Assembly: GCA_964019335.1 (NCBI GenBank)
Contig: OZ025717.1
Span: 428,669-492,668 of the forward strand
DNA length: 64,000 nt
From: Diplonema japonicum
Taxonomy: Eukaryota; Protista; Euglenozoa: Diplonemea
Reading direction: 5' to 3'
Part shown: positions 1 through 64,000 of the stretch, one piece after another
Layout: each line of letters opens with the position of its first letter
Numbering within the stretch: the first letter of the stretch is position 1
Translations under genes and position numbers: made by a program
Notes under the pieces: generated by a model
Told to the model about the DNA's origin: nothing
Seen by the model: only the letters and a program-made list of their open reading frames with translations
The model's database searches: none

Positions 1-285
1 AGGAGAGCCTTTTATCTATCAGACATCTTTATCAACATTCCAAGACTTGTGTCTCAGGAGTACACGCCGGGATTAGTGACCCACCCTCTGGGCACCACGT
101 GAGACGGTAACGATCAACACAAACTTTTTTATGTGCGAAATATAAAAAAAAAGAAAAACAACGTGCGGCTGTACACCTATTCCACGTTCTACCGTTTAAC
201 TAAAGCGACTAAGAAGCTGATTTTTCGTTTTTTTTTCTTTTTTTTTTCTTCTGTTCCTTATTATTTTTTTTTTCAAAATAATGCG

Positions 286-882
286 TTACTGATGCATCTC
301 AAGGGGTGAGCTCGAACTAGAATCCTTTGAACTGTCACGCTGTGACAGAGTGTTGTTCAGGCAGGTGGCTTCAAGCTCTCTGAGTGCAAGGATGAACCCA
401 AGGTTGGGGGAGATGGTGGGACGCTTCTTCAGGATCATATTGTATGCATGGTCGAGAGGTGTTTCGCATCTTATGATCAGGTACGCCAGGGTGAGAGCAG
501 GGGAACGCGAGATGCCTTTCTTGCAATGGATGAGGACCTTCCCCCCTGCGCTACGTGCATCATCGATGAAGTGACAAACTGTTAGAAAGCAGTCTGCTAT
601 GGGAGCACCTACATTGTCTTTCAACTCCAGGTTCAACACACGCGACGGGGGGCAGACATTGCGGCTCACGGTGCACTCGGAGGCAGCGTTCACGATGTGC
701 GTGATCCCGTTGGCACCCATCCATTCTTCATTACAAGCGTCTAGATAACCTCCTATGAAGAGCCAGTCCTCAAACACACTCGACGCACCTCGATTGACTT
801 CCTCCTGACGTGCCTCGACCACAGGCGGCTCATCCACCACGACACATGAGTCGAGCTTCAAACACGGTCTCCCTCGTGCCAT
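286..882 (-). CDS. Dual-specificity protein phosphatase
   Basis: ORF with catalytic loop VLIHCKKGISRS, LFIGG, ITHIVN and RPTISPNLGF motifs. Confidence 0.92.
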   Translation of the reverse strand: MARGRPCLKLDSCVVVDEPPVVEARQEEVNRGASSVFEDWLFIGGYLDACNEEWMGANGITHIVNAASECTVSRNVCPPSRVLNLELKDNVGAPIADCFLTVCHFIDDARSAGGKVLIHCKKGISRSPALTLAYLIIRCETPLDHAYNMILKKRPTISPNLGFILALRELEATCLNNTLSQRDSSKDSSSSSPLEMHQ

Positions 883-974
883 ATGCTTGCCTCCTGTAAA
901 ATAACATTTTGATAAATCAACACAGGGGAGGGGCTTTTAAAAAACGCGATGAGAAAACAAAAGGAGGATCATAA

Positions 975-1412
975 CTACTGGCTAGGTTTAGGTGTTGCGG
1001 GCTTATCACCTGGCGCGTCACTGAAGTCTGGAATGACGACATCATCAAACACCTCCTGCCCAAATCTCCAAATTGTATAGAAGTAAAGTGCCAGTGCTGT
1101 GAAGGTGAGCAACAGCCCCATCCTGTTTACATATCTACGCTGCCTTGGTTCAAGGTGGTCTCTGTGGACACCGGCAACAGCTTCCTCAGCATCTTCGATA
1201 AGCTCTGCAATGGACGAGTTGGTGTAGGGCACCCGTCTCAGAGTGACTTTAGCAGCAGTGGGGTTCCAGCGCTTCTCCTGTTCCCTTGTCGCCCCCATTC
1301 TTGGTAAAACATCTGACCTCTTCTGATGTGCACCCCCAGCGTTCTTATCGTAAGTCGGATCAAATAAACTCAGGCACACCTTGCTGCCTGACAAAACACC
1401 CCGCCGTAGCAT
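975..1412 (-). CDS. Small mitochondrial membrane protein, possibly COA3/CCDC56-like
   Basis: MLRR presequence-like start; single TM helix followed by YFYTIWRFGQEVFDD, resembling the Coa3 C-terminal pattern; family uncertain. Confidence 0.5.
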   Translation of the reverse strand: MLRRGVLSGSKVCLSLFDPTYDKNAGGAHQKRSDVLPRMGATREQEKRWNPTAAKVTLRRVPYTNSSIAELIEDAEEAVAGVHRDHLEPRQRRYVNRMGLLLTFTALALYFYTIWRFGQEVFDDVVIPDFSDAPGDKPATPKPSQ

Positions 1413-1536
1413 ATTGCTGTCTTTCCCTGATGTGCTGTGTGAGGTAAAGAGAACGCAACTAAGAAATAAGATTATTTGTGTTGTCCAGAAAACATTGAAA
1501 CAGGTGACAAATCAGGAACCAAATCACCCCCCCCCC

Positions 1537-1726
1537 CCCCAGGCTATGTTGGCAAGGAAATGCGTTTCCAAGCTTTTTTTGAAATAAGAAGAAACGGAAC
1601 GGAATTTCCTAATAATAAGAACACGTTTCTAGAAGGAAATGTTTATTAAGTAAGTCTGAAATAAGGAAATGGAAATGGAAATGGAAACAGCCAAACAGAA
1701 ACATTTCTTGCCAACATAGCCTGGGG
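1537..1726. mobile_element. MITE-like element with ~22-25 bp terminal inverted repeats
   Basis: CAGGCTATGTTGGCAAGGAAATG at 1540 and its near-perfect reverse complement CATTTCTTGCCAACATAGCCTG at 1702-1723; non-coding interior. Confidence 0.75.
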
Positions 1727-1837
1727 AGGGGGGTCCTAAGGGGGTCGTTTTTTTGCCATTTTTCAGTTTCTTCACCAAGGGCATTTTGGGCCCTTAAAAA
1801 AACTAGGGAACGTAAAAAAGGGGTCCATAGGATTACA

Positions 1838-1945
1838 CCAGTGATGGGTGAATCCTAATTAGGACTAGACCGGACTGGACTGGACCGGACTGGATCCAGC
1901 GTGAATTTCGACCCAATTATGCCAGACTGACTGGACTGACCAGTG
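1838..1945 (+). repeat. Repeat with GGACT/GGACC pentamer array; direct copy at ~6184-6330
   Basis: GTGATGGGTGAATCCTAATTAGGACTAGACC...GAATTTCGACCCAATTATGC present at both 1841 and 6186. Confidence 0.85.
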
Positions 1946-2019
1946 TTGGTCAGTCCCGTCCCGTCCCCTAAAACGGAATACGGGCCTGGACGGGACTCAC
2001 GGGACTCTCCCCAACACTG
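1941..2019. mobile_element. Mini-MITE with CAGTGTTGG termini
   Basis: Starts CAGTGTTGG, ends CCAACACTG, internal GTCCC/GGGAC inverted motifs. Confidence 0.6.
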
Positions 2020-2750
2020 TCATTATTTTTGATAGTTTTGCAACCTTTTTTTTTTTTTTTTTTTTTTTTCCCTTTGGAAAAAAAAAAAAAAAATGGGGAA
2101 AAAAAAAAGAGAAAAAAATCCTTGATTTTTTTTGACATACATGATGTGTTTACCTTTTTTTTTTTCCTTCTTTTTTCTTGTCTTCTCACATTTTTTCGCA
2201 CACCTAAGCCAAGCTGTTGTTTCTGCTTTCCGCATCAAATGTTGTATTTGGATGTAATAGAAAAGGGGGGAAATAATAAATAATATGTATAAGAGGAGGG
2301 TGTGTATGTTTATACAACCTGTGTAAACAGATCGGTTCCTTGCTTTCAGCGCCGTGCCCCTAATGCGTGCGATGTACAGGAAGCCTCAACCCCTGCATCG
2401 CACTGCCTGTTTGTTGCACATATTTTCATGTTGTCCCCCCCCCCACCTGAAAATAATATATAGGAGACAAATATATGAGTTAAAGGAGGCCGGTGTTGGC
2501 AGCACCCTGCACAAGAACTGTCTACTTGATTACAGGGGGCACACCGCGGCCGGGATGTAGCTTCTTCTGCGTTCCACATCGTGCCCTTAATCACTGCAGC
2601 CAGGTTGTAACTTCTTGCATTCTGTGTCATTTCCTTCACCACCACGGCCGGGTTGTAGCTTCTTCTGCGTTCTGCATCGTGTCCTTAATCACTGTGGCCG
2701 AGTTGTAGCTTTTTGTGTTCCGTGTCATTTCCTTAATCACGATGGCTGGC
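2001..2750 (-). repeat. Left arm of ~750-bp inverted repeat (right arm ~5390-6178), including a ~49-bp tandem array
   Basis: Direct comparison, e.g. TTTGACATACATGATGTGTTTACC (~2130) vs GGTAAACACATCATGTATGTCAAA (~6025). Confidence 0.88.
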
Positions 2751-4185
2751 GGCCGAGAGTCCCAGAGGGTGTGCTCCAGGAGCCTTGACGTATGTTGCGA
2801 AATGTCGAAAGTAGCGTCGCATCCCATGCATTTCATCCGCCCCCCAACCACGTCGTTGATGACCTTGGGATGGAACGGGAAAACGGCCCCCACTATCACC
2901 TGTAGCACCCTTCGAGCTTTGGGCGGATTTCGGGTCGCCAGGTGCAAGTGTAGCCCGTTGGTGGCCTTCTCGTCGATGTTGCCCATCCCCTGAAAGGAGG
3001 GTCTACTCTCTTCTAGGGCCGTTCGCAGGTGGACCTTCAGGAGCTTCCTGACCTCGTGCTTCAGGCCCTGGACCCTTCGTCGCTTTGCATCATTCGCGCA
3101 AACGTCGTGATTCTGTGGTATGCGGCTGCTGAATAAGGGTCCAGCCTGTGACCTTTGAAAGCCACCCCAAGGAGGGCTCCCAACGAGCGAGTCGGGTTGT
3201 GTGGGCCCCATATGCAAGAGGTAATCTTCTTCCTGAGGGAGTCCAGAAGCGAGTCTGTGGGCAGTGTGTAGAGCACTCCATAGAGCGCCGCTGGGAGGAT
3301 GCAGTCCTCTATCAGTAGAGCCTTACGCGATCTTGTGATGTGGGTTACTGTGAGCCTGTCGACCGCATCCAGTGCCATGGTGAACCTGGTGTTCTTCGTT
3401 CTGGTGGGCTGCAAGCACACAGTGCACCCCAGCATAGTGATGCTTTTCACTGTTTCAAATACGGTGTCCCTCATTGCCAGCTTGCCTCTGTACCCCTTCT
3501 TGGTGCTGAAGGCTTTAGTTTTCCCCGGGTGTACCAACATGTTCATCAGGTGGCAGAGCTTGTCCAGCAGGAGAATGGAACTCTGGACCACCCTCTCCAA
3601 GATCCTAGAGAAGAGGTATAGGTCGTCTGTGTAAGAGATGGGTAGGACTTCTGGGGATGTGGTGATGCATCGCCTGGTGTAGGCAGCAAGGATGGCATTG
3701 ATGAAGACGGGCAAGATAGGGCATCCCTGGAGGATCCCATTTGTGGTGTGGAACACCTCCCCTACCCCACCTGGAAGTGCAAACGTTGGTTGAGGTTGGC
3801 ATACATGGATCTCAGTGGTCATAGGATGTTCTCAGACATGCCCAGTCTCTCTGCCAGGTTGAATGTTAATGTGACAGGGATGGAGTTGAAACACTTCCTG
3901 AAGTCCACTGACTTCATACAGAGGTTCCACCCCCTGTCAAGCATTTTCCACTTGTGCACACACTTTGAAGAGTAGGTCATCAACACTGTGTTTTGGTCTA
4001 AATCCATGCTGTGTTGGGGTGATCCACCATTCCTGCCACTTGAGAATGGCTGGAAGCCTGGTGCATGCCCAAAGGTGGTAGAAGGCACTAGAAACCGTGA
4101 TTGGGCAATGATCCAGGGGTTCCTCCAACTCAGAATTTCAGGATCATCGTGATCAGGGCTGTCAGGATGGCCTGTGGCCACATGC
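2750..4185 (-). mobile_element. Decayed non-LTR retrotransposon (reverse transcriptase pseudogene)
   Basis: RT motifs spread over several frames: CPITVSSAFYHLW, QHGFRP, SVDFRKCFNSI, GILQGCPILP, ISYTDDL, HPGKTK, TMLG; stops and frameshifts. Confidence 0.88.
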
Positions 4186-4679
4186 CAGGGGTGAATCCAG
4201 TCCAGTCCGGTGTACCCAGCCGTGGTGAGAGATATATGAGTTAAAGGACCTGCACAAGACTACTTGATTACAGGGGGTACACCACAGCTTCTTCTGCGTT
4301 CCGTGTCGTGTCCTTAATGTGTGCAGTGTTCAGCTCAACCCCAGCTGGGGTGTCCTGGGTAACCAGATTCTGCTCATGCAGGGGTGGGTCATTCCATTCC
4401 CTTCTGCCAAACTGAAAAGTCAGAGCTTGGTGGAACGGTGGAACGGTGGAACCAGTGGAACTGGAACTTGGTGGAACAGGGAATTCCTTACCTTTTTTTT
4501 TTTTTTTCCTCTTGCATCATCAAGGTTGAAAGTGGTGACTATATCACCACAACACTGACAGCACAATATTCCATGTCATGTCCTTAATGTGTGCAGTGTG
4601 CAGCTCAACACCAGAGCATCTGCACAGTGTTGGTCCAGACCCTTGAGGGACTCAGGGAACTCCAAGGGACAGGACAGGA

Positions 4680-4905
4680 GTCCCCTGAAATTTTCAGGGG
4701 TCTGGAGGGGACTCCAGGGACTGGAGGGACTCAGGGGACCTTGGGACCAAAAAATTTCTTTGTGTTTTTTGTCACAAAGGCCCAAATTTAGGCTGGAGCT
4801 TGCATTTTTTTGGCACTTTTGGTTTCAAAGGTTCAAAAAAAGAGGTCCTAGGTTTGGGTGGGATGTGAGGCAAGGCTCATACTACCTTGTTGTGACTATG
4901 TAAAA
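4680..4905 (+). repeat. ~220-bp repeat, inverted copy at ~7440-7650
   Basis: AGAGGTCCTAGGTTTGGGTGGGATGTGAGGCAAGGCTCATACTACCTTGTTGTGACTATG and its reverse complement at 7441-7500. Confidence 0.88.
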
Positions 4906-4998
4906 AAAGGGGAGACCTGCTTTGAAAAAAATATTAAAAGAGGCCTTTGCAAGAAAAGTACAATGCAAAAAAAAAAAAAAAGTAAAAAAAGGGATGGG

Positions 4999-5054
4999 CA
5001 GTGTTGGCCAGACTGGTGGTCTGAGGGTCTGGCCCACAAACCACCCCAACACTG
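4999..5054. mobile_element. Mini-MITE with CAGTGTTGG termini
   Basis: CAGTGTTGG...CCAACACTG, same termini as 1941-2019, different interior. Confidence 0.55.
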
Positions 5055-5145
5055 CAAATTTTCGACACACATGATGTATGCAACACAGGGTGCACAATAT
5101 ACAAAAGGAAAAAAAAAAAAAAGATGCATGGGGGTGCTGACTGTT

Positions 5146-5176
<31 letters not shown>

Positions 5177-5189
5177 CTTTTATCCTCTT

Positions 5190-6178
5190 TTTCAGGTGGT
5201 GGGCATAACATGAAAATATAAGAAAAACATCAGATGTGTTGTTCACTGTTGACCTCCTCATCTGTCATCACTGAGCAAACCACATGAGCACAGAATCTTG
5301 GTTACCTGGGGTGCCCCAGCTGGGGTTGAGCTGAACACCACACACATTAAGGACACGACACAGAATGCAGAAGAAGCTACAACCTGGCCATCCAGCCATT
5401 GTGATTAAGGAAATGACATGGAACACAAAAAGCTACAACTCAGCCATGGTGATTAAGGACATGATGCAGAATGCAGAAGAAGCTACAACTCAGCCATGGT
5501 GGTTAAGGAAATGACACAGAATGCAAGAAGTTACAACCTGGCTGCAGTGATTAAGGGCATGATGTGGAATGCAGAAGAAGCTACATCCTGGCCACAGTGA
5601 TTAAGGAAATGATGCAGAATGCAGAAGAAGCTACAACTTGGCTGCAGTGTGCCCCCTGTAATCAAGTAGACAGTTCTTGTGCAGGGTGCTAACACTGGCC
5701 TCCTTTAACTCATCATATTTATCTCCTATATATTATTTTCAGGTGGGGGGGGGGACAACATGAAAATATGTGCAACAAACAGGCAGTGCAATGCAGGGGT
5801 TGAGCTGTACATTGCATGCATTAGGGGCATGGTGCTGAAAGCAAGGAACCAATCTGTTTACACAGGTTGTATATACACCCTCCTCTTATACATATTATTT
5901 ATTATTTCCCCCCTTTTCTATTACATCCAAATACAACATTTGATGTGGAAAGCAGAAACAACAGCTTGGCTTAGGTGTGTGAAAAAATGTGAGAAGACAA
6001 GAAAAAAAGAAGGGAAAAAAAAAAGGTAAACACATCATGTATGTCAAAAAAAATCAAGGATTTTTTTCTCTTTTTTTTTTCCCCATTTTTTTTTTTTTTT
6101 CCAAAGGGAAAAAAAGAAGAAAAAAAAAGTTGTAAAACTATCAATAATAATAACAATGACAGTGTTGGGGAGAGTCCC
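5190..6178 (+). repeat. Dispersed-repeat copy with ~49-bp tandem array (~5345-5650); right arm of inverted repeat
   Basis: Units like GTGATTAAGGAAATGACACAGAATGCAGAAGAAGCTACAACTCAGCCATG recur about every 49 bp. Confidence 0.88.
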
Positions 6179-6429
6179 ATAAGCAGTGATGGGTGAATCC
6201 TAATTAGGACTAGACCAGACTGGACCAGACCAGACCAGATCTGGTGTGAATTTCGACCCAATTATGCTGGACTGACTGGACTGACCAGACTGGACCAGAC
6301 CAGACTGGACTGGACTGAACCGGACTGTACAAGATACAACCACAACACCACATCCCCTTTTTTTTGCTGCAGAGTTCAAACATATAAACAGATGTCTACA
6401 AGAAAAGATGTTACACAGGTACTGAGAGA

Positions 6430-7335
6430 CAACAACCCAGGGCGCCCTGGCTAGGGTTGAGCTGAACCCCACACACATTAAGGACACAACATGGAGCACA
6501 GAAGAAGCTACAACTCAGCCACAGTGATCAAGGACACAATGCAGAATGCAGAAGAAGGCTGTGGTGCACCCCCTGTAATCAAGCAGACAGTTCTTGTGCA
6601 GGGCACCACCAACACCAGCCTCTTTTAACTCATATATTATATCATTCAGGTGGTGGGGATAACATGGAAATATAAGAAGTACATCAGATGTGTTGTTCAC
6701 TGTTGACCTCCATGTCAGTCATCACCAGTAGTGCCCAAGTGGAGAACATAATGCAGATGCTCAGGGTGATGAATTGGCAGCAAACTGCATGAGCACAGAA
6801 TTTTGGTTACCCTGGGTTGCTACGGCTGGGGTTAAGCTGCACACTGCACACATTAAGAACACAACACAGAACACAGAAGAAGCTACAACTCAGCTGCAGT
6901 GCCCCCCTGTATCAAGTTAACAGTTCTTGTGCAGGTGGTGCCAACATGATGAACAGGCATTTCCTCCATCCACTTGGCCAGTCATCACCTGTAGCACCCT
7001 GAGTGGAAGAACAAATTGCAGATGCTCAGGGTGAGTAAACTACTTAGGGCACCAGCTGGGGTTGAGCTACACACCGCATGCATTAAGGACATGACACGGA
7101 ACGCAGAAGCGGCCAAGGTGCACCCCCTGTCACTGGTCTCCTTTACCTCTTTCATGTTATTTGGTGGTGGGGATCACAGAAATATGGAAATATAAGAAGT
7201 ACATCAGATGTGTTGTTTGCTGTTGACCTCCATGTTGGTCATCACCAGTTGTGCCCAAGTGGAGGAACATATTGCAGATGCTCAGGGTGATGAACTGGCA
7301 GCAAACTACACAGGCCCAGAATCTTAGTTACCAGG
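6430..7335 (+). repeat. Several CpG-depleted copies and fragments of the ~270-bp dispersed repeat
   Basis: ATATAAGAAGTACATCAGATGTGTTGTT at ~6670 and ~7190 matches ~32820. Confidence 0.88.
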
Positions 7336-8289
7336 GCCATGGGACTTGGGAGGCTTCAGGGCAAAGTTTCACAAGGGTGGCCACTGTGTCACATACTGCC
7401 TGGCACCACTAAAATCGAGACAACTTTTTTTTTTTTTTTACATAGTCACAACAAGGTAGTATGAGCCTTGCCTCACATCCCACCCAAACCTAGGACCTCT
7501 TATTTTGAACTTTTGAAACCAAAAGTAGCAAGCTCCAGCCTAAATTTGGGCCTTTGTGACACAAAAAACACAAAGAAATTTTTTGGTCAGTCTCCTGAGT
7601 CCCTTCAGTCCCCTGAGTCCCCTCCAGACCCCTGAAAATTTCAGGAGACTCCTCTCAGCCTCTCAGTTTGTCAGCCTATGTGGAGGTCACAGGTCACTTC
7701 TGCTGGTCTGGCTTCTTGGGTCTGATTGGTTGCCCAACCATCTGCCACTTCCTGGCCTTTTGGTGCTGTGGTTGTTGTTGCTTGGCTGGGGTCTGCTTCT
7801 GTTGCTGTCCCTGCTGTCCTTTCATGAGCTTCAAAAGCAATCCCACTATCCTGGTGCATTCTCCACTCCAAGCCCCCTGGCTTGCCAGTCTCTCTGCTTT
7901 GTCAAGCAGCTCTCCAATCAGCTTCCTATCCATTTTTGTGGGAAGACAAGTTTTTTTTTTTTATATGATTATTATTATATTATTTTATATTATTTATTAG
8001 TTTCTTGAGTTTATAGTATAGTCAAGTATGATTGATGTTCCACTCCTGTGTTGAAAGGAAGTAGAGATTAACCTATATTTATCAGCCATGGGGAGTGACC
8101 ACCAATTCACCAAAAAAACCCTGACATTTTTCTGTCCAGGAGTTTTTCCAGGCAAATGTTTACCCTGCTGGTGGTTTGAATTTTTCTTCCCCTTTCAATG
8201 CACCAACAAACAGCACCCACAGGATCTTTAACTTCTCAATACAAAGAATGAGAAAGGTAAGTTATAAAGGAGAGAAAAATGACAGATAG

Positions 8290-8560
8290 ACCATTACTAG
8301 GCCAAGTATTAGTGAAAAAAACTTTTTTTTGAGGTAAATTATCACTTTTCAGGTGTTTTTGATCACTTTTTTTGTGAGGGAAAAAAAGTTTTTTGGGCAC
8401 TTTTTTTTGACCCCTGACCATCCCACTTTCACTATTAGCCTCTATTAGGGCCTAGAATAGGTACTTTTGAGAAAAAAGTTTTTTTTTGAAAAAAAAAAAT
8501 CAATTTTTGGGTGTTGTTGACTATTTTTTTTGTGAGGAAAAAAAGTTTTTTTGGGCACTT
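8290..8560 (+). repeat. Degenerate ~155-bp tandem duplication
   Basis: TTTTTTTGTGAGG(G/A)AAAAAAAGTTTTTTGGGCACTT at ~8366 and ~8525. Confidence 0.7.
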
Positions 8561-8804
8561 AGGGGGGTTTTCAGGTGTATCCACTCTTGACCCCTGTTGT
8601 CCCCTCTTGACCAATGTCGTCCCCTCTTGTCCCCTCTTGTCCCATTTTTCGGCTGAGGGGAGGGGAGGGGTCATACCCAACACCGCCTCTACAGACTCCC
8701 AGGAACTTTACCAACCAGCAACTGCACAGTCAGTAGTGTTTTCTTTTTACTACTTATTGAATTTACTTTCACCAGTTTCAACTCACATCACAGGAAAGTG
8801 TAAT

Positions 8805-11160
8805 ATGCCATTGCAAGAAAGCACTGTAGAATCTCAGAACGAAATCTTAGATGATCTGTTGAAGACAATCCAGGCACTTGTAGCTAACCCTCATGATGAG
8901 GTATGTGAGGAGGAGTGGGAAAACGTAAAAAGTGGAGAGTTTATTGCTGTGAGAGAGGTGGTGCTGAAGTCACCAAAAATATTAGATGGGTTAGGACCGG
9001 AAAATTATGGACTGATACATTATGCAGTGTTGCATGGAGAATTGGATACAGTAAAATATATAGTAAGTCTATGTGGTGATGTAAACCTGTGTGATGGGGC
9101 AGGAAGGACGGCTCTTGATCTATGTGACAAGTGCCCTGAAGAGGTCCGGTGTGACATGACATTGTTTCTAACACAGAAGGGGGGTAAAAGGCGGAATCTA
9201 ACACCTTGTCTTGCAGAAGAAACAGAGTACAGCAGCTTCACCGACGTTGGGATGACTAGTGGGCACAAAGATTTTGATGTCTTGGAACCTGTTGTGATGA
9301 GCCCTAGCAGTGAAACCTTTAGTGTTCCAAATCGAACCTTCAGCGACGATGACTACAGTGGAGAAGTGCTGGACATCCCCACCCTGCCGACGACAACTGT
9401 CACCTTTGTCGACCCAAACACCGGAAACCAACTCACCTTCCTAAACAACGATGGGCAGATGCGATACGAGATTGGTGGTAAACAGCGACCACCTTTCAAG
9501 GTCCTCCAATTCTCGCCATATCCACCCCACATCATGTTTCCTGACATTGGGATGTGTGCCACGCTTCCGACAGATACACAGAAGCTACAGCAGATCCTCG
9601 GTGGGATACGGGGTATGGCAGAGACCGCCTCTGTGAAACACGACATCGCAATGAAAATAAAACTGAAGAAGGAAACCACCCACTGGCGCTCAGACACCAC
9701 AAACCTCGTCATTGTGGCCGTCATCCCCGACGGGAAGGGGAAGATATTCATCACTCAAAGGCTTTGCAGGTGGTTGAACTGGAAAGGGATTCGCTCTAGG
9801 ATCTTCCATTCAAGCAATGACCGAAGTGCTGTGACGACCATGTTATCTTTCCTGAAGGACAACCCAGGCTCTGCAGGGATATTGAGCGCCACTAAATGCA
9901 CCGCCGAGGCAAGGCAAACACTGTTAACAAGGCTGCAACAGCATCCTAACATCATTGCCAAGGAGCGCATACTCTTCATCGACTCAACCGACCCCATGCT
10001 CCCTACAGAGCATCCTCGCAACTATGAGCCGCTTGCGGAGGAAACGGAAAACGACCTGTCATGGGTGCAACTTTCTACTTCCAAAGCACACGGTGGTCTT
10101 GGGGGACTAGTGTCAATCAACAGAGTTGCTGCACATCTTTCACAAAAGCTTCTGTTCTTCCTGCTTAATCTTAACCCTGCTGCCACTCCAACGTATGTCC
10201 CGGAAACAACAAAATATAAATAAATAAGTTACTTGGTGCGTACTGGTGAATCGCAGCATCAGGTGGAGAATCGCCTGGGTGGTGATTCACGATTGACGGG
10301 AGTGGTATGTGTTATTAAAGCATCCAATACACACAAAAGGGTTGGCAACATGCTGCGGCTGTCAGACGCTTCTTCAACCTGCCTGAGCATTCACACAAAA
10401 ACATGCAAGTGTTCTCTTCCACGAACTCCAGAGCCGTGGAGACGCAATCATGCTTCCAGGGCAAGAGGTTTAACACATTTCAATATAAGTATGAATGCTT
10501 GTTCTTTCTTTTTTTTAAATATTGAAACAGGTCGTTGAATGAGATCAATGCCGCTGAGTGTGACGGGTTGCGCCCAGAGGAAATCAAGAAGCGGTTTCCA
10601 CAGGTGTGGACGAAGAGACAGAAGGACAAGTATCACTATGGGTGGCCCAATGGGGAGTCGTACCAGAATCTGAACCAGAGGTTGGAACAAGTGATTCTGG
10701 ACATTCACCAGTATGTCACCCCCACAGTTCATTGCATTTCATTAACAGATCTGAGAAGCCCGTGCTTGTGATAGGGCATCTTGACATATGCCGTGGCCTC
10801 TTTGCATATCTCAGCGAGTTGCTGCCCGAGCTCTGCGTGTACTTAACAATCCCACAGAAGACCGTCTTCGAGTTCCAATACGACCCTGAGAAGCATATAG
10901 TTGATATCACTGCACACGATCTGACCAATGATATCCTTAAAGCTGGCGAACTTGGGATCAACCATGCCAACCGACCTTCTCAGGAGTATCTGAAGAGCAC
11001 CCCTGAACTACCAGAAAAAGTACCAGTCCCCTCCATCCCCCCTAACGTCCGCGACATCGCTAGGCCCAGCCATTCAAAGTCCCTTTCCACAGAAAGCTTT
11101 GAGCTCGATCACAATCATCGAAGCCACCCAAATTCACCTGAAAAGAATAACAGTCAATAA
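8805..11160 (+). CDS. Ankyrin-repeat 6-phosphofructo-2-kinase/fructose-2,6-bisphosphatase-like protein (spliced, degenerate catalytic motifs)
   Basis: Ankyrin (LIHYAVLHG...GRTALD), kinase-like GKGKIFITQRLCRWLNW, phosphatase-like YLVRTGES, LNEINAAECDG, YHYGWPNGESY; introns 10193-10228, 10305-10339 and at least two more. Confidence 0.85.
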
Positions 11161-11528
11161 CCCCCTACAATGTTCTATAATCATTAGCTGCCGCATTACT
11201 AAATCAGGGCCCTCCTTTCCAGAGTTTTCGCCCTTTATTTTACCCCTTTCCTCATGAGAATAAAGCGTTGGAAGGAACGGAAGGACGGTAGAGATAGGTT
11301 TGTAACGGCAACCAAACCCCGTAGGGGGTTTGTGTGAAGGTGAAATCGAACAAAACGTGTGGAGCATCTTAAGTGCTTCGGTCTTGTGGGAGGTCCTGTA
11401 ACAAAGAAATAAAGAACAAAAATCTGTATTAAACTTCCGGATGATGTTACCTTTTCCCCGTAGACAATATCACCATTCGAACCAATCAGCGTACATAGCA
11501 CTACAGGGCTGGGTGGGTGGTGCGGAAA

Positions 11529-13829
11529 ATGACGCACCTGCGGCCTAAGCGCCCAATGACCTGTGAGGAGGTGTTCGGTGCACCCGAGCCTGGGAATGGT
11601 GAGTTGAACCTAGCAGCGCTGCAGAAAGGATTAGGACTGGAAAGGCCATTGGAAGAAAAGGCATTCCTAGAGATTCTCAGAAGGGGAAAAGAAGTTCTGA
11701 GTCAGGAGAGTAACATTTTAAAAATATCCAGTGAAGAAGTAGTGGTGATAGGCCCTGTGCGCGGAAGCTACTACGACATGATCAACATGATGGCCTGCTT
11801 CACAGGCACAAAGGTAGAGAGCGACGATGGGTATACACCCACAGCTGAGGAGCCCTTCACACCTGCTTGCCAAGAGCCCATTACAATCAAGGACAACCAA
11901 GTGTTCTTGTTTATAGGCGATCTCATTGATGGGGGACACCACTCCTCTCAAGTCCTCCTCCTGTTGCTTGCAATAAAGTCCATGCACCCTGATAAGCTAT
12001 ATATCACAAGAGGGAGAAGAGAGAGCAAGACCGACTGGGATGAGAAAGGGCATTCGATACTACTTAGCACGGAGTTGCGAAGAAAGTACCACTTCTGCGA
12101 CCATGAAAAACTGTACACAGAATGCCTGCAAGTCTTCAAAACCTTCCCCATTGCTGGGGTGGTAAACGCAAACTTTTGGTGTGCCAGCGGTGGAATTGGT
12201 CCCGGGATGCAGCACCTGAACAGCATCAACAGGACGGAGGACATAATGAAAAGCTCGCACTTGTGCGACATTGTGTGGTCAGACCCGATGGATGACGAGG
12301 ACGAAGATCTGCAGGCCACGGCGCTCTTCTTACACAACTTCGAGAAGGGATTGGCTTTCAACTACTCATTCAACGCGGTGATGCACTTTCTGCAAGACAA
12401 CAAGCTGAAGGCCATAATAAGAGGCGTCTCATTTACCGACAATAGAGAGACGGCCCTGCAGGTCACGAGGCAGACCCACAACACGACAGGCCGCCCGTGG
12501 CATTTCCAATACAGCTGCTACGACCCTGGATACCGGCTCTTCCGCAAGAGCCCGTTGAACAACTTTCCTGTTGTGATGAGTCTCTTCTCATCACCGTGGT
12601 TCTTGGATGAGAACGAGAACAAAGGCGCTGCCATGCTGATCAAGGATGACCTCGTAGAAGTGAAGCAGTTCACTGCCGCAAGGAGGCCCTATGCATTGCC
12701 CAGGATGGAAGACGGTTTGGAATGGTCTGTACCGATGGTTGCTATGCAAGCCACTCAAGTAGTGGAGGTGTGACCCTTCTATGTAAGAACCCATAAACCC
12801 AACAGGCACTGTGGAACACTATTAGCCCCACGGAGGACAACCCCCTTTATGTTATTAGCAATAAAATAAGGGTATGCCAATCAAAAAAAAAGAAAAAACC
12901 CCTTTTAACCAGAGCAATCACTCTTACGATAAAAAGCGCGCTAAGCTGCTGGGGTTCCAGCGTCTGTGCAAACTGGTAAAGAGAAAGGAGCGGCTGATGG
13001 GGAACACGATGTCCCTCAACGGTCTTGCAGGATTTGTGCAGTCGGAGGTACCCACTAAATTGACGGGGAAACCGCCGGTGTGGTACCAAGTAGAGACGTT
13101 TCCTAGGTTGCTGAAACTGAAGGAGAATTGGATGAAGATACGAGAGGAGGCTGTAAAAGTGTGGGAGGCGAAGAAGATATTGGATTTGCATCGCCCGTCG
13201 GGAGCGTGGGTGGGGCAGAACGCTGACGATTTTGTTGCGCATTACATGCAGCAGGAAGGGTGGATCCCTTCATATCAAGCCAAGTCGGGGAGGGATTACA
13301 AATGGCTGAACTATGGTCTGATGCATAACGGAACAGCATTTAAGGAGAATGCTTTGACGTGCCCCGCCACAACGGCGCTGGTGGAAGAGCTGAACAAGAT
13401 ATCTAAGGTAAGGGTCTGTGGGTTCAGCGCCATGCATGCCAACACGTCGATCAAACCTCATCGTGATCAGGTGTGTTCCGTGAATATAAAGCTTACAACT
13501 TTTACAGGCAGGTGTGGTGGACAACTCATTGGCTTTTCATCTGGGGCTCGTTGTACCTTCTTCAACGGTGTGACAGCGTAAAAAAAGAGACAAATACCCA
13601 CACACATAGGACTGCTACCTGACTGTAAACAACGAAGTTATGCACCACAAAGAAGGCTCCACGATAATCTTCGACTCCACTTACACCCACTCGGCTGATA
13701 ATAAAAGTAACGAGGACAGGATTGTATGAACCCCTTTTTTTAATTCTGTTCCAATAAAAAAAATCGTAGGTGCTTTATGTGGATTTTCAGCTTCATGCTT
13801 CTGATCCCGTTGATAAGTACTGCCTGTAG
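11529..13829 (+). CDS. Calcineurin A-like pseudophosphatase fused to an aspartyl/asparaginyl beta-hydroxylase (2OG-Fe) domain
   Basis: PPP fold (DIVWSDP, LFSSP, NKGAAM) joined in frame via introns 12768-12805 and 12872-12912 to TCPATTAL, FSAMHANTSIKPHRD, FHLGL, IFDSTYTHSADN, RIVLYVDF; exact start uncertain. Confidence 0.8.
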
Positions 13830-14226
13830 AAGCTGGTGATGAAAAAAAAGGAGGGAAATGTGGGTGTGATTTAGTCTCAGGTCTATATCCACTTCCCTAG
13901 ATTTTTATTCCCCCCTCAAAAAAAAGAAGGGGAAAAAGTGACGATTCAAATGAAGGTTTTTTTTTATTCAAGAATTCCCTGTTGTGTAGCCTTTTACAGC
14001 TAGTAACGGTTTTTTGTTTTTAGAGATAAGGGTTCTGAAGGTTTTGTTGTGTGCAAACCTGTAGCTGGTAACCAATACAACCTTCAAATTTTTGTATCCC
14101 GTTCCCCCCCCACCCGTTCATATGTATTTTAAACCCTGCTTTAGTTGATGTTTGGTAATTACCTGTGCTTGTGTTGCATCGAGTCTAGATTTTATATTAG
14201 GAAGGAAAGAGGACACGGTATGCGAA

Positions 14227-15821
14227 ATGGAGCTGGGGCAGCAGCAATATGCTGGCGGCTACCAAGCAATGAAGCAAACCAGAAGCGTGTCACCAGCTAT
14301 TTCAATGGCGCAAAGGAGTAGTTTCGGGTTGCCTCACGCAGTGGATGCAGAGAGGCAGGCTTCTGTTACTCCACTGTCAGAAGTATCTGTTGGGGTGGGC
14401 GGTGGCACTGCCGATAGTCTTAGGCAGCAGGTGATTTCTCAAAGCGAATTGATCAAAGCTCTCTATGAGAAAGTTACTGTGCTGGAGGGCAGACTGGACA
14501 CCCCGAGTGCACCGCCGGCCAGCATGCGCCGTCAGCAGCAACCTCTAACCATGGTCACTGCACCCACGCTACCTCCAATCGTGCAGAGCCTTACCGATCT
14601 GATCAATGACACCCTTGCACCACCTAGTGCTGGGCAGAGGACACCCTCTGGCGCACCACACACCCCAACAGCAGCAGCAACAGCACGGACCATCTACCAA
14701 CAACAACAATACCAGAACTTGAACACGCAGCTGAGCAAGCTGTTGGCCAACGACACGGAGCCCGCTTCGTGGGACTCTCTGGAGCGCGATGTGTCAGCAT
14801 GGAAGGCAAAGATTCATGACCTGTCCACGATCCTGGACACGATGGCAGGCGGTTCAGGTGCAGGTGTAGGTACGGGTAATGTTTCGCAAAACCACATGCT
14901 AAACCAAGGACAGGCCCAGCAGGGAATGGCCACCCAGGGTCGTTTCAGCAGCTATTACACGAACGGCGGTTACGCTAGCGGCTTTAACACAAGCCAAGCA
15001 CCCGTTAACCCTGCTGCAACATCCTTGGCAGTGTCCTCTATCCACTCCAATCTATCCTTTGACGACCCGGGCATGCTCAAGGGGCAGCAGGCGTCACCAG
15101 TTACGTCACCTACTCCTCGCAACCAGTTGGCACGGGACTTAGGTGTGCCATCACAGGCAAGAGAGAAGCTGCAGGTACGAAAGATTTTCTTATTTCTATT
15201 TTGACAGGAACATGCAGAGAAGCTGACCGAGCTGCTAACACCTGAGGAGCCTTCGTGGATCCCTTCGGCACTTCCTTCCACACCTTCCAAAGCACCTCCC
15301 TCACCCACCCCGCTCGCACAACAAGGCAACCCTTCTTCGCAATCATACTCCCCTCGCAAACAGGTTTATGCAAGGCCTAGCCAACACCCTGTGACGCCTA
15401 GCAATCCCCGAAGACCAAGAAAGGAGCAGCTTTCGGCGAAAGGGTCGCCAAGGTATAGTTGTGTTGTATTTCAAACATTTGTTACAGATTGGTGTCGCCA
15501 CCTAGTGGTCGAGGGTCGCCTCATAGCGGTAGAGGGTCACCTTCACCATCTAAAGGACCTTCCTATAGACTGCTGGCCAAAGGAGGTGGCTATCCACAAC
15601 GAGACCACATCATAAAACAAGTTCATGACAGGCTGAGCTACCTGTCACGCCAAATAGGGAATGAGGAGTATCCCGACCAGCCCGGACCAAAGGCACGGAG
15701 CGCTTCTCCTCAATCATCTCCAAGACAGCAGCCGGGCGTGGTGCCCGTGTCGGAGTATGCGTCAGAACAGCAGCTGAAGAGAGTGCAACGGTTCCGAGAA
15801 AGGCGCAGCAAAGGAATGTAG
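14227..15821 (+). CDS. Hypothetical low-complexity/coiled-coil protein (spliced)
   Basis: 350-aa ORF continued through short GT-AG introns near 15175 and 15452; S/P/Q-rich. Confidence 0.65.
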
Positions 15822-15934
15822 TATCTGTTACTTTAGACCTCTTTAGATTGTACGACTAATCTGTTAAAACTCCTTGTTTTGATGAGCTGTTTTACTCAAC
15901 CCTCACAGGTCAGAGTGAGACCACAACAAATAAA

Positions 15935-16873
15935 ATGCAACGAAAGTACACACGTGAATTTCTCGTGTCGCTGCGGGGTGCGAAAGAACTGCCTGAGAGC
16001 TTCTGCGCACCCCCAGATGTGAAGGCGAATACCGTGTCGCAGGTAGTGATGCAGAAAAAGAAGAGCACAAAGAGTAATGGGACGAAAAAGGAAGACTACT
16101 TAAGTGCCGACGAGAGGGCGAAGCTAGAAGAGATCCAGAGGATAGTGAGACAGCAGCAGCATCCTGTGTGGCTGCCGAAGGGGGGTGTGAAAGTAACGGG
16201 ATCTCCTTCGACGTCGCCCAAGCAAGAGAAACAGGAACGAAAACAAATTGATACCCCTGAACCCAAAGCAGTTACACCTAAGAAAAGCAGTGAAGAGACT
16301 TCACCGCAGAAACCACTTAACCCCAATGCAGCGCCGTTCACACCTTCGTCTCCTACGCCCCCACCCCCTCCCGCAGGTAACGAGGACGACGACGATGTGT
16401 GGTCGTCAGAGATTGCGCTCCCACCGATGCCTGCTACAAAGAACAAGAAAGTTGAAGGTGATGAGTGGCGGCTGAAGCAGCGCCAGAAGCAAATCAGAAT
16501 AGGGATTCAGACAGTGGGGTACAAGAACTATTTGAGGTCGAAGGAGATTGGGTTCGAAGTGGACGCAGAACAGCCAAGGATACCAAACGTGTACCAAGTG
16601 TGCAGCAAAAGAGCGTGGGATGGGCAGGTGAGAAGGTGGAGGCAGCTGTTGCACAACTTTGACGAGTTGACCGATGTTCTTTGGAACGAAGATGAAGCAA
16701 AGGATATACACAAGATTACGCAGAAACAGCAGGTGTTCAAAGAAAAGGTACGCAAGCAGCAGTTGCAGACCGAGATTAACGTAATGCGGGAGATTATGAC
16801 GCCTACCACTGACGTCTTGATGGACTGCCAAAACCCACCCGAGGAATGGCCTGTATGGGCGGGCCAGTCGTGA
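15935..16873 (+). CDS. SLBP: Histone mRNA stem-loop binding protein family
   Basis: RLKQRQKQI...GYKNY...PRIPNVYQVCSKRAWDGQVRRWRQLLHNFD matches the SLBP RNA-binding domain. Confidence 0.88.
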   Translation: MQRKYTREFLVSLRGAKELPESFCAPPDVKANTVSQVVMQKKKSTKSNGTKKEDYLSADERAKLEEIQRIVRQQQHPVWLPKGGVKVTGSPSTSPKQEKQERKQIDTPEPKAVTPKKSSEETSPQKPLNPNAAPFTPSSPTPPPPPAGNEDDDDVWSSEIALPPMPATKNKKVEGDEWRLKQRQKQIRIGIQTVGYKNYLRSKEIGFEVDAEQPRIPNVYQVCSKRAWDGQVRRWRQLLHNFDELTDVLWNEDEAKDIHKITQKQQVFKEKVRKQQLQTEINVMREIMTPTTDVLMDCQNPPEEWPVWAGQS

Positions 16874-17695
16874 GTAATGTTTGCGATTAGACATGAGACA
16901 TGAGGCTCGCAGAGCGGGAAGCTCTGTGTTGGAAAGACTCTTAGAAGCCACAAGGGATGGCACTGCAATAGATCAGGTTTCTTAACCAACATTGCCTTGG
17001 GGATAATGGGATAGAAGCACTAATGGAAAAGAAGAAGAAAAAACTAGATTTTTCTCCTAAAGGGGGGGTTTTTTTTTCTCCCCTTTTTTTTTGGTGGGTC
17101 ATTGCACTTTTCCCCATCATGAGCCCAATGGTTTCTTTTTTTTTTTAAACGGGTTTTTGACTTGTCTAAACAAAAGGGGACATGATTTCGGGTAAACTTC
17201 TGCAGGTTTCAGCCCGGCACGTACAAATAATGGCCAGTTCTTCCCTTTTTTTTACCACGTTTTGGGAGTCTTTGTTCGCCTCCTAGTTTTCGTTGTGGAA
17301 AGCCCACACCCCACCCTCTTTTACTTTTCCCACCCTTCCATTACCACCCATCCGTTACGTAGTTTCTTGTGATCATCTTTTTTTTCTCACATCCAACGGA
17401 AGAAAAAATAAAGAAGAAATTGAAGGGACAGTGAATAGGTATGCTCGTACCTCCTCCCCACTCCTTTTTTTTTATCCTATAGTCTTTTGTTAGGCTTCCC
17501 CTTAGGCAAGTTCACTCGATCTCTTTTCCCTTCTTTGATGGATCTTATCCCCCTCCCCCCTCCCCACGTGCAGTATGTGGCTGACGCCTTTATGAATCCC
17601 ACCAACCCGCCCACACTTTATCCGGTTATTTTCATGTTCCACTTTTTTTAAACATCAAGTGAACCTTCTTCAGGGAATTAACTAAATTATCTAAA

Positions 17696-18549
17696 ATGGC
17701 TGACGCACCCAAGCCCGCAGGTAAGTCTGGTGGTTTCGGCAGGGGCCGCAGGGGACGCAGGGGAGGCCGCGGTGGCGAGAAGGCTCCTGAGGAGTGGACT
17801 CCCATCACCAAGCTCGGTCGTCTTGTGAAGGACAACCGTATCCGCAAGATTGAGGAGATCTACCTGCACTCACTCCCCATCAAGGAGGTTCAGATCATCG
17901 ACCACTTCTACTCCAAGGACAAGCCCCTTCAGGATGAGGTGATGAAGATCATGCCTGTGCAGAAGCAGTCCAGCGCTGGTCAGCGTACCAGGTTCAAGGC
18001 CTTCATTGTTGTGGGTGACTCCGACGGCCACATCGGTCTTGGTGTGAAGTGCTCCAAGGAAGTGGCCACCGCCATCAGGTCTGGTCTTATCCTCGCCAAG
18101 CTGTCCCTCATCCCTGTCCGTAGGGGTTACTGGGGTACCAAGCTTGGTGCTCCCCACACCGTGCCCTGCAAGGTGACCGGTAAGTGTGGTTCCGTGCGTG
18201 TTAGGTTGATCCCTGCCCCCAAGGGTACCGGGCTTGTTGGGTCCCCCGTGTCCAAGAAGGTATTCTTATTTTTTTTTTCTTGTAACTTCACACAGCTTCT
18301 CGGTCTCGCTGGTGTCAACGACTGCTTCACCTGCTCCATTGGTCAGACCAAGACTATGGGTAACTTCGTGAAGGCCGTCTTCGCGGCCCTCAACAAGACC
18401 TACGGCTACCTCACCCCTGACCTTTGGTCTGAGACCCGCCTGATGAAGGACCTCTACCAGGTAGCAATTATATCTTATCTTTATTAATACAACAACAGGA
18501 GCACACCGACTTCCTCGCCAACACTGGCGCCAAGGACATCCACGCCTAA
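17696..18549 (+). CDS. RPS2: 40S ribosomal protein S2 (uS5), copy 1
   Basis: RGG N-terminus, [23 protein letters not shown]; introns 18260-18295, 18461-18498. Confidence 0.97.
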
Positions 18550-18662
18550 GCACTAAGTTAGTTCCCCACTTGAATCATTGTGTATCAAGGCATCGTATAG
18601 CGGATTTCCTGTTCTCACTTAACAAAAACATTTCATTCAGTTATCTTAACTAAGAATTTAAA

Positions 18663-19554
18663 ATGGCTGACGCACCCAAGCCCGCAGGTAAGTCTGGTGG
18701 TTTCGGCAGGGGCCGCAGGGGACGCAGGGGAGGCCGCGGTGGCGAGAAGGCTCCTGAGGAGTGGACTCCCATCACCAAGCTCGGTCGTCTTGTGAAGGAC
18801 AACCGTATCCGCAAGATTGAGGAGATCTACCTGCACTCACTCCCCATCAAGGAGGTTCAGATCATCGACCACTTCTACTCCAAGGACAAGCCCCTTCAGG
18901 ATGAGGTGATGAAGATCATGCCTGTGCAGAAGCAGTCCAGCGCTGGTCAGCGTACCAGGTTCAAGGCCTTCATTGTTGTGGGTGACTCCGACGGCCACAT
19001 CGGTCTTGGTGTGAAGTGCTCCAAGGAAGTGGCCACCGCCATCAGGTCTGGTCTTATCCTCGCCAAGCTGTCCCTCATCCCTGTCCGTAGGGGTTACTGG
19101 GGTACCAAGCTTGGTGCTCCCCACACCGTGCCCTGCAAGGTATGCAACTTTCCTCATTTATGACACCATAAAAGGTGACCGGTAAGTGTGGTTCCGTGCG
19201 TGTTAGGTTGATCCCTGCCCCCAAGGGTACCGGGCTTGTTGGGTCCCCTGTCTCTAAGAAGGTATCATTTCTTGTCACTCCATATGTTATTTCTCCACAG
19301 CTTCTCGGTCTCGCTGGTGTCAACGACTGCTTCACCTGCTCCATTGGTCAGACCAAGACTATGGGTAACTTCGTGAAGGCCGTCTTCGCGGCCCTCAACA
19401 AGACCTACGGCTACCTCACCCCTGACCTTTGGTCTGAGACCCGCCTGATGAAGGACCTCTACCAGGTAGCAATTATATCTTATCTTTATTAATACAACAA
19501 CAGGAGCACACCGACTTCCTCGCCAACACTGGCGCCAAGGACATCCACGCCTAA
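18663..19554 (+). CDS. RPS2: 40S ribosomal protein S2 (uS5), copy 2
   Basis: Near-identical exons; introns 19140-19174, 19262-19300, 19466-19503. Confidence 0.97.
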
Positions 19555-19703
19555 GCTGTTTGGTCTTTATCATTTTTTTTGTAGCCATCGGTTTTCTTAG
19601 TTATCTCCCTCCTTTGCCTCGATGCGGGGCCTATCTTCATGTTATTATTGCGGATGTTTTATGAGCCCTAAGCTTAGCTCAGCTACGCATACAGGTTGGT
19701 GTC

Positions 19704-20378
19704 ATGGATGCACGCACAGGAGGTGTGCAGAACGGTGTGTTTCTCACTAATGATGTGTACACCGAGCTTGTGAGAACTTCGGAGAAGTACGCGTCAGTGC
19801 TTGCGTCTGGGAAGCTGCGGGAGCCTGCGGACGAGTCCGCCTTGGGACTGACAACTAAGCTGATGGGATGTGTCTCTCTTGTTGAGATACGAGGCGACAT
19901 CATTTTCAAGCAAAGCAAGCACGTTGCTGGTTCGCAAGGACCACCCAAGAAGCTTCGTGGGCAGGGCGAAGCTTTCCAAGGGGTCCTTCACATTGAACAG
20001 AAGAGGCTTCTGATATTCAGGTCCGCAGAAGGGAGCTCACGATTGGTCCTTCAAATGCCGTTCTGCTCAGCTGATGGCAGTCTACTTGAGGTGCACCAGC
20101 ACCCTTCGTTGCTAGTTCTGTCCGACAACACAAGAGTGGTTGAGATATCGGTGACGAACAAGGATAGCCTTGAGGCTCTGCGTAACACGTTGTTCATGAG
20201 ACTTGCAGCACTGCAGAGTGGGCAAGTGAGATTTGCCCAGTCGCCCGTGAAACCTAGATCGCGAAGTACAGGTAGTGGTTCCCTATTCACACAATCACAA
20301 CAGGCCGCACACCAACCAGAAAGCAGACAAGACGGCAATCACCACCTTTGCCACGTGACGAGACAGGCCGGCCGGTAG
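19704..20378 (+). CDS. Hypothetical protein (possibly PH-like fold)
   Basis: 224-aa ORF with coding-like composition, on the strand of the gene run; 3' end may be spliced. Confidence 0.55.
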   Translation: MDARTGGVQNGVFLTNDVYTELVRTSEKYASVLASGKLREPADESALGLTTKLMGCVSLVEIRGDIIFKQSKHVAGSQGPPKKLRGQGEAFQGVLHIEQKRLLIFRSAEGSSRLVLQMPFCSADGSLLEVHQHPSLLVLSDNTRVVEISVTNKDSLEALRNTLFMRLAALQSGQVRFAQSPVKPRSRSTGSGSLFTQSQQAAHQPESRQDGNHHLCHVTRQAGR

Positions 20379-20505
20379 CGCTGCCCTCTAACCAGGCCTG
20401 TGACCTTTTTTGTTTACACACACTCACACACCTTCAACGTCCGATGTCCAGTCTCCATAGTCCGTCCATCTCACACCTAAGAGGAGGGTAGGGGGTCCTA
20501 ATAAA

Positions 20506-22800
20506 ATGTCCGAACCGCCCAGCAAGAAGCGCGCGTTGGAAGGCGGCAAAGGTTCCCCCGTCGAGCAGGTGACTGGGTTTAAGAATGAAGCAGAGAAGGC
20601 AGAATTTATGGAAGTGGTAGGTCTGTTGCTGGGCAAGGTGCGAGAGGGTATCGATGTGTGGGATGAGCTGATCGAAAAGGGCGCCCAATGGTTCTTCGAC
20701 ACCCTGACCGGGATAAACCTCAGCAAGCTGAATGTGGGCGAGGCTACAGATGTCCTTGTGTTGCTCATTGCTGCGTATGAGAGCCTCGAGAAGGAAGAAG
20801 TAAGGAAGCACTTTCTATCAAGAGCTTCCGTACCTTTGTTCATGTCCCTTTCGAAAGGGAGGCGGGAGCTTGAAATTGCAGGCTTTGCGAAGCTTAAGAA
20901 ACCGTTGGCAAAAATGGAAAAGCAAATTGCAGCGGACCCAGATGCCATGATCGAAGAGAGGACTTACTTCCCAAATTTGGTAGCGTCGTTCCTGGACAGA
21001 CTGGCACAGTGCGAGCAGATGCTAAAGAGTAAAAAGGATAATAACATGGAAGAAGCCTCTATCATCTTGTGCAGCAGGTACTTGGAGTTTTTCTCGGATC
21101 TTTTGAGCCAGATGCCCACGAGAAGATTCCTCCATGCTTACTTCGATGATATTAATCTGTTGACCTACTGCACGACATCTTTCCTGTACCTGTCCGGTGC
21201 CTCCGAGCTGTTCAAAGGTCTCGTCAACCTCTTCGCAGCTGTCATGCAATTCCCTATCGAGAACCAGACTGCCGAAGCTCTAACCGCAAGCGACATCGAA
21301 ACTCAGCATTGTACCAGAGCTATGGTGTTCCAGAGAGTGGCGCATAAAAACTTCCCCGACAAGATGAAGCAGGCGTCCATGTGCAACCTCTCGATGCTCG
21401 ATGAGAAGACACAGCTCACCACTTTCATCGAAAAGCTCAACAACGATGAACTCAGAGAGCTATGCGGGCACCTGTGCATTCAAGACCCTGATATTTCAAG
21501 GAAGGTGAACCTCTCAAGAGGTTTTCTAACCGAAGCATTGGTCTTGCGACACAGCAAGCACCCTGATCACTCTGATCTCAACAAGGTGGCGCTGTACCCA
21601 GACGAGAGTGTGCTCTGGAACACCTCCATGACACCCTCTGAAAGCTATACCGGCAACTCTCCATTGGCACTTCCCAAGCTCAACCTGCAGTTCCTCAGCA
21701 TCCAAGACTATCTCCTGAGGAACTTCAAACTGATCCAGCTGGAGTCTGCTTACGAGATCAAAGAGGACGTTGTTGATGTGGTGACACGCATGGCCCCGGC
21801 GCACGGTCCTGGTGGCTTGCGGTACCAGGGGATGCACAGGATGGCACTGCCTATTTCGTCGATGCAAGTGATCAAGGTAGCACCCCCGCCCATAGGGTTC
21901 ACAAGACCTGCGCATGTGCGCGCGGACGTGCATTACACACTGGGGCGGGTGGCAAGATCATTACAGAATGTGCGGAGTGAATGGGATGCGCTTAGAATGC
22001 ACGATGTGCTGATCTTCGTTACGCTGGGGAGGCCGGAGCCGAACAGCCCCGACGAGAGGCGGCGGCTTGGAGTGGAGACCGTGCGGGGCGGAGAAGTGCT
22101 TGACATCAGAGACGATGACGGGAACGTGGCATCAGGGTACGACACAGGAGTCCGATTGGTGGGGGAGAACAGGCATATTAGAGTGGCCCTGGACCCAGTG
22201 GCTTACCAGAAGGACGCGCACACCGACGAGAAGCTTTACGAAAGATTCCACCTTATGATCCGTAGGAGGCCGCAGGAGAACAACTTCAAAGCCGTGCTCG
22301 ACACCATTAGAGACCTGATGAACCACCCAGCCACGATCCCGGATTGGCTGCATGATGTCTTCTTGGGCTATGGGGATGCTGATGGCGCACATTACAAAAA
22401 TCTCGAAAATCAAGATGAGGACTCTGAAGAAGAAGACGAAAAAGAGGAGCCTGTTATCATCAGATCACCCCGCGCTGCGGAGGAGCACTTCTTATATGAA
22501 TCAGACATCCCTAAGAAGCACGAAATCACCTTTAGCCCGCAGCAGGCAAAAGCCATCACGACAGCGCACCATCCCGGGCTGTCCCTGGTGGTAGGGCCTC
22601 CTGGTATGTAGCCTTTTCATTATCTATAAGCATTGCAGGTACTGGTAAGACAGACGTCGCAGTGCAGATCATCACAAATCTGTACCATAAATACCCCAAC
22701 CAGAATACGTTGATCATCACGCATAGCAATGCTGCTCTGAATGATATCTTCTCAAAAGTGATGTTGAAGGACGTGGACGAGAGGTATGGCAAAGCAGGAA

Positions 22801-22833
<33 letters not shown>

Positions 22834-24709
22834 CACTTGCTACGTTTAGGAAGAGGTGAAAAGGACTTGGAGACGAACAAGGACTTCAGCCGATGGGGAA
22901 GAGTCAATTACATGCTCGAAAGGCGTCAAGAGCTGCTGAAGAGGGTTGAGAAATTGTGTGATGCTGTCGAGGTGGACACGGGCTTCGCAAACACGTGCGA
23001 GGCGGCGGGTAACTTCTTCAAGCACCATGTCGAGAGCAGGTGGGAGAGGTTCATGCGGGATGTCGAGAAGTCAAGAGAGAGTGAGAAAACGGCAAGACGG
23101 GTAGTGGCGTTGTTCCCCTTCGAGAAGTATTTCAAGGATGCCAGCAAGCCGCTGTGGGAGCGTGCGGATTCGTTCGAGAATGCAATGGCAACGGCCCACC
23201 AGGCATGGGTACATCTCACAAGGGTTTTCAATGAGGTTGCTGACTGTCGTGCATTTGAGCTGCTCAGAACCTCCGGCGACCGTGGGGACTACCTCCTCAC
23301 CAAGCAAGCTAAGATCATCGCCATGACCTGCACACACGCTGCGCTGAAGCGACGCGACTTCCTGAAGCTGGGCTTCCGCTACGACAACCTGATCATGGAG
23401 GAGGCCGCGCAGATCTTGGAGGTAGAGACCTTCATCCCAATGGTGCTCCAGAAGCCCCTCGAGAACGGGAAGAGCAGACTGAAGAGAGTGGTGTTGATCG
23501 GTGACCACAACCAGCTGCCGCCTGTTGTGAAGAACCCGACTTTCCAGAAGTACTGCAAAATGGAGCAGTCCATGTTCACCAGGTTTGTCAGGCTAGGCGT
23601 GCCCACTACGCAACTTGATGCGCAGGTATGGAAAACAGCAAACACCTTAACCAATACCGATACAGGGCCGTATGCGCCGCCAACTCGCCGACCTCTTCCG
23701 CTGGCGCTACACAAGCCTCAGCGACCTTCCTCACGTTGCTGCCCCTACTTTCCAGAAAGCCAACGGCGGCTTCTCTTCTGTTTTCCAGTGCATCAACGTC
23801 GAAGGCGCGAAGGAGTCGCAGCCCCAACCACACTTCTACCAAAACGTCAAGGAAGCTGAGTTCATCGTGGCGACCTACATGTTCATGAGACTGCTTGGGT
23901 ACGAGTCAGGTATGTTGCAGAGGGAAAAAAAAAAAAAAAAAAAAAAGACAAAATCACGATCCTGACGACGTATCAGGGACAGAAGCACTTAATCAAGGAC
24001 GTGCTTAACTTCAGGTGCAAAGCAGGTGTGTCAAGGGGACGAAAGCTTTTTTTAATACCTCCTCAAGGTTCGTACTACGGTGTGCATCCCAGGGTGAGTA
24101 CAGTGGATAAGTATCAAGGGCAACAGAACGACTTTGTTCTGCTGTCGCTGGTGAGGACAGAGAAGGTAGGACATCTGCGTGATATCAGGAGATTGGTGGT
24201 AGCCTTGTCGAGGGCAAGGCTGGGGCTGTATGTGTTTGGGAAGGTGGAGCTGTTCAAGGATGTGTGGGAGTTGCAAAGGGCATTTGGAGAGCTGATGAAG
24301 GCACCAACGCAGCTGGCAGTGTGCATCAACGAAATGAAGAAGGGGACAGAAAGGGTGGCTGAGGATCCCGGCGAGAGTCAAATGGTCTGTTGCTGTTACT
24401 CAATCACAACGCCTTAACAAAACACAGATCGCTACTTTTGAGCAGCTCAGTTCCACAGTCTCGAAGATGGAGGCTATGGTTGTTACTGAAGACATGCGGA
24501 AGGCAGCTGCTGGGAAGCAATCTGAACAGCACGCAAAACCTGCCCCTCGACAGCAGGTCACTTCTGATGCTGAAAAAAGCCGGACATTTGCAGAATCTTC
24601 CACCTGGCAAGGTGAACGTCCAGGGTGGTACTTCGGAACTGGGCGGGACGGCCTTGGCTACTACCTCGACGAAGCTGGCACGGAAAGCCTCCAGCGACAG
24701 GGGAAATAG
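20506..24709 (+). CDS. AQR: Intron-binding spliceosomal RNA helicase Aquarius (IBP160)
   Basis: LALPKLNLQFLS, RRRPQENNFKAVL, GPPGTGKT (across intron 22604-22638), MEEAAQILE, LIGDHNQLPP, TVDKYQGQQND; further introns include 22784-22832, 23910-23947. Confidence 0.96.
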
Positions 24710-25104
24710 AATCGAAGGAGAAGAGAAAAAAAAAACCACGCAAGCGTTCAAAGGTTCATACAGCCTTTCTTGACCACTACGGATAACAAGACATGGTGTT
24801 TTTTTTTTTTTTTATCAGGGGGTGAAAAAAAGTCAAATAGTAAAAGGGATGGGGAACGGGGGGGTTTTTTATACCCCCACTTTTTTTTCTCTTTTTTTTC
24901 CACCATTTTTTTGCCCCCTTTTTTCTTTTATTCCATTCCTTTACATCTCATGCTCCGCTTTCTGCGGGGAAAAAAATCATCGTGCGTCATGTCCTCGTCA
25001 CCTTGTCGCCACACTTTACACACCATCTTTAAAAAAAAGAAGAAAAAAACCAACATAAATTAACTACAGTTACGCGAGTCAGTAAACGAGCATGTGAGAT
25101 TAAA

Positions 25105-27171
25105 ATGGAACAGTCGAACCGATGCCCCTCAAGTAGGTGACGCGGGTGCGTTCACACCCTCACCTGTAGTATGTTCCCGTGTTTAGTATTACATATATTT
25201 TTCTTAGCACCCCTGCACTACTGTGGACAGTGCTGCGGCAGGCAGCATGTTATTCACCCCCGTCAGGGGTGGTGGCCACGAAGTCAGCGCCCTCCAGGCA
25301 GACCGCGAGGTGTGCTCATGCTTTCCTCCAAAAAGAAAACAACTAAAAACCAGATGCTGGAAAGTAGGGTCGCTGCACTCACAGCAGAGGTGAAGGCAGC
25401 CGCAAGTGAAATGCAAGAAGCGAAAATGAAGGGGCAGGGCCTCTTTCGCAACGAGGAGCGCACCATAAGCCCCCCAAGGGGAAGGCTTGGACAACCGCAT
25501 TTCAGTGAGCTGCAGCAAGTCTCCGTAGCAGAACGCACAAGCAGCTCAGAAAACAGAATACCGAAAGCCGCTCTTGACTCCTTTTTCGCGGAGAACAAAG
25601 AGTACCACACCAACAGCACACGGGCTTTCTTCACAACGAGCCCCCTGCAAGCATTGCTGCACCACTGCGAAGCTCATTCGTATACTTACCACGACCATGA
25701 CTTCGACACCGATGCAGCTGACCCTGTGCTCGCAGCGTCTTGCAGAGGTGATGTTAGTTACCATAGACCGAAGGGCCTTGGCATGACAGCTCTGTTCGGA
25801 CGGACTGGTGATGCACCACACGTAGCTGACATCGACTGGGGCCCCACCGACCTTGGCCATTGGTTAGTAAGCGTTTTGGCTGTCGTCATCCAGGAATTCA
25901 GTGCTCAAGGCCGCGAGGCTCAGAAAGATCCCGGAACAGCACGCGACATGGGAGGCGTGCGTTACATGGTGCAGCCAAGTACGCAGAACGGCCCGGGGAT
26001 ATACTCTGTGCGCCTCTTTATCGATTCTAAATGGAGGTACGTGCTGGTGGACGATAAGATGCCTTGCGACGCCACGGGTCGTCCCCTGCTCCCCACCATG
26101 AAGGACCCAAATGGCGGTTTCTTCCTGTTGCTTATCTTAAAGGCATTCGCGAAGCTCTCGGGGGGGTACTCTTCTCTGATGGTCACAAGTGTTCTGAACA
26201 AGCTGCCAAGCAAAGGTCTGGGTCACCCATACGGCGAGCTGTCCCAGGCGCTGTGCGACATGTCGGGTGGTGTCCCATTGGTTCCTGCCTTGCCCCATCC
26301 AAGATCGGAGAAGTTCCTGCCGCCATGGAGTCAAGGGGCAACGCAGAAGGAAAGAGCGGAAGCTCTGGAAAGGTTCTGCGATCTATACTGGGACTATATG
26401 GACGACCTTTTGGTGGACATATCAGCAGAGGTAGTGACAGTGCCCTTTCAGAACGGCAACGGGCTGAAGAAGGGCGGTGTTTATAGGGTATTAGAAACTG
26501 TGTGTGCAGAGGTTCCTGCGGTAGAAGGCAGAAAAGTACTGCGCTTGCTGAGGCTGCATGCTCCGTACACATGCACTGCATGGCAGGGGCCGTGGGCGCC
26601 TGATTCTCATGAATGGCGAGAGGCACCAAGGCTAAAGGAGGTGCTGTGTCCACGGACAGAGTTGGACGGGTCGTTCTGGATTGAGTTTGTGGACTTCCTG
26701 AACCACTTCGAGTACGTGTCTGCGGTGAAGATGTTTACAGGGTGGAACGAGCTGAGCCTTACAGGAGAGCTTTACCCTGAGATGGACCCTTACAAGCCAA
26801 AATATCGCGTGCAGTTGACGCAGGGGTGTAAAGTGTTCGTGGCGATCCAGCAGAGGGACCCACGGGCTGCGTCACATCTTGCAACACCCGCAGGTGATGC
26901 CAATGTGCTGCCCGACTTCATTTTTGAAGTCAACCTTGAACACGGAAGCACAAAACCTGCGCTGGTCCCCAGAGAGGCAGATATCAATTTTGCACCTCAC
27001 CTTTCACACGGACCTCTGCCGAAGTGGGGCATGACTACCCTGCAAGCAGGCGAGTACACCATCACCCCCATCTGCACCAACATGGACCTGTTCGATGACG
27101 CAAGCTACACCCTCCGTGTCTTTGCCCAGTCCGCCTTTGTTCTTGTTGAGAAGCAAGGCCTCCCTATGTAA
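25105..27171 (+). CDS. Calpain-like protein, probably catalytically inactive
   Basis: GIYSVRLFIDSKWRYVLVDD, KAFAKLSGGYSSL, WQGPW, DGSFWIEFVDFLNHF; QG-LGDCW motif absent; 5' exon structure uncertain. Confidence 0.8.
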
Positions 27172-27345
27172 TCCTGCCCCCCTAGATTGCTCGTTATCTG
27201 TATAGAACTAATATTTTCCGAACGGCAAGATACTTGGCCGGTACCCTTACGCGCCCCTATGTTGTATTCGATGATTATGATTTTTTTTTTGTTTGTGTGC
27301 ACTATAATACAAATTACCATTAGGTGTTTACCCCCCTCCCCTTAC

Positions 27346-30300
27346 ATGAAATGGGAAGCAGGGAATACGTGCTATTTTCTACAGGAAAATGGAGTCTGGG
27401 GCAGAGGTGTTGTAGTGGAGTGGGATAGCAAACTCCGATTGGGTGTATGTCGGGGTGAAGACGGCGCAGAGGCAGAGGTGGGAGAGAAGGAAATGAGAAT
27501 GATGGAAGAGAGTAAGGAAGTGACTGATTTGATAGATTTGATTGCGCCTCATGAGGGTAACATCACCGAGGCTGTGTTTGGGGCGGTGAAGAAGGGTCGT
27601 GATGTGATGTTGTGTGGGAGAGCTACGCTGTTCCTGAACCCGAACTCGTTTTCTGAAACGTATCACCCGCGCAATGTGAACGCCACAACCGACACTCCGA
27701 ACTTGTGGGATATTGCAAAGCGTGCTCGCTCTGAGGCAATGTCAACCTCTTTCTCGCAATGTATACTCCCTTTCGGAGTCTCCGGTTCGGGTCAAACAGA
27801 AACCGCCAAAATCCTCACCCGATACTTACTGTACTCCAGCTCTGAGCGTCTTGGGAAAACTGTCGGCTGCGTGAACATGCTTCTCGACTGTTTTACATGT
27901 GCTGTCTCCGACACGAGCACCAACTCGTCGAAAGCGCACCGTGTGTACGAGGTAGCCTACGGCAAGCACTCCGGTCTTGTGGAGGGAGTCACAGCGAAGT
28001 GCTTCAACCTTGACCTCGAATGCATTGGGCTTCAGGGCGGTGTTGCGTACCATGCTTTCAATCTTCTCGCCACTGGCTCCAACCCTGAGATCTATTCCCT
28101 CCCTGCGCAAGATGACCCCCCTTCCGGGTCCATGTTCACAACGAAGGACGACTTCCTTGCAGTCCAATCAGCATTGGAGACCATCGGCGTCTCTGAACTG
28201 GACCGCCACACCATTTGGTCTGTCTTGGCCAGCATCTTCCACATCCAGCGAGGCAATATGGAACTTGCCAGTACCTGCTTGAGCCTGCCCCTGTCAGTCT
28301 TTACGGGTCTAGATGTTCCGAGAGCAGTGTTTTGCAAGCTGTTGTACTCTGCCCTATTCAGTAAGATCCTCGCATGGTGCAACAAGGGGATCCAAGAAGC
28401 CATACCATTCACCAATACCAGCGGCACAGTGTCGGTCCACGTGGCTGATTTTGGTGGTGCTTTTGCTACCAACGGTGCAAGCAGGAAGCATCAGTTGTAT
28501 CTGAACACAGTGCACGAAGTGCTGCGAAGAACATTCGCAACTGAGATGCTGGACAGGCCTTACGAAATGTGCCTCAGGGAAGGCATCAGTCTCTCTAGGC
28601 CGCAGTACGAGGGGAACACTAGTGTGGTGGCAATGTTGACAGGGAGTAACGGTGTTCTGGATGGAATGAGTAAGGCGGCAAAACGGGGAGCAGGCGTGGC
28701 GGGTGTGAGGGAAGAAATACGCAAGAGGTGTTTTGGCAACCCCTTTTATTCCGTAGATGATCAGGAAGGGCGTATAGCCAGGCTGATGCACTCGCAGGAC
28801 AGCGTGGCATACTCATTGACTGAAGAGGAGTGCCTCGCACTTGCCGGGCTTGACATGGTGCCCAGTGCACTGGAAGTGCTCCACACTAGCACGGATGATG
28901 TTGTGAAGTCTTTGACTGGTGATCTGTCGTACTTCGGTACTCACGAAGAGTTTCTAAGTGCTCTTGACAGTGTCGGCTCCCTTCTCGCTGCATCCACAAC
29001 TCACTGGGTGTGCTGCATCCCGACCACAACACCGGAAGTAACCTCCCGAAGCTTGTTCGGCACGTACATCATGCCCTTGACCATCCTGCAGAAGCATGGG
29101 TACCCAGTTTCCTTTACGCACTTTCAATTTCTTGCCAAGTACCGACCACTCCTCAGCGAACTAGACAAACCGCAAGGTCCGTCACAAGACCTCTCTGTGG
29201 CCAGGTCACGTGTCTTTTCTCCGACTGGCTCCCCAGTGCGCCCGCACTACGGAACAGGAGATATGGGGCTCTGCAGCCGGATATTAGACGCTGCACAAGT
29301 GGGAGGCACGTACGACAGCAAAGTGACATTCTCAAAAGTCTTCCTTATGTACCATAGCTACAAGGCACTGGAGGCCGCCCTTGACGTAATCCTCGACCAG
29401 CATGCCGAACTGGTACAAGCTTTCAGCCGTTGTGTTCCTGCAATGGACGTCCTCAAGGAAAGGGTTTTAAATGCCCACGCACCACAAGTACTGGAGTTAC
29501 GAGAGAGCGTTCGCAAGGTGCTGCAGCTGGAGCAAGTGCGGGGCGTTGTAGAAAAGGAGGAAGAACTTGCTGGCAGGTCACAAATCGAGGAAGAAGCGGA
29601 CCTTATGCTGGTCGAAGTCGCAAACGACTTTGTAGAAGAATTCCTAGCAGCTCGGGTTGCAGAATGTGAAGGGCAAGAAGGTCTCTACAGGGAAGCATTG
29701 GAAGAGGAGGAAGAAGAGGTACGCGAAGAGCTGTACTGGCTCCTGCTGGACCATGTCGAGGTACAGCTTCACACCGAGGAGGTGCAGCAGCGTGCCGAGA
29801 CTATCTCTGAAGAACACGAAGCCTTCGCCGAAATCATGCACGAACGCCTCGTCAGCTTCACCGAGGCAAGGCTGGCTGAGGAAGAAGTTGCGGAGGAAGA
29901 GGAGCGCGCTATGCTTCAGATCGAGGAAGACAACTTCCGTGAACAAGTGGCATGGGTGCGCGCAGAGGAAGCTAAAGAGTACATCATAGAAGAAGAACCC
30001 ATCGAAAGGGATGCTGTGGAGAAAGAGCAGAAAAACACATGGGCAGACCTAGTGGAAGAGATGCAGTTTGCTTATACAGAAATTGCAACCGAAGAGCTAC
30101 TACTGGACGAGGAGATTGAGAGGTACGGCTATAGAGGTGTGGGCGGCATAATGCAAGAGGAGGCGGCTGCATGGCAGTTCATAACAGCACAGCGTGTGCC
30201 CGTTGAGGTGACGTACTTCACGCAGCAGCTGTCGACACGACACAGTTACAATGAGACAGCTGCACGCGACAACGTCAGACGGCAGGAGTACGACTCTCGT

Positions 30301-30867
30301 GCCCGCCTCGCGTCACTCTTGCGCATCTCGCTCCTTCCCATCGAGGTTGCAAAGTGCTACAAAGCATCTCTCGCTCTGCGCGACGTGCTCGAGTCCGACG
30401 AAGCGATTGACCGTGCAGCTGTTGTCTACGCTGCTCTCACCTCGCGAAAGGACATGCTGGTGCTGGGGAGGGGACATGAATCAGAACCCGGGCATAGACG
30501 TATCATAGAAAAGCTCCAAAGAAACGGCGTGAGACGGCTGGTCGCCATGAAGCGGCAGTTCTACAACGTGCTCAACGAACAGCAGTGCAGACAGGTGATG
30601 GAGAACCTCGAAGGAATCCAGAGGGATGAGATACATAGCAGGCTGCTGCTGCAGAAAAACTTCACGACAACGATAGCTAGGTGCATTGTGAAATTCGAAG
30701 TTGGTAAAAAGCGGCTTTGCGACGTGTACCGTGCGAGGGTGTACAGTATGGTCGAGGCAGACGCAAGGAATGAGGAACACGTCAGGCGGCACTACGAAAC
30801 TCTTCGTGCATCGAGGGGACGTGCAGACCACATCTTCGCCACGCTCGGTTCTGCTGCGTGCGTGTAG
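27346..30867 (+). CDS. Divergent myosin-head-like protein with Glu-rich helical tail
   Basis: SH3-like N-terminus, FSQCILPFGVSGSGQTETAK, KLLYSALF, GYPVSFTHFQFLAKY, SKVFL; long E-rich tail. Confidence 0.8.
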   Translation: MKWEAGNTCYFLQENGVWGRGVVVEWDSKLRLGVCRGEDGAEAEVGEKEMRMMEESKEVTDLIDLIAPHEGNITEAVFGAVKKGRDVMLCGRATLFLNPNSFSETYHPRNVNATTDTPNLWDIAKRARSEAMSTSFSQCILPFGVSGSGQTETAKILTRYLLYSSSERLGKTVGCVNMLLDCFTCAVSDTSTNSSKAHRVYEVAYGKHSGLVEGVTAKCFNLDLECIGLQGGVAYHAFNLLATGSNPEIYSLPAQDDPPSGSMFTTKDDFLAVQSALETIGVSELDRHTIWSVLASIFHIQRGNMELASTCLSLPLSVFTGLDVPRAVFCKLLYSALFSKILAWCNKGIQEAIPFTNTSGTVSVHVADFGGAFATNGASRKHQLYLNTVHEVLRRTFATEMLDRPYEMCLREGISLSRPQYEGNTSVVAMLTGSNGVLDGMSKAAKRGAGVAGVREEIRKRCFGNPFYSVDDQEGRIARLMHSQDSVAYSLTEEECLALAGLDMVPSALEVLHTSTDDVVKSLTGDLSYFGTHEEFLSALDSVGSLLAASTTHWVCCIPTTTPEVTSRSLFGTYIMPLTILQKHGYPVSFTHFQFLAKYRPLLSELDKPQGPSQDLSVARSRVFSPTGSPVRPHYGTGDMGLCSRILDAAQVGGTYDSKVTFSKVFLMYHSYKALEAALDVILDQHAELVQAFSRCVPAMDVLKERVLNAHAPQVLELRESVRKVLQLEQVRGVVEKEEELAGRSQIEEEADLMLVEVANDFVEEFLAARVAECEGQEGLYREALEEEEEEVREELYWLLLDHVEVQLHTEEVQQRAETISEEHEAFAEIMHERLVSFTEARLAEEEVAEEEERAMLQIEEDNFREQVAWVRAEEAKEYIIEEEPIERDAVEKEQKNTWADLVEEMQFAYTEIATEELLLDEEIERYGYRGVGGIMQEEAAAWQFITAQRVPVEVTYFTQQLSTRHSYNETAARDNVRRQEYDSRARLASLLRISLLPIEVAKCYKASLALRDVLESDEAIDRAAVVYAALTSRKDMLVLGRGHESEPGHRRIIEKLQRNGVRRLVAMKRQFYNVLNEQQCRQVMENLEGIQRDEIHSRLLLQKNFTTTIARCIVKFEVGKKRLCDVYRARVYSMVEADARNEEHVRRHYETLRASRGRADHIFATLGSAACV

Positions 30868-31178
30868 CAGGAATGAAGGAGAAAAAAGAAAAGAAAAAAA
30901 AAGAACGAGAGAAAGAAAAATGACAAATCCATGTTTATAAAAAAATGTAAAATGTTTGAGTTAATGTATTGTACAACCCTTTAGTTACACCAGCACGGGT
31001 GTTGCTCGACGCCGTTGACAACGGGTTTCCCTTTTTTTTATGTCTTTTTTTTTGTAATATGCTGAAAAGGTTCAGTTCCCTAGCCGAGACAGCTTTTTTC
31101 TTTTTTACAACACACATTTTCCTCTCCCTTGTAACGACCCTTCATAGGACTTGGGTGGTACAAAAAAGAAAATAAACG

Positions 31179-32660
31179 ATGGCGGGAACATCAGCAGAGG
31201 AAACGCAACGCCTGCGGAATAAAGCCTCTAACTATGGAACGGATGGCAAGGAGTACCCGTCCGCGCTGAACGAGGAGGATGAGGAGAACATGGAGAACGA
31301 CCCGTACGTGCAGATGGCGCCTGTGATGATGTATGTGAGCCATTTCCTGAGTGCGTTCGACGACCGTGTGTGGCAGTTCGCCGTCCCCGTCCTGCTGATG
31401 AACGTGTGGACACAAACATTGTTCCCCTCTGCAGCAATCGCCTTCGCCACCAACATAGTAACCTTCATCCTGATGCCATATGTAGGTGCGTATGTGGACT
31501 GCCACGACAGGCTGGATATCATGATCATCTCCATTGTCGCCGAGTCTTGCTTCATCGTCGTCGCAGCTGTGCTGCTGTGTTTCGTGGCGAAGATAGGGGA
31601 AACCAACGGCGGAGTGCCGTCATGGGATTTCAAGGAAACGTCCCTCTTCATCGCGCTGTGTCTTGCCAACGCGGCAACAGAGGTGTCGATGCGTGTGGGG
31701 CAGCAGTCCCTTGAGAAGGACTGGGCTGTCGTCGTTTCCAAGACAATGAAAAGAGACCCCACCAGACTGAACACCAGCATGAGGCGTATCGACTTGGGAT
31801 GCAAGCTTGTCGGCCCCGCTTGCTTTGGTCTGTTCGTGCAGTACGTCAACGGGGATACTGCTGTCGAGAAGGTTGTGCACGCAGCCATCGCCTTGTCCGT
31901 CTGGAACATCTTTGTGATGCCTGCAGAGTACTTCACTGTTCGCAAGGTATACTACACAATTCCTGCCTTGCAACGGAAAGAGTTGAAAAAGCATGGTGTC
32001 AAATCCCCCTTAACGGTTCTCCGTGAGGGATGGTCCTCATACATGTCTCATGAGGTCTTCGTCCCGTCCTTCACATACGGGCTGCTATGGTTCACAGTGC
32101 TTGACAATGGGGTGCTCATGACGGCATACTTGAAATGGCAGGGAATACCCGAAGGCCCGCTGGGTATCTCAAGGGGTTGCGGTGCTGTGGTGGGTATATT
32201 GGGAACCATTGTCTACCCGAAGATGCTGGACGCGGCAGGTGGGTCGGTATTGTTGGCAGGAAAATGGGCCATTTGGTTGTTCGTTGCATGCTTGTTCCCC
32301 ATCGGGCTTGTCTTCTTGGACATGGGCCCCCACGCAGTTTCAGCAGGCGTTATGATTATCGCTGTCACTGTGTCCCGAGCTTGGTTGTGGGCATTTGATC
32401 TCACGATACAGCGCATTCTGCAGGATTCTGTCCATGAGAACGAAAGGGGGGTCATTAATGGTGTGCACACTGCCGTCACTCAGCTTATGCTCGTTGCTGC
32501 CTCTGTAGTGGGTATGATTTTTTCCCAGCCCAGCCAGTTTACCATCCTTGTCATAACCTCTCTCTTTTCTGTGGCATTGGCCGCAATGTGGTACACGCGG
32601 TGGGCCAATGCTGGCCTGCGAACTGAGGCTGTTGCAGGATCAAAGTACGAGCAAATTTAG
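31179..32660 (+). CDS. Ferroportin-family (SLC40/IREG) transporter
   Basis: YVSHFLSAFDDRVWQFAV, LEKDW, LNTSMRRIDLGCKLVGP, WFTVL, SRAWLWAFDL. Confidence 0.92.
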   Translation: MAGTSAEETQRLRNKASNYGTDGKEYPSALNEEDEENMENDPYVQMAPVMMYVSHFLSAFDDRVWQFAVPVLLMNVWTQTLFPSAAIAFATNIVTFILMPYVGAYVDCHDRLDIMIISIVAESCFIVVAAVLLCFVAKIGETNGGVPSWDFKETSLFIALCLANAATEVSMRVGQQSLEKDWAVVVSKTMKRDPTRLNTSMRRIDLGCKLVGPACFGLFVQYVNGDTAVEKVVHAAIALSVWNIFVMPAEYFTVRKVYYTIPALQRKELKKHGVKSPLTVLREGWSSYMSHEVFVPSFTYGLLWFTVLDNGVLMTAYLKWQGIPEGPLGISRGCGAVVGILGTIVYPKMLDAAGGSVLLAGKWAIWLFVACLFPIGLVFLDMGPHAVSAGVMIIAVTVSRAWLWAFDLTIQRILQDSVHENERGVINGVHTAVTQLMLVAASVVGMIFSQPSQFTILVITSLFSVALAAMWYTRWANAGLRTEAVAGSKYEQI

Positions 32661-32799
32661 AATATTGTTTTTTTTTCGGGTTCGAGCTGCTCCTGCCCTG
32701 ATAAAAAGAAAAACGGGGGGGGAGGGGGGAAGGGGAAACGGGTGGCATTGTGAATTAAGAGGGAGAGAATTTGATTTCCCCTTTTTTCTTATTCTTTTT

Positions 32800-33070
32800 G
32801 AGGTGGGGATAACATAAAAATATAAGAAGTACATCAGATGTGTTGTTCGCTGTTGACCTCCTCTTCGGTCATCACCGGTAGCGCCCGAGTGGAAGAACGT
32901 AACGCAGATGCTCAGGGTGACGAACAGGCAGCAAACTGCACGAGCGCAGAATCTTGGTTACCCGGGACGCCCCGGCTAGGGCTGAGCACACCGCACGCAT
33001 TAAGGACACGACGCGGAACGCAGAAGAAGCTACTGCTCGGCCGAGGAGCGCCCCCTGTAATCAAGTAGGT
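32800..33070 (+). mobile_element. CpG-intact solo copy of the ~270-bp dispersed repeat (SINE/MITE-like, class unknown)
   Basis: Collinear with copies at ~5190, ~6645, ~7160 and minus-strand fragments at ~2440-2580 and ~4230-4380. Confidence 0.8.
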
Positions 33071-33223
33071 AGTTCGTGCTTCGTTGCACGCTTAACGCCA
33101 CCTAGTGTTGCAACCAAAGCCCCATTTTTTTTAGCTTGATTTTCTTCAGAATCAAGGTTCGCAGGTGTTTCCCCGTCATTTTTTTTTTTTTTAAATCACC
33201 GATTTTTCTTTTTTTGTTTTCTT

Positions 33224-33254
<31 letters not shown>

Positions 33255-34436
33255 GTTCTTTCCGAAAGAAAAAAGAATCAAAAAAATTCCGAACATTTTC
33301 TTTCCCCGCAGCCCCTTCCTAATTCCTTCTCGCCTCAATATCTCTTAAACCTATTTTCAACCCCCCCCCAAAAAAATATCCCGATTGAAAGTAGAGATAT
33401 AGGGCGTTTTTTGTGAGTTTTTTTCTCCCTTCTTTGTTTCCTTCACTGTAAGCTTTTTTTACTAAAAGGCACCCAGCTTCTATGCCTTTTTTTTATAAAA
33501 AAAAGGGAGTTGTTGCACATATTTCTTCCTTCATTGTAAGTTTTTTTTTTTCTGTTTTGTTACCAGCGACAGCTCTCGGAGGAGCCCCAATTCTCCGTTA
33601 GCTGCAAGCGGTAAGGAAAATTTTTTAAGTTGCCGTGGCTCTCAGTTTTTTTCTTTTCTTTTTTTCGCAAGCTGAAAGAAGGGGAAGGAAAAAAAAAGAG
33701 AAACACGGGTGAGGTGTTCAGAGCAAGGAACGAGGTACGAGGTACAGAACTTGAGCTGAGTGAGAAAAAAAAAAGAGGGCGTGGAAGGGAAAAAAAAAAA
33801 AAAAAAAGAATCCTGCGAAAATAAAATGGTGAAGAAAAACAGAACGTGTTTGCATAAAACCTGTGACTTTCGCAACGCAACTTTTTTTCTTTTTTTTTTT
33901 TCTCCTCCTTGATTTCCCTTTCTTTTTTTGTTTTCAAAGTTTCCTATGTTTCCTCGCTTTTCTGAAATGATGAATGAAAGAGCCCCCCCCCCCCCCCCCT
34001 ACCTATCATCCGTTTGCTAATTTGCTAAAAGAAGATCGGTAAGTAAAAAAGAAAAAAAAAATACTCCCTTTTTTTCCATTTAAACGCTATTTTCTCTCTC
34101 CTTTTTTCCGAAAAGTTACTTTCAAGAAATTTAAAAGGAACACCCCCTACCCTGTCCTTCATCGTCTTTTTATTCTTGTTTCTACACCTCAGTCCCATTT
34201 TTTTTTTCTCTCTTCTAGCACCTTCTTTCGTAGGGAGGATTTTTTTTATTATTATTATTTTTATTCTTTTTTTTCCACCGCCTAGTCGTCCCCGCAATTC
34301 ACTCTGCTAAAACCTAGGTTTCCTGCTAAGTGAGCATGCGAACATGCCCGTCAGTACTTAGCCCAGTAGACACACATCTCAACAACAAATTGCTTTTGAA
34401 GGGGGAGGGGGATAGGAAACAGGGGGAAAAAAAAAA

Positions 34437-35120
34437 ATGCCGCCCACCCCAAATCGATATTTCACCCCAAATGAAGTGAAGCGCCACAACACCCCCAACG
34501 ACATGTGGGTCAGCGTCCTCGGGAAGGTCCTGGATCTGACAAGCTTGGTAGCTAAATATCCCTCACTCGACGCCCAACCTGTTATAAAGGAGGCCGGTCA
34601 AGACATCTCCCACTGGTTTGACACAAGCGTGACCCCACCCGACATCCGCAAGTGTGTGGATCTCAGTACAGGGCTCAAAGCATACCTGCAGCCAGGGGGG
34701 AAATTTATCCACGTCCCATCCCTTGCAGTAGACACCAAGATAGACCATGGCTACGACAAGCCATGGTGGGTGGACCCCAAGTATGTAGTTGGGTATCTCA
34801 CCGTTAAGCCCAGACTCATAAGAATCGTCAACACATTGACTACACACGAAACGACACTGGAAGTCTGCAGTGAAGAAACCCTCTATGATATCCAAACCAG
34901 GTACCTCACTGTCAATGCTCACGCACGGTCGTACACTTGGAAGCGGCAGGAGACCACTTCACGGGAGCTGGACATGTCTAAAACACTGGAGGAAAATAAC
35001 ATCCCGGACGAATCCGAGGAGTTTGCAAAGCTGGGCCTCCCCGATGATTATTACACACCAGCACTGCACATATATTTCGACGATGATCTGACTGTGGATG
35101 ATTGGCAAGCTCAGGCGTGA
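34437..35120 (+). CDS. CYB5D1: Cytochrome b5 domain-containing protein 1-like
   Basis: RYFTPNEVKRHN, AGQDISHWFD, VNAHARSYTWK, YYTPALHIYFDDDLT. Confidence 0.9.
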   Translation: MPPTPNRYFTPNEVKRHNTPNDMWVSVLGKVLDLTSLVAKYPSLDAQPVIKEAGQDISHWFDTSVTPPDIRKCVDLSTGLKAYLQPGGKFIHVPSLAVDTKIDHGYDKPWWVDPKYVVGYLTVKPRLIRIVNTLTTHETTLEVCSEETLYDIQTRYLTVNAHARSYTWKRQETTSRELDMSKTLEENNIPDESEEFAKLGLPDDYYTPALHIYFDDDLTVDDWQAQA

Positions 35121-35291
35121 ACATGATAGGGAAAAAAAAAAAAAAAGAAAAAAAATCGTGAATAACGAAATTTTGTGTAAAAAAAAAAAATTCTTTTTTT
35201 TTTTATAGTGGTGCAAAAAATCAACAAAGGAAGGGGAGGGGGTGTGGGAGGAAGAGAAGTATCTTCACGGAGAAAAAAAAATACAAAAAAA

Positions 35292-35705
35292 ATGCTTCGA
35301 CGTCTTGCCATGGGCACTGGGATGCAAGCAAGGTATTGCCAGACATTTACCCACGCACAGTACATGCAGTATATCACAAGGACGTTGGACGGGGTGTGCG
35401 ATGTGCTTGACGTGGAGGCAGACGGCAATGAATCAATTGAGGACATCGTGCCGTCGGAGGGTGTGCTTGAGATAGTTCTGAATGGCACTGGCACCTACGT
35501 CCTCAACAAACAGGCACCGAAGGAAGAACTCTGGCTGTCGTCACCCATCTCGGGTCCGTTCCAGTTCAGATGCGTGCCTAAGGGCGGTGAGGTGCACTGG
35601 ATAGACGAAAAAGGGCAGACGCTCAACAACGTTCTGGGAGGAGAGCTTTCCGATGTTCTCGACACAAAAATTGAGTTCCCCGCAGTGAAAGCAGGAACCG
35701 CATAA
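35292..35705 (+). CDS. FXN: Frataxin (mitochondrial)
   Basis: MLRR presequence; GTYVLNKQAPKEELWLSSPISGP signature. Confidence 0.93.
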   Translation: MLRRLAMGTGMQARYCQTFTHAQYMQYITRTLDGVCDVLDVEADGNESIEDIVPSEGVLEIVLNGTGTYVLNKQAPKEELWLSSPISGPFQFRCVPKGGEVHWIDEKGQTLNNVLGGELSDVLDTKIEFPAVKAGTA

Positions 35706-35804
35706 GAAAAAAAATTCCTTGATTCTTCCCCCCCCCCCCCGTCATAGAACTTTTTTTAATATCATTATATTATTCAAAGGAGAAAAAAAAAAGAGAAAAC
35801 AATA

Positions 35805-36725
35805 ATGGCAGCCCAACATGCACCCCTCCCTACTCCCGTCGAGCAAGCGTCGATGGGTGTCCCCAAGCAACGGAAGCTGCAAAAGATGACGTTTGTGCAA
35901 GAAGTCGGATCGAAGATGTTCGCTGGTTCTGTGGCAGGGGTGGTGGGTGTCACAAGCTGCTACCCCATCGATTTTGCCAAAACTCGTTTACAAAAACCAC
36001 TTCCGGGTGAGCCTCCTTATCTAGGCCTTGCCGATGTGTTGAAAAAGGTGAAGGCGAAACATGGCGCGGCGGGGTGGTACAACGGACTGAGACCAAACCT
36101 AACCGGCATCATCCCCGAAAAAGGTTTGAAACTCGCAGTCTTTGACTTGGTCAGAGACCACCTCAGAGACGCGAACGGGAAAATATCATTCAAAAGCGAA
36201 CTGACAGCAGCGGTGTCTGCAGCAGTGGCACAGGTTGTCATAACAACGCCTATGGAAATCGTGAAGATACGATGCCAGCTGACAGGGAAGACGATGCTCC
36301 CTGTGATAAGAGATCTAGGCCTGCGTGGGATGTACAAGGGGTACGTGTCCACATTGTCAAGAGATGTGTGTTTCAATCTTATCTTCTTCCCCATGCAATC
36401 GTTCCTTAAGGGATGGAGCATCACTGCCGCCACTCCTGAATCGCGAAAGCTACTCTACTCCTTCCTCTCGGGGATCACCGCAGGCATGTTTGCTGCGTCA
36501 CTTTCCACTCCTGCAGACGTTGTAAAGACTCGTCTCCAAGCAGGTGACAGCGGCTCGATTGCCTCTGTGACATCCAACATCATCAAGAATGAAGGGGCGT
36601 CCGCTCTCTTCCTAGGCCTCGGCCCGCGTGTTGCTGCCATCGCTCCGCTCTTCGGTATTGCGATTTGTGTTTATGATGTGCAGAAACGTCTTTTACTGAA
36701 TCTTGGATACGATGTGCCTATGTGA
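35805..36725 (+). CDS. Mitochondrial carrier (SLC25), glutamate-carrier-like
   Basis: Three PxDxxK repeats; NLTGIIPEKGLKLA resembles glutamate/aspartate carriers. Confidence 0.88.
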   Translation: MAAQHAPLPTPVEQASMGVPKQRKLQKMTFVQEVGSKMFAGSVAGVVGVTSCYPIDFAKTRLQKPLPGEPPYLGLADVLKKVKAKHGAAGWYNGLRPNLTGIIPEKGLKLAVFDLVRDHLRDANGKISFKSELTAAVSAAVAQVVITTPMEIVKIRCQLTGKTMLPVIRDLGLRGMYKGYVSTLSRDVCFNLIFFPMQSFLKGWSITAATPESRKLLYSFLSGITAGMFAASLSTPADVVKTRLQAGDSGSIASVTSNIIKNEGASALFLGLGPRVAAIAPLFGIAICVYDVQKRLLLNLGYDVPM

Positions 36726-38084
36726 GGTGTGGAATATAGGGAAATGTAAAAGGGTAGTGGGTTAGGGGATTTTTTTTTTTTTTTTCCTTCTTTTTTTTTG
36801 AGGAACAAAAACAAAAAAAAATAAAATAAAAAAAAAGCATAGAGAGGGGGTTGCGCGATGGACTTGTTGTCCTTTAGCTGCACCTCCCCCTTTTTTTTTC
36901 ACTGTTGGTAGATGGGGGGAGCAAAAAAAAATGTGTATCGGTGTGGCCCTAAAACAAAATGTTTAAACCCCCCCCCCCCCCCCCCCCAATGGCACAAGTT
37001 AGTTGCGCTAGGACTTTGTGCATATAAAAAAGTTATGTAAACTACACTGTCATTTTTTTTTTCCCTTTTCTTTTTTGAGTTATAAACTACTTCCAAACAA
37101 CGGCCACTTCCTCTTTTGATTCATCCAAAGAAAAAAGAGGGAAACAAAAAAAAAACCCCCTATTTCGTCTTTGCTTGGGGTATTGTTCCTGTATTGTGGG
37201 GAAAGAGAGTGCACACGCATATTATTTTTTTTTTATCGTATTTTTTTTTTTTTTAATTTAGAAAGAGCAAATATCTAGGGGTAAAAAGGGGGGGGGAGAA
37301 TGAAGGGGGAATTCTTTTATACAGGTTTAAAGCGGGGCAAAAAAAAAAAAAAAAAAAAAAAAAAAAGATAACAGTGAAAATGGAAACTTCCTCCTGCTGG
37401 CAGAAAGCAGGGTTTATCATTTTCCTCTATTTTATCTTGTCCACAGTAAAAGTGTTTCGCCGTGTTGCCTAGGACCTGCACATCACGTACAGTGCTTGCA
37501 TGCGTACTCTTAGTAGTTATTCTTTTTTTTTCCTTTCCCCCCTCCCGCCCCCCCTTTTTTTTTCTTTCTTCCCCCATTCCTTTCTTGATCTCACGATCCT
37601 GAATTACTGTCAATATTAAGGGGAGAAGAACGGAAGAAATGCAAGGAGGGGGGGGGGGGGAATGACGCAAATTTTTGATTACCCTCTATTCTTGTTTAAG
37701 TGAGGGTGCTTCTTTTTTTTTTTAATTTTGCTATTTTTGCTTTTTTCAAAAAAAACTCCCCCTCTATATTGCCCCCCCCTCCTAACCTTCCTTCCCCCTT
37801 TTCCTCGTCCTTGCTCTTCTTAAATACAATTTCACATTTGCGTTTTAACAAGACAATTTAAGAGGGTGTGGGTGGGAGAGGAAGAATTAAAAAAAAAAGG
37901 AGGAGATTCGAAAGGGGAGGGTGGGTTGTTGTGGTCACCCCTTCTCTTTTCCTGTTTATATTTCTCCCTCCTCTTGCTAGCCTCTTCATACCCCCTTTTT
38001 TTTCCTCCCCTGCAGGTGGAAGTTGTTGTTGCTTACACTTCCTCTTAGTGCCCCCCCCCCCCCCTTTAAATCTATGTTTGCATG

Positions 38085-38212
38085 GGAAGCGTTTCCGTTT
38101 CCTTTTATTTTCCAGATATTTTAGGGAAACGCGTTCCCTTCTTTTAAGGAAACGTTTCAAGAGAAAAAAAAGAAGTTTTTGGAAACGTGTTTTTCTTTGC
38201 CAGCATAGCCTT
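38085..38212 (-). mobile_element. Degenerate partial copy of the 1537-1726 MITE
   Basis: GGAAACGTGTTTTTCTTTGCCAGCATAGCCT resembles the reverse complement of 1541-1570. Confidence 0.6.
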
Positions 38213-39023
38213 AACTCCCTTCCAAGAAAAAAAAAGAACATTTGGAACTTGTGCGTAAGGGATCTGATCTAACTTTACCGGTTGTTGTTGTTTTTTTTTT
38301 ATTCTCCTTCTTCTGAGTAACCCACAAACCAAGGGTTGCGTGATTTTCTTTCAAAAAGAAAAAACACCCCCCCCCCCTCCCCGTTCACTGTTTGACAGAG
38401 GTGAAGCCACGAAAGTACGAAAGAGTACATTAAAAGGGGACCCCCCCCCCCCCCCCCCCACACTTACAACTCCGGAGAAGGAGGGTCTATTGAGTCCCGA
38501 CCGAGCGAATTAAGAGGTTTGTGGTACTTCGGTACTACCTCTTTTCTTCTTCATGGGAAGAAAATTACCCCCCCCCCCCCACCCACCGATTTACCACGCT
38601 AAAGAGAAGTTGAAATTGGGAGAAGGGTACAGGGGAAGGAAAAAAAGGGGGAAGTGTGCTTTTTTTCTTCTAGAATTTCCTTTAATCAGGTGGGTGGTCG
38701 CATAAAAAAAGAAAAAAAAGAAAAACCCCAAAGCGGATCCCCCCCCCCTCCACCCGATATTACTTCATACCCCCCCCTTCCTGATTTTTTTAAAAAATCC
38801 TTTTCTGTTTTTTTTTTATTACCCATTTTTTTCTGTTTCATTTATTTTCTCTTTCTTTTTCCTTTAAATAATTTAAAAAAAAAAACCTTCTTTAAAATTT
38901 GTTCCGCATGTGCCCTTATCCCTCTTTGTTACCCCTATTCATTATTATCTTTTGAACACAAACACAAGAAACGTTCTGAAGGAGGCGGAGGGTAAAAGAA
39001 AAAAATATATATAAAAAAAGAGA

Positions 39024-41528
39024 ATGCCAACCAGTCTAGAAGAACTCCACAAGCAGTTTCTGCAGTCCGTTTCTGAAAGTACGACTACGAATGATGTGTA
39101 CAGCAAGCTGCTGAACTGTTTCAACAAGAATACTGTAAAGTCCCCTGATTACTTATTGAACCTCGCGGTTTTTTTCGAAATGTGCGGCAAGGGCTCGACT
39201 TCCATCTCAGAATTTCTCGAGAGAGATAAACAATACGGAAAAGCAAAGAACTACGCAGGGGAAACCGCAGTCCACATAGCATGCAGTGAAGGCCACGTTT
39301 CTATTCTAAAAACTCTTATGACCCACGGGTGCTTGGAATCTTCATCCCTCACGATCCCCGACAACGAGGGGTACACACCTTTGAAGAAGGCGGTACTGAA
39401 CGGGCACACCAATATTCTGGGATACCTAAAAGAGGTCAATGTCTGCGAAACTGACCTCAGCAAGTGTGCCGCCATGATTAGTCGGTCGCACAAGGTGTCG
39501 ATCCTTAACTATTACGCGTCCGAAGGGAACACCAATGCCTTGAAGAGGCTCGTTGATGCTCAGTACAAGCTTGACAGGCTCGACACAGATGGCCGCACTG
39601 CCCTCCATGTCGCCGCTGAGACAGGCAACACCTCTACTGTGATCATGTTGCTCTCCAACGACGCGAACCCCAACCTAGTCGACAGATGGGGGAACACGCC
39701 GCTGGACTGCGCGGAGGCAAACCTTCATGTGTCGGTGCAGTCCGTGTTGAGGTCCAAAGGTGGGAAGCATTCGGAAGAACTGTCGTCTGACGAGTTCCCT
39801 TCCGAGCAGACTAATGACACAGTAAGCAGTCCTGTGCAGATGACATCCCGTCTGGGCTTCACCCACGAGAAATTCATTAAGGCAGCTGCCGGGAGAAAGC
39901 TCAGCATCATGAAGTCTGTTTTAAAGGGTTCACCACAGCTGTTGAATGCGACTGACTACGACGGGCGGTCCGCCCTGCACCTGGCGTCTGAGGAAGGGCA
40001 TCTTGACGTGGTTCAGTTCCTGCTCGCAGAGGGGTGCGATGTGAACGTCAAGGACAGGTGGGGGTCCACACCCTTCGTCGGTGCACTGCACAACACACAC
40101 AATGATATCGCGGACTGCCTGCTAGACAACGGTGCTGTCCAGGAGCGCAGCGAACCGGCATCCTGCGCAACATACCTCCGCCACGCAAAGGACTTCTTCG
40201 ACTCCGTTGCAGAGAGTGCAGGCCTTTCCCCAACAGACATCATACCCCTCACCGCTCTCCTGGATTACCTCAAATCCTCATACGGCTTGTACCTCTCCAA
40301 GCACGCCGTTCTGCAGAAAGAAGTAGATGAGCTATCCCTTTCCTACAAGTCACAGGAAGCCCAGAAAATCCTGTTGCATGCGGAGCCCAGTATCCTGTCG
40401 AAGATCCCCGACGGCCGTGTTGTGACGTGGGAGTCCTTCGCAGACTTCACCCTGAAGGACGTCCCGGGGTACAACCCGCAAGGCGAGCGGGAGTTCGAGC
40501 ATGATACCAACACACTGGCGAAGTGTGTCTTGAAAAAACTGAGCATAGGAAAATGGGAGGCGTTTGTCGGAAATCTGCAACAGTTGGTCAACGATGTGCT
40601 GGAGGGCGGCAACGAGGAGGGGGAAACGGCGCAGTACGTCCCGGAGCTGAAGAACGCCGATCCGAACAAGTTTGCAGTGTCCGTGTGTACAGCGGAGGGG
40701 CAGCGGTGCCACTTTGGGGACACAGACACGATGTTCCCTGTGCAATCTGTGGGGAAGACCTTTGCGTATTCCCAGGCATTGTCGACTGTGGGTGTCACAG
40801 AGTTGCACAAACATGTAGGCCAGGAGCCGTCGGGGAGGTCGTTTAACGATTTCGCTCTAACAAAGAACGGTGTCCCTTACAACCCTGTTACGAACAGCGG
40901 TGCCATTGTCACCTGTTCCATGCTGAACCACGCAGAGCCTGACCTCGACAATCGCCTGTTTCCCTACAAACAGCTGCTGTCTGACATGTCAGGCGGGTTG
41001 TCTATCGGGGACTGCATGGATGTCTACCACTCGGAGCAGCAGTGTGCCTTCCGGAATTACGCACTGGCCAACCACATGAAGGCAGAAGGCGTGTTCCCTG
41101 ACTACGTTAACACGCACGACAAGCTCTCTGCTGCGGTAAACTTCTATTTGCGAGTGTGCTCCACGGAGGTCTCGACCCCCATTCTTGCTAACATCGCAGC
41201 AACGTATGCCAACTATGGTGTGTGTCCCTTGAACGGCAAAACCTGTCTCCGTGAGTCTGAGGTCAAGCAGACACTACAGATCCTCTCATCTTGCGGTATG
41301 TATGACTATTCTGGTGAGTGGGCATGCACAATTGGCATGCCTGCAAAGAGCGGCGTTTCTGGTGCAATCTTTGTCGTGATCCCTGGAGTGCTTGGCATGT
41401 CTGTGTTCTCCCCGCGTTTGGATGAGATCGGGAACAGCGTGCGTGGGATCAAGTTCTGCGAAGCGTTTTCCGAAAAGTTCCGGTTCTCCAACCTTGATTT
41501 GTTGTTGAGGCAAGCCGACAATGTTTAG
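39024..41528 (+). CDS. GLS: Glutaminase with N-terminal ankyrin repeats
   Basis: FPVQSVGK (catalytic SxxK), GQEPSGRSFN, CGMYDYSGEW, GMPAKSGVSG, GNSVRG; multiple ankyrin repeats upstream. Confidence 0.93.
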   Translation: MPTSLEELHKQFLQSVSESTTTNDVYSKLLNCFNKNTVKSPDYLLNLAVFFEMCGKGSTSISEFLERDKQYGKAKNYAGETAVHIACSEGHVSILKTLMTHGCLESSSLTIPDNEGYTPLKKAVLNGHTNILGYLKEVNVCETDLSKCAAMISRSHKVSILNYYASEGNTNALKRLVDAQYKLDRLDTDGRTALHVAAETGNTSTVIMLLSNDANPNLVDRWGNTPLDCAEANLHVSVQSVLRSKGGKHSEELSSDEFPSEQTNDTVSSPVQMTSRLGFTHEKFIKAAAGRKLSIMKSVLKGSPQLLNATDYDGRSALHLASEEGHLDVVQFLLAEGCDVNVKDRWGSTPFVGALHNTHNDIADCLLDNGAVQERSEPASCATYLRHAKDFFDSVAESAGLSPTDIIPLTALLDYLKSSYGLYLSKHAVLQKEVDELSLSYKSQEAQKILLHAEPSILSKIPDGRVVTWESFADFTLKDVPGYNPQGEREFEHDTNTLAKCVLKKLSIGKWEAFVGNLQQLVNDVLEGGNEEGETAQYVPELKNADPNKFAVSVCTAEGQRCHFGDTDTMFPVQSVGKTFAYSQALSTVGVTELHKHVGQEPSGRSFNDFALTKNGVPYNPVTNSGAIVTCSMLNHAEPDLDNRLFPYKQLLSDMSGGLSIGDCMDVYHSEQQCAFRNYALANHMKAEGVFPDYVNTHDKLSAAVNFYLRVCSTEVSTPILANIAATYANYGVCPLNGKTCLRESEVKQTLQILSSCGMYDYSGEWACTIGMPAKSGVSGAIFVVIPGVLGMSVFSPRLDEIGNSVRGIKFCEAFSEKFRFSNLDLLLRQADNV

Positions 41529-41681
41529 TAAGCAGCTAACGTTGCTATCTGTTTGGGCACACTGCATTTTATTTTTACGTTAGTGTACTTTTCTTATTCT
41601 TCATGTGATCATGCCTAGAGGGAGGGGTCCGAACACCTGGAGAAGCTGATATCTTTCAAATGGTAGTCGAGAGTAAACGAG

Positions 41682-41744
41682 ACTGCTTGGTTTCTCATCA
41701 GAGTTGATTGGTACTTTCCTGAGGCTATCCTCTTTGCGAGAAAA
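41682..41744 (+). ncRNA. Putative single-hairpin AGA-box snoRNA family Z (also 42866-42933, 47206-47271)
   Basis: Three near-identical ~63-nt copies whose conservation ends at ...CTTTGCG-AGA-nnn; flanks diverge. Confidence 0.55.
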
Positions 41745-41766
41745 CAAAAAAATAGTGAAAAGACAG

Positions 41767-41859
41767 ATGATGACAACACTTTTATAATTTGGCAATTTGC
41801 GTGTGAAGTCCCTCAACAGGCCTCCTGATCACATTTATATTCTTAGAAGACGAGACTGA
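41767..41859 (+). ncRNA. 93-nt box C/D snoRNA, copy 1 (others 42354-42446, 45179-45271, 47310-47402, 47877-47969)
   Basis: Box C RTGATGA, internal CTGA, terminal box D CTGA preceded by TTAGAAGACGAG, antisense to the conserved LSU segment CCUCGUC(A/U)UCUAA. Confidence 0.88.
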
Positions 41860-41897
41860 TATCCTTTGTGCAAAAAGGGGAGTTGAGGTAGCAGGGC

Positions 41898-41961
41898 GTC
41901 CAACCGGACCGTGGGGTGCCTCCTAAGTGGCACACACCACTAGGAATTGTTGGGCAGATGA
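41898..41961 (+). ncRNA. Single-hairpin AGA-box H/ACA-like snoRNA family Y (also 42133-42194, 47019-47080, 47441-47504, 47675-47736)
   Basis: Basal stem CCAAC/GTTGG, internal loop GGACC/TAGGA, apical stem with compensatory changes between two variants (GTGG/CCAC vs ATGG/CCAT), then AGA + 3 nt. Confidence 0.8.
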
Positions 41962-42246
41962 GAAAAAGAAGAAGAAGAAGAAGAAGAGAAAGGATGGAAC
42001 AAAGTAAGGACACGACGAGTTACTTTGGCGGGAGAGTGCTGCCTGTGCAGTCCCTCGTCACGCCCTTGTCGCAGAGGTGCTGTTGCTTGCAGGAGAAGTC
42101 CTTGTTGACAGGAAGAAGTAGTTGAGAAGCCACCCAACAGGACCATGGGGTGCTTCCCTGTAGCACACACCATTAGGATTCGTTGGGAAGATTTGATGAT
42201 TCCAACCAGCGATTGTTTTTTTTTTTTTTTTTTTTTTTTTTTTTGA

Positions 42247-42313
42247 GCCACATCATGCCTTAGCCTGACTGAGCCCACTGTGCACTGATCGGTCACCGAT
42301 GATGGCGAGACCT
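42247..42313 (+). ncRNA. Single-hairpin AGA-box H/ACA-like snoRNA family X (also 42767-42833, 46822-46888, 47106-47172, 47770-47836)
   Basis: GCCA/TGGC basal stem, TGACTGA/TCGGTCA inner stem, AGA + 3 nt; five conserved 67-nt copies. Confidence 0.7.
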
Positions 42314-42496
42314 GCTTCCTGGTGTCATCCATTGTTCTTGGAAAGAAAGACGAATGATGACAACACTTTTATAATTTGGCAATTTGCGTGTGAAGTCCCT
42401 CAACAGGCCTCCTGATCACATTTATATTCTTAGAAGACGAGACTGATATCCTTTGTGCAAAAGGGGGAGACAATCATCACAAAATTACAAATCAAA

Positions 42497-42698
42497 CCCT
42501 CGACTGAATCTTTGGATGGGAGGCACCCTTTGTCACCGTGGTGCACAGCTCCCCGCTGATCGGCTCGTAAAGCAAGTCAACAGAGGGGTGGGGGGGGTCA
42601 AACCCCCCTTTCCCTTTGCTGCGGTACATATATTCTATCCCTGCCTCAATGCTTAAAAGGCTCTTACGTGGCATGGGACAACCATGTGTCATACATTT
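42497..42698 (+). ncRNA. U17/snR30-like H/ACA processing snoRNA, copy 1
   Basis: 5' hairpin, box H AAAGCA, internal G/C hairpin, 3' hairpin with m1-like ATATTCTA and m2-like CAACCAT, box ACA + TTT. Confidence 0.85.
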
Positions 42699-43084
42699 TT
42701 AAAAACAATTTTTTTTTCTTCCATTGGTATCAAAAACAACATTGGAAAATGAATAGCATTTCTCGAGCCACATCATGCCTTAGCCTGACTGAGCCCACTG
42801 TGCACTGATCGGTCACCGATGATGGCGAGACCTGCTTTTTTTCCCGTCCCACAAGAAATGAATGGAAAGCACTGCTTGGTTTCTCATCAGAGTTGATTGG
42901 TACTTTCCTGAGGCTATCCTCTTTGCGAGAATAATGCGAAGATAATATACCCGGGACTGTGACAGACCTGAAGGGACTTCGTCAAAAAACAACAACAAAA
43001 ACAACCATTCAAAAAAAAAAAAAAGGATTCACGAAAACAAAGAACAAATAAAAAAAAAAAAAAAAAAAAAAAAGGAGGGAAACC

Positions 43085-44512
43085 ATGTCAGGCTTGTTAC
43101 TGAGTTCACTGGCAGCAGCACTGCTTCTCGCAACGGGGACGGAAGGAGCTGGGAAGAACTACGTGGGCGGGTACCTCCTTGTGCAGGACGTGCAGCAGCT
43201 GAAGGTGCTTGCGAGCAAGGCTGGGAGCCTCCCTGTGAACAGGATGTGGCTGTCGTTCGTGTCGCCGACGATGCTGTACGTGAACGGGTCGCGGACCCTT
43301 GTCGGGACGGGGCTGAACCTGACGGCGGCGGCGGACGGTGGGTTCGCGGAGGTGGAGCAGTACGTGAAGCAGCTGGAGGCGGGCGGGGTGGAGACCTTCC
43401 TGTCGATGGGAGGGTGGAACTACAACTGCTACCCTTACCTGTACATGCGCTACTCGGTCGGAGGCTACGGGACGAGCACCCCGAACTACTGGAAGATCCA
43501 AGAGTTCGGAGGGGGCAGCTTGAGCGGCTGCACGAAGGGGAACCAGTACTGCTACGTGTGCGAGCCTCCCTCGCAGCACACCTCTCTCGACAAGTCCTTC
43601 TCCATCTTCCCTGAGCCCTCGCACTCTGCTTCTTGGAAGGCTGCGAAGGAGTACGTGGAGGCGGGAGCGAACGGGGCGGCGACACCCCAGTGGAACGAGA
43701 ACATGATCCCCGGGCAGCAGTGGACGGACCCGAAGACAGGGATCTCGACCCTGGTTCCGGGGATGACGGCGTACCTGTCGGCAGGGAGGAACCCTTACGA
43801 GGACCTCGTGCACCTGGCGAAGGACCTGGGGTGCGCAGGGGTGGACGTCGACTACGAGGAGATGTGGCACGCCGACACCTTCAAGACGGGGACGGGGCCT
43901 TGGGACCTGCAGCAGACCGTGTACAAGTACGCGGCTATCCTGAAGAACGTGGAGGGGACGATGAGGAAGGTGGCGCCGAAGATGAAGCTGTCGACTGCGG
44001 CGGGAGCTGTGGGGGCGTGGGGAGGGAGCTGGTGGGGAGGGAACCTGAAGGGGTTGTGGTTGAAGGTGAACCAAGCCTACCCTGACCTGGTGAGCTTCAT
44101 GGCGGGAGGCCCCAGCTCTGGAGGGGTGAACGTGATGACCTACGACCTGAGCTCGAACGAGCAGTACCACGAGTGCCCGCAGCCCGGGGTGTGCCAGCTG
44201 GACCAGCAGGTGGCCTTCTACATGAACACCTACAAGGAGGTTCCCATCGCCGCCTCTGTCGGCTACGAGATCGGGACCCCCGCCTACCCGGACCCCAAGC
44301 ACGACCCCACCCACCAGCTTCCCCTCACCACCCAGATGATGGACAGCATCATCTCTCAGACCCAGTCCTCCCACGCGGGAGGGTTCTTCTGGGAGATGTA
44401 CAAGCCTGCTGAGGCGGGACAGGCGACCCCGACCCAGCTTGCCCAAGCCCTCTGCAAGAAGCTCCTCCCGGGGAGCTCCAGGTGCAGTGGTGTCATCCCT
44501 CCTTGGAAGTAG
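43085..44512 (+). CDS. Secreted GH18 chitinase-like glycoside hydrolase
   Basis: Signal peptide; FLSMGGW, GVDVDYEE (DxDxE), NVMTYD, GGFFWE motifs; intronless. Confidence 0.85.
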   Translation: MSGLLLSSLAAALLLATGTEGAGKNYVGGYLLVQDVQQLKVLASKAGSLPVNRMWLSFVSPTMLYVNGSRTLVGTGLNLTAAADGGFAEVEQYVKQLEAGGVETFLSMGGWNYNCYPYLYMRYSVGGYGTSTPNYWKIQEFGGGSLSGCTKGNQYCYVCEPPSQHTSLDKSFSIFPEPSHSASWKAAKEYVEAGANGAATPQWNENMIPGQQWTDPKTGISTLVPGMTAYLSAGRNPYEDLVHLAKDLGCAGVDVDYEEMWHADTFKTGTGPWDLQQTVYKYAAILKNVEGTMRKVAPKMKLSTAAGAVGAWGGSWWGGNLKGLWLKVNQAYPDLVSFMAGGPSSGGVNVMTYDLSSNEQYHECPQPGVCQLDQQVAFYMNTYKEVPIAASVGYEIGTPAYPDPKHDPTHQLPLTTQMMDSIISQTQSSHAGGFFWEMYKPAEAGQATPTQLAQALCKKLLPGSSRCSGVIPPWK

Positions 44513-45178
44513 AGGAGAGAGAGTGTGAATGATGTGGGGGAAGGGGACAAAAAAAAAAAGAGAGAAAACCATCGAGTATTCTTCATTCTTTTTTTTCTTT
44601 CTCCCCCCTCTTTCTTTTCTTTCCTTCTTTCTTCTTTCCCGTTTGGTGGGTGTTTGTATAGTGTGATCTTTTTCTTTATTGCGGTAAAAATGTCTCGTGT
44701 CCACCCAATTTCCCTCCCTTCCCCACTGCTTCATTCCTGCTGCCATCTCTTCCCACACAACGCAAACAGCGTTGGCCGTCCATTTACCTGGCAGTTCATC
44801 AAAAGGGGAGTGTTTTTTTTTTTTTTTTTTTGTCTCCTTTTTGTGTGCTTTATTTCTTTTCTACTTTCAACCCTTTCCCCACTCCCAGTGCTTCCCAAAG
44901 TTCAAGTGGTTAACAATGTTACAATGTCTTTTCTTTTTTATTTATTTACTTGTTCTCTCCCTCTTGGTTACAAGCAAAGAAGGAACTGCAAAACACCAAC
45001 AGCGACACGAGTCACTGTTTCGTTGTTGTTCCTCTTCTTGTTTGCATCCATTCCTTTCGTGAGGCTGTCTTCACGTAACCATCGTATTCCTTTTCTACTT
45101 TTACTTTTTTTGATTTCTTTTATTTTTCTATGCACCCGTTTCCATTGCATTCGGACTGGTCCCCTCCTGGCAAGACAA

Positions 45179-45541
45179 GTGATGACAACACTTTTATAAT
45201 TTGGCAATTTGCGTGTGAAGTCCCTCAACAGGCCTCCTGATCACATTTATTTTCTTAGAAGACGAGACTGATATCCTTTGTGCAAAAGGGGGAGACAACC
45301 ATCACTCATAAAAATTAGAATACAACCCCACATCTCTAACCCTCGACCGAATCTTTGGATGGGAGGCACCCTTTGTCACCGTGGTGCACAGCTCCCCGCT
45401 GATCGGCTCGTAAAGCAAGTCAACAGAGGGGTGGGGGGGGTCAAACCCCCCTTTCCCTTTGCTGCGGTACATATATTCTATCCCTGCCTCGATGCTTAAA
45501 AGGCTCTTACGTGGTATGGGACAACCATGTGTCATACATTT
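45179..45541 (+). ncRNA. Partial snoRNA cluster copy: 93-nt C/D (45179-45271) + U17/snR30-like (45340-45541)
   Basis: Near-identical to 42354-42698 within the RNAs, spacer diverged. Confidence 0.85.
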
Positions 45542-45629
45542 TGTTTCTTCCTTTTCAATTCCAGTATTGCGAATTGAGAATTAACAAAAGCTTTACTGTA
45601 TTCCACTTCACACAGACTTAAAAGTCAAG

Positions 45630-46031
45630 ATGCAAGTTGGAATTGGGTTCAACAGGCTCACGCTGGTCGAGCAGAGGAGGGTGCTTGAAGGGGGTGTTCT
45701 GCAAGGGAACTCAAAGGCAACAGATCGGCTTTATGACAAATACATAGCAAACCTGGGGAGGGGGGGGAAAAGGGAACGGGAGGCACGTGATGCCCCTAAG
45801 CAACCACCTAGGTACCCTTCTCTCCAAGCACGTGAGGTGGAGCCAGAGCCCCTTCCCGAGGCCCCCATTGTCCCTCTGACGCCTGCTGAAAAAGGTTTCC
45901 CTTACACTTTTAACACGCATCAAATGAGGGCTATAAAAACACCTTCAACAGGGCTTGCCCATGGACAAGCCACATGGCCGTTCCCAGTAGATGGACGAGA
46001 CTCCCATCACTCTCTGGCATGGGTGTGGTGA
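45630..46031 (+). CDS. Hypothetical protein
   Basis: 133-aa ORF of normal composition between homopolymer-rich spacers; no recognisable motif. Confidence 0.45.
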   Translation: MQVGIGFNRLTLVEQRRVLEGGVLQGNSKATDRLYDKYIANLGRGGKREREARDAPKQPPRYPSLQAREVEPEPLPEAPIVPLTPAEKGFPYTFNTHQMRAIKTPSTGLAHGQATWPFPVDGRDSHHSLAWVW

Positions 46032-46058
46032 TGGTGAAAATTGTATTTTGTTGTGTAC

Positions 46059-46097
<39 letters not shown>

Positions 46098-46376
46098 CTT
46101 TATGACTATATGTCTTTGTTGTTCGCACGAGCAAAAAAGATTTTTAAAAAGCTGCGAAAGTTTTTTGCTCGGCACAAGTTGCATATAGTTATAAAATCAT
46201 TTTTTGAAAGATAAATATTTGTAACAAAAAAAAAAAAAAAAGAACTTTTCTTTTTTCCCTTTCCATTTTATCAACACACGCAAAGGGAGAGAGAGAGAAA
46301 AAAACACAAAAAGAGGAAAGAAGAAGGGGGAAAAAAAAAGAGAAAAAAAAAAGAAAAAGAGGGAGAACAGATAAAA

Positions 46377-48284
46377 ATGGCGACCAGATCGCACCCGCTG
46401 CAGTTTAAATGGAATTATTGGTTCTTCAAAGGAATGCCCACAGACGAGGAGAAGAAGAGGTACGGTGAGGTCGAGGCCTATAGAAATTGCCACATAAAAA
46501 TCGACCACGAGATTGGCACAGTGCAGGTGTGTTACTTTCCCTCCCCGTTTTTAAACCCTCGACCGAATCTTTGGATGGGAGGCACCCTTTGTCACCGTGG
46601 TGCACAGCTCCCCGCTGATCGGCTCGTAAAGCAAGTCAACAGAGGGGTGGGGGGGGTCAAACCTCCTTTCCCTTTGCTGCGGTACATATATTCTATCCCT
46701 GCCTCGATGCTTAAAAGGCTCTTACGTGGCATGGGACAACCATGTGTCATACATTTTTTAAAATCAAATTTACTGCTTCCATGGTATCAAAGAACCTTGG
46801 AAAATGAATAGCATTTCTCGAGCCACATCATGCCTTAGCCTGACTGAGCCCACTGTGCACTGATCGGTCACCGATGATGGCGAGAGCTGCTTATTTTTCA
46901 TCCATTTTCACAGTTGTTCCAAAGCCCCGTTGTACTGAAGACGAGGTTTGCGAAAAGGAGGACAGAAAGCGTTTGATTGCCATTCTAGTGGATGGCACTT
47001 TTAGCTGAGTCTTTTGCACCCAACAGGACCATGGGGTGCTTCCCTGTAGCACACATCATTAGGATTCGTTGGAAAGATTTAACATTACTCTAGTGGTACT
47101 CTCGAGCCACATCATGCCTTAGCCTGACTGAGCCCACTGTGCACTGATCTGTCACCGATGATGGCGAGACCTGCTTTTTCCCGTCCCACAAGAAGAAGAA
47201 AGGAAAGCACTGCTTGGTTTCTCATCAGAGTTGATTGGTACTTTCCTGAGGCTATCCTCTTTGCGAGAAAAAGAAAAATATGTGCCCTTGTGTTGTGCCG
47301 TAAAGACAAATGATGACAACACTTTTATAATTTGGCAATTTGCGTGTGAAGTCCCTCAACAGGCCTCCTGATCACATTTATTTTCTTAGAAGACGAGACT
47401 GATATCCTTTGTGCAAAAAGGGGAGTTGAGGTAGCAGGGCGTCCAACCGGACCGTGGGGTGCCTCCTAAGTGGCACACACCACTAGGAATTGTTGGGCAG
47501 ATGAGAAGAAGAAGAAGAAGAAGAAGAAGAGAAAGGATGGAACAAAGTAAGGACACGACGAGTTACTTTGGCGGGAGAGTGCTGCCTGTGCAGTCCCTCG
47601 TCACGCCCTTGTCGCAGAGGTGCTGTGCTTGCGGGAGAAGTCCTTGTTGACAGGAAGAAGTAGTTGAGAAGCCACCCAACAGGACCATGGGGTGCTTCCC
47701 TGTAGCACACACCATTAGGATTCGTTGGGAAGATTTGATGATTCCAACCAGTGATTGTTTTTTTTTTGAGCCACATCATGCCTTAGCCTGACTGAGCCCA
47801 CTGTGCACTGATCGGTCACCGATGATGGCGAGACCTGCTTCCTGGTGTCATCCATTGTTCTTGGAAAGAAAGACGAATGATGACAACACTTTTATAATTT
47901 GGCAATTTGCGTGTGAAGTCCCTCAACAGGCCTCCTGATCACATTTATATTCTTAGAAGACGAGACTGATATCCTTTGTGCAAAAGGGGGAGACAATCAT
48001 CACAAAATTACAAATCAAACCCTCGACCGAATCTTTGGATGGGAGGCACCCTTTGTCACCGTGGTGCACAGCTCCCCGCTGATCGGCTCGTAAAGCAAGT
48101 CAACAGAGGGGTGGGGGGGGTCAAACCCCCCTTTCCCTTTGCTGCGGTACATATATTCTATCCCTGCCTCGATGCTTAAAAGGCTCTTACGTGGCATGGG
48201 ACAACCATGTGTCATACATTTAAAGTTTTTGTTTTCAATTCCGACAATTTGGGGAAAATAAGAAAATATAAAAAAAACAAAAAG

Positions 48285-48325
<41 letters not shown>

Positions 48326-48560
48326 AGGATTTCTGGGTGTGCTTCATGGAGTTGCCGAAGCCCAGCGGGATAGCAGCGAGAGAGGAAAATAAACAGGTAT
48401 GGTACATCGTTCTTAGAAAGGACAACACAAAAAATCTCCTTTCCTTGCAGGGGTTTATTCTATGCAGAAGTGGTGTGAGGCCAGAATGGGAAGATGCAGA
48501 GCTCAAACAAGGGGGGGTGTGGACATGGATTGTGGACACACCATCGAAAGTGTATGCATT

Positions 48561-48600
<40 letters not shown>

Positions 48601-48915
48601 TTATTTCTTTCCAGTGACGATTTTTGGAAATATTTGCTGATGGCTGCCATTGGACAACAGTTCACTACCGCTAACCTTGAGGAGGATGAGATCGTTGCCG
48701 TCCAGAACGAGCTCCACAGCAAAAAGACAAGAATCAAAATCTGGCATAAGCGAGCTGAGAAAAAGGATGCTATCAGGGACAGGTACATTTTTTTAAAAAG
48801 TTTTTTTACACTTATTCATCACACTCGCAGGTTAAAAGAATTGTGTGAAAAGAGACTGGACGAGCCGACACTATGGGTTGATAGCGCTTGCTTCCATAAG
48901 AAAATAGAAAAATAG
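46377..48915 (+). CDS. EIF4E: Translation initiation factor eIF4E-family protein (5 exons; snoRNA host gene)
   Basis: Exons 46377-46526, 48328-48396, 48451-48551, 48615-48782, 48831-48915 give HPLQFKWNYW...TVQ|DFW...GVRPEWED...GGVW...WKYLLMAAIG...RIKIW. Confidence 0.9.
46556..48221 (+). ncRNA. Intronic polycistronic snoRNA cluster (2x U17/snR30-like at 46556-46756 and 48020-48221, 2x C/D, 7 AGA-box hairpins)
   Basis: Lies within intron 46527-48327; 47209-48221 duplicates 41682-42698. Confidence 0.85.
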
Positions 48916-49823
48916 AAAGAAAAAAAAATTCTATTCTTTCTCTCTTTCTCTCGCTTGGCCCTACACTTCTTCTGTCTCTCCCAATCTGCCCATTTTTTCG
49001 TTCCCCTGTTTTTTTTAAAGCAATTTGTAGGGGAGAGGGATGGGAGGGGAGGGAGGGGAGGGGAGCGGGGGAGAGTAAGTAAAATCTGTTGGCGCGAAAG
49101 TGTAGTCTTTCTTTCTTTTTTTTTTCCTTCCACCTCCGCTTCTTCTCTGCTCGCTTAGCTGCTGCTGTCTTGTTGGGGCTACAGTATCCTGCAAAAGAAA
49201 GTTACTTAGGGGTGTAGTCCCCACCCCTTCTTTTTTTTATCCATCCTTCCCGCCCTCCTTGAGGCTAGTGTTTTTTAAAAGAAAAAAAAAGAAAGGGTAA
49301 AAAAATAATCCTAAACACGTTAAAAAAAATTAGATTTTGCAAAACAGCAAGGAAAATAAAAAAAAATAAAAATAAAAAGTAAAGAAAAAAATGCAAGAAG
49401 GGGGGGGGGAGGAAACCACCCCCCCCCCCCCCCCCCACCACCACCAATGTACCCCACCAATCTTTTACCGATAACCCCCCCCTAGAATATTTTAAAAAGA
49501 ACGAAGAATAAAAAGTAACACACAAAAAAAAGGAAAATGGGAAACACGGGGAGGGTATGATTTTTAGTTTTTTTTTCTACATCCAAGAAAGAAAAGATAG
49601 TGTGTTTTTTATTTTTCTTTTTTTTTCTTCTTTGGTTTCCACCCTCACTTCTTTCTTTTTTTTGTTTTTGTTTTAGCAAAAGATTTAAAAAAAAAAAACC
49701 CCCCCTCCTCACTTCTTCTGGTCCGTTCGGTTTATATTTCTTTTTTTTTTTTTAAAGTGGCCTACTTTCTTACAAAGCAACAAAAAAAACAAAAAAAAAA
49801 CAGCACTACACAAAAAAAAAAAA

Positions 49824-50705
49824 ATGTCTCTCATAGGAAGAATTGGCCTCCCGTTCAACAAGGGGGCAGTGGAGAGAGCAACACTGAACGACCCGGAACC
49901 CCCACCAGCCTATTTACAAAAGGAAATCGTGTCAAGCAGCTATCTATCCATGGTGGAAATCCACAAGACAGTGGGAGAGCTAGTGAAGAAAGTCCTCGAC
50001 GGTGGCGTGCACACCAAGTACAAAGCATTGAAAATACTCCTCGCGGGATGCAAGGAAGGACATTTAAACTTCAGGCTGGAAGTGCGAGAGGTCGCAATGG
50101 CCGCAATTCGAAAATGTGGAGTATGGGAAGGGGAACAGGACTTGATACACGGGGACTTCTACAACGAACGGGTGAGAGGAACAGCTAACGAACTCATGCT
50201 CGTCACACTTAGCGACGCTGGTTTTGAACAAGGCAAGATATCTGAACAATGCCGAATAACAGGCTACGGTACCTCTAGTGAAGAAGCAGAGAAGCCGGCA
50301 ACACTGTCGTCCTGGGTTGGTTCTGGGGTGTCGTGGGCTCTGTCATGGGTGAACGTGGAGCTGCCGGAACCCACCCCGCCCGAACCCGTTCACCGTCAGC
50401 TTGTCGATGTGCCTGCAACGGAAACCCTGTTCACACCCCCAGAGATTTTACCACCACCGCCCAAAAGACCCCCTCAGAAACTAAAGGACGAGGTTCTTTC
50501 TTTGTCCGATCCGTCGGTTCTCTGTTTTTCTCATCCTTGGCAGGTGCGGTTAGAGTATTTAAAGGAACTTTCCAGACCCAGAAACGAAGCGATTTTACGA
50601 AAACTCGCCCAAAACCCCGTCTTCACAGCGTTGTTGGAACACCAACAAAACTCGGCGCAAAAATCCGTGAAAATCGCCGCGGCAAAAGTAAGAAAGAAAG
50701 TATAG
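49824..50705 (+). CDS. ENTH/VHS-like protein, tepsin (AP-4 accessory)-like
   Basis: VERATLNDPEPPPAYLQKEI...TKYKALKIL...VRGTANEL...ITGYGT. Confidence 0.7.
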   Translation: MSLIGRIGLPFNKGAVERATLNDPEPPPAYLQKEIVSSSYLSMVEIHKTVGELVKKVLDGGVHTKYKALKILLAGCKEGHLNFRLEVREVAMAAIRKCGVWEGEQDLIHGDFYNERVRGTANELMLVTLSDAGFEQGKISEQCRITGYGTSSEEAEKPATLSSWVGSGVSWALSWVNVELPEPTPPEPVHRQLVDVPATETLFTPPEILPPPPKRPPQKLKDEVLSLSDPSVLCFSHPWQVRLEYLKELSRPRNEAILRKLAQNPVFTALLEHQQNSAQKSVKIAAAKVRKKV

Positions 50706-50796
50706 AACGAAAGGGGGGGGGATCTTCCCCCCCCTTTTTTTTCAAAAAAGTATCTGTTCTCCCCTGTTACTCCAATCCAGTCATCACAGTGCCTCA

Positions 50797-51618
50797 ATGC
50801 CATGTAAGTCGGACGAGTCACGTCCACTTTGGACCTTCATACCCGTGTTCTTCGTGGGCGGGCTGCAAATATGGGTGGTGGCGAGCTATGTGCTCTTCGC
50901 GAACACAAGCCACATAAATAACATGGTTGTTGTGTTCTGTTCCACTATAGGGTTGGTGAGCATGACCCGAGCTGTGATGACGGACCCTGGGCATGTCCCT
51001 GTGTCATGGGGGTTGACAACCGCGAATAAGGCGGATATACGGACGTTGGAGAAAAAAACGAATAAGGAGCTCCGGGTGTGTAGGAGGTGCCAGGTGTTCA
51101 AGCCCGATAGGTCGCACCACTGTTCATCGTGCGACAGGTGCGTTTTGAAGATGGACCACCACTGCCCCTGGTTGAACAATTGTGTCGGCTTTCAGAATCA
51201 TAAATTTTTCCTTCTCTTTGTGTTTTACACTGCTGTGGGGGCTGGTTATGTCATCTCCACAGGTAGCACTGTGTTCATGGCTTCCTTCACACTTCTCTCC
51301 GCCCCTGGTGGTGGGTTTGAAAACATAGCCTCTGCCACCAACTACATCTTCTCATATTGCACGGCCTTCCTCTTTGCCTGTGCCTTGACACCCTTCCTCA
51401 CCTTTCACATCCGTTTGATCACACAGAACACAACGACCATCGAATTCATGGAAAAGGCTGAGAAAATTCGTCGTCTAGGGAGGGGTGCTAACATTTACGA
51501 CCTTGGCACTGTGGAGAACGTGGTGATGATCTTTGGGAGAAAACCTGCTCTTTGGCTGTTCCCAGTGGCAAGCACCTTGGGGAACGGGGTAAACTGGCCA
51601 ACGTCTTCTTACGTATAA
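50797..51618 (+). CDS. DHHC palmitoyltransferase
   Basis: TDPG, KPDRSHHC...KMDHHCPWLNNCVG, NTTTIE. Confidence 0.95.
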   Translation: MPCKSDESRPLWTFIPVFFVGGLQIWVVASYVLFANTSHINNMVVVFCSTIGLVSMTRAVMTDPGHVPVSWGLTTANKADIRTLEKKTNKELRVCRRCQVFKPDRSHHCSSCDRCVLKMDHHCPWLNNCVGFQNHKFFLLFVFYTAVGAGYVISTGSTVFMASFTLLSAPGGGFENIASATNYIFSYCTAFLFACALTPFLTFHIRLITQNTTTIEFMEKAEKIRRLGRGANIYDLGTVENVVMIFGRKPALWLFPVASTLGNGVNWPTSSYV

Positions 51619-51797
51619 TCTCGGGGTTTGCGGGGGGTTTTTTTTTTTATTTCATTTTTTATTTTTTTATTTTTACACTTCAGAGTTTTTTTTTTCCCCC
51701 CCTGTTTTTTTTTAAAATATCGTAGTGGGTATTCCAAAAATTAAAAAAAAAAGGCGGGGTAGAGAAAAAAAAGGAAGAAAAAAAAAAAAAAGAGAAC

Positions 51798-54700
51798 ATG
51801 GAAGACCCGCTCCTCCAAAAGGAGGAGCCGACCCCTGAGGAAGCTGCAGGGTTCTGGGCGCGGCTGACCTTCACATTCGTGACGCCTGTTTTAATTCGAG
51901 GATATGAAGAACCTATGCAAGGACATCACTTGCCGAGAATCCATCGGAGATTCTCTGCGGGAAATGTGTTCAAGAGGTGGAGCAGGATCTGGGACGAAGA
52001 GAAAATGAAGGCCCGGCCCAGTCTGGTCAGAGCGTTGATCAAATGCTACATTTGGAGGTTTCAATTCAGTGTGGCGATGGAGCTTATCGAATTGATTTTC
52101 AACTTCTTCGGACCGATTCTGATGCAGTCCATGATCACGTACACATCTCAAGCACATCGTGAAATCTCTGAAGGGTTGACATATGTCTCCATTATGTTTG
52201 TATCATCACTGTTTCGTGCATTGTCGGCGACACAAACAGGACAGGTCCTAGCAGGAATTGGAATGGATGTCCAGACCGCAATGGTATCGTCAATTTACAA
52301 CAAATCTGTTCGCAGCAGCAGTAGGGGGAAGTACACAAGAGGTGAAATTATCAACATCCAGTCAAATGACGCTTTGAAGATCGCGAATACTTCTATGTCT
52401 CTAAACAGCATCTGGGCCACCCCCGCAAACTTAATCATCGCCATCGTTCTCCTCTTACGTACCATCGGCCCTGCTGCCTTCGCCGGTATGGCTGTTCTAC
52501 TCGCGTCGATCCCTTTCAACACCGTTGTGTACTGGGCATTGGCGTCCATTCGTATTGAACTTCTCTCATTGACGGACAGACGGGTCACTCTTATGAACGA
52601 GATGTTGCAGGGGATCAGGGTTGTGAAGTTTACATGTCTCGAGGAGCATTTCAAGAACAAGATTTTGGACGTTCGTCGACAGGAGCTTATTCTGCTCAAA
52701 AAACAAGCCTATTGGCACTCGATGGCCTCTGTTGTCCTGTTCATCATCCCCATCCTCGTCTCCGTCTCAACTTTCGTTACCTATGCCAGCATGGGATACA
52801 TCCTAACCCCAGCCATCATCTTCACCTCTGTTGCGCTGTTCAACAATCTCAGAGGCCCGCTCTCCTTCCTTCCTGTTCTTATTGCTTCTTTCGCCGAGGC
52901 GAAGGCGTCAGTCCGCCGTCTTGAGAAGTATCTCCTCCTCCCCGAGATCATCACCGACAAAGATCTCAAGGACCCCTCAAAGGCAGAGTTGGTCATCTAT
53001 CTCAAAAGTGCGTCCTTCCGCTGGGAAGAGGAAGGCGAGGTTGTTCTTCATGACATCGACATGGAGGTTAAGCGGGGCGAGCTCGTCATGGTGATCGGGA
53101 AGGTGGGGAGCGGTAAGTCGTCACTTGCTTGCGCCATTCTCGGCGAGGTCGAGAAAACGGGAGGAACCCTGCACACGGTTGGCAACATGGGGTACTGCCA
53201 ACAACAAGCGTGGATCGTGAACGCGACTGTGAAAGAGAATATTCTATTCGGCAGCACATTTTTCGAACAAGAGTACAAGAACACCCTTCATGTATGCGCC
53301 CTGGAACGTGACATGACCCTCCTCGCGGCAGGCGACCAGACGGAGTTAGGTGAGCAAGGGATCAACCTCTCTGGTGGGCAGAAGCAGCGTATCTCGCTGG
53401 CACGTGCTGTGTACCACAACGCAGATGTGGTGGTGTTGGACGATGTGCTGTCTGCGGTTGATCCTCAGGTGGGGAAGCACATCTTCGACAAATGCATCTG
53501 CGGGACTCTAGGGTCAAAAACAAGAGTACTCGTTACTCACCAGCTGCAGTACCTCTCGCAGGCTGACCGCATCATTGTGCTCGACGAAGGGCGCATAGTG
53601 TTCAACGGCGGGTACAGAGACATCGTGGACAGCGCCATCAACATCTCGGAGTTTATCAAAGATGCCTCTCTTGAAAACGAGGAAGAGGAGGGCAACGCCG
53701 ACGAGCCGCCGCCCACAGAGCAGCCTACCATCGAGACTGACGATGTCGTCGAGACCAGTGCACAGCAGTACCAAGCTGAAGAAGGCAAACTGGTGAACGA
53801 GGAAGACCGTGCTACAGGTGCTGTCGGCCTTGAGACCGTCTGGTGGTACACAAAAGCCTGTGGGCCAGTGTTGTTGTTCTTCTTCCTGTTCCTTATTTTC
53901 TCCGAGTTCTGCAGGATCAGCACCGATCTGTGGCTCAGTTATTGGAGTGATCAGAAATTCTGGCCCGATCCTGGTGTGTCGCTGTACCTAGGTGTGTACA
54001 TCATATTGGGTTTCGTATCATCGCTGTTCTCCCTTCTGAAGGGGCTTGCGCTGGTGGAGTCAGCATTCTACAGCTCTGTACGTCTGCACAACCAGATGCT
54101 GGGAAATGTGTTGCGGGCGCAGACGATGTTTTACGACCAGACACCTGCAGGAAGGGTGCTGAACAGGTTCTCGAGGGATCTGGACACGCTGGATGCAGGT
54201 ATCGCAGACCAGCTTGCTGGGATCGTGTCGCTAGTGTTCGTCTCGGTGTCGACAGTGACGGTGATATCCGGTGTGATGCCCATCCTGATCACGTTTTTCG
54301 TGCCGCTGTCATCTGTGTACTACGTCATCATGCAGTACTACCGTGCCACCAGCAGAGAGCTGAACCGCGTGGTGGCCATCGCTGCGAGTCCCATCTATTC
54401 TCACTTCGCAGAGAGTCTCAACGGTGTGATCACCATCCGCTCCTACGGCCTTGTCGAGAAGTTTATCGCTGAGAACGAAGAGTACCTCGACAAGTTCCAC
54501 GGTCCGTACTGGGCCGCCCTGAATGTCGGTAGGTGGCTGTCCATCCGACTTGAGTTCATCGGTGGTGCAGTGTTGTTCATGACCAGCGTCATGGTTGTCC
54601 TCAACACACAGCTCCCTCCAGGGTTGGTCGGGCTGACCCTCTCATACAGTATGCAGATCACCATGGTCCTCGAAATGGCGGTGACCAGCATCTCTGGTCT

Positions 54701-55592
54701 GGAGTCGGAGATGAACAGTGTCGAGCGTATCCAAAGCTACTGCAGAGACATTCCTATCGAAGCACCGCTCATTGTGCCCGGCAGCAGGCCGGGGTTCAAC
54801 TGGCTGCGCGAGTCAGCTCCTGTCGAGGTGCACAACCTGCACCTGCGGTACCGCCCCAACCTACCCGATGTCCTGCGTGGGATCAACTTTATCGTGAAGG
54901 ATGGCGAGAAAGTGGGCATCGTCGGCCGCACAGGGTCCGGGAAGTCCTCGATGATGCTCGGCCTGCTGCGTATCTTGGAAGCGAACGAAGGGCGCATCAT
55001 TATTGACGGCATCGACATCTCGACGGTGGGGCTGCTGGACTTGCGCTCCAGGGTGTCGATCATCCCGCAGGATCCTGTGCTGTTCTCAGGCACGGTGAAG
55101 TCGAACTTGGATCCGGATGCCGCGCACCCTGACAAGGCTATTTGGAACGCACTGGAACAAGCGCATTTACGTGAGGTGTTTGAGCAGACGGATGACAAGC
55201 TGGACGTATCGGTAATTGAAGGCGGGCAGAACTTCAGTGTGGGGCAGCGCCAATTGGTGTGTTTAGCGAGAGCACTGCTCAGAGAGTCGAAGCTACTCCT
55301 CATGGACGAGGTCACCGCCTCTGTCGACGTGGAGACAGACGCGCTTATCCAGCAAACAGTCGCAGAGGCCTTCAGGGACTGCACAGTCCTTACCATCGCG
55401 CATCGTCTAGAGACGGTCATGAACTACGACAAGGTCATGGTTCTAGGCGACGGGCATGTTTTGGAGTTCGATTCGCCGCTCAACCTCATCAACAACCCGA
55501 CTGGGCAGTTCTACTCGATGGTCATGGACGCCGGTGACACCAGAGCGAGGCAGCTGATAGAAATCGCGAGACGTGGCAAAGCAAAGCTGTAG
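51798..55592 (+). CDS. ABC transporter subfamily C (MRP-like)
   Basis: Two TMD-NBD halves; GKVGSGKSS/LSGGQKQR and GRTGSGKSS/FSVGQRQL. Confidence 0.96.
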   Translation: MEDPLLQKEEPTPEEAAGFWARLTFTFVTPVLIRGYEEPMQGHHLPRIHRRFSAGNVFKRWSRIWDEEKMKARPSLVRALIKCYIWRFQFSVAMELIELIFNFFGPILMQSMITYTSQAHREISEGLTYVSIMFVSSLFRALSATQTGQVLAGIGMDVQTAMVSSIYNKSVRSSSRGKYTRGEIINIQSNDALKIANTSMSLNSIWATPANLIIAIVLLLRTIGPAAFAGMAVLLASIPFNTVVYWALASIRIELLSLTDRRVTLMNEMLQGIRVVKFTCLEEHFKNKILDVRRQELILLKKQAYWHSMASVVLFIIPILVSVSTFVTYASMGYILTPAIIFTSVALFNNLRGPLSFLPVLIASFAEAKASVRRLEKYLLLPEIITDKDLKDPSKAELVIYLKSASFRWEEEGEVVLHDIDMEVKRGELVMVIGKVGSGKSSLACAILGEVEKTGGTLHTVGNMGYCQQQAWIVNATVKENILFGSTFFEQEYKNTLHVCALERDMTLLAAGDQTELGEQGINLSGGQKQRISLARAVYHNADVVVLDDVLSAVDPQVGKHIFDKCICGTLGSKTRVLVTHQLQYLSQADRIIVLDEGRIVFNGGYRDIVDSAINISEFIKDASLENEEEEGNADEPPPTEQPTIETDDVVETSAQQYQAEEGKLVNEEDRATGAVGLETVWWYTKACGPVLLFFFLFLIFSEFCRISTDLWLSYWSDQKFWPDPGVSLYLGVYIILGFVSSLFSLLKGLALVESAFYSSVRLHNQMLGNVLRAQTMFYDQTPAGRVLNRFSRDLDTLDAGIADQLAGIVSLVFVSVSTVTVISGVMPILITFFVPLSSVYYVIMQYYRATSRELNRVVAIAASPIYSHFAESLNGVITIRSYGLVEKFIAENEEYLDKFHGPYWAALNVGRWLSIRLEFIGGAVLFMTSVMVVLNTQLPPGLVGLTLSYSMQITMVLEMAVTSISGLESEMNSVERIQSYCRDIPIEAPLIVPGSRPGFNWLRESAPVEVHNLHLRYRPNLPDVLRGINFIVKDGEKVGIVGRTGSGKSSMMLGLLRILEANEGRIIIDGIDISTVGLLDLRSRVSIIPQDPVLFSGTVKSNLDPDAAHPDKAIWNALEQAHLREVFEQTDDKLDVSVIEGGQNFSVGQRQLVCLARALLRESKLLLMDEVTASVDVETDALIQQTVAEAFRDCTVLTIAHRLETVMNYDKVMVLGDGHVLEFDSPLNLINNPTGQFYSMVMDAGDTRARQLIEIARRGKAKL

Positions 55593-55675
55593 CAACGTAT
55601 TTCTTTTTTTTTAAAATCTCTCTTTTTTTGTCTTTACACAAGTGGCTCAAAAAAAAAATAATCTTATTTTCTGAT

Positions 55676-56137
55676 ATGATTCTGTCTCAAACATCACTGC
55701 CAGGCTCGGTAAGGAAGATGACATCACACGTAACAGACATGACAGGGGCTTCTGCAGGGATGGTGTCCGCGGGGGGGATCGACGTCAAGGACGAGGTGAC
55801 ATCCACGGTACCCGGTACACAGGAGGTGGGGGTGAGCCAGACTCAGCAACAGGATCTGAGTGCAACAGACATGCAGCAGGCATGGGCGAATAAGGCTGGG
55901 AGTGAGATATCATCGTTGGGCCCGCAGACAGCGGCGTCCTCTGGTGTGCGGTCAAGCATCTCGGAAGTAGCAGAGATGCGAAAGCAAAAAAGAAAAAATC
56001 AAACAACTTACCTGTGCGCGGACTGTTTGGAAGAAACATGTCTAGGGCCCAACGACCCCGTGCGCTGCACAGCTTGTGGAAACAGAATCCTTTATAAACA
56101 ACGAGGGAATGCCCCCGTCCAGTACGCGGCACGGTAA
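55676..56137 (+). CDS. RPB12: RNA polymerase I/II/III common subunit RPABC4 with N-terminal extension
   Basis: YLCADC...PVRCTACGNRILYKQR...QYAAR zinc ribbon; start codon uncertain. Confidence 0.88.
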   Translation: MILSQTSLPGSVRKMTSHVTDMTGASAGMVSAGGIDVKDEVTSTVPGTQEVGVSQTQQQDLSATDMQQAWANKAGSEISSLGPQTAASSGVRSSISEVAEMRKQKRKNQTTYLCADCLEETCLGPNDPVRCTACGNRILYKQRGNAPVQYAAR

Positions 56138-56295
56138 ACAAAAAAAAAGGGGGTAGAAAAAAAAAAAGAGAATCCAATCAGTATCTTTTTTTTTCTTCTT
56201 CTTCCTAAAGAAGTGTTTTATTTTGATGCTGTTGTTGTTGTCTGCTCTTCCAAACCTCTTTATCGACAGTACAAAAAAAAAAAAAAAAAAGAATA

Positions 56296-57072
56296 ATGGC
56301 GACTGAGGCATTCTTCGCAGGAGGCACCGCAGGGTCAACGGGCATATTGTTTACACAACCTTTTGACGTATTGAAAGTGAGACAGCAGGTAAACGGTGAG
56401 AGTATGCTTCTGAACGCAAGAAACATAATAAAAAACGAGAGCGTCCTCGGGCTGTGGAAGGGTTTGATGTCGCCATGCCTCACTTCTGGTGCAATGAATG
56501 CCGTGCTCTTCCTGAGCTACGAGACTGCAATGACAGCACCTGGGATGAAAGAAGATCAAATATCCCATCACGTTGGAGCTGGAGTGGTATCGGGCGGTAT
56601 GTCCGTACTTTTAACAAGTCCAACTGAGCTTGTTAAATGCAGAGCGCAGGCAAGCCATTCCATTGGATGTTCTTGGCGAGACGAAGTCGCAATTGCAAAG
56701 AACATTCTACATAACAACGGTGTTCGGGGAATGTTCAAGGGAGGAGCGCTCACCGCGCTGCGGGACTGTCCGTCGTTTGCAATCTATTTCGGTACCTACG
56801 AGTATATTGTGCAGAAATTTAAGTGGTCGGCCTTTGCTGCGGGTGGCTTCGCGGGTGTGATGTCCTGGGCCTTTGTTGTCCCCGTCGACACTCTGAAGAC
56901 TAACTGGCAGGTCAACACTGACCAGTCCCTAACCTTTTCCCGCTTCCTTTCATCTCAACTTTTAACATACCGCAACTTGTTCAGAGGCATGGCGCCCTGC
57001 TTGCTGCGCGCGTGGCCGCAACACGCGATCACCTTCTCTATCTACGAAAACCTTAAAGGTTATTTTCAATAG
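56296..57072 (+). CDS. Mitochondrial carrier (carnitine/basic amino acid clade-like)
   Basis: QPFDVLKVRQQ, SPTELVKCRAQ, RDCPSFAIYF, CLLRAWP. Confidence 0.88.
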   Translation: MATEAFFAGGTAGSTGILFTQPFDVLKVRQQVNGESMLLNARNIIKNESVLGLWKGLMSPCLTSGAMNAVLFLSYETAMTAPGMKEDQISHHVGAGVVSGGMSVLLTSPTELVKCRAQASHSIGCSWRDEVAIAKNILHNNGVRGMFKGGALTALRDCPSFAIYFGTYEYIVQKFKWSAFAAGGFAGVMSWAFVVPVDTLKTNWQVNTDQSLTFSRFLSSQLLTYRNLFRGMAPCLLRAWPQHAITFSIYENLKGYFQ

Positions 57073-57237
57073 AATTCAAAAAAAGAAGAGAAAAAACTGT
57101 AAACTCTTTTGATGGTTGGTACTTGAACAGGAAGTACCTCCGGTACCACCTATTTTTTCACTCTCGTGGTTGGACCATAATTATCGAGGTAATTTTCGAT
57201 AATCTCTCGGCAAAGAGTTGCTGACGCTCAGAACACG

Positions 57238-57279
57238 CGTATTCCAAGGTACGAGGACGTATTCCAAGGTACGAGGACG
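57238..57279 (+). repeat. Perfect 20-bp tandem duplication
   Basis: CGTATTCCAAGGTACGAGGA x2. Confidence 0.9.
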
Positions 57280-57399
57280 AGCGGAATCGACTTCGATCAC
57301 TAATCACGGTTGAAGCTTCTCGTTACGATCAAGATGAAGCTAGTATTACAAAAGAAGCGTTTAAACACCGTCCGGTGACAAGGAAGGTTTGTAGACCAC

Positions 57400-57580
57400 C
57401 CGCCCAGCAAGGAAATGCCTGTTGTGGATGGCAAGACGGGAGGACAAGCTGATGTGAACAAAACCAACAAACCCTGTGTGCGGTGGCTCAAAAACGGCAC
57501 ATTAAAATAATGCGCATCCTCATCATGGAAAGAAAAGCTGATGTGAACAAAGGCAGCAAACGGTGAGAAGGGAAGCTGTG
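57400..57580 (+). pseudogene. Ankyrin-repeat pseudogene fragment
   Basis: GQADVNKTN...KNG[frameshift]IKIMRILIMERKADVNKG; AAGCTGATGTGAACAAA occurs twice about 90 bp apart. Confidence 0.6.
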
Positions 57581-57755
57581 ACATGTAAATATCCATCTGA
57601 GCAATTTATCAGAATAATCAGGATTCATTCGAAATTCATCGAGTACTTATTAGCAGTCACCGTGATACCCCTTAAGAAGAAATGGCCGTGTATTCTTATT
57701 ATATTCCCTCTTTTACCTCTTCCACACCACCACCATCAAAGGCATCACGGGTCAC

Positions 57756-60563
57756 ATGCCTGCATATGATATCAATGGCTTGACCGTGCATTTCCCTCAT
57801 GAGGCGTACCCATGTCAGGTGGACTACATGGGAAAGGTCATCGAGGGGTTGGAGGGGTGTAAGAACGTGCTGTTGGAGTCCCCGACGGGAACAGGGAAGA
57901 CATTGAGCCTCTTGTGCGGGGTGCTGGGGTGGGTGACGCAAGCCGTTAAAAACAACGAAGGAACCCAGAACGGACCACCTCCAACGAAGGTCTTTTACAG
58001 TTCGAGAACCCACGCACAGTTAAAACAAGTCATCAAGGAATTCAGACGAACGGAATACGGAAAAGTAGGTGGCGATCTCGAGGTCACGATGACAGTACTA
58101 GGATCACGTGATCAACTGTGCATCCACCCAAGAGCAGAAGGAAGTTCTTCAACCAGTAAAAACGCAATTTGCACATCACTTCGACAGAATCGGAAATGCA
58201 GGTTTTACAACAAATTGGACGAGTTCATGGAACAAGGCGGTCTGAAGAAGGTGATCGACGACGAGGTGGAGAAGAACAAGAACAAGAAGAAACAGCACAA
58301 GGTGCTTCTGGACATCGAGGACCTGACGTCTGCGGGGCAGACACACGGGTTCTGCCCGTTTTACTATTCGCGGAAAATGATGAGCAGCGTGAGCGTAGTC
58401 TTCGCTCCGTACAACTATCTCGTGGACCCGAGGCTGCGGAAGCAAATAGGTATTGACCTGTCCGATGCCATCCTCATAGTTGACGAAGCACACAACATCG
58501 CATCGAACACAGCAGAAGCGAGTTCATTCAGCATCAACACTCTGAACATAACAGAAGCTGTGAACGAGTTGTCACGAGCACGCGTTGCGGTGACATCTGA
58601 CACCGATCTCCCTGTCGGCGAAGCGTCCACTCGTATCAAAGACTACGATTTGCTGAGCGGGATCCTCAAAAAACTAGCGCATCACCTAGAAATGTCACTG
58701 TTGAAGGCGAAACCCAGCGGGCGTAACGACACACCGAACATCACCTCGCACGGCTCCGACGTGATAACATTGATCAAAGAACAGACATCGGTCACGACAG
58801 AATCCTTGCAGGAATTTCTCAAGGTTATGGAAGCATGCGTGTCTGACATTGCAAAGGCGTCCGTTGCCTCTGGTACAAAAGCAGACACACCCGGGGTGGA
58901 GAAGCTCTCAACATTCTTAAACGGGGTGTTTTCACTGAGCAAGGAAAGCCTCGATGAAAGTTATAAGATGGTAATCTTCAAGGAGAAGCCCGACAAGAAA
59001 CACGTCAAGCACAACGTACAGCCACCAACACAGCTCGGCGTATGGTGCATGGATGCATCAGTGGCGATGCGGAAAATGATGGAAGGCTGCACTGAAACAG
59101 ATCTTGAAAAGCGGCCACCAAGAAGTTTGATCATCACCTCAGGGACGCTCAGACCGTTGGACTTTTTCGCAGCAGAGCTCGGGTTGGATTTCCCTGTCCG
59201 GCTTCAGAACCCGCATGTTATCTCAGAGTCGCAAATCATGACAATGGCCATCAGGCAAGGCGACAATGGTGCTGCGTTGAACTCGAAATTTGCAAACCGT
59301 TCGAACCCAATGTACATAAAGGCGTTGGGTATCTCCGTTGCGAAAATCGTTTCCATGGTCCCGCATGGTTTGCTTGTCTTCTTCCAATCGTTCACATTCA
59401 TGAACGAAATGATGGAGGCGTGGAAGAAACCAGGAACCTACGATGACAGCCACTCAATCTACGATATTATTTCGAACCGAAAATTCATCATACAAGAACC
59501 CCCACAGACCTCGCTTGCGCCGACGAAGATTCAAGAGTACTGCTCCATCATCGATGAAGGCAACGGTGCAGTTATGTTCGCGGTATTTCGAGGGAAGATG
59601 GCGGAGGGTATGGATTTCCCCGACAAGTACGCCCGTGGTGTCGCATTGGTGGGCATCCCGTACGCAAACATCGGCGAGCTGAAGGTCACATTAAAAATGT
59701 CGCATTTGGAAGAGAAACGGAACAGAAACAAAGGAAGTGCCAATGGAAACACAATCGTGTCGGGAAGCAACTGGTACACCCTGGACGCACTTCGGTCCAT
59801 CAACCAAGCCGTGGGACGTGTTATACGCCATTCGAAAGACTACGGGACGGTTTTCTTCCTCGATGAAAGGTACGACAGCAAAGGGCTTCAGGTGCAGCTC
59901 CCCGCATGGGTGGGGCACAACATGGTGACCCACACTACCATCGACGACTCTTTCGTGAACAATGTACGAGGCTTCTACAATAGAAACGGTTTGGTTTTCT
60001 CCACAGTGAGTAAAGGCAGACAGCACGTCAAGCCCGTTACGAAATTATCCCACAACGACGGCGGGCGAAAACGATCCCTCGAAGCAGACAAAGCCACAGA
60101 AAACGCCTTCAACCACGCCAGACGGTATCAAGAACTGCGTGATGCACAAAACCCGGGTGTTAAAAAGGCCCGATTAGAGCAAGGCATCGCCTCTGCTTCA
60201 GTCAGCAGCTTTTCGTCTACAGACTTCAAAGCCCCTGTCGAGACCCCTCCCGGAAAGTCCCTGCAGATTGGTGCCGTGGACTACGCGAGCAAATACACGC
60301 TGCAGGAGTACAAGAAATCTGTGAAGAAAACCCTCTCTGCGGAGCAGTATGACATCTGGAAGGCTCTGCTCGTGGAGTTCGCGCAGCAGATCGACACAGC
60401 GAGCGTCTTCATGAAAGACCGGTTTGTACCTTGGGTGGTGATCGCCTTCACGCCGAAGAACGCAGACCTGCTCCGATGCCATGTTGTTACGCTGCCCCCC
60501 GCGATCAGGAAGGAGTATCTTCAACTGCTGAAGGCACATCTTAAACTGGTTTCCAAAGGCTAG
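57756..60563 (+). CDS. Fe-S DNA helicase, RTEL1/FANCJ family
   Basis: LLESPTGTGKTLSLLC, YSSRTHAQL, LGSRDQLC, CPFY, DEAHN, TSGTL, RGKMAEGMDF, NQAVGRVIRH. Confidence 0.93.
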   Translation: MPAYDINGLTVHFPHEAYPCQVDYMGKVIEGLEGCKNVLLESPTGTGKTLSLLCGVLGWVTQAVKNNEGTQNGPPPTKVFYSSRTHAQLKQVIKEFRRTEYGKVGGDLEVTMTVLGSRDQLCIHPRAEGSSSTSKNAICTSLRQNRKCRFYNKLDEFMEQGGLKKVIDDEVEKNKNKKKQHKVLLDIEDLTSAGQTHGFCPFYYSRKMMSSVSVVFAPYNYLVDPRLRKQIGIDLSDAILIVDEAHNIASNTAEASSFSINTLNITEAVNELSRARVAVTSDTDLPVGEASTRIKDYDLLSGILKKLAHHLEMSLLKAKPSGRNDTPNITSHGSDVITLIKEQTSVTTESLQEFLKVMEACVSDIAKASVASGTKADTPGVEKLSTFLNGVFSLSKESLDESYKMVIFKEKPDKKHVKHNVQPPTQLGVWCMDASVAMRKMMEGCTETDLEKRPPRSLIITSGTLRPLDFFAAELGLDFPVRLQNPHVISESQIMTMAIRQGDNGAALNSKFANRSNPMYIKALGISVAKIVSMVPHGLLVFFQSFTFMNEMMEAWKKPGTYDDSHSIYDIISNRKFIIQEPPQTSLAPTKIQEYCSIIDEGNGAVMFAVFRGKMAEGMDFPDKYARGVALVGIPYANIGELKVTLKMSHLEEKRNRNKGSANGNTIVSGSNWYTLDALRSINQAVGRVIRHSKDYGTVFFLDERYDSKGLQVQLPAWVGHNMVTHTTIDDSFVNNVRGFYNRNGLVFSTVSKGRQHVKPVTKLSHNDGGRKRSLEADKATENAFNHARRYQELRDAQNPGVKKARLEQGIASASVSSFSSTDFKAPVETPPGKSLQIGAVDYASKYTLQEYKKSVKKTLSAEQYDIWKALLVEFAQQIDTASVFMKDRFVPWVVIAFTPKNADLLRCHVVTLPPAIRKEYLQLLKAHLKLVSKG

Positions 60564-60646
60564 AATTTTCTTCTTTTTTTATTTCCCCCCCATTCCAAAC
60601 AAATAAAATAAAAAGAGGGAGAACGGACATTTTAAAAAAAAAAAAA

Positions 60647-63266
60647 ATGCCAATAATAGAAGGAAGCGAAGATGAAGAGCTAGCTGGGCTAACAGGTGAC
60701 CTCGAGGGTGTTGAGGAAGGAATCTCCCTTGCGAATCGGCGGGGCGACGAACGTGGGAGCGCGGCGGAGAAGTGCGATGCATTGCTTCGCAGAGTACACG
60801 AGGTGCTGGATGTACACGCACGACCAACGTATCTGACAGTGGAGCAAAGGGAGCTCCAGCAAGAGTACCAGACCCTGGACTACATCGGGACCTACAGCAA
60901 CGTGAGTAAGCGACACATCGAGATCCCGAAGGTGCAAGACTCGATCATGAAATGGCTCCTTTTTGCAGCCGTCGGCATATCATGCGGGCTGCTCGCCTTT
61001 TTCATGCGACAAACCATCGACCTGATCAACGAGAAGAGAATGAAGACCGTGGCCAACCTACTCAACGTCTCGGGTGGGGGCAACTCAAAACAATATTTTC
61101 TCGCATGGTTATACCTCGTAGGCACGTCCGGCGCGCTCGCTCTCTGCGCGTCTCTCATCGTAGTCTTATACTGGAAATCAGCGGCGGGAAGCGGTGTGGA
61201 AGAGGTAATCGCTTACTTAAATGGAGTTGACATGCCCCGCGTCTTTAATGTTAGAACGGCGATTGTTAAGTTCTTTTCGTGCATTGCATCGGTATCGTCG
61301 GGGCTACCAGCGGGACCCGAAGGGCCAATGATCCATCTAGGCGCGATCTGTGGGGCAGGGCTGACTCAAGGTCGATCGAAAACACTTGGAGTCGCCACAA
61401 AAGTGTTTCGAAAATATCGTAACGCAAAGGACCACCGTGATTTCATCACAGCAGGTGCTGCAGCGGGGATCTCAGCTGCGTTCGGTGCACCTATAGGAGG
61501 GCTGCTGTTTGTGATGGAAGAGATGAGCACACATTGGAAGCCGTCGCTGACGTGGATGATTTTCTTCACATCAATGGCGTCCTTCTGCACGGTATCGTTA
61601 TTCAATTCTGCGTTTGATGCTTGGGTCCCGACAGGCACTTTCGGATGGTTTCTCAACAAGGCCGCCGTTCTCTTTGAAGTCAAGACTATCATCCAGCTCA
61701 ACATCCTAGCGATCTTCCCGTCGTTCATCATTGGCACCCTCGGGGGGATATTCGGCGGGCTGTTCACAATCCTCAACGTAAAGATCAACCAATGGCGCAA
61801 GCGCACCATGAACACAAACACAAAGCGGATTTTAGAACCCGTTGTGGTCGTTGTTCTATTTTCAACAGCAGGCTTGCTCCTCCCCATGATGATGGGGTGC
61901 AGCCCTGTCAAGACAGCTGAGACAGAGGGCGAACGAAAAATGTGGGTCACGGAAAACAGCACGTACCTCGCGACGTTTCTATGCGATTCTCCAGATAAAT
62001 ACAGCCCGTTAGGAACACTGACCATGGGAGGCAATGAGGGAACTATTAGAAGGCTGTTCTCCAGACATACGAATTTGGAGTTCGGTGGCGGGGTGTTATT
62101 TTTGTACTTCGTCCTGTACTTTGTCTTTGCATGCTACACCGCTGGCATGTCGATATCAAGCGGGTTATTGGTACCGATGATAGTCATGGGCGCTGCCATG
62201 GGGCGTCTTGTGGGGAGTCTGTTGGTCCAAGCTAGTCTAAGTAATGAACAGGCGTATCTTTCGGTTCATCAATGGATAGACCCCGGTGTGTTTGCGTTGA
62301 TAGGAAGTGCTGCGTTTGTAGGAGGTGTGTCACGGTTGACGGTGTCTCTTGTTGTCATCATGCTCGAGATTTCAGCGGAGCTACACTTCCTCTTCCCCAT
62401 TATGCTCGCGGTGATGACGGCAAAATGGGTCGGGGATTTCTTCACACCATCTCTGTACCATTCATACTTGGAAATGAAATGCGTGCCCATCATGCAACTG
62501 CAGCGTGACAATTCTGATATCGATCTGTCCAAGCATACTGCATTGGATGCTGTTGCCGGGGAACCAGTCTGTGTGCAGTTGAGGGAATCCATCACAAGAT
62601 TGTGCGAAGTGTTAAAGATGACGTCGTATAACTGCTTCCCTGTCATTAATGGAAGAGGTCTTCTCGAAGGGACTATCTTGAGAAAGGATTTGGGGTTGCT
62701 GCTGTGCACGCCAGAGGTTTTCGAGCAAAACGGACAACGAGGGAAGCTACTGACCCATCGACAGCTGCAAGACAAGGATTCATCATTGTTCCTGAAAGGC
62801 ACCACCGGGTCCATGAAAACCGACTGGCATCATGTGGTCGGCGAGGAATGTCTTGAAAACACATTTATTGACATCGGGCCGTATCTGAACCGCAGCCCGT
62901 TTACCGTGCAGACTAGTTTCTCGCTTGATTTGACCTATGATCTCTTTACTAGTTTAGGGCTGAGGCATCTTATAGTGATCCGTCGTGAAAAATGTATGGG
63001 GGTTCTGACGCGGAAGGACTTGCTCAACGCAGCGCTTGAAGAGCGTTTGTGTGGTGGCGAGCTTGCGCAGTATCATGATTCGATCCGGCCTGAATGGTAT
63101 TTTTTTTTGAAGGGGGGTTTTTTTATTTAAAAAAAAAAAAATCAGGACCGCCGAAGACCAGCTCCGTGCTGAGCAGGAAGATTCGGAGACCACTCCCACA
63201 CCGACACCTAGCTTGTCTCCAGGCCGCTCGCCCACGTCCGCACCCGTTCGCGGCAGTGGTGTGTGA
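60647..63266 (+). CDS. CLC chloride channel/antiporter (CLC-6/7-like) with CBS domains
   Basis: GSGVEE, GPEGPMIH, FGAPIGG, GLLVP, SLYH; last intron ~63097-63145 gives a stop at 63264-63266. Confidence 0.93.
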
Positions 63267-63543
63267 CTTCATACATATGCGCTTTGACTCGCTCAATTTT
63301 TGTTTTTGTTTTTCTTCCGTTTTTTTTGTGTTTCAATTTTTTTGTGAATACAATGGGTGTCAATGGCTTGCGAGGAGGAAAAAATAAAAAATAAAAGAGA
63401 AAAAAGAGGGTATAAAAAAAAAACTTATCTAACTGCGCCGCCCCCCTCTCCGTTTTTTTTTTCTCCCCCCCCTTTCCACTCAATCGTCCCTTTTTTCAAA
63501 AAAAAAAAAAAAAAAAAAAAAAGACACAACAAAAAAAAAAAAA

Positions 63544-64000
63544 ATGGCCGATGAGCCGGAAGCGGATTTTGGTGTGGATATCATCCAAGACAGGGAAAGT
63601 GTGCCCCTATGTTGGGAGGAGGTGCACCCTGGTGGGGATGAGGTGCCTATTGCGATTCTGAGGCCGGACATCTACTCGTTAAAACTGACGAACAATGGGA
63701 ACGAAAGGATCGTGGCGAGAGTCTGCATCGACGGCAACGCATTGCGGTGCTTGTACTACCTGGCCCCAAGGAGCACCCATCTGGTCAGAGGAAGACGCGT
63801 CAGCGAAAACGAGGTCTTACCACTCCACTTCCAAATGGTCGGGCGCAGAGTCAATGTCCTGCGAGGCTTGGAAATATCCGGCATTTTAGATAATCTAGGA
63901 AGCGTTGAGGTGGAGTTCTACAAAGCGATTGAGACCAACGAAAACAGAGCCGGGTGGAAGACACCTAAAACACAGTCTGTCCTTCAAGCATGGTCGAACG
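63544..64000 (+). CDS. Hypothetical protein, truncated by the window end
   Basis: AAAATG start, frame apparently open to the window end (MADEPEADFGVDII...ARVCIDG...LGSVEVEFY). Confidence 0.65.
   Translation, partial: MADEPEADFGVDIIQDRESVPLCWEEVHPGGDEVPIAILRPDIYSLKLTNNGNERIVARVCIDGNALRCLYYLAPRSTHLVRGRRVSENEVLPLHFQMVGRRVNVLRGLEISGILDNLGSVEVEFYKAIETNENRAGWKTPKTQSVLQAWSN

Follow-up and report, generated by a model that had tools for sequence, protein, structure and literature searches.

Amplified arrays of predicted snoRNA genes between genes and within a spliced intron of the diplonemid Diplonema japonicum

Known snoRNA clusters and the D. japonicum arrays

Polycistronic snoRNA clusters hosted in introns are a feature of plants, green algae and Drosophila, and Euglena gracilis carries tandemly repeated snoRNA clusters; for the latter we know of no intronic location. 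Evaluating a window of D. japonicum DNA (the whole stretch analysed, 64,000 nucleotides), we found arrays with a layout that has precedents, in principle, among trypanosomes, Euglena, plants and algae. As in plants, green algae and Drosophila, a single long intron of a protein-coding gene houses several different snoRNAs, presumably to be released after splicing, but D. japonicum differs in that it trans-splices and has same-strand gene arrays, in that an array is present between genes too, and in that its H/ACA-type guides take the single-hairpin AGA form. With Euglena the arrays share amplification and reshuffling of mixed clusters that include single-hairpin AGA-type guides.

In trypanosomatids, box C/D genes and single-hairpin AGA-box H/ACA-like genes are mixed in repeated clusters within Pol II gene arrays, and one T. 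brucei cluster combines snR30 and SLA1 with two C/D RNAs (PMC2613932, PMC2978370, PMC6411936). The D. japonicum arrays share with these the mixed classes, the repeated clusters, the same orientation as protein genes, an AGA box 3 nt from the 3' end and an snR30 homologue within the cluster. They differ in that one array sits in a spliceosomal intron, a kind that trypanosomatids lack almost entirely, in that no sequence relationship appears at the level of Rfam families, and in that a search for an SLA1-like pocket able to take the spliced leader came up empty.

Array layout, duplication and the host intron

Self-BLAST and a module map of the 64-kb window exactly reproduced the earlier note's count of 22 modules, all inside three blocks and all on the + strand: 13 AGA-ending modules (A three times, C twice, C' three times, F five times), five copies of the box C/D module B and four of the roughly 200-nt ACA-ending module G. 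That inventory had left out two copies of a further conserved module, DE, and a decayed C/D fragment. Block 1 (41682-42931; A-B-C-DE-C'-F-B-G-F-A) lies between a glutaminase ORF (stop 41528) and a 475-aa ORF (ATG 43085), and block 2 (45172-45541; B-G) between the latter (stop 44512) and an ORF at 45630-46031, bearing out the intergenic position proposed for both. Block 3 (46553-48221; G-F-[H]-C'-F-A-B-C-DE-C'-F-B-G) is contained entirely within intron 1 of an eIF4E-like gene, and its unique stretch H (46897-47016, +), on direct reading of the sequence, contains the decayed fragment of a B copy, in which the guide-like GAAGACGAGG and the tail persist and the D box is lost.

That the third cluster lies in a genuine cis-spliced intron, as had been suggested, is supported by assembled contigs of a related strain from two presumed RNA runs, X2 (cDNA-bearing) and X3. 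In these, exon 1 (46377-46526, +) is joined to exons 2 and 3 with intron 1 removed (X2 record 12, X3 record 21), and for introns 2 and 4 X2 shows GT..AG joints as well. In intron 1 (46527-48327; 1801 nt, GT..AG) an A-run about 40 nt long, rather than a pyrimidine tract, comes before the 3' end, and exons 2-5 (48328-48396, 48451-48551, 48615-48782 and 48831-48915, +) are separated by introns of 54, 63 and 48 nt. The splice model yields an open 189-codon eIF4E-like frame, and the gene matches PF01652 (E 3.2e-14).

Much of block 1 recurs in block 3: the duplication of 41682-42698 at 47209-48221, as earlier described, was recovered by BLAST at 95.45% identity over 1033 columns, with modules 99.2% identical and spacers 83%, the duplicate being so recent that it is unable to show constraint on the intronic copies in particular. 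Copy-specific variants occur at 41766, 41839, 42083, 42091, 42505 and 42648. As reported, the assembly combines PacBio HiFi reads at 102-fold coverage with Hi-C (PMC13598402), and same-strain DNA contigs (run X4) show zero differences from the window copies, so collapsed copies, the concern behind the long-read check that the earlier note proposed, are unlikely.

An older paralogous array 180 kb distant (L008) gives a longer view, and here too conservation is confined to modules while spacers diverge, as had been noticed: B is 96% and A 100% identical to the window modules, and G about 97% (BLAST 97.5%; global alignment 90%), whereas spacers are 44% identical in global alignment. L008 and a further array on the same contig (L007) comprise the same module families beside unrelated genes, and a truncated B and 5'-replaced F copies occur in them. 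Genome-wide we count about 9 copies of type-1 G and about 14 of B, making module redundancy high. We interpret the intronic and intergenic copies as products of segmental duplication, in arrays subject to birth-and-death turnover.

Module classes and predicted targets

Module B (41759-41882, RNA about 41762-41868; further copies 42346-42469, 45172-45294, 47302-47425 and 47869-47992, all +) possesses box C (TGATGA, 41768), D' (GTGA, 41803), C' (TGATCA, 41826) and D (CTGA, 41856), with every box and both guides intact in all five copies. Its 3' guide (41843-41854) forms a perfect 12-bp Watson-Crick duplex with LSU 2358-2369 in the conserved domain IV segment CCUCGUCUUCUAA, ending 1 nt before D, and its 5' guide (41791-41802) is complementary to SSU 480-491, pairing over 12-14 bp with the conserved segment GCGCGCAAAUUGCC and ending at D'. 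Shuffled guides equalled these scores in 4/300 and 6/300 trials. Because the guides are open, the folding of B, weaker than that of shuffles (z +1.87), is as expected. By its boxes and pairings B is a sound predicted box C/D snoRNA that carries one guide for conserved SSU rRNA and another for conserved LSU rRNA, the predicted methylation targets being SSU A484 (or C483) and LSU G2361.

The Rfam search proposed in the earlier note did not bear out the cluster by family assignment: no family reached its gathering score in the window, and relaxed thresholds returned weak C/D matches only, among them snoZ101 (22 bits) over B at 41758-41867.

Module C (41898-41961, second copy 47441-47504, +) and its paralogue C' (42131-42194, copies 47017-47080 and 47673-47736, +) form stable hairpins relative to shuffles (z -2.14 and -2.87), and two compensatory pair changes distinguish their stems. 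Both have a stem I of 5-7 bp followed by 1-2 nt and then AGA, a 5' pocket of 6 nt and 15 nt from pocket top to AGA, and conservation stops 3 nt past the AGA, features that agree with the published rules for euglenozoan single-hairpin AGA-box guides (PMC2613932). The five copies of C and C' satisfy every structural rule of that class. SSU U746 is their tentative pseudouridylation target. For C/C', F, A and DE alike, predicted bipartite targets do no better than shuffles, which equal them in 19-40 of 100 trials.

The remaining modules are conserved and thermodynamically undistinctive when folded against shuffles (z about -0.2 for A and F), and none of them can be placed confidently among the AGA hairpins. 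Module F (42245-42317, 73 nt; copies 42765-42837, 46820-46892, 47104-47176 and 47768-47840, +) contains AGA and is of uncertain class, with conservation extending 7 nt beyond the AGA and two divergent F copies having lost the 5' side of what is proposed as stem I. Module A (41682-41742, 61 nt; copies 42871-42931 and 47209-47269, +) ends in AGA and has no stem beside it, and module DE (42006-42096, 91 nt; second copy 47549-47638, +) completes the set. The earlier description of 13 AGA-ending hairpins thus holds for the 13 AGA ends, but stable hairpins are limited to five of them, the copies of C and C'.

Module G (42500-42698, about 199 nt; further copies 45343-45541, 46559-46756 and 48023-48221, all +; map starts 42494, 45338, 46553 and 48017) had been described as four ACA-ending RNAs of about 200 nt, of which the count and the ACA end stood; rather than generic guides, the four copies are on their motifs a predicted homologue of snR30/U17, the box H/ACA RNA of 18S processing. 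Under published motif definitions (PMC7601244, PMC2664660), m1 (start 42630) and m2 (start 42679) lie on the basal sides of the 3'-hairpin loop, as in snR30/U17, and remain intact in every window copy. From the end of m2 to the ACA (42693-42695) there are exactly 7 nt, the invariant snR30/U17 spacing, and conservation stops 3 nt past the ACA. The organism's own SSU offers both partners in ES6: m1 forms 8 bp with 937-944, containing the GGAAU of rm1, and m2 forms 5 bp with 976-980, where rm2 has its UGGUU; from the start of one site to the start of the other there are 39 nt. The rm2 duplex is only 5 bp because m2 (CAACCAU vs consensus AAACCAU) departs at one base. The length likewise approaches the 203-222 nt of vertebrate U17. 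Module G departs from known snR30/U17 in its m1 (AUAUUCUAU vs consensus AUAUUCCUA), in an additional G-rich middle hairpin, in giving no Rfam match, and in occurring in multiple copies, with a further family of paralogues, 75% identical, on contig C64. Compared with that family, G shows two compensatory pairs along with numerous wobble-compatible changes.

Taken together, the B boxes and guides, the C/C' rules and the G motifs uphold the earlier reading of the clusters as amplified, mixed snoRNA genes of euglenozoan type.

Transcription context and competing readings

Between about 7.5 kb and 64 kb of the window the large ORFs lie on the + strand, and both the window arrays and the two further arrays on the contig are co-oriented with neighbouring genes (L007 and L008 on the - strand, as are theirs). 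The 3' end of the diplonemid spliced leader occurs 257 times in the genome, vs 0 for a control. We judge it probable that the blocks are amplified arrays of genuine snoRNA genes in a diplonemid with spliced leader and same-strand genes, their RNAs being derived from precursors. Since all modules are co-oriented with the surrounding genes, Pol II would most likely transcribe them within the long precursor that the gene run yields, from which they would be trimmed out of whichever non-coding piece holds them, with snoRNP proteins protecting the module ends. For blocks 1 and 2 that piece would be an intergenic spacer freed via polyadenylation and trans-splicing, and for block 3 the excised 1.8-kb intron; spacers and introns alike would be discarded parts of one precursor, given the co-orientation of the arrays in a same-strand spliced-leader gene run. 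From this arrangement we infer both the co-transcription with the gene run and the release of mature RNAs from each context. Low-depth contigs of the cDNA-bearing run X2 span A-spacer-B and G, which is suggestive of precursor RNA. The arrays may instead have independent promoters.

It is rather unlikely that only some arrays are productive, the intronic (or intergenic) copy being a silent passenger degraded with its host RNA. Intact boxes prove little here because the duplicate is recent, birth and death are visible in H and in the L007/L008 copies, and redundancy is high; against this stand the intactness of boxes, guides and m1/m2 in every window copy and the fact that known systems need only snoRNP assembly on a transcribed precursor, the intron being transcribed and spliced.

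The earlier note saw in the two contexts a snapshot of an evolutionary switch between intergenic polycistronic precursors and intron-hosted expression, and near-identical modules do occupy stretches between ORFs as well as a spliced intron. We consider such a switch improbable: the two contexts belong to the non-coding portion of a single same-strand spliced-leader gene run, making two modes unnecessary, the intronic copy is a 95% segmental duplicate, and two more arrays of the same families lie on the contig beside unrelated genes. This distribution points to a steady state rather than a transition.

It is scarcely credible that we are dealing with a non-coding satellite, or with what is left of a mobile element, whose box motifs are due to chance, even with no Rfam family above threshold and three module families of no assignable class, as ORFs, terminal repeats and target-site duplications are all absent, conservation breaks sharply at module borders (96-100% vs 44%), B guides adjoin D and D' and match conserved rRNA, C/C' and G carry compensatory changes, and G possesses the snR30 motif set with its exact spacing.

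Arrangement and duplication of the module arrays

Mapping the conserved modules across 41682–48221, we found three arrays, two lying between ORFs (block 1, 41682–42931, in the order A B C DE C' F B G F A; block 2, 45172–45541, B G) and one lying inside an intron of an eIF4E-like gene (block 3, 46553–48221, G F [H] C' F A B C DE C' F B G). The earlier note had listed 22 modules in three blocks; the same total of 22 comes from our module map (five copies of B, four of G, three of A, two of C, three of C' and five of F), and to these listed modules we add two copies of the 91-nt DE that had been overlooked. Every module is on the + strand, as are the large ORFs from ~7.5 kb onwards through the rest of the window. 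The duplication that had been proposed holds as well, 41682–42698 and 47209–48221 being 95.45% identical, and within this duplicate the modules are 99.2% identical versus 83% for the spacers. Since the spacer differences are mostly indels plus one replaced patch, this young pair alone is no proof of constraint on the intronic copy. Six variants within modules distinguish block 1 from block 3 (41766 G/A, 41839 A/T, 42083 T/deleted, 42091 A/G, 42505 T/C and 42648 A/G).

The same module families recur in two further arrays on the same contig, L007 (38 kb upstream) and L008 (~180 kb upstream), both on the - strand, as are the genes around them. Comparing the window with L008, identity is 96% for B, 100% for A and about 97% for G (90% by global alignment, 97.5% by BLAST) versus 44% for the spacers. 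Judging from these alignments, selection targets the modules, with the spacers exempt. Signs of copy-by-copy decay include truncated B copies, F copies with a replaced 5' part and the element H (46897–47016), a decayed B fragment occurring once in the window that has kept the guide-like GAAGACGAGG and the tail and has lost its D box.

Two junctions bear on how the arrays are composed. Directly upstream of the first A, 41606–41681 resembles a diverged F copy (GATCATGCCTAGAG ... CGAGACTGCTT) joined to A via a common CTGCTT, and this fusion may be a recombination scar. In a contig assembled from X1, a sequencing run from another relative ("organism A"), 45026–45164 is joined to 47303–47494, that is, straight into B then C; at the corresponding place in this genome, downstream of a 475-aa ORF, B is followed by G, so array composition varies among relatives.

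The 475-aa ORF itself (43085–44512, between blocks 1 and 2) is secreted-looking and has no Pfam match. A 100% identical copy of its protein adjoins the paralogous array ~180 kb away (L008:2898–4325, - strand), where the array spacers nearby are merely 44% identical, and in X4, a run of DNA from the same strain, the ORF is covered at some 10 to 50 times the depth of adjacent single-copy DNA, which suggests a high-copy, homogenised gene family. In the 3' region after this ORF, at 44500–44650, a purine-rich run is followed by a pyrimidine-rich one (a mirror); the sub-threshold matches there to plant and animal miRNA families we regard as a low-complexity artefact.

Class assignment of the modules

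The four ACA-ending RNAs of ~200 nt described in the earlier note correspond to module G, which, by its ACA 3 nt from the 3' end, its m1/m2 set and its predicted pairing to the organism's own 18S rRNA, is a homologue of snR30/U17. Module G, ~199 nt long, opens with TCGAC and closes 3 nt past ACA, and its 3' hairpin presents AUAUUCUAU (m1) and CAACCAU (m2) on opposite basal strands of the loop, for which the published snR30/U17 consensus is AUAUUCCUA (m1) and AAACCAU (m2) (PMC7601244). Both motifs are invariant among copies of the window's G family and near-invariant in its paralogues, and in the consensus fold they flank a lower stem, ACAYAU/AUGUGU. Downstream the order is m2, GUGUCAU (7 nt), ACA and 3 nt, where conservation ends; the 7-nt spacing from m2 to ACA has been reported as invariant in snR30/U17 (PMC2664660). 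Seeking the snR30/U17 pairing sites rm1 (GGAAU) and rm2 (UGGUUU) in ES6 of the own 18S rRNA, we found that m1 can pair with SSU 937–944 (8 bp including one G-U, at a site holding GGAAU of rm1) and m2 with SSU 976–980 (UGGUU of rm2, 5 bp versus 6 in model species), the two sites starting 39 nt apart versus ~34 in yeast.

The paralogues form a second snR30/U17-like family on another contig (C64, loci L009–L012), with at least 8 copies of ~175 nt that are 75% identical to G, have a middle hairpin without its G-rich extension and retain m1, m2 and ACA. Between G and these paralogues the helices of the consensus fold are kept, with two pairs changed on both sides and many wobble-compatible changes. 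Taking box H as a single-stranded ANANNA after a 5' hairpin, the invariant AAAGCA that follows a possible long 5' hairpin in G could be this box, the fold there being ambiguous as RNAalifold favours another one in which the stretch is partly paired. Pattern scans for G relatives in metagenomes gave 0 matches.

Judged on three features, a 5'-proximal RUGAUGA, a 3'-proximal CUGA and an antisense element of 10 nt or more that ends beside D or D', module B belongs to the box C/D snoRNAs. Box C (ATGATGA or GTGATGA, 41767/41768) and box D (CTGA, 41856) stand ~88 nt apart in five of five copies, all intact, and both internal boxes, D' (GTGA, 41803) and C' (TGATCA, 41826), are degenerate, as is common in C/D snoRNAs. 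Ending 1 nt before D, the 3' guide forms 12 Watson-Crick bp with LSU 2358–2369 in a conserved run of domain IV, CCUCGUCUUCUAA, and the rule that the target lies opposite the fifth nucleotide upstream of D or D' predicts LSU G2361. The 5' guide, ending at the D' GTGA, forms 12 bp (one G-U) with SSU 480–491 in the conserved run GCGCGCAAAUUGCC, with SSU A484 as the predicted target, or C483 if the box is shifted 1 nt further on. Shuffled guides matched the LSU and SSU scores in 4/300 and 6/300 trials, respectively, and B folds less than its shuffles (z +1.87). No Rfam C/D family matches B at gathering score, the best relaxed match being snoZ101 (22.4 bits versus a threshold of 44, E 2.1). The 5' guide falls on the SSU segment of U14 action in yeast and human; our search returned no second, processing-type complementarity, and we make no claim of U14 homology. 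A 13-nt same-sense identity between the D-box tail of B and SSU 736–748 we ascribe to chance, 82 of 200 shuffles reaching the same.

Modules C and C' belong to the euglenozoan H/ACA-like RNAs of the single-hairpin, AGA-box type. In trypanosomatids, the published rules for such RNAs comprise one hairpin of 57–91 nt, a stem I of 5–8 bp separated by 1–3 free nt from an AGA that stands 3 nt short of the 3' end, a pocket with 5–11 nt on its 5' side, a distance of 13–16 nt between the target U and AGA, and a perfect stem II adjoining the pocket (PMC2613932). C and C' conform to every one of these structural rules: they are 62–64 nt long, with a stem I of CCAAC/GUUGG (5–7 bp), 1–2 free nt before AGA, conservation that stops 3 nt past AGA, 6 nt on the 5' side of the pocket, 15 nt from the pocket top to AGA and a stem II of 4 perfect bp next to the pocket. 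Both are stable against shuffles (z -2.1 and -2.9), and two base pairs differ between them by compensatory changes on both sides. SSU U746 is fitted by both C and C' (4+6 and 5+5 Watson-Crick pairs, with one unpaired nt at stem II), a fit that shuffles equalled in 25–38 of 100 trials.

For the 13 AGA-ending hairpins that had been counted at first, this assignment stands for the five C and C' copies; A departs from the rules, and F folds no better than shuffles. Modules F, A and DE are conserved, yet no better folded than shuffles (z -0.23, -0.2 and +0.66, respectively). A bulged 8-bp stem I, followed by G and AGA, and a 7-bp stem II can be drawn for F; its 3' pocket is just 2–4 nt, its conservation extends 7 nt beyond AGA, the 5' strand of stem I is absent in two divergent copies, and its best target (LSU U2764, 4+8) has a non-canonical geometry and scores no better than shuffles. 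When AGA is kept free, A lacks both a proper pocket and a stem II, and any stem I leaves 16 conserved nt on its 5' side. DE has stem I and AGA, lacks the 3' strand of the pocket and carries ~20 conserved nt after AGA. Other classes fared no better: F holds CUGA and GAUGAUG in D-then-C order, with no C...D arrangement on either strand or with a neighbour; the minus strand of A, read as a hammerhead through its CUGAUGAG-GAAAC stretch, has no helix II; and fitting the hairpins to the leader for an SLA1-like spliced-leader guide gave no fit consistent with their folds.

Rfam and rRNA-target searches had been suggested in the earlier note. Across the whole window Rfam gave 0 matches at gathering score and weak C/D matches only at E up to 10, and in H/ACA-type bipartite target scans of the own rDNA the best matches of C, C', DE, F and A did not exceed those of shuffles.

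The eIF4E-like host gene and its first intron

Block 3 lies inside intron 1 (46527–48327, 1801 nt, GT..AG) of the eIF4E-like gene, between exon 1 (46377–46526) and exon 2 (48328–48396), with exons 3 (48451–48551), 4 (48615–48782) and 5 (48831–48915) separated by introns 2 to 4 of 54, 63 and 48 nt. This splice model yields an open frame of 189 codons, the downstream part of which matches PF01652. Contigs assembled from two further sequencing runs (X2, cDNA-bearing, record 12; X3, record 21) have exon 1 joined to exons 2 and 3 with lengths exactly as expected, and in X2 introns 2 and 4 likewise show GT..AG joints. Their 95–99% likeness to the window places these contigs in a related strain or species rather than the sequenced strain; X4 has zero differences from the window and is unspliced over the exon borders, as DNA of the same strain. 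With the GT..AG ends and these exon joins in the related strain or species, the location of one cluster in a cis-spliced intron, as had been proposed, is upheld. Looking for a close eIF4E paralogue that lacks the array, we found only the eIF4E-like gene itself.

Unlike introns 2 to 4, intron 1 has no pyrimidine tract before its 3' splice site; in its place the stretch 48262–48327 carries an A-run of ~40 nt. Further long A-runs stand directly before the 475-aa ORF (43011–43073) and directly after the ORF at 45630–46031 (46063–46095).

Expression, maturation and relation to known systems

Low-depth X2 contigs cover A-spacer-B (47226–47433) and G (48001–48224), and one X1 contig has 45026–45164 joined to B-C; these contigs, which carry no information on mature ends, strand or copy of origin, hint at precursor transcripts. 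The arrays follow the orientation of the gene runs in each of the three regions of the contig, and the organism both trans-splices and cis-splices. In the simplest and most likely reading, snoRNP proteins would assemble on the modules inside a long polymerase II precursor, and exonucleases would remove the flanks, be they intergenic spacer or excised intron, such that the intergenic and intronic sites would represent a single expression mode, not two. The arrays multiply through segmental duplication, and their copies decay one at a time. We tentatively propose, as a near-even call leaning slightly to the negative, that diplonemid snoRNA maturation is context-blind, with near-identical arrays, including the essential snR30/U17, matured equally from trans-spliced spacers and a cis-spliced intron in the same gene run. 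If true, the locus, with its six copy-specific variants, would be a natural experiment on whether the type of splicing has any bearing on snoRNP assembly.

Introns with multiple snoRNAs are known from plants and algae, and the locus is not a new principle. In trypanosomatids, mixed clusters with AGA hairpins, and with snR30 within a cluster, are already known (PMC2613932, PMC2978370, PMC6411936). The published assembly of Diplonema japonicum YPF1604 (62.30 Mb, HiFi at 102-fold plus Hi-C) came with a genome note in which snoRNA and intron annotation is absent (PMC13598402), and our literature search on diplonemid snoRNAs found no paper. The locus offers a first candidate snoRNA set for diplonemids, including a two-guide C/D snoRNA candidate for conserved SSU and LSU sites and a compact snR30/U17 homologue candidate keeping the m1/m2-to-ACA geometry, the latter assignment being the most useful single item. 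The AGA-box single-hairpin candidates would carry that euglenozoan feature over to diplonemids, and the arrays indicate that such clusters can occupy introns in a euglenozoan with both cis- and trans-splicing, which should serve the annotation of such genomes and the question of how snoRNAs are excised from long precursors.

Searching the genome (62.5 Mb, 132 contigs) with the 17-nt 3' end of the spliced leader, we found 257 occurrences versus 0 for the control, and four inspected copies (L013–L016) gave a full leader of ~38 nt. The 3' ends are scattered over many contigs, and the four inspected leaders are followed by unrelated sequences, two copies sharing the same continuation, with A-runs upstream in two of the four and T-rich runs in two. 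Such copies could represent several types of SL RNA gene, or else leader-capped transcripts that have been retroposed.
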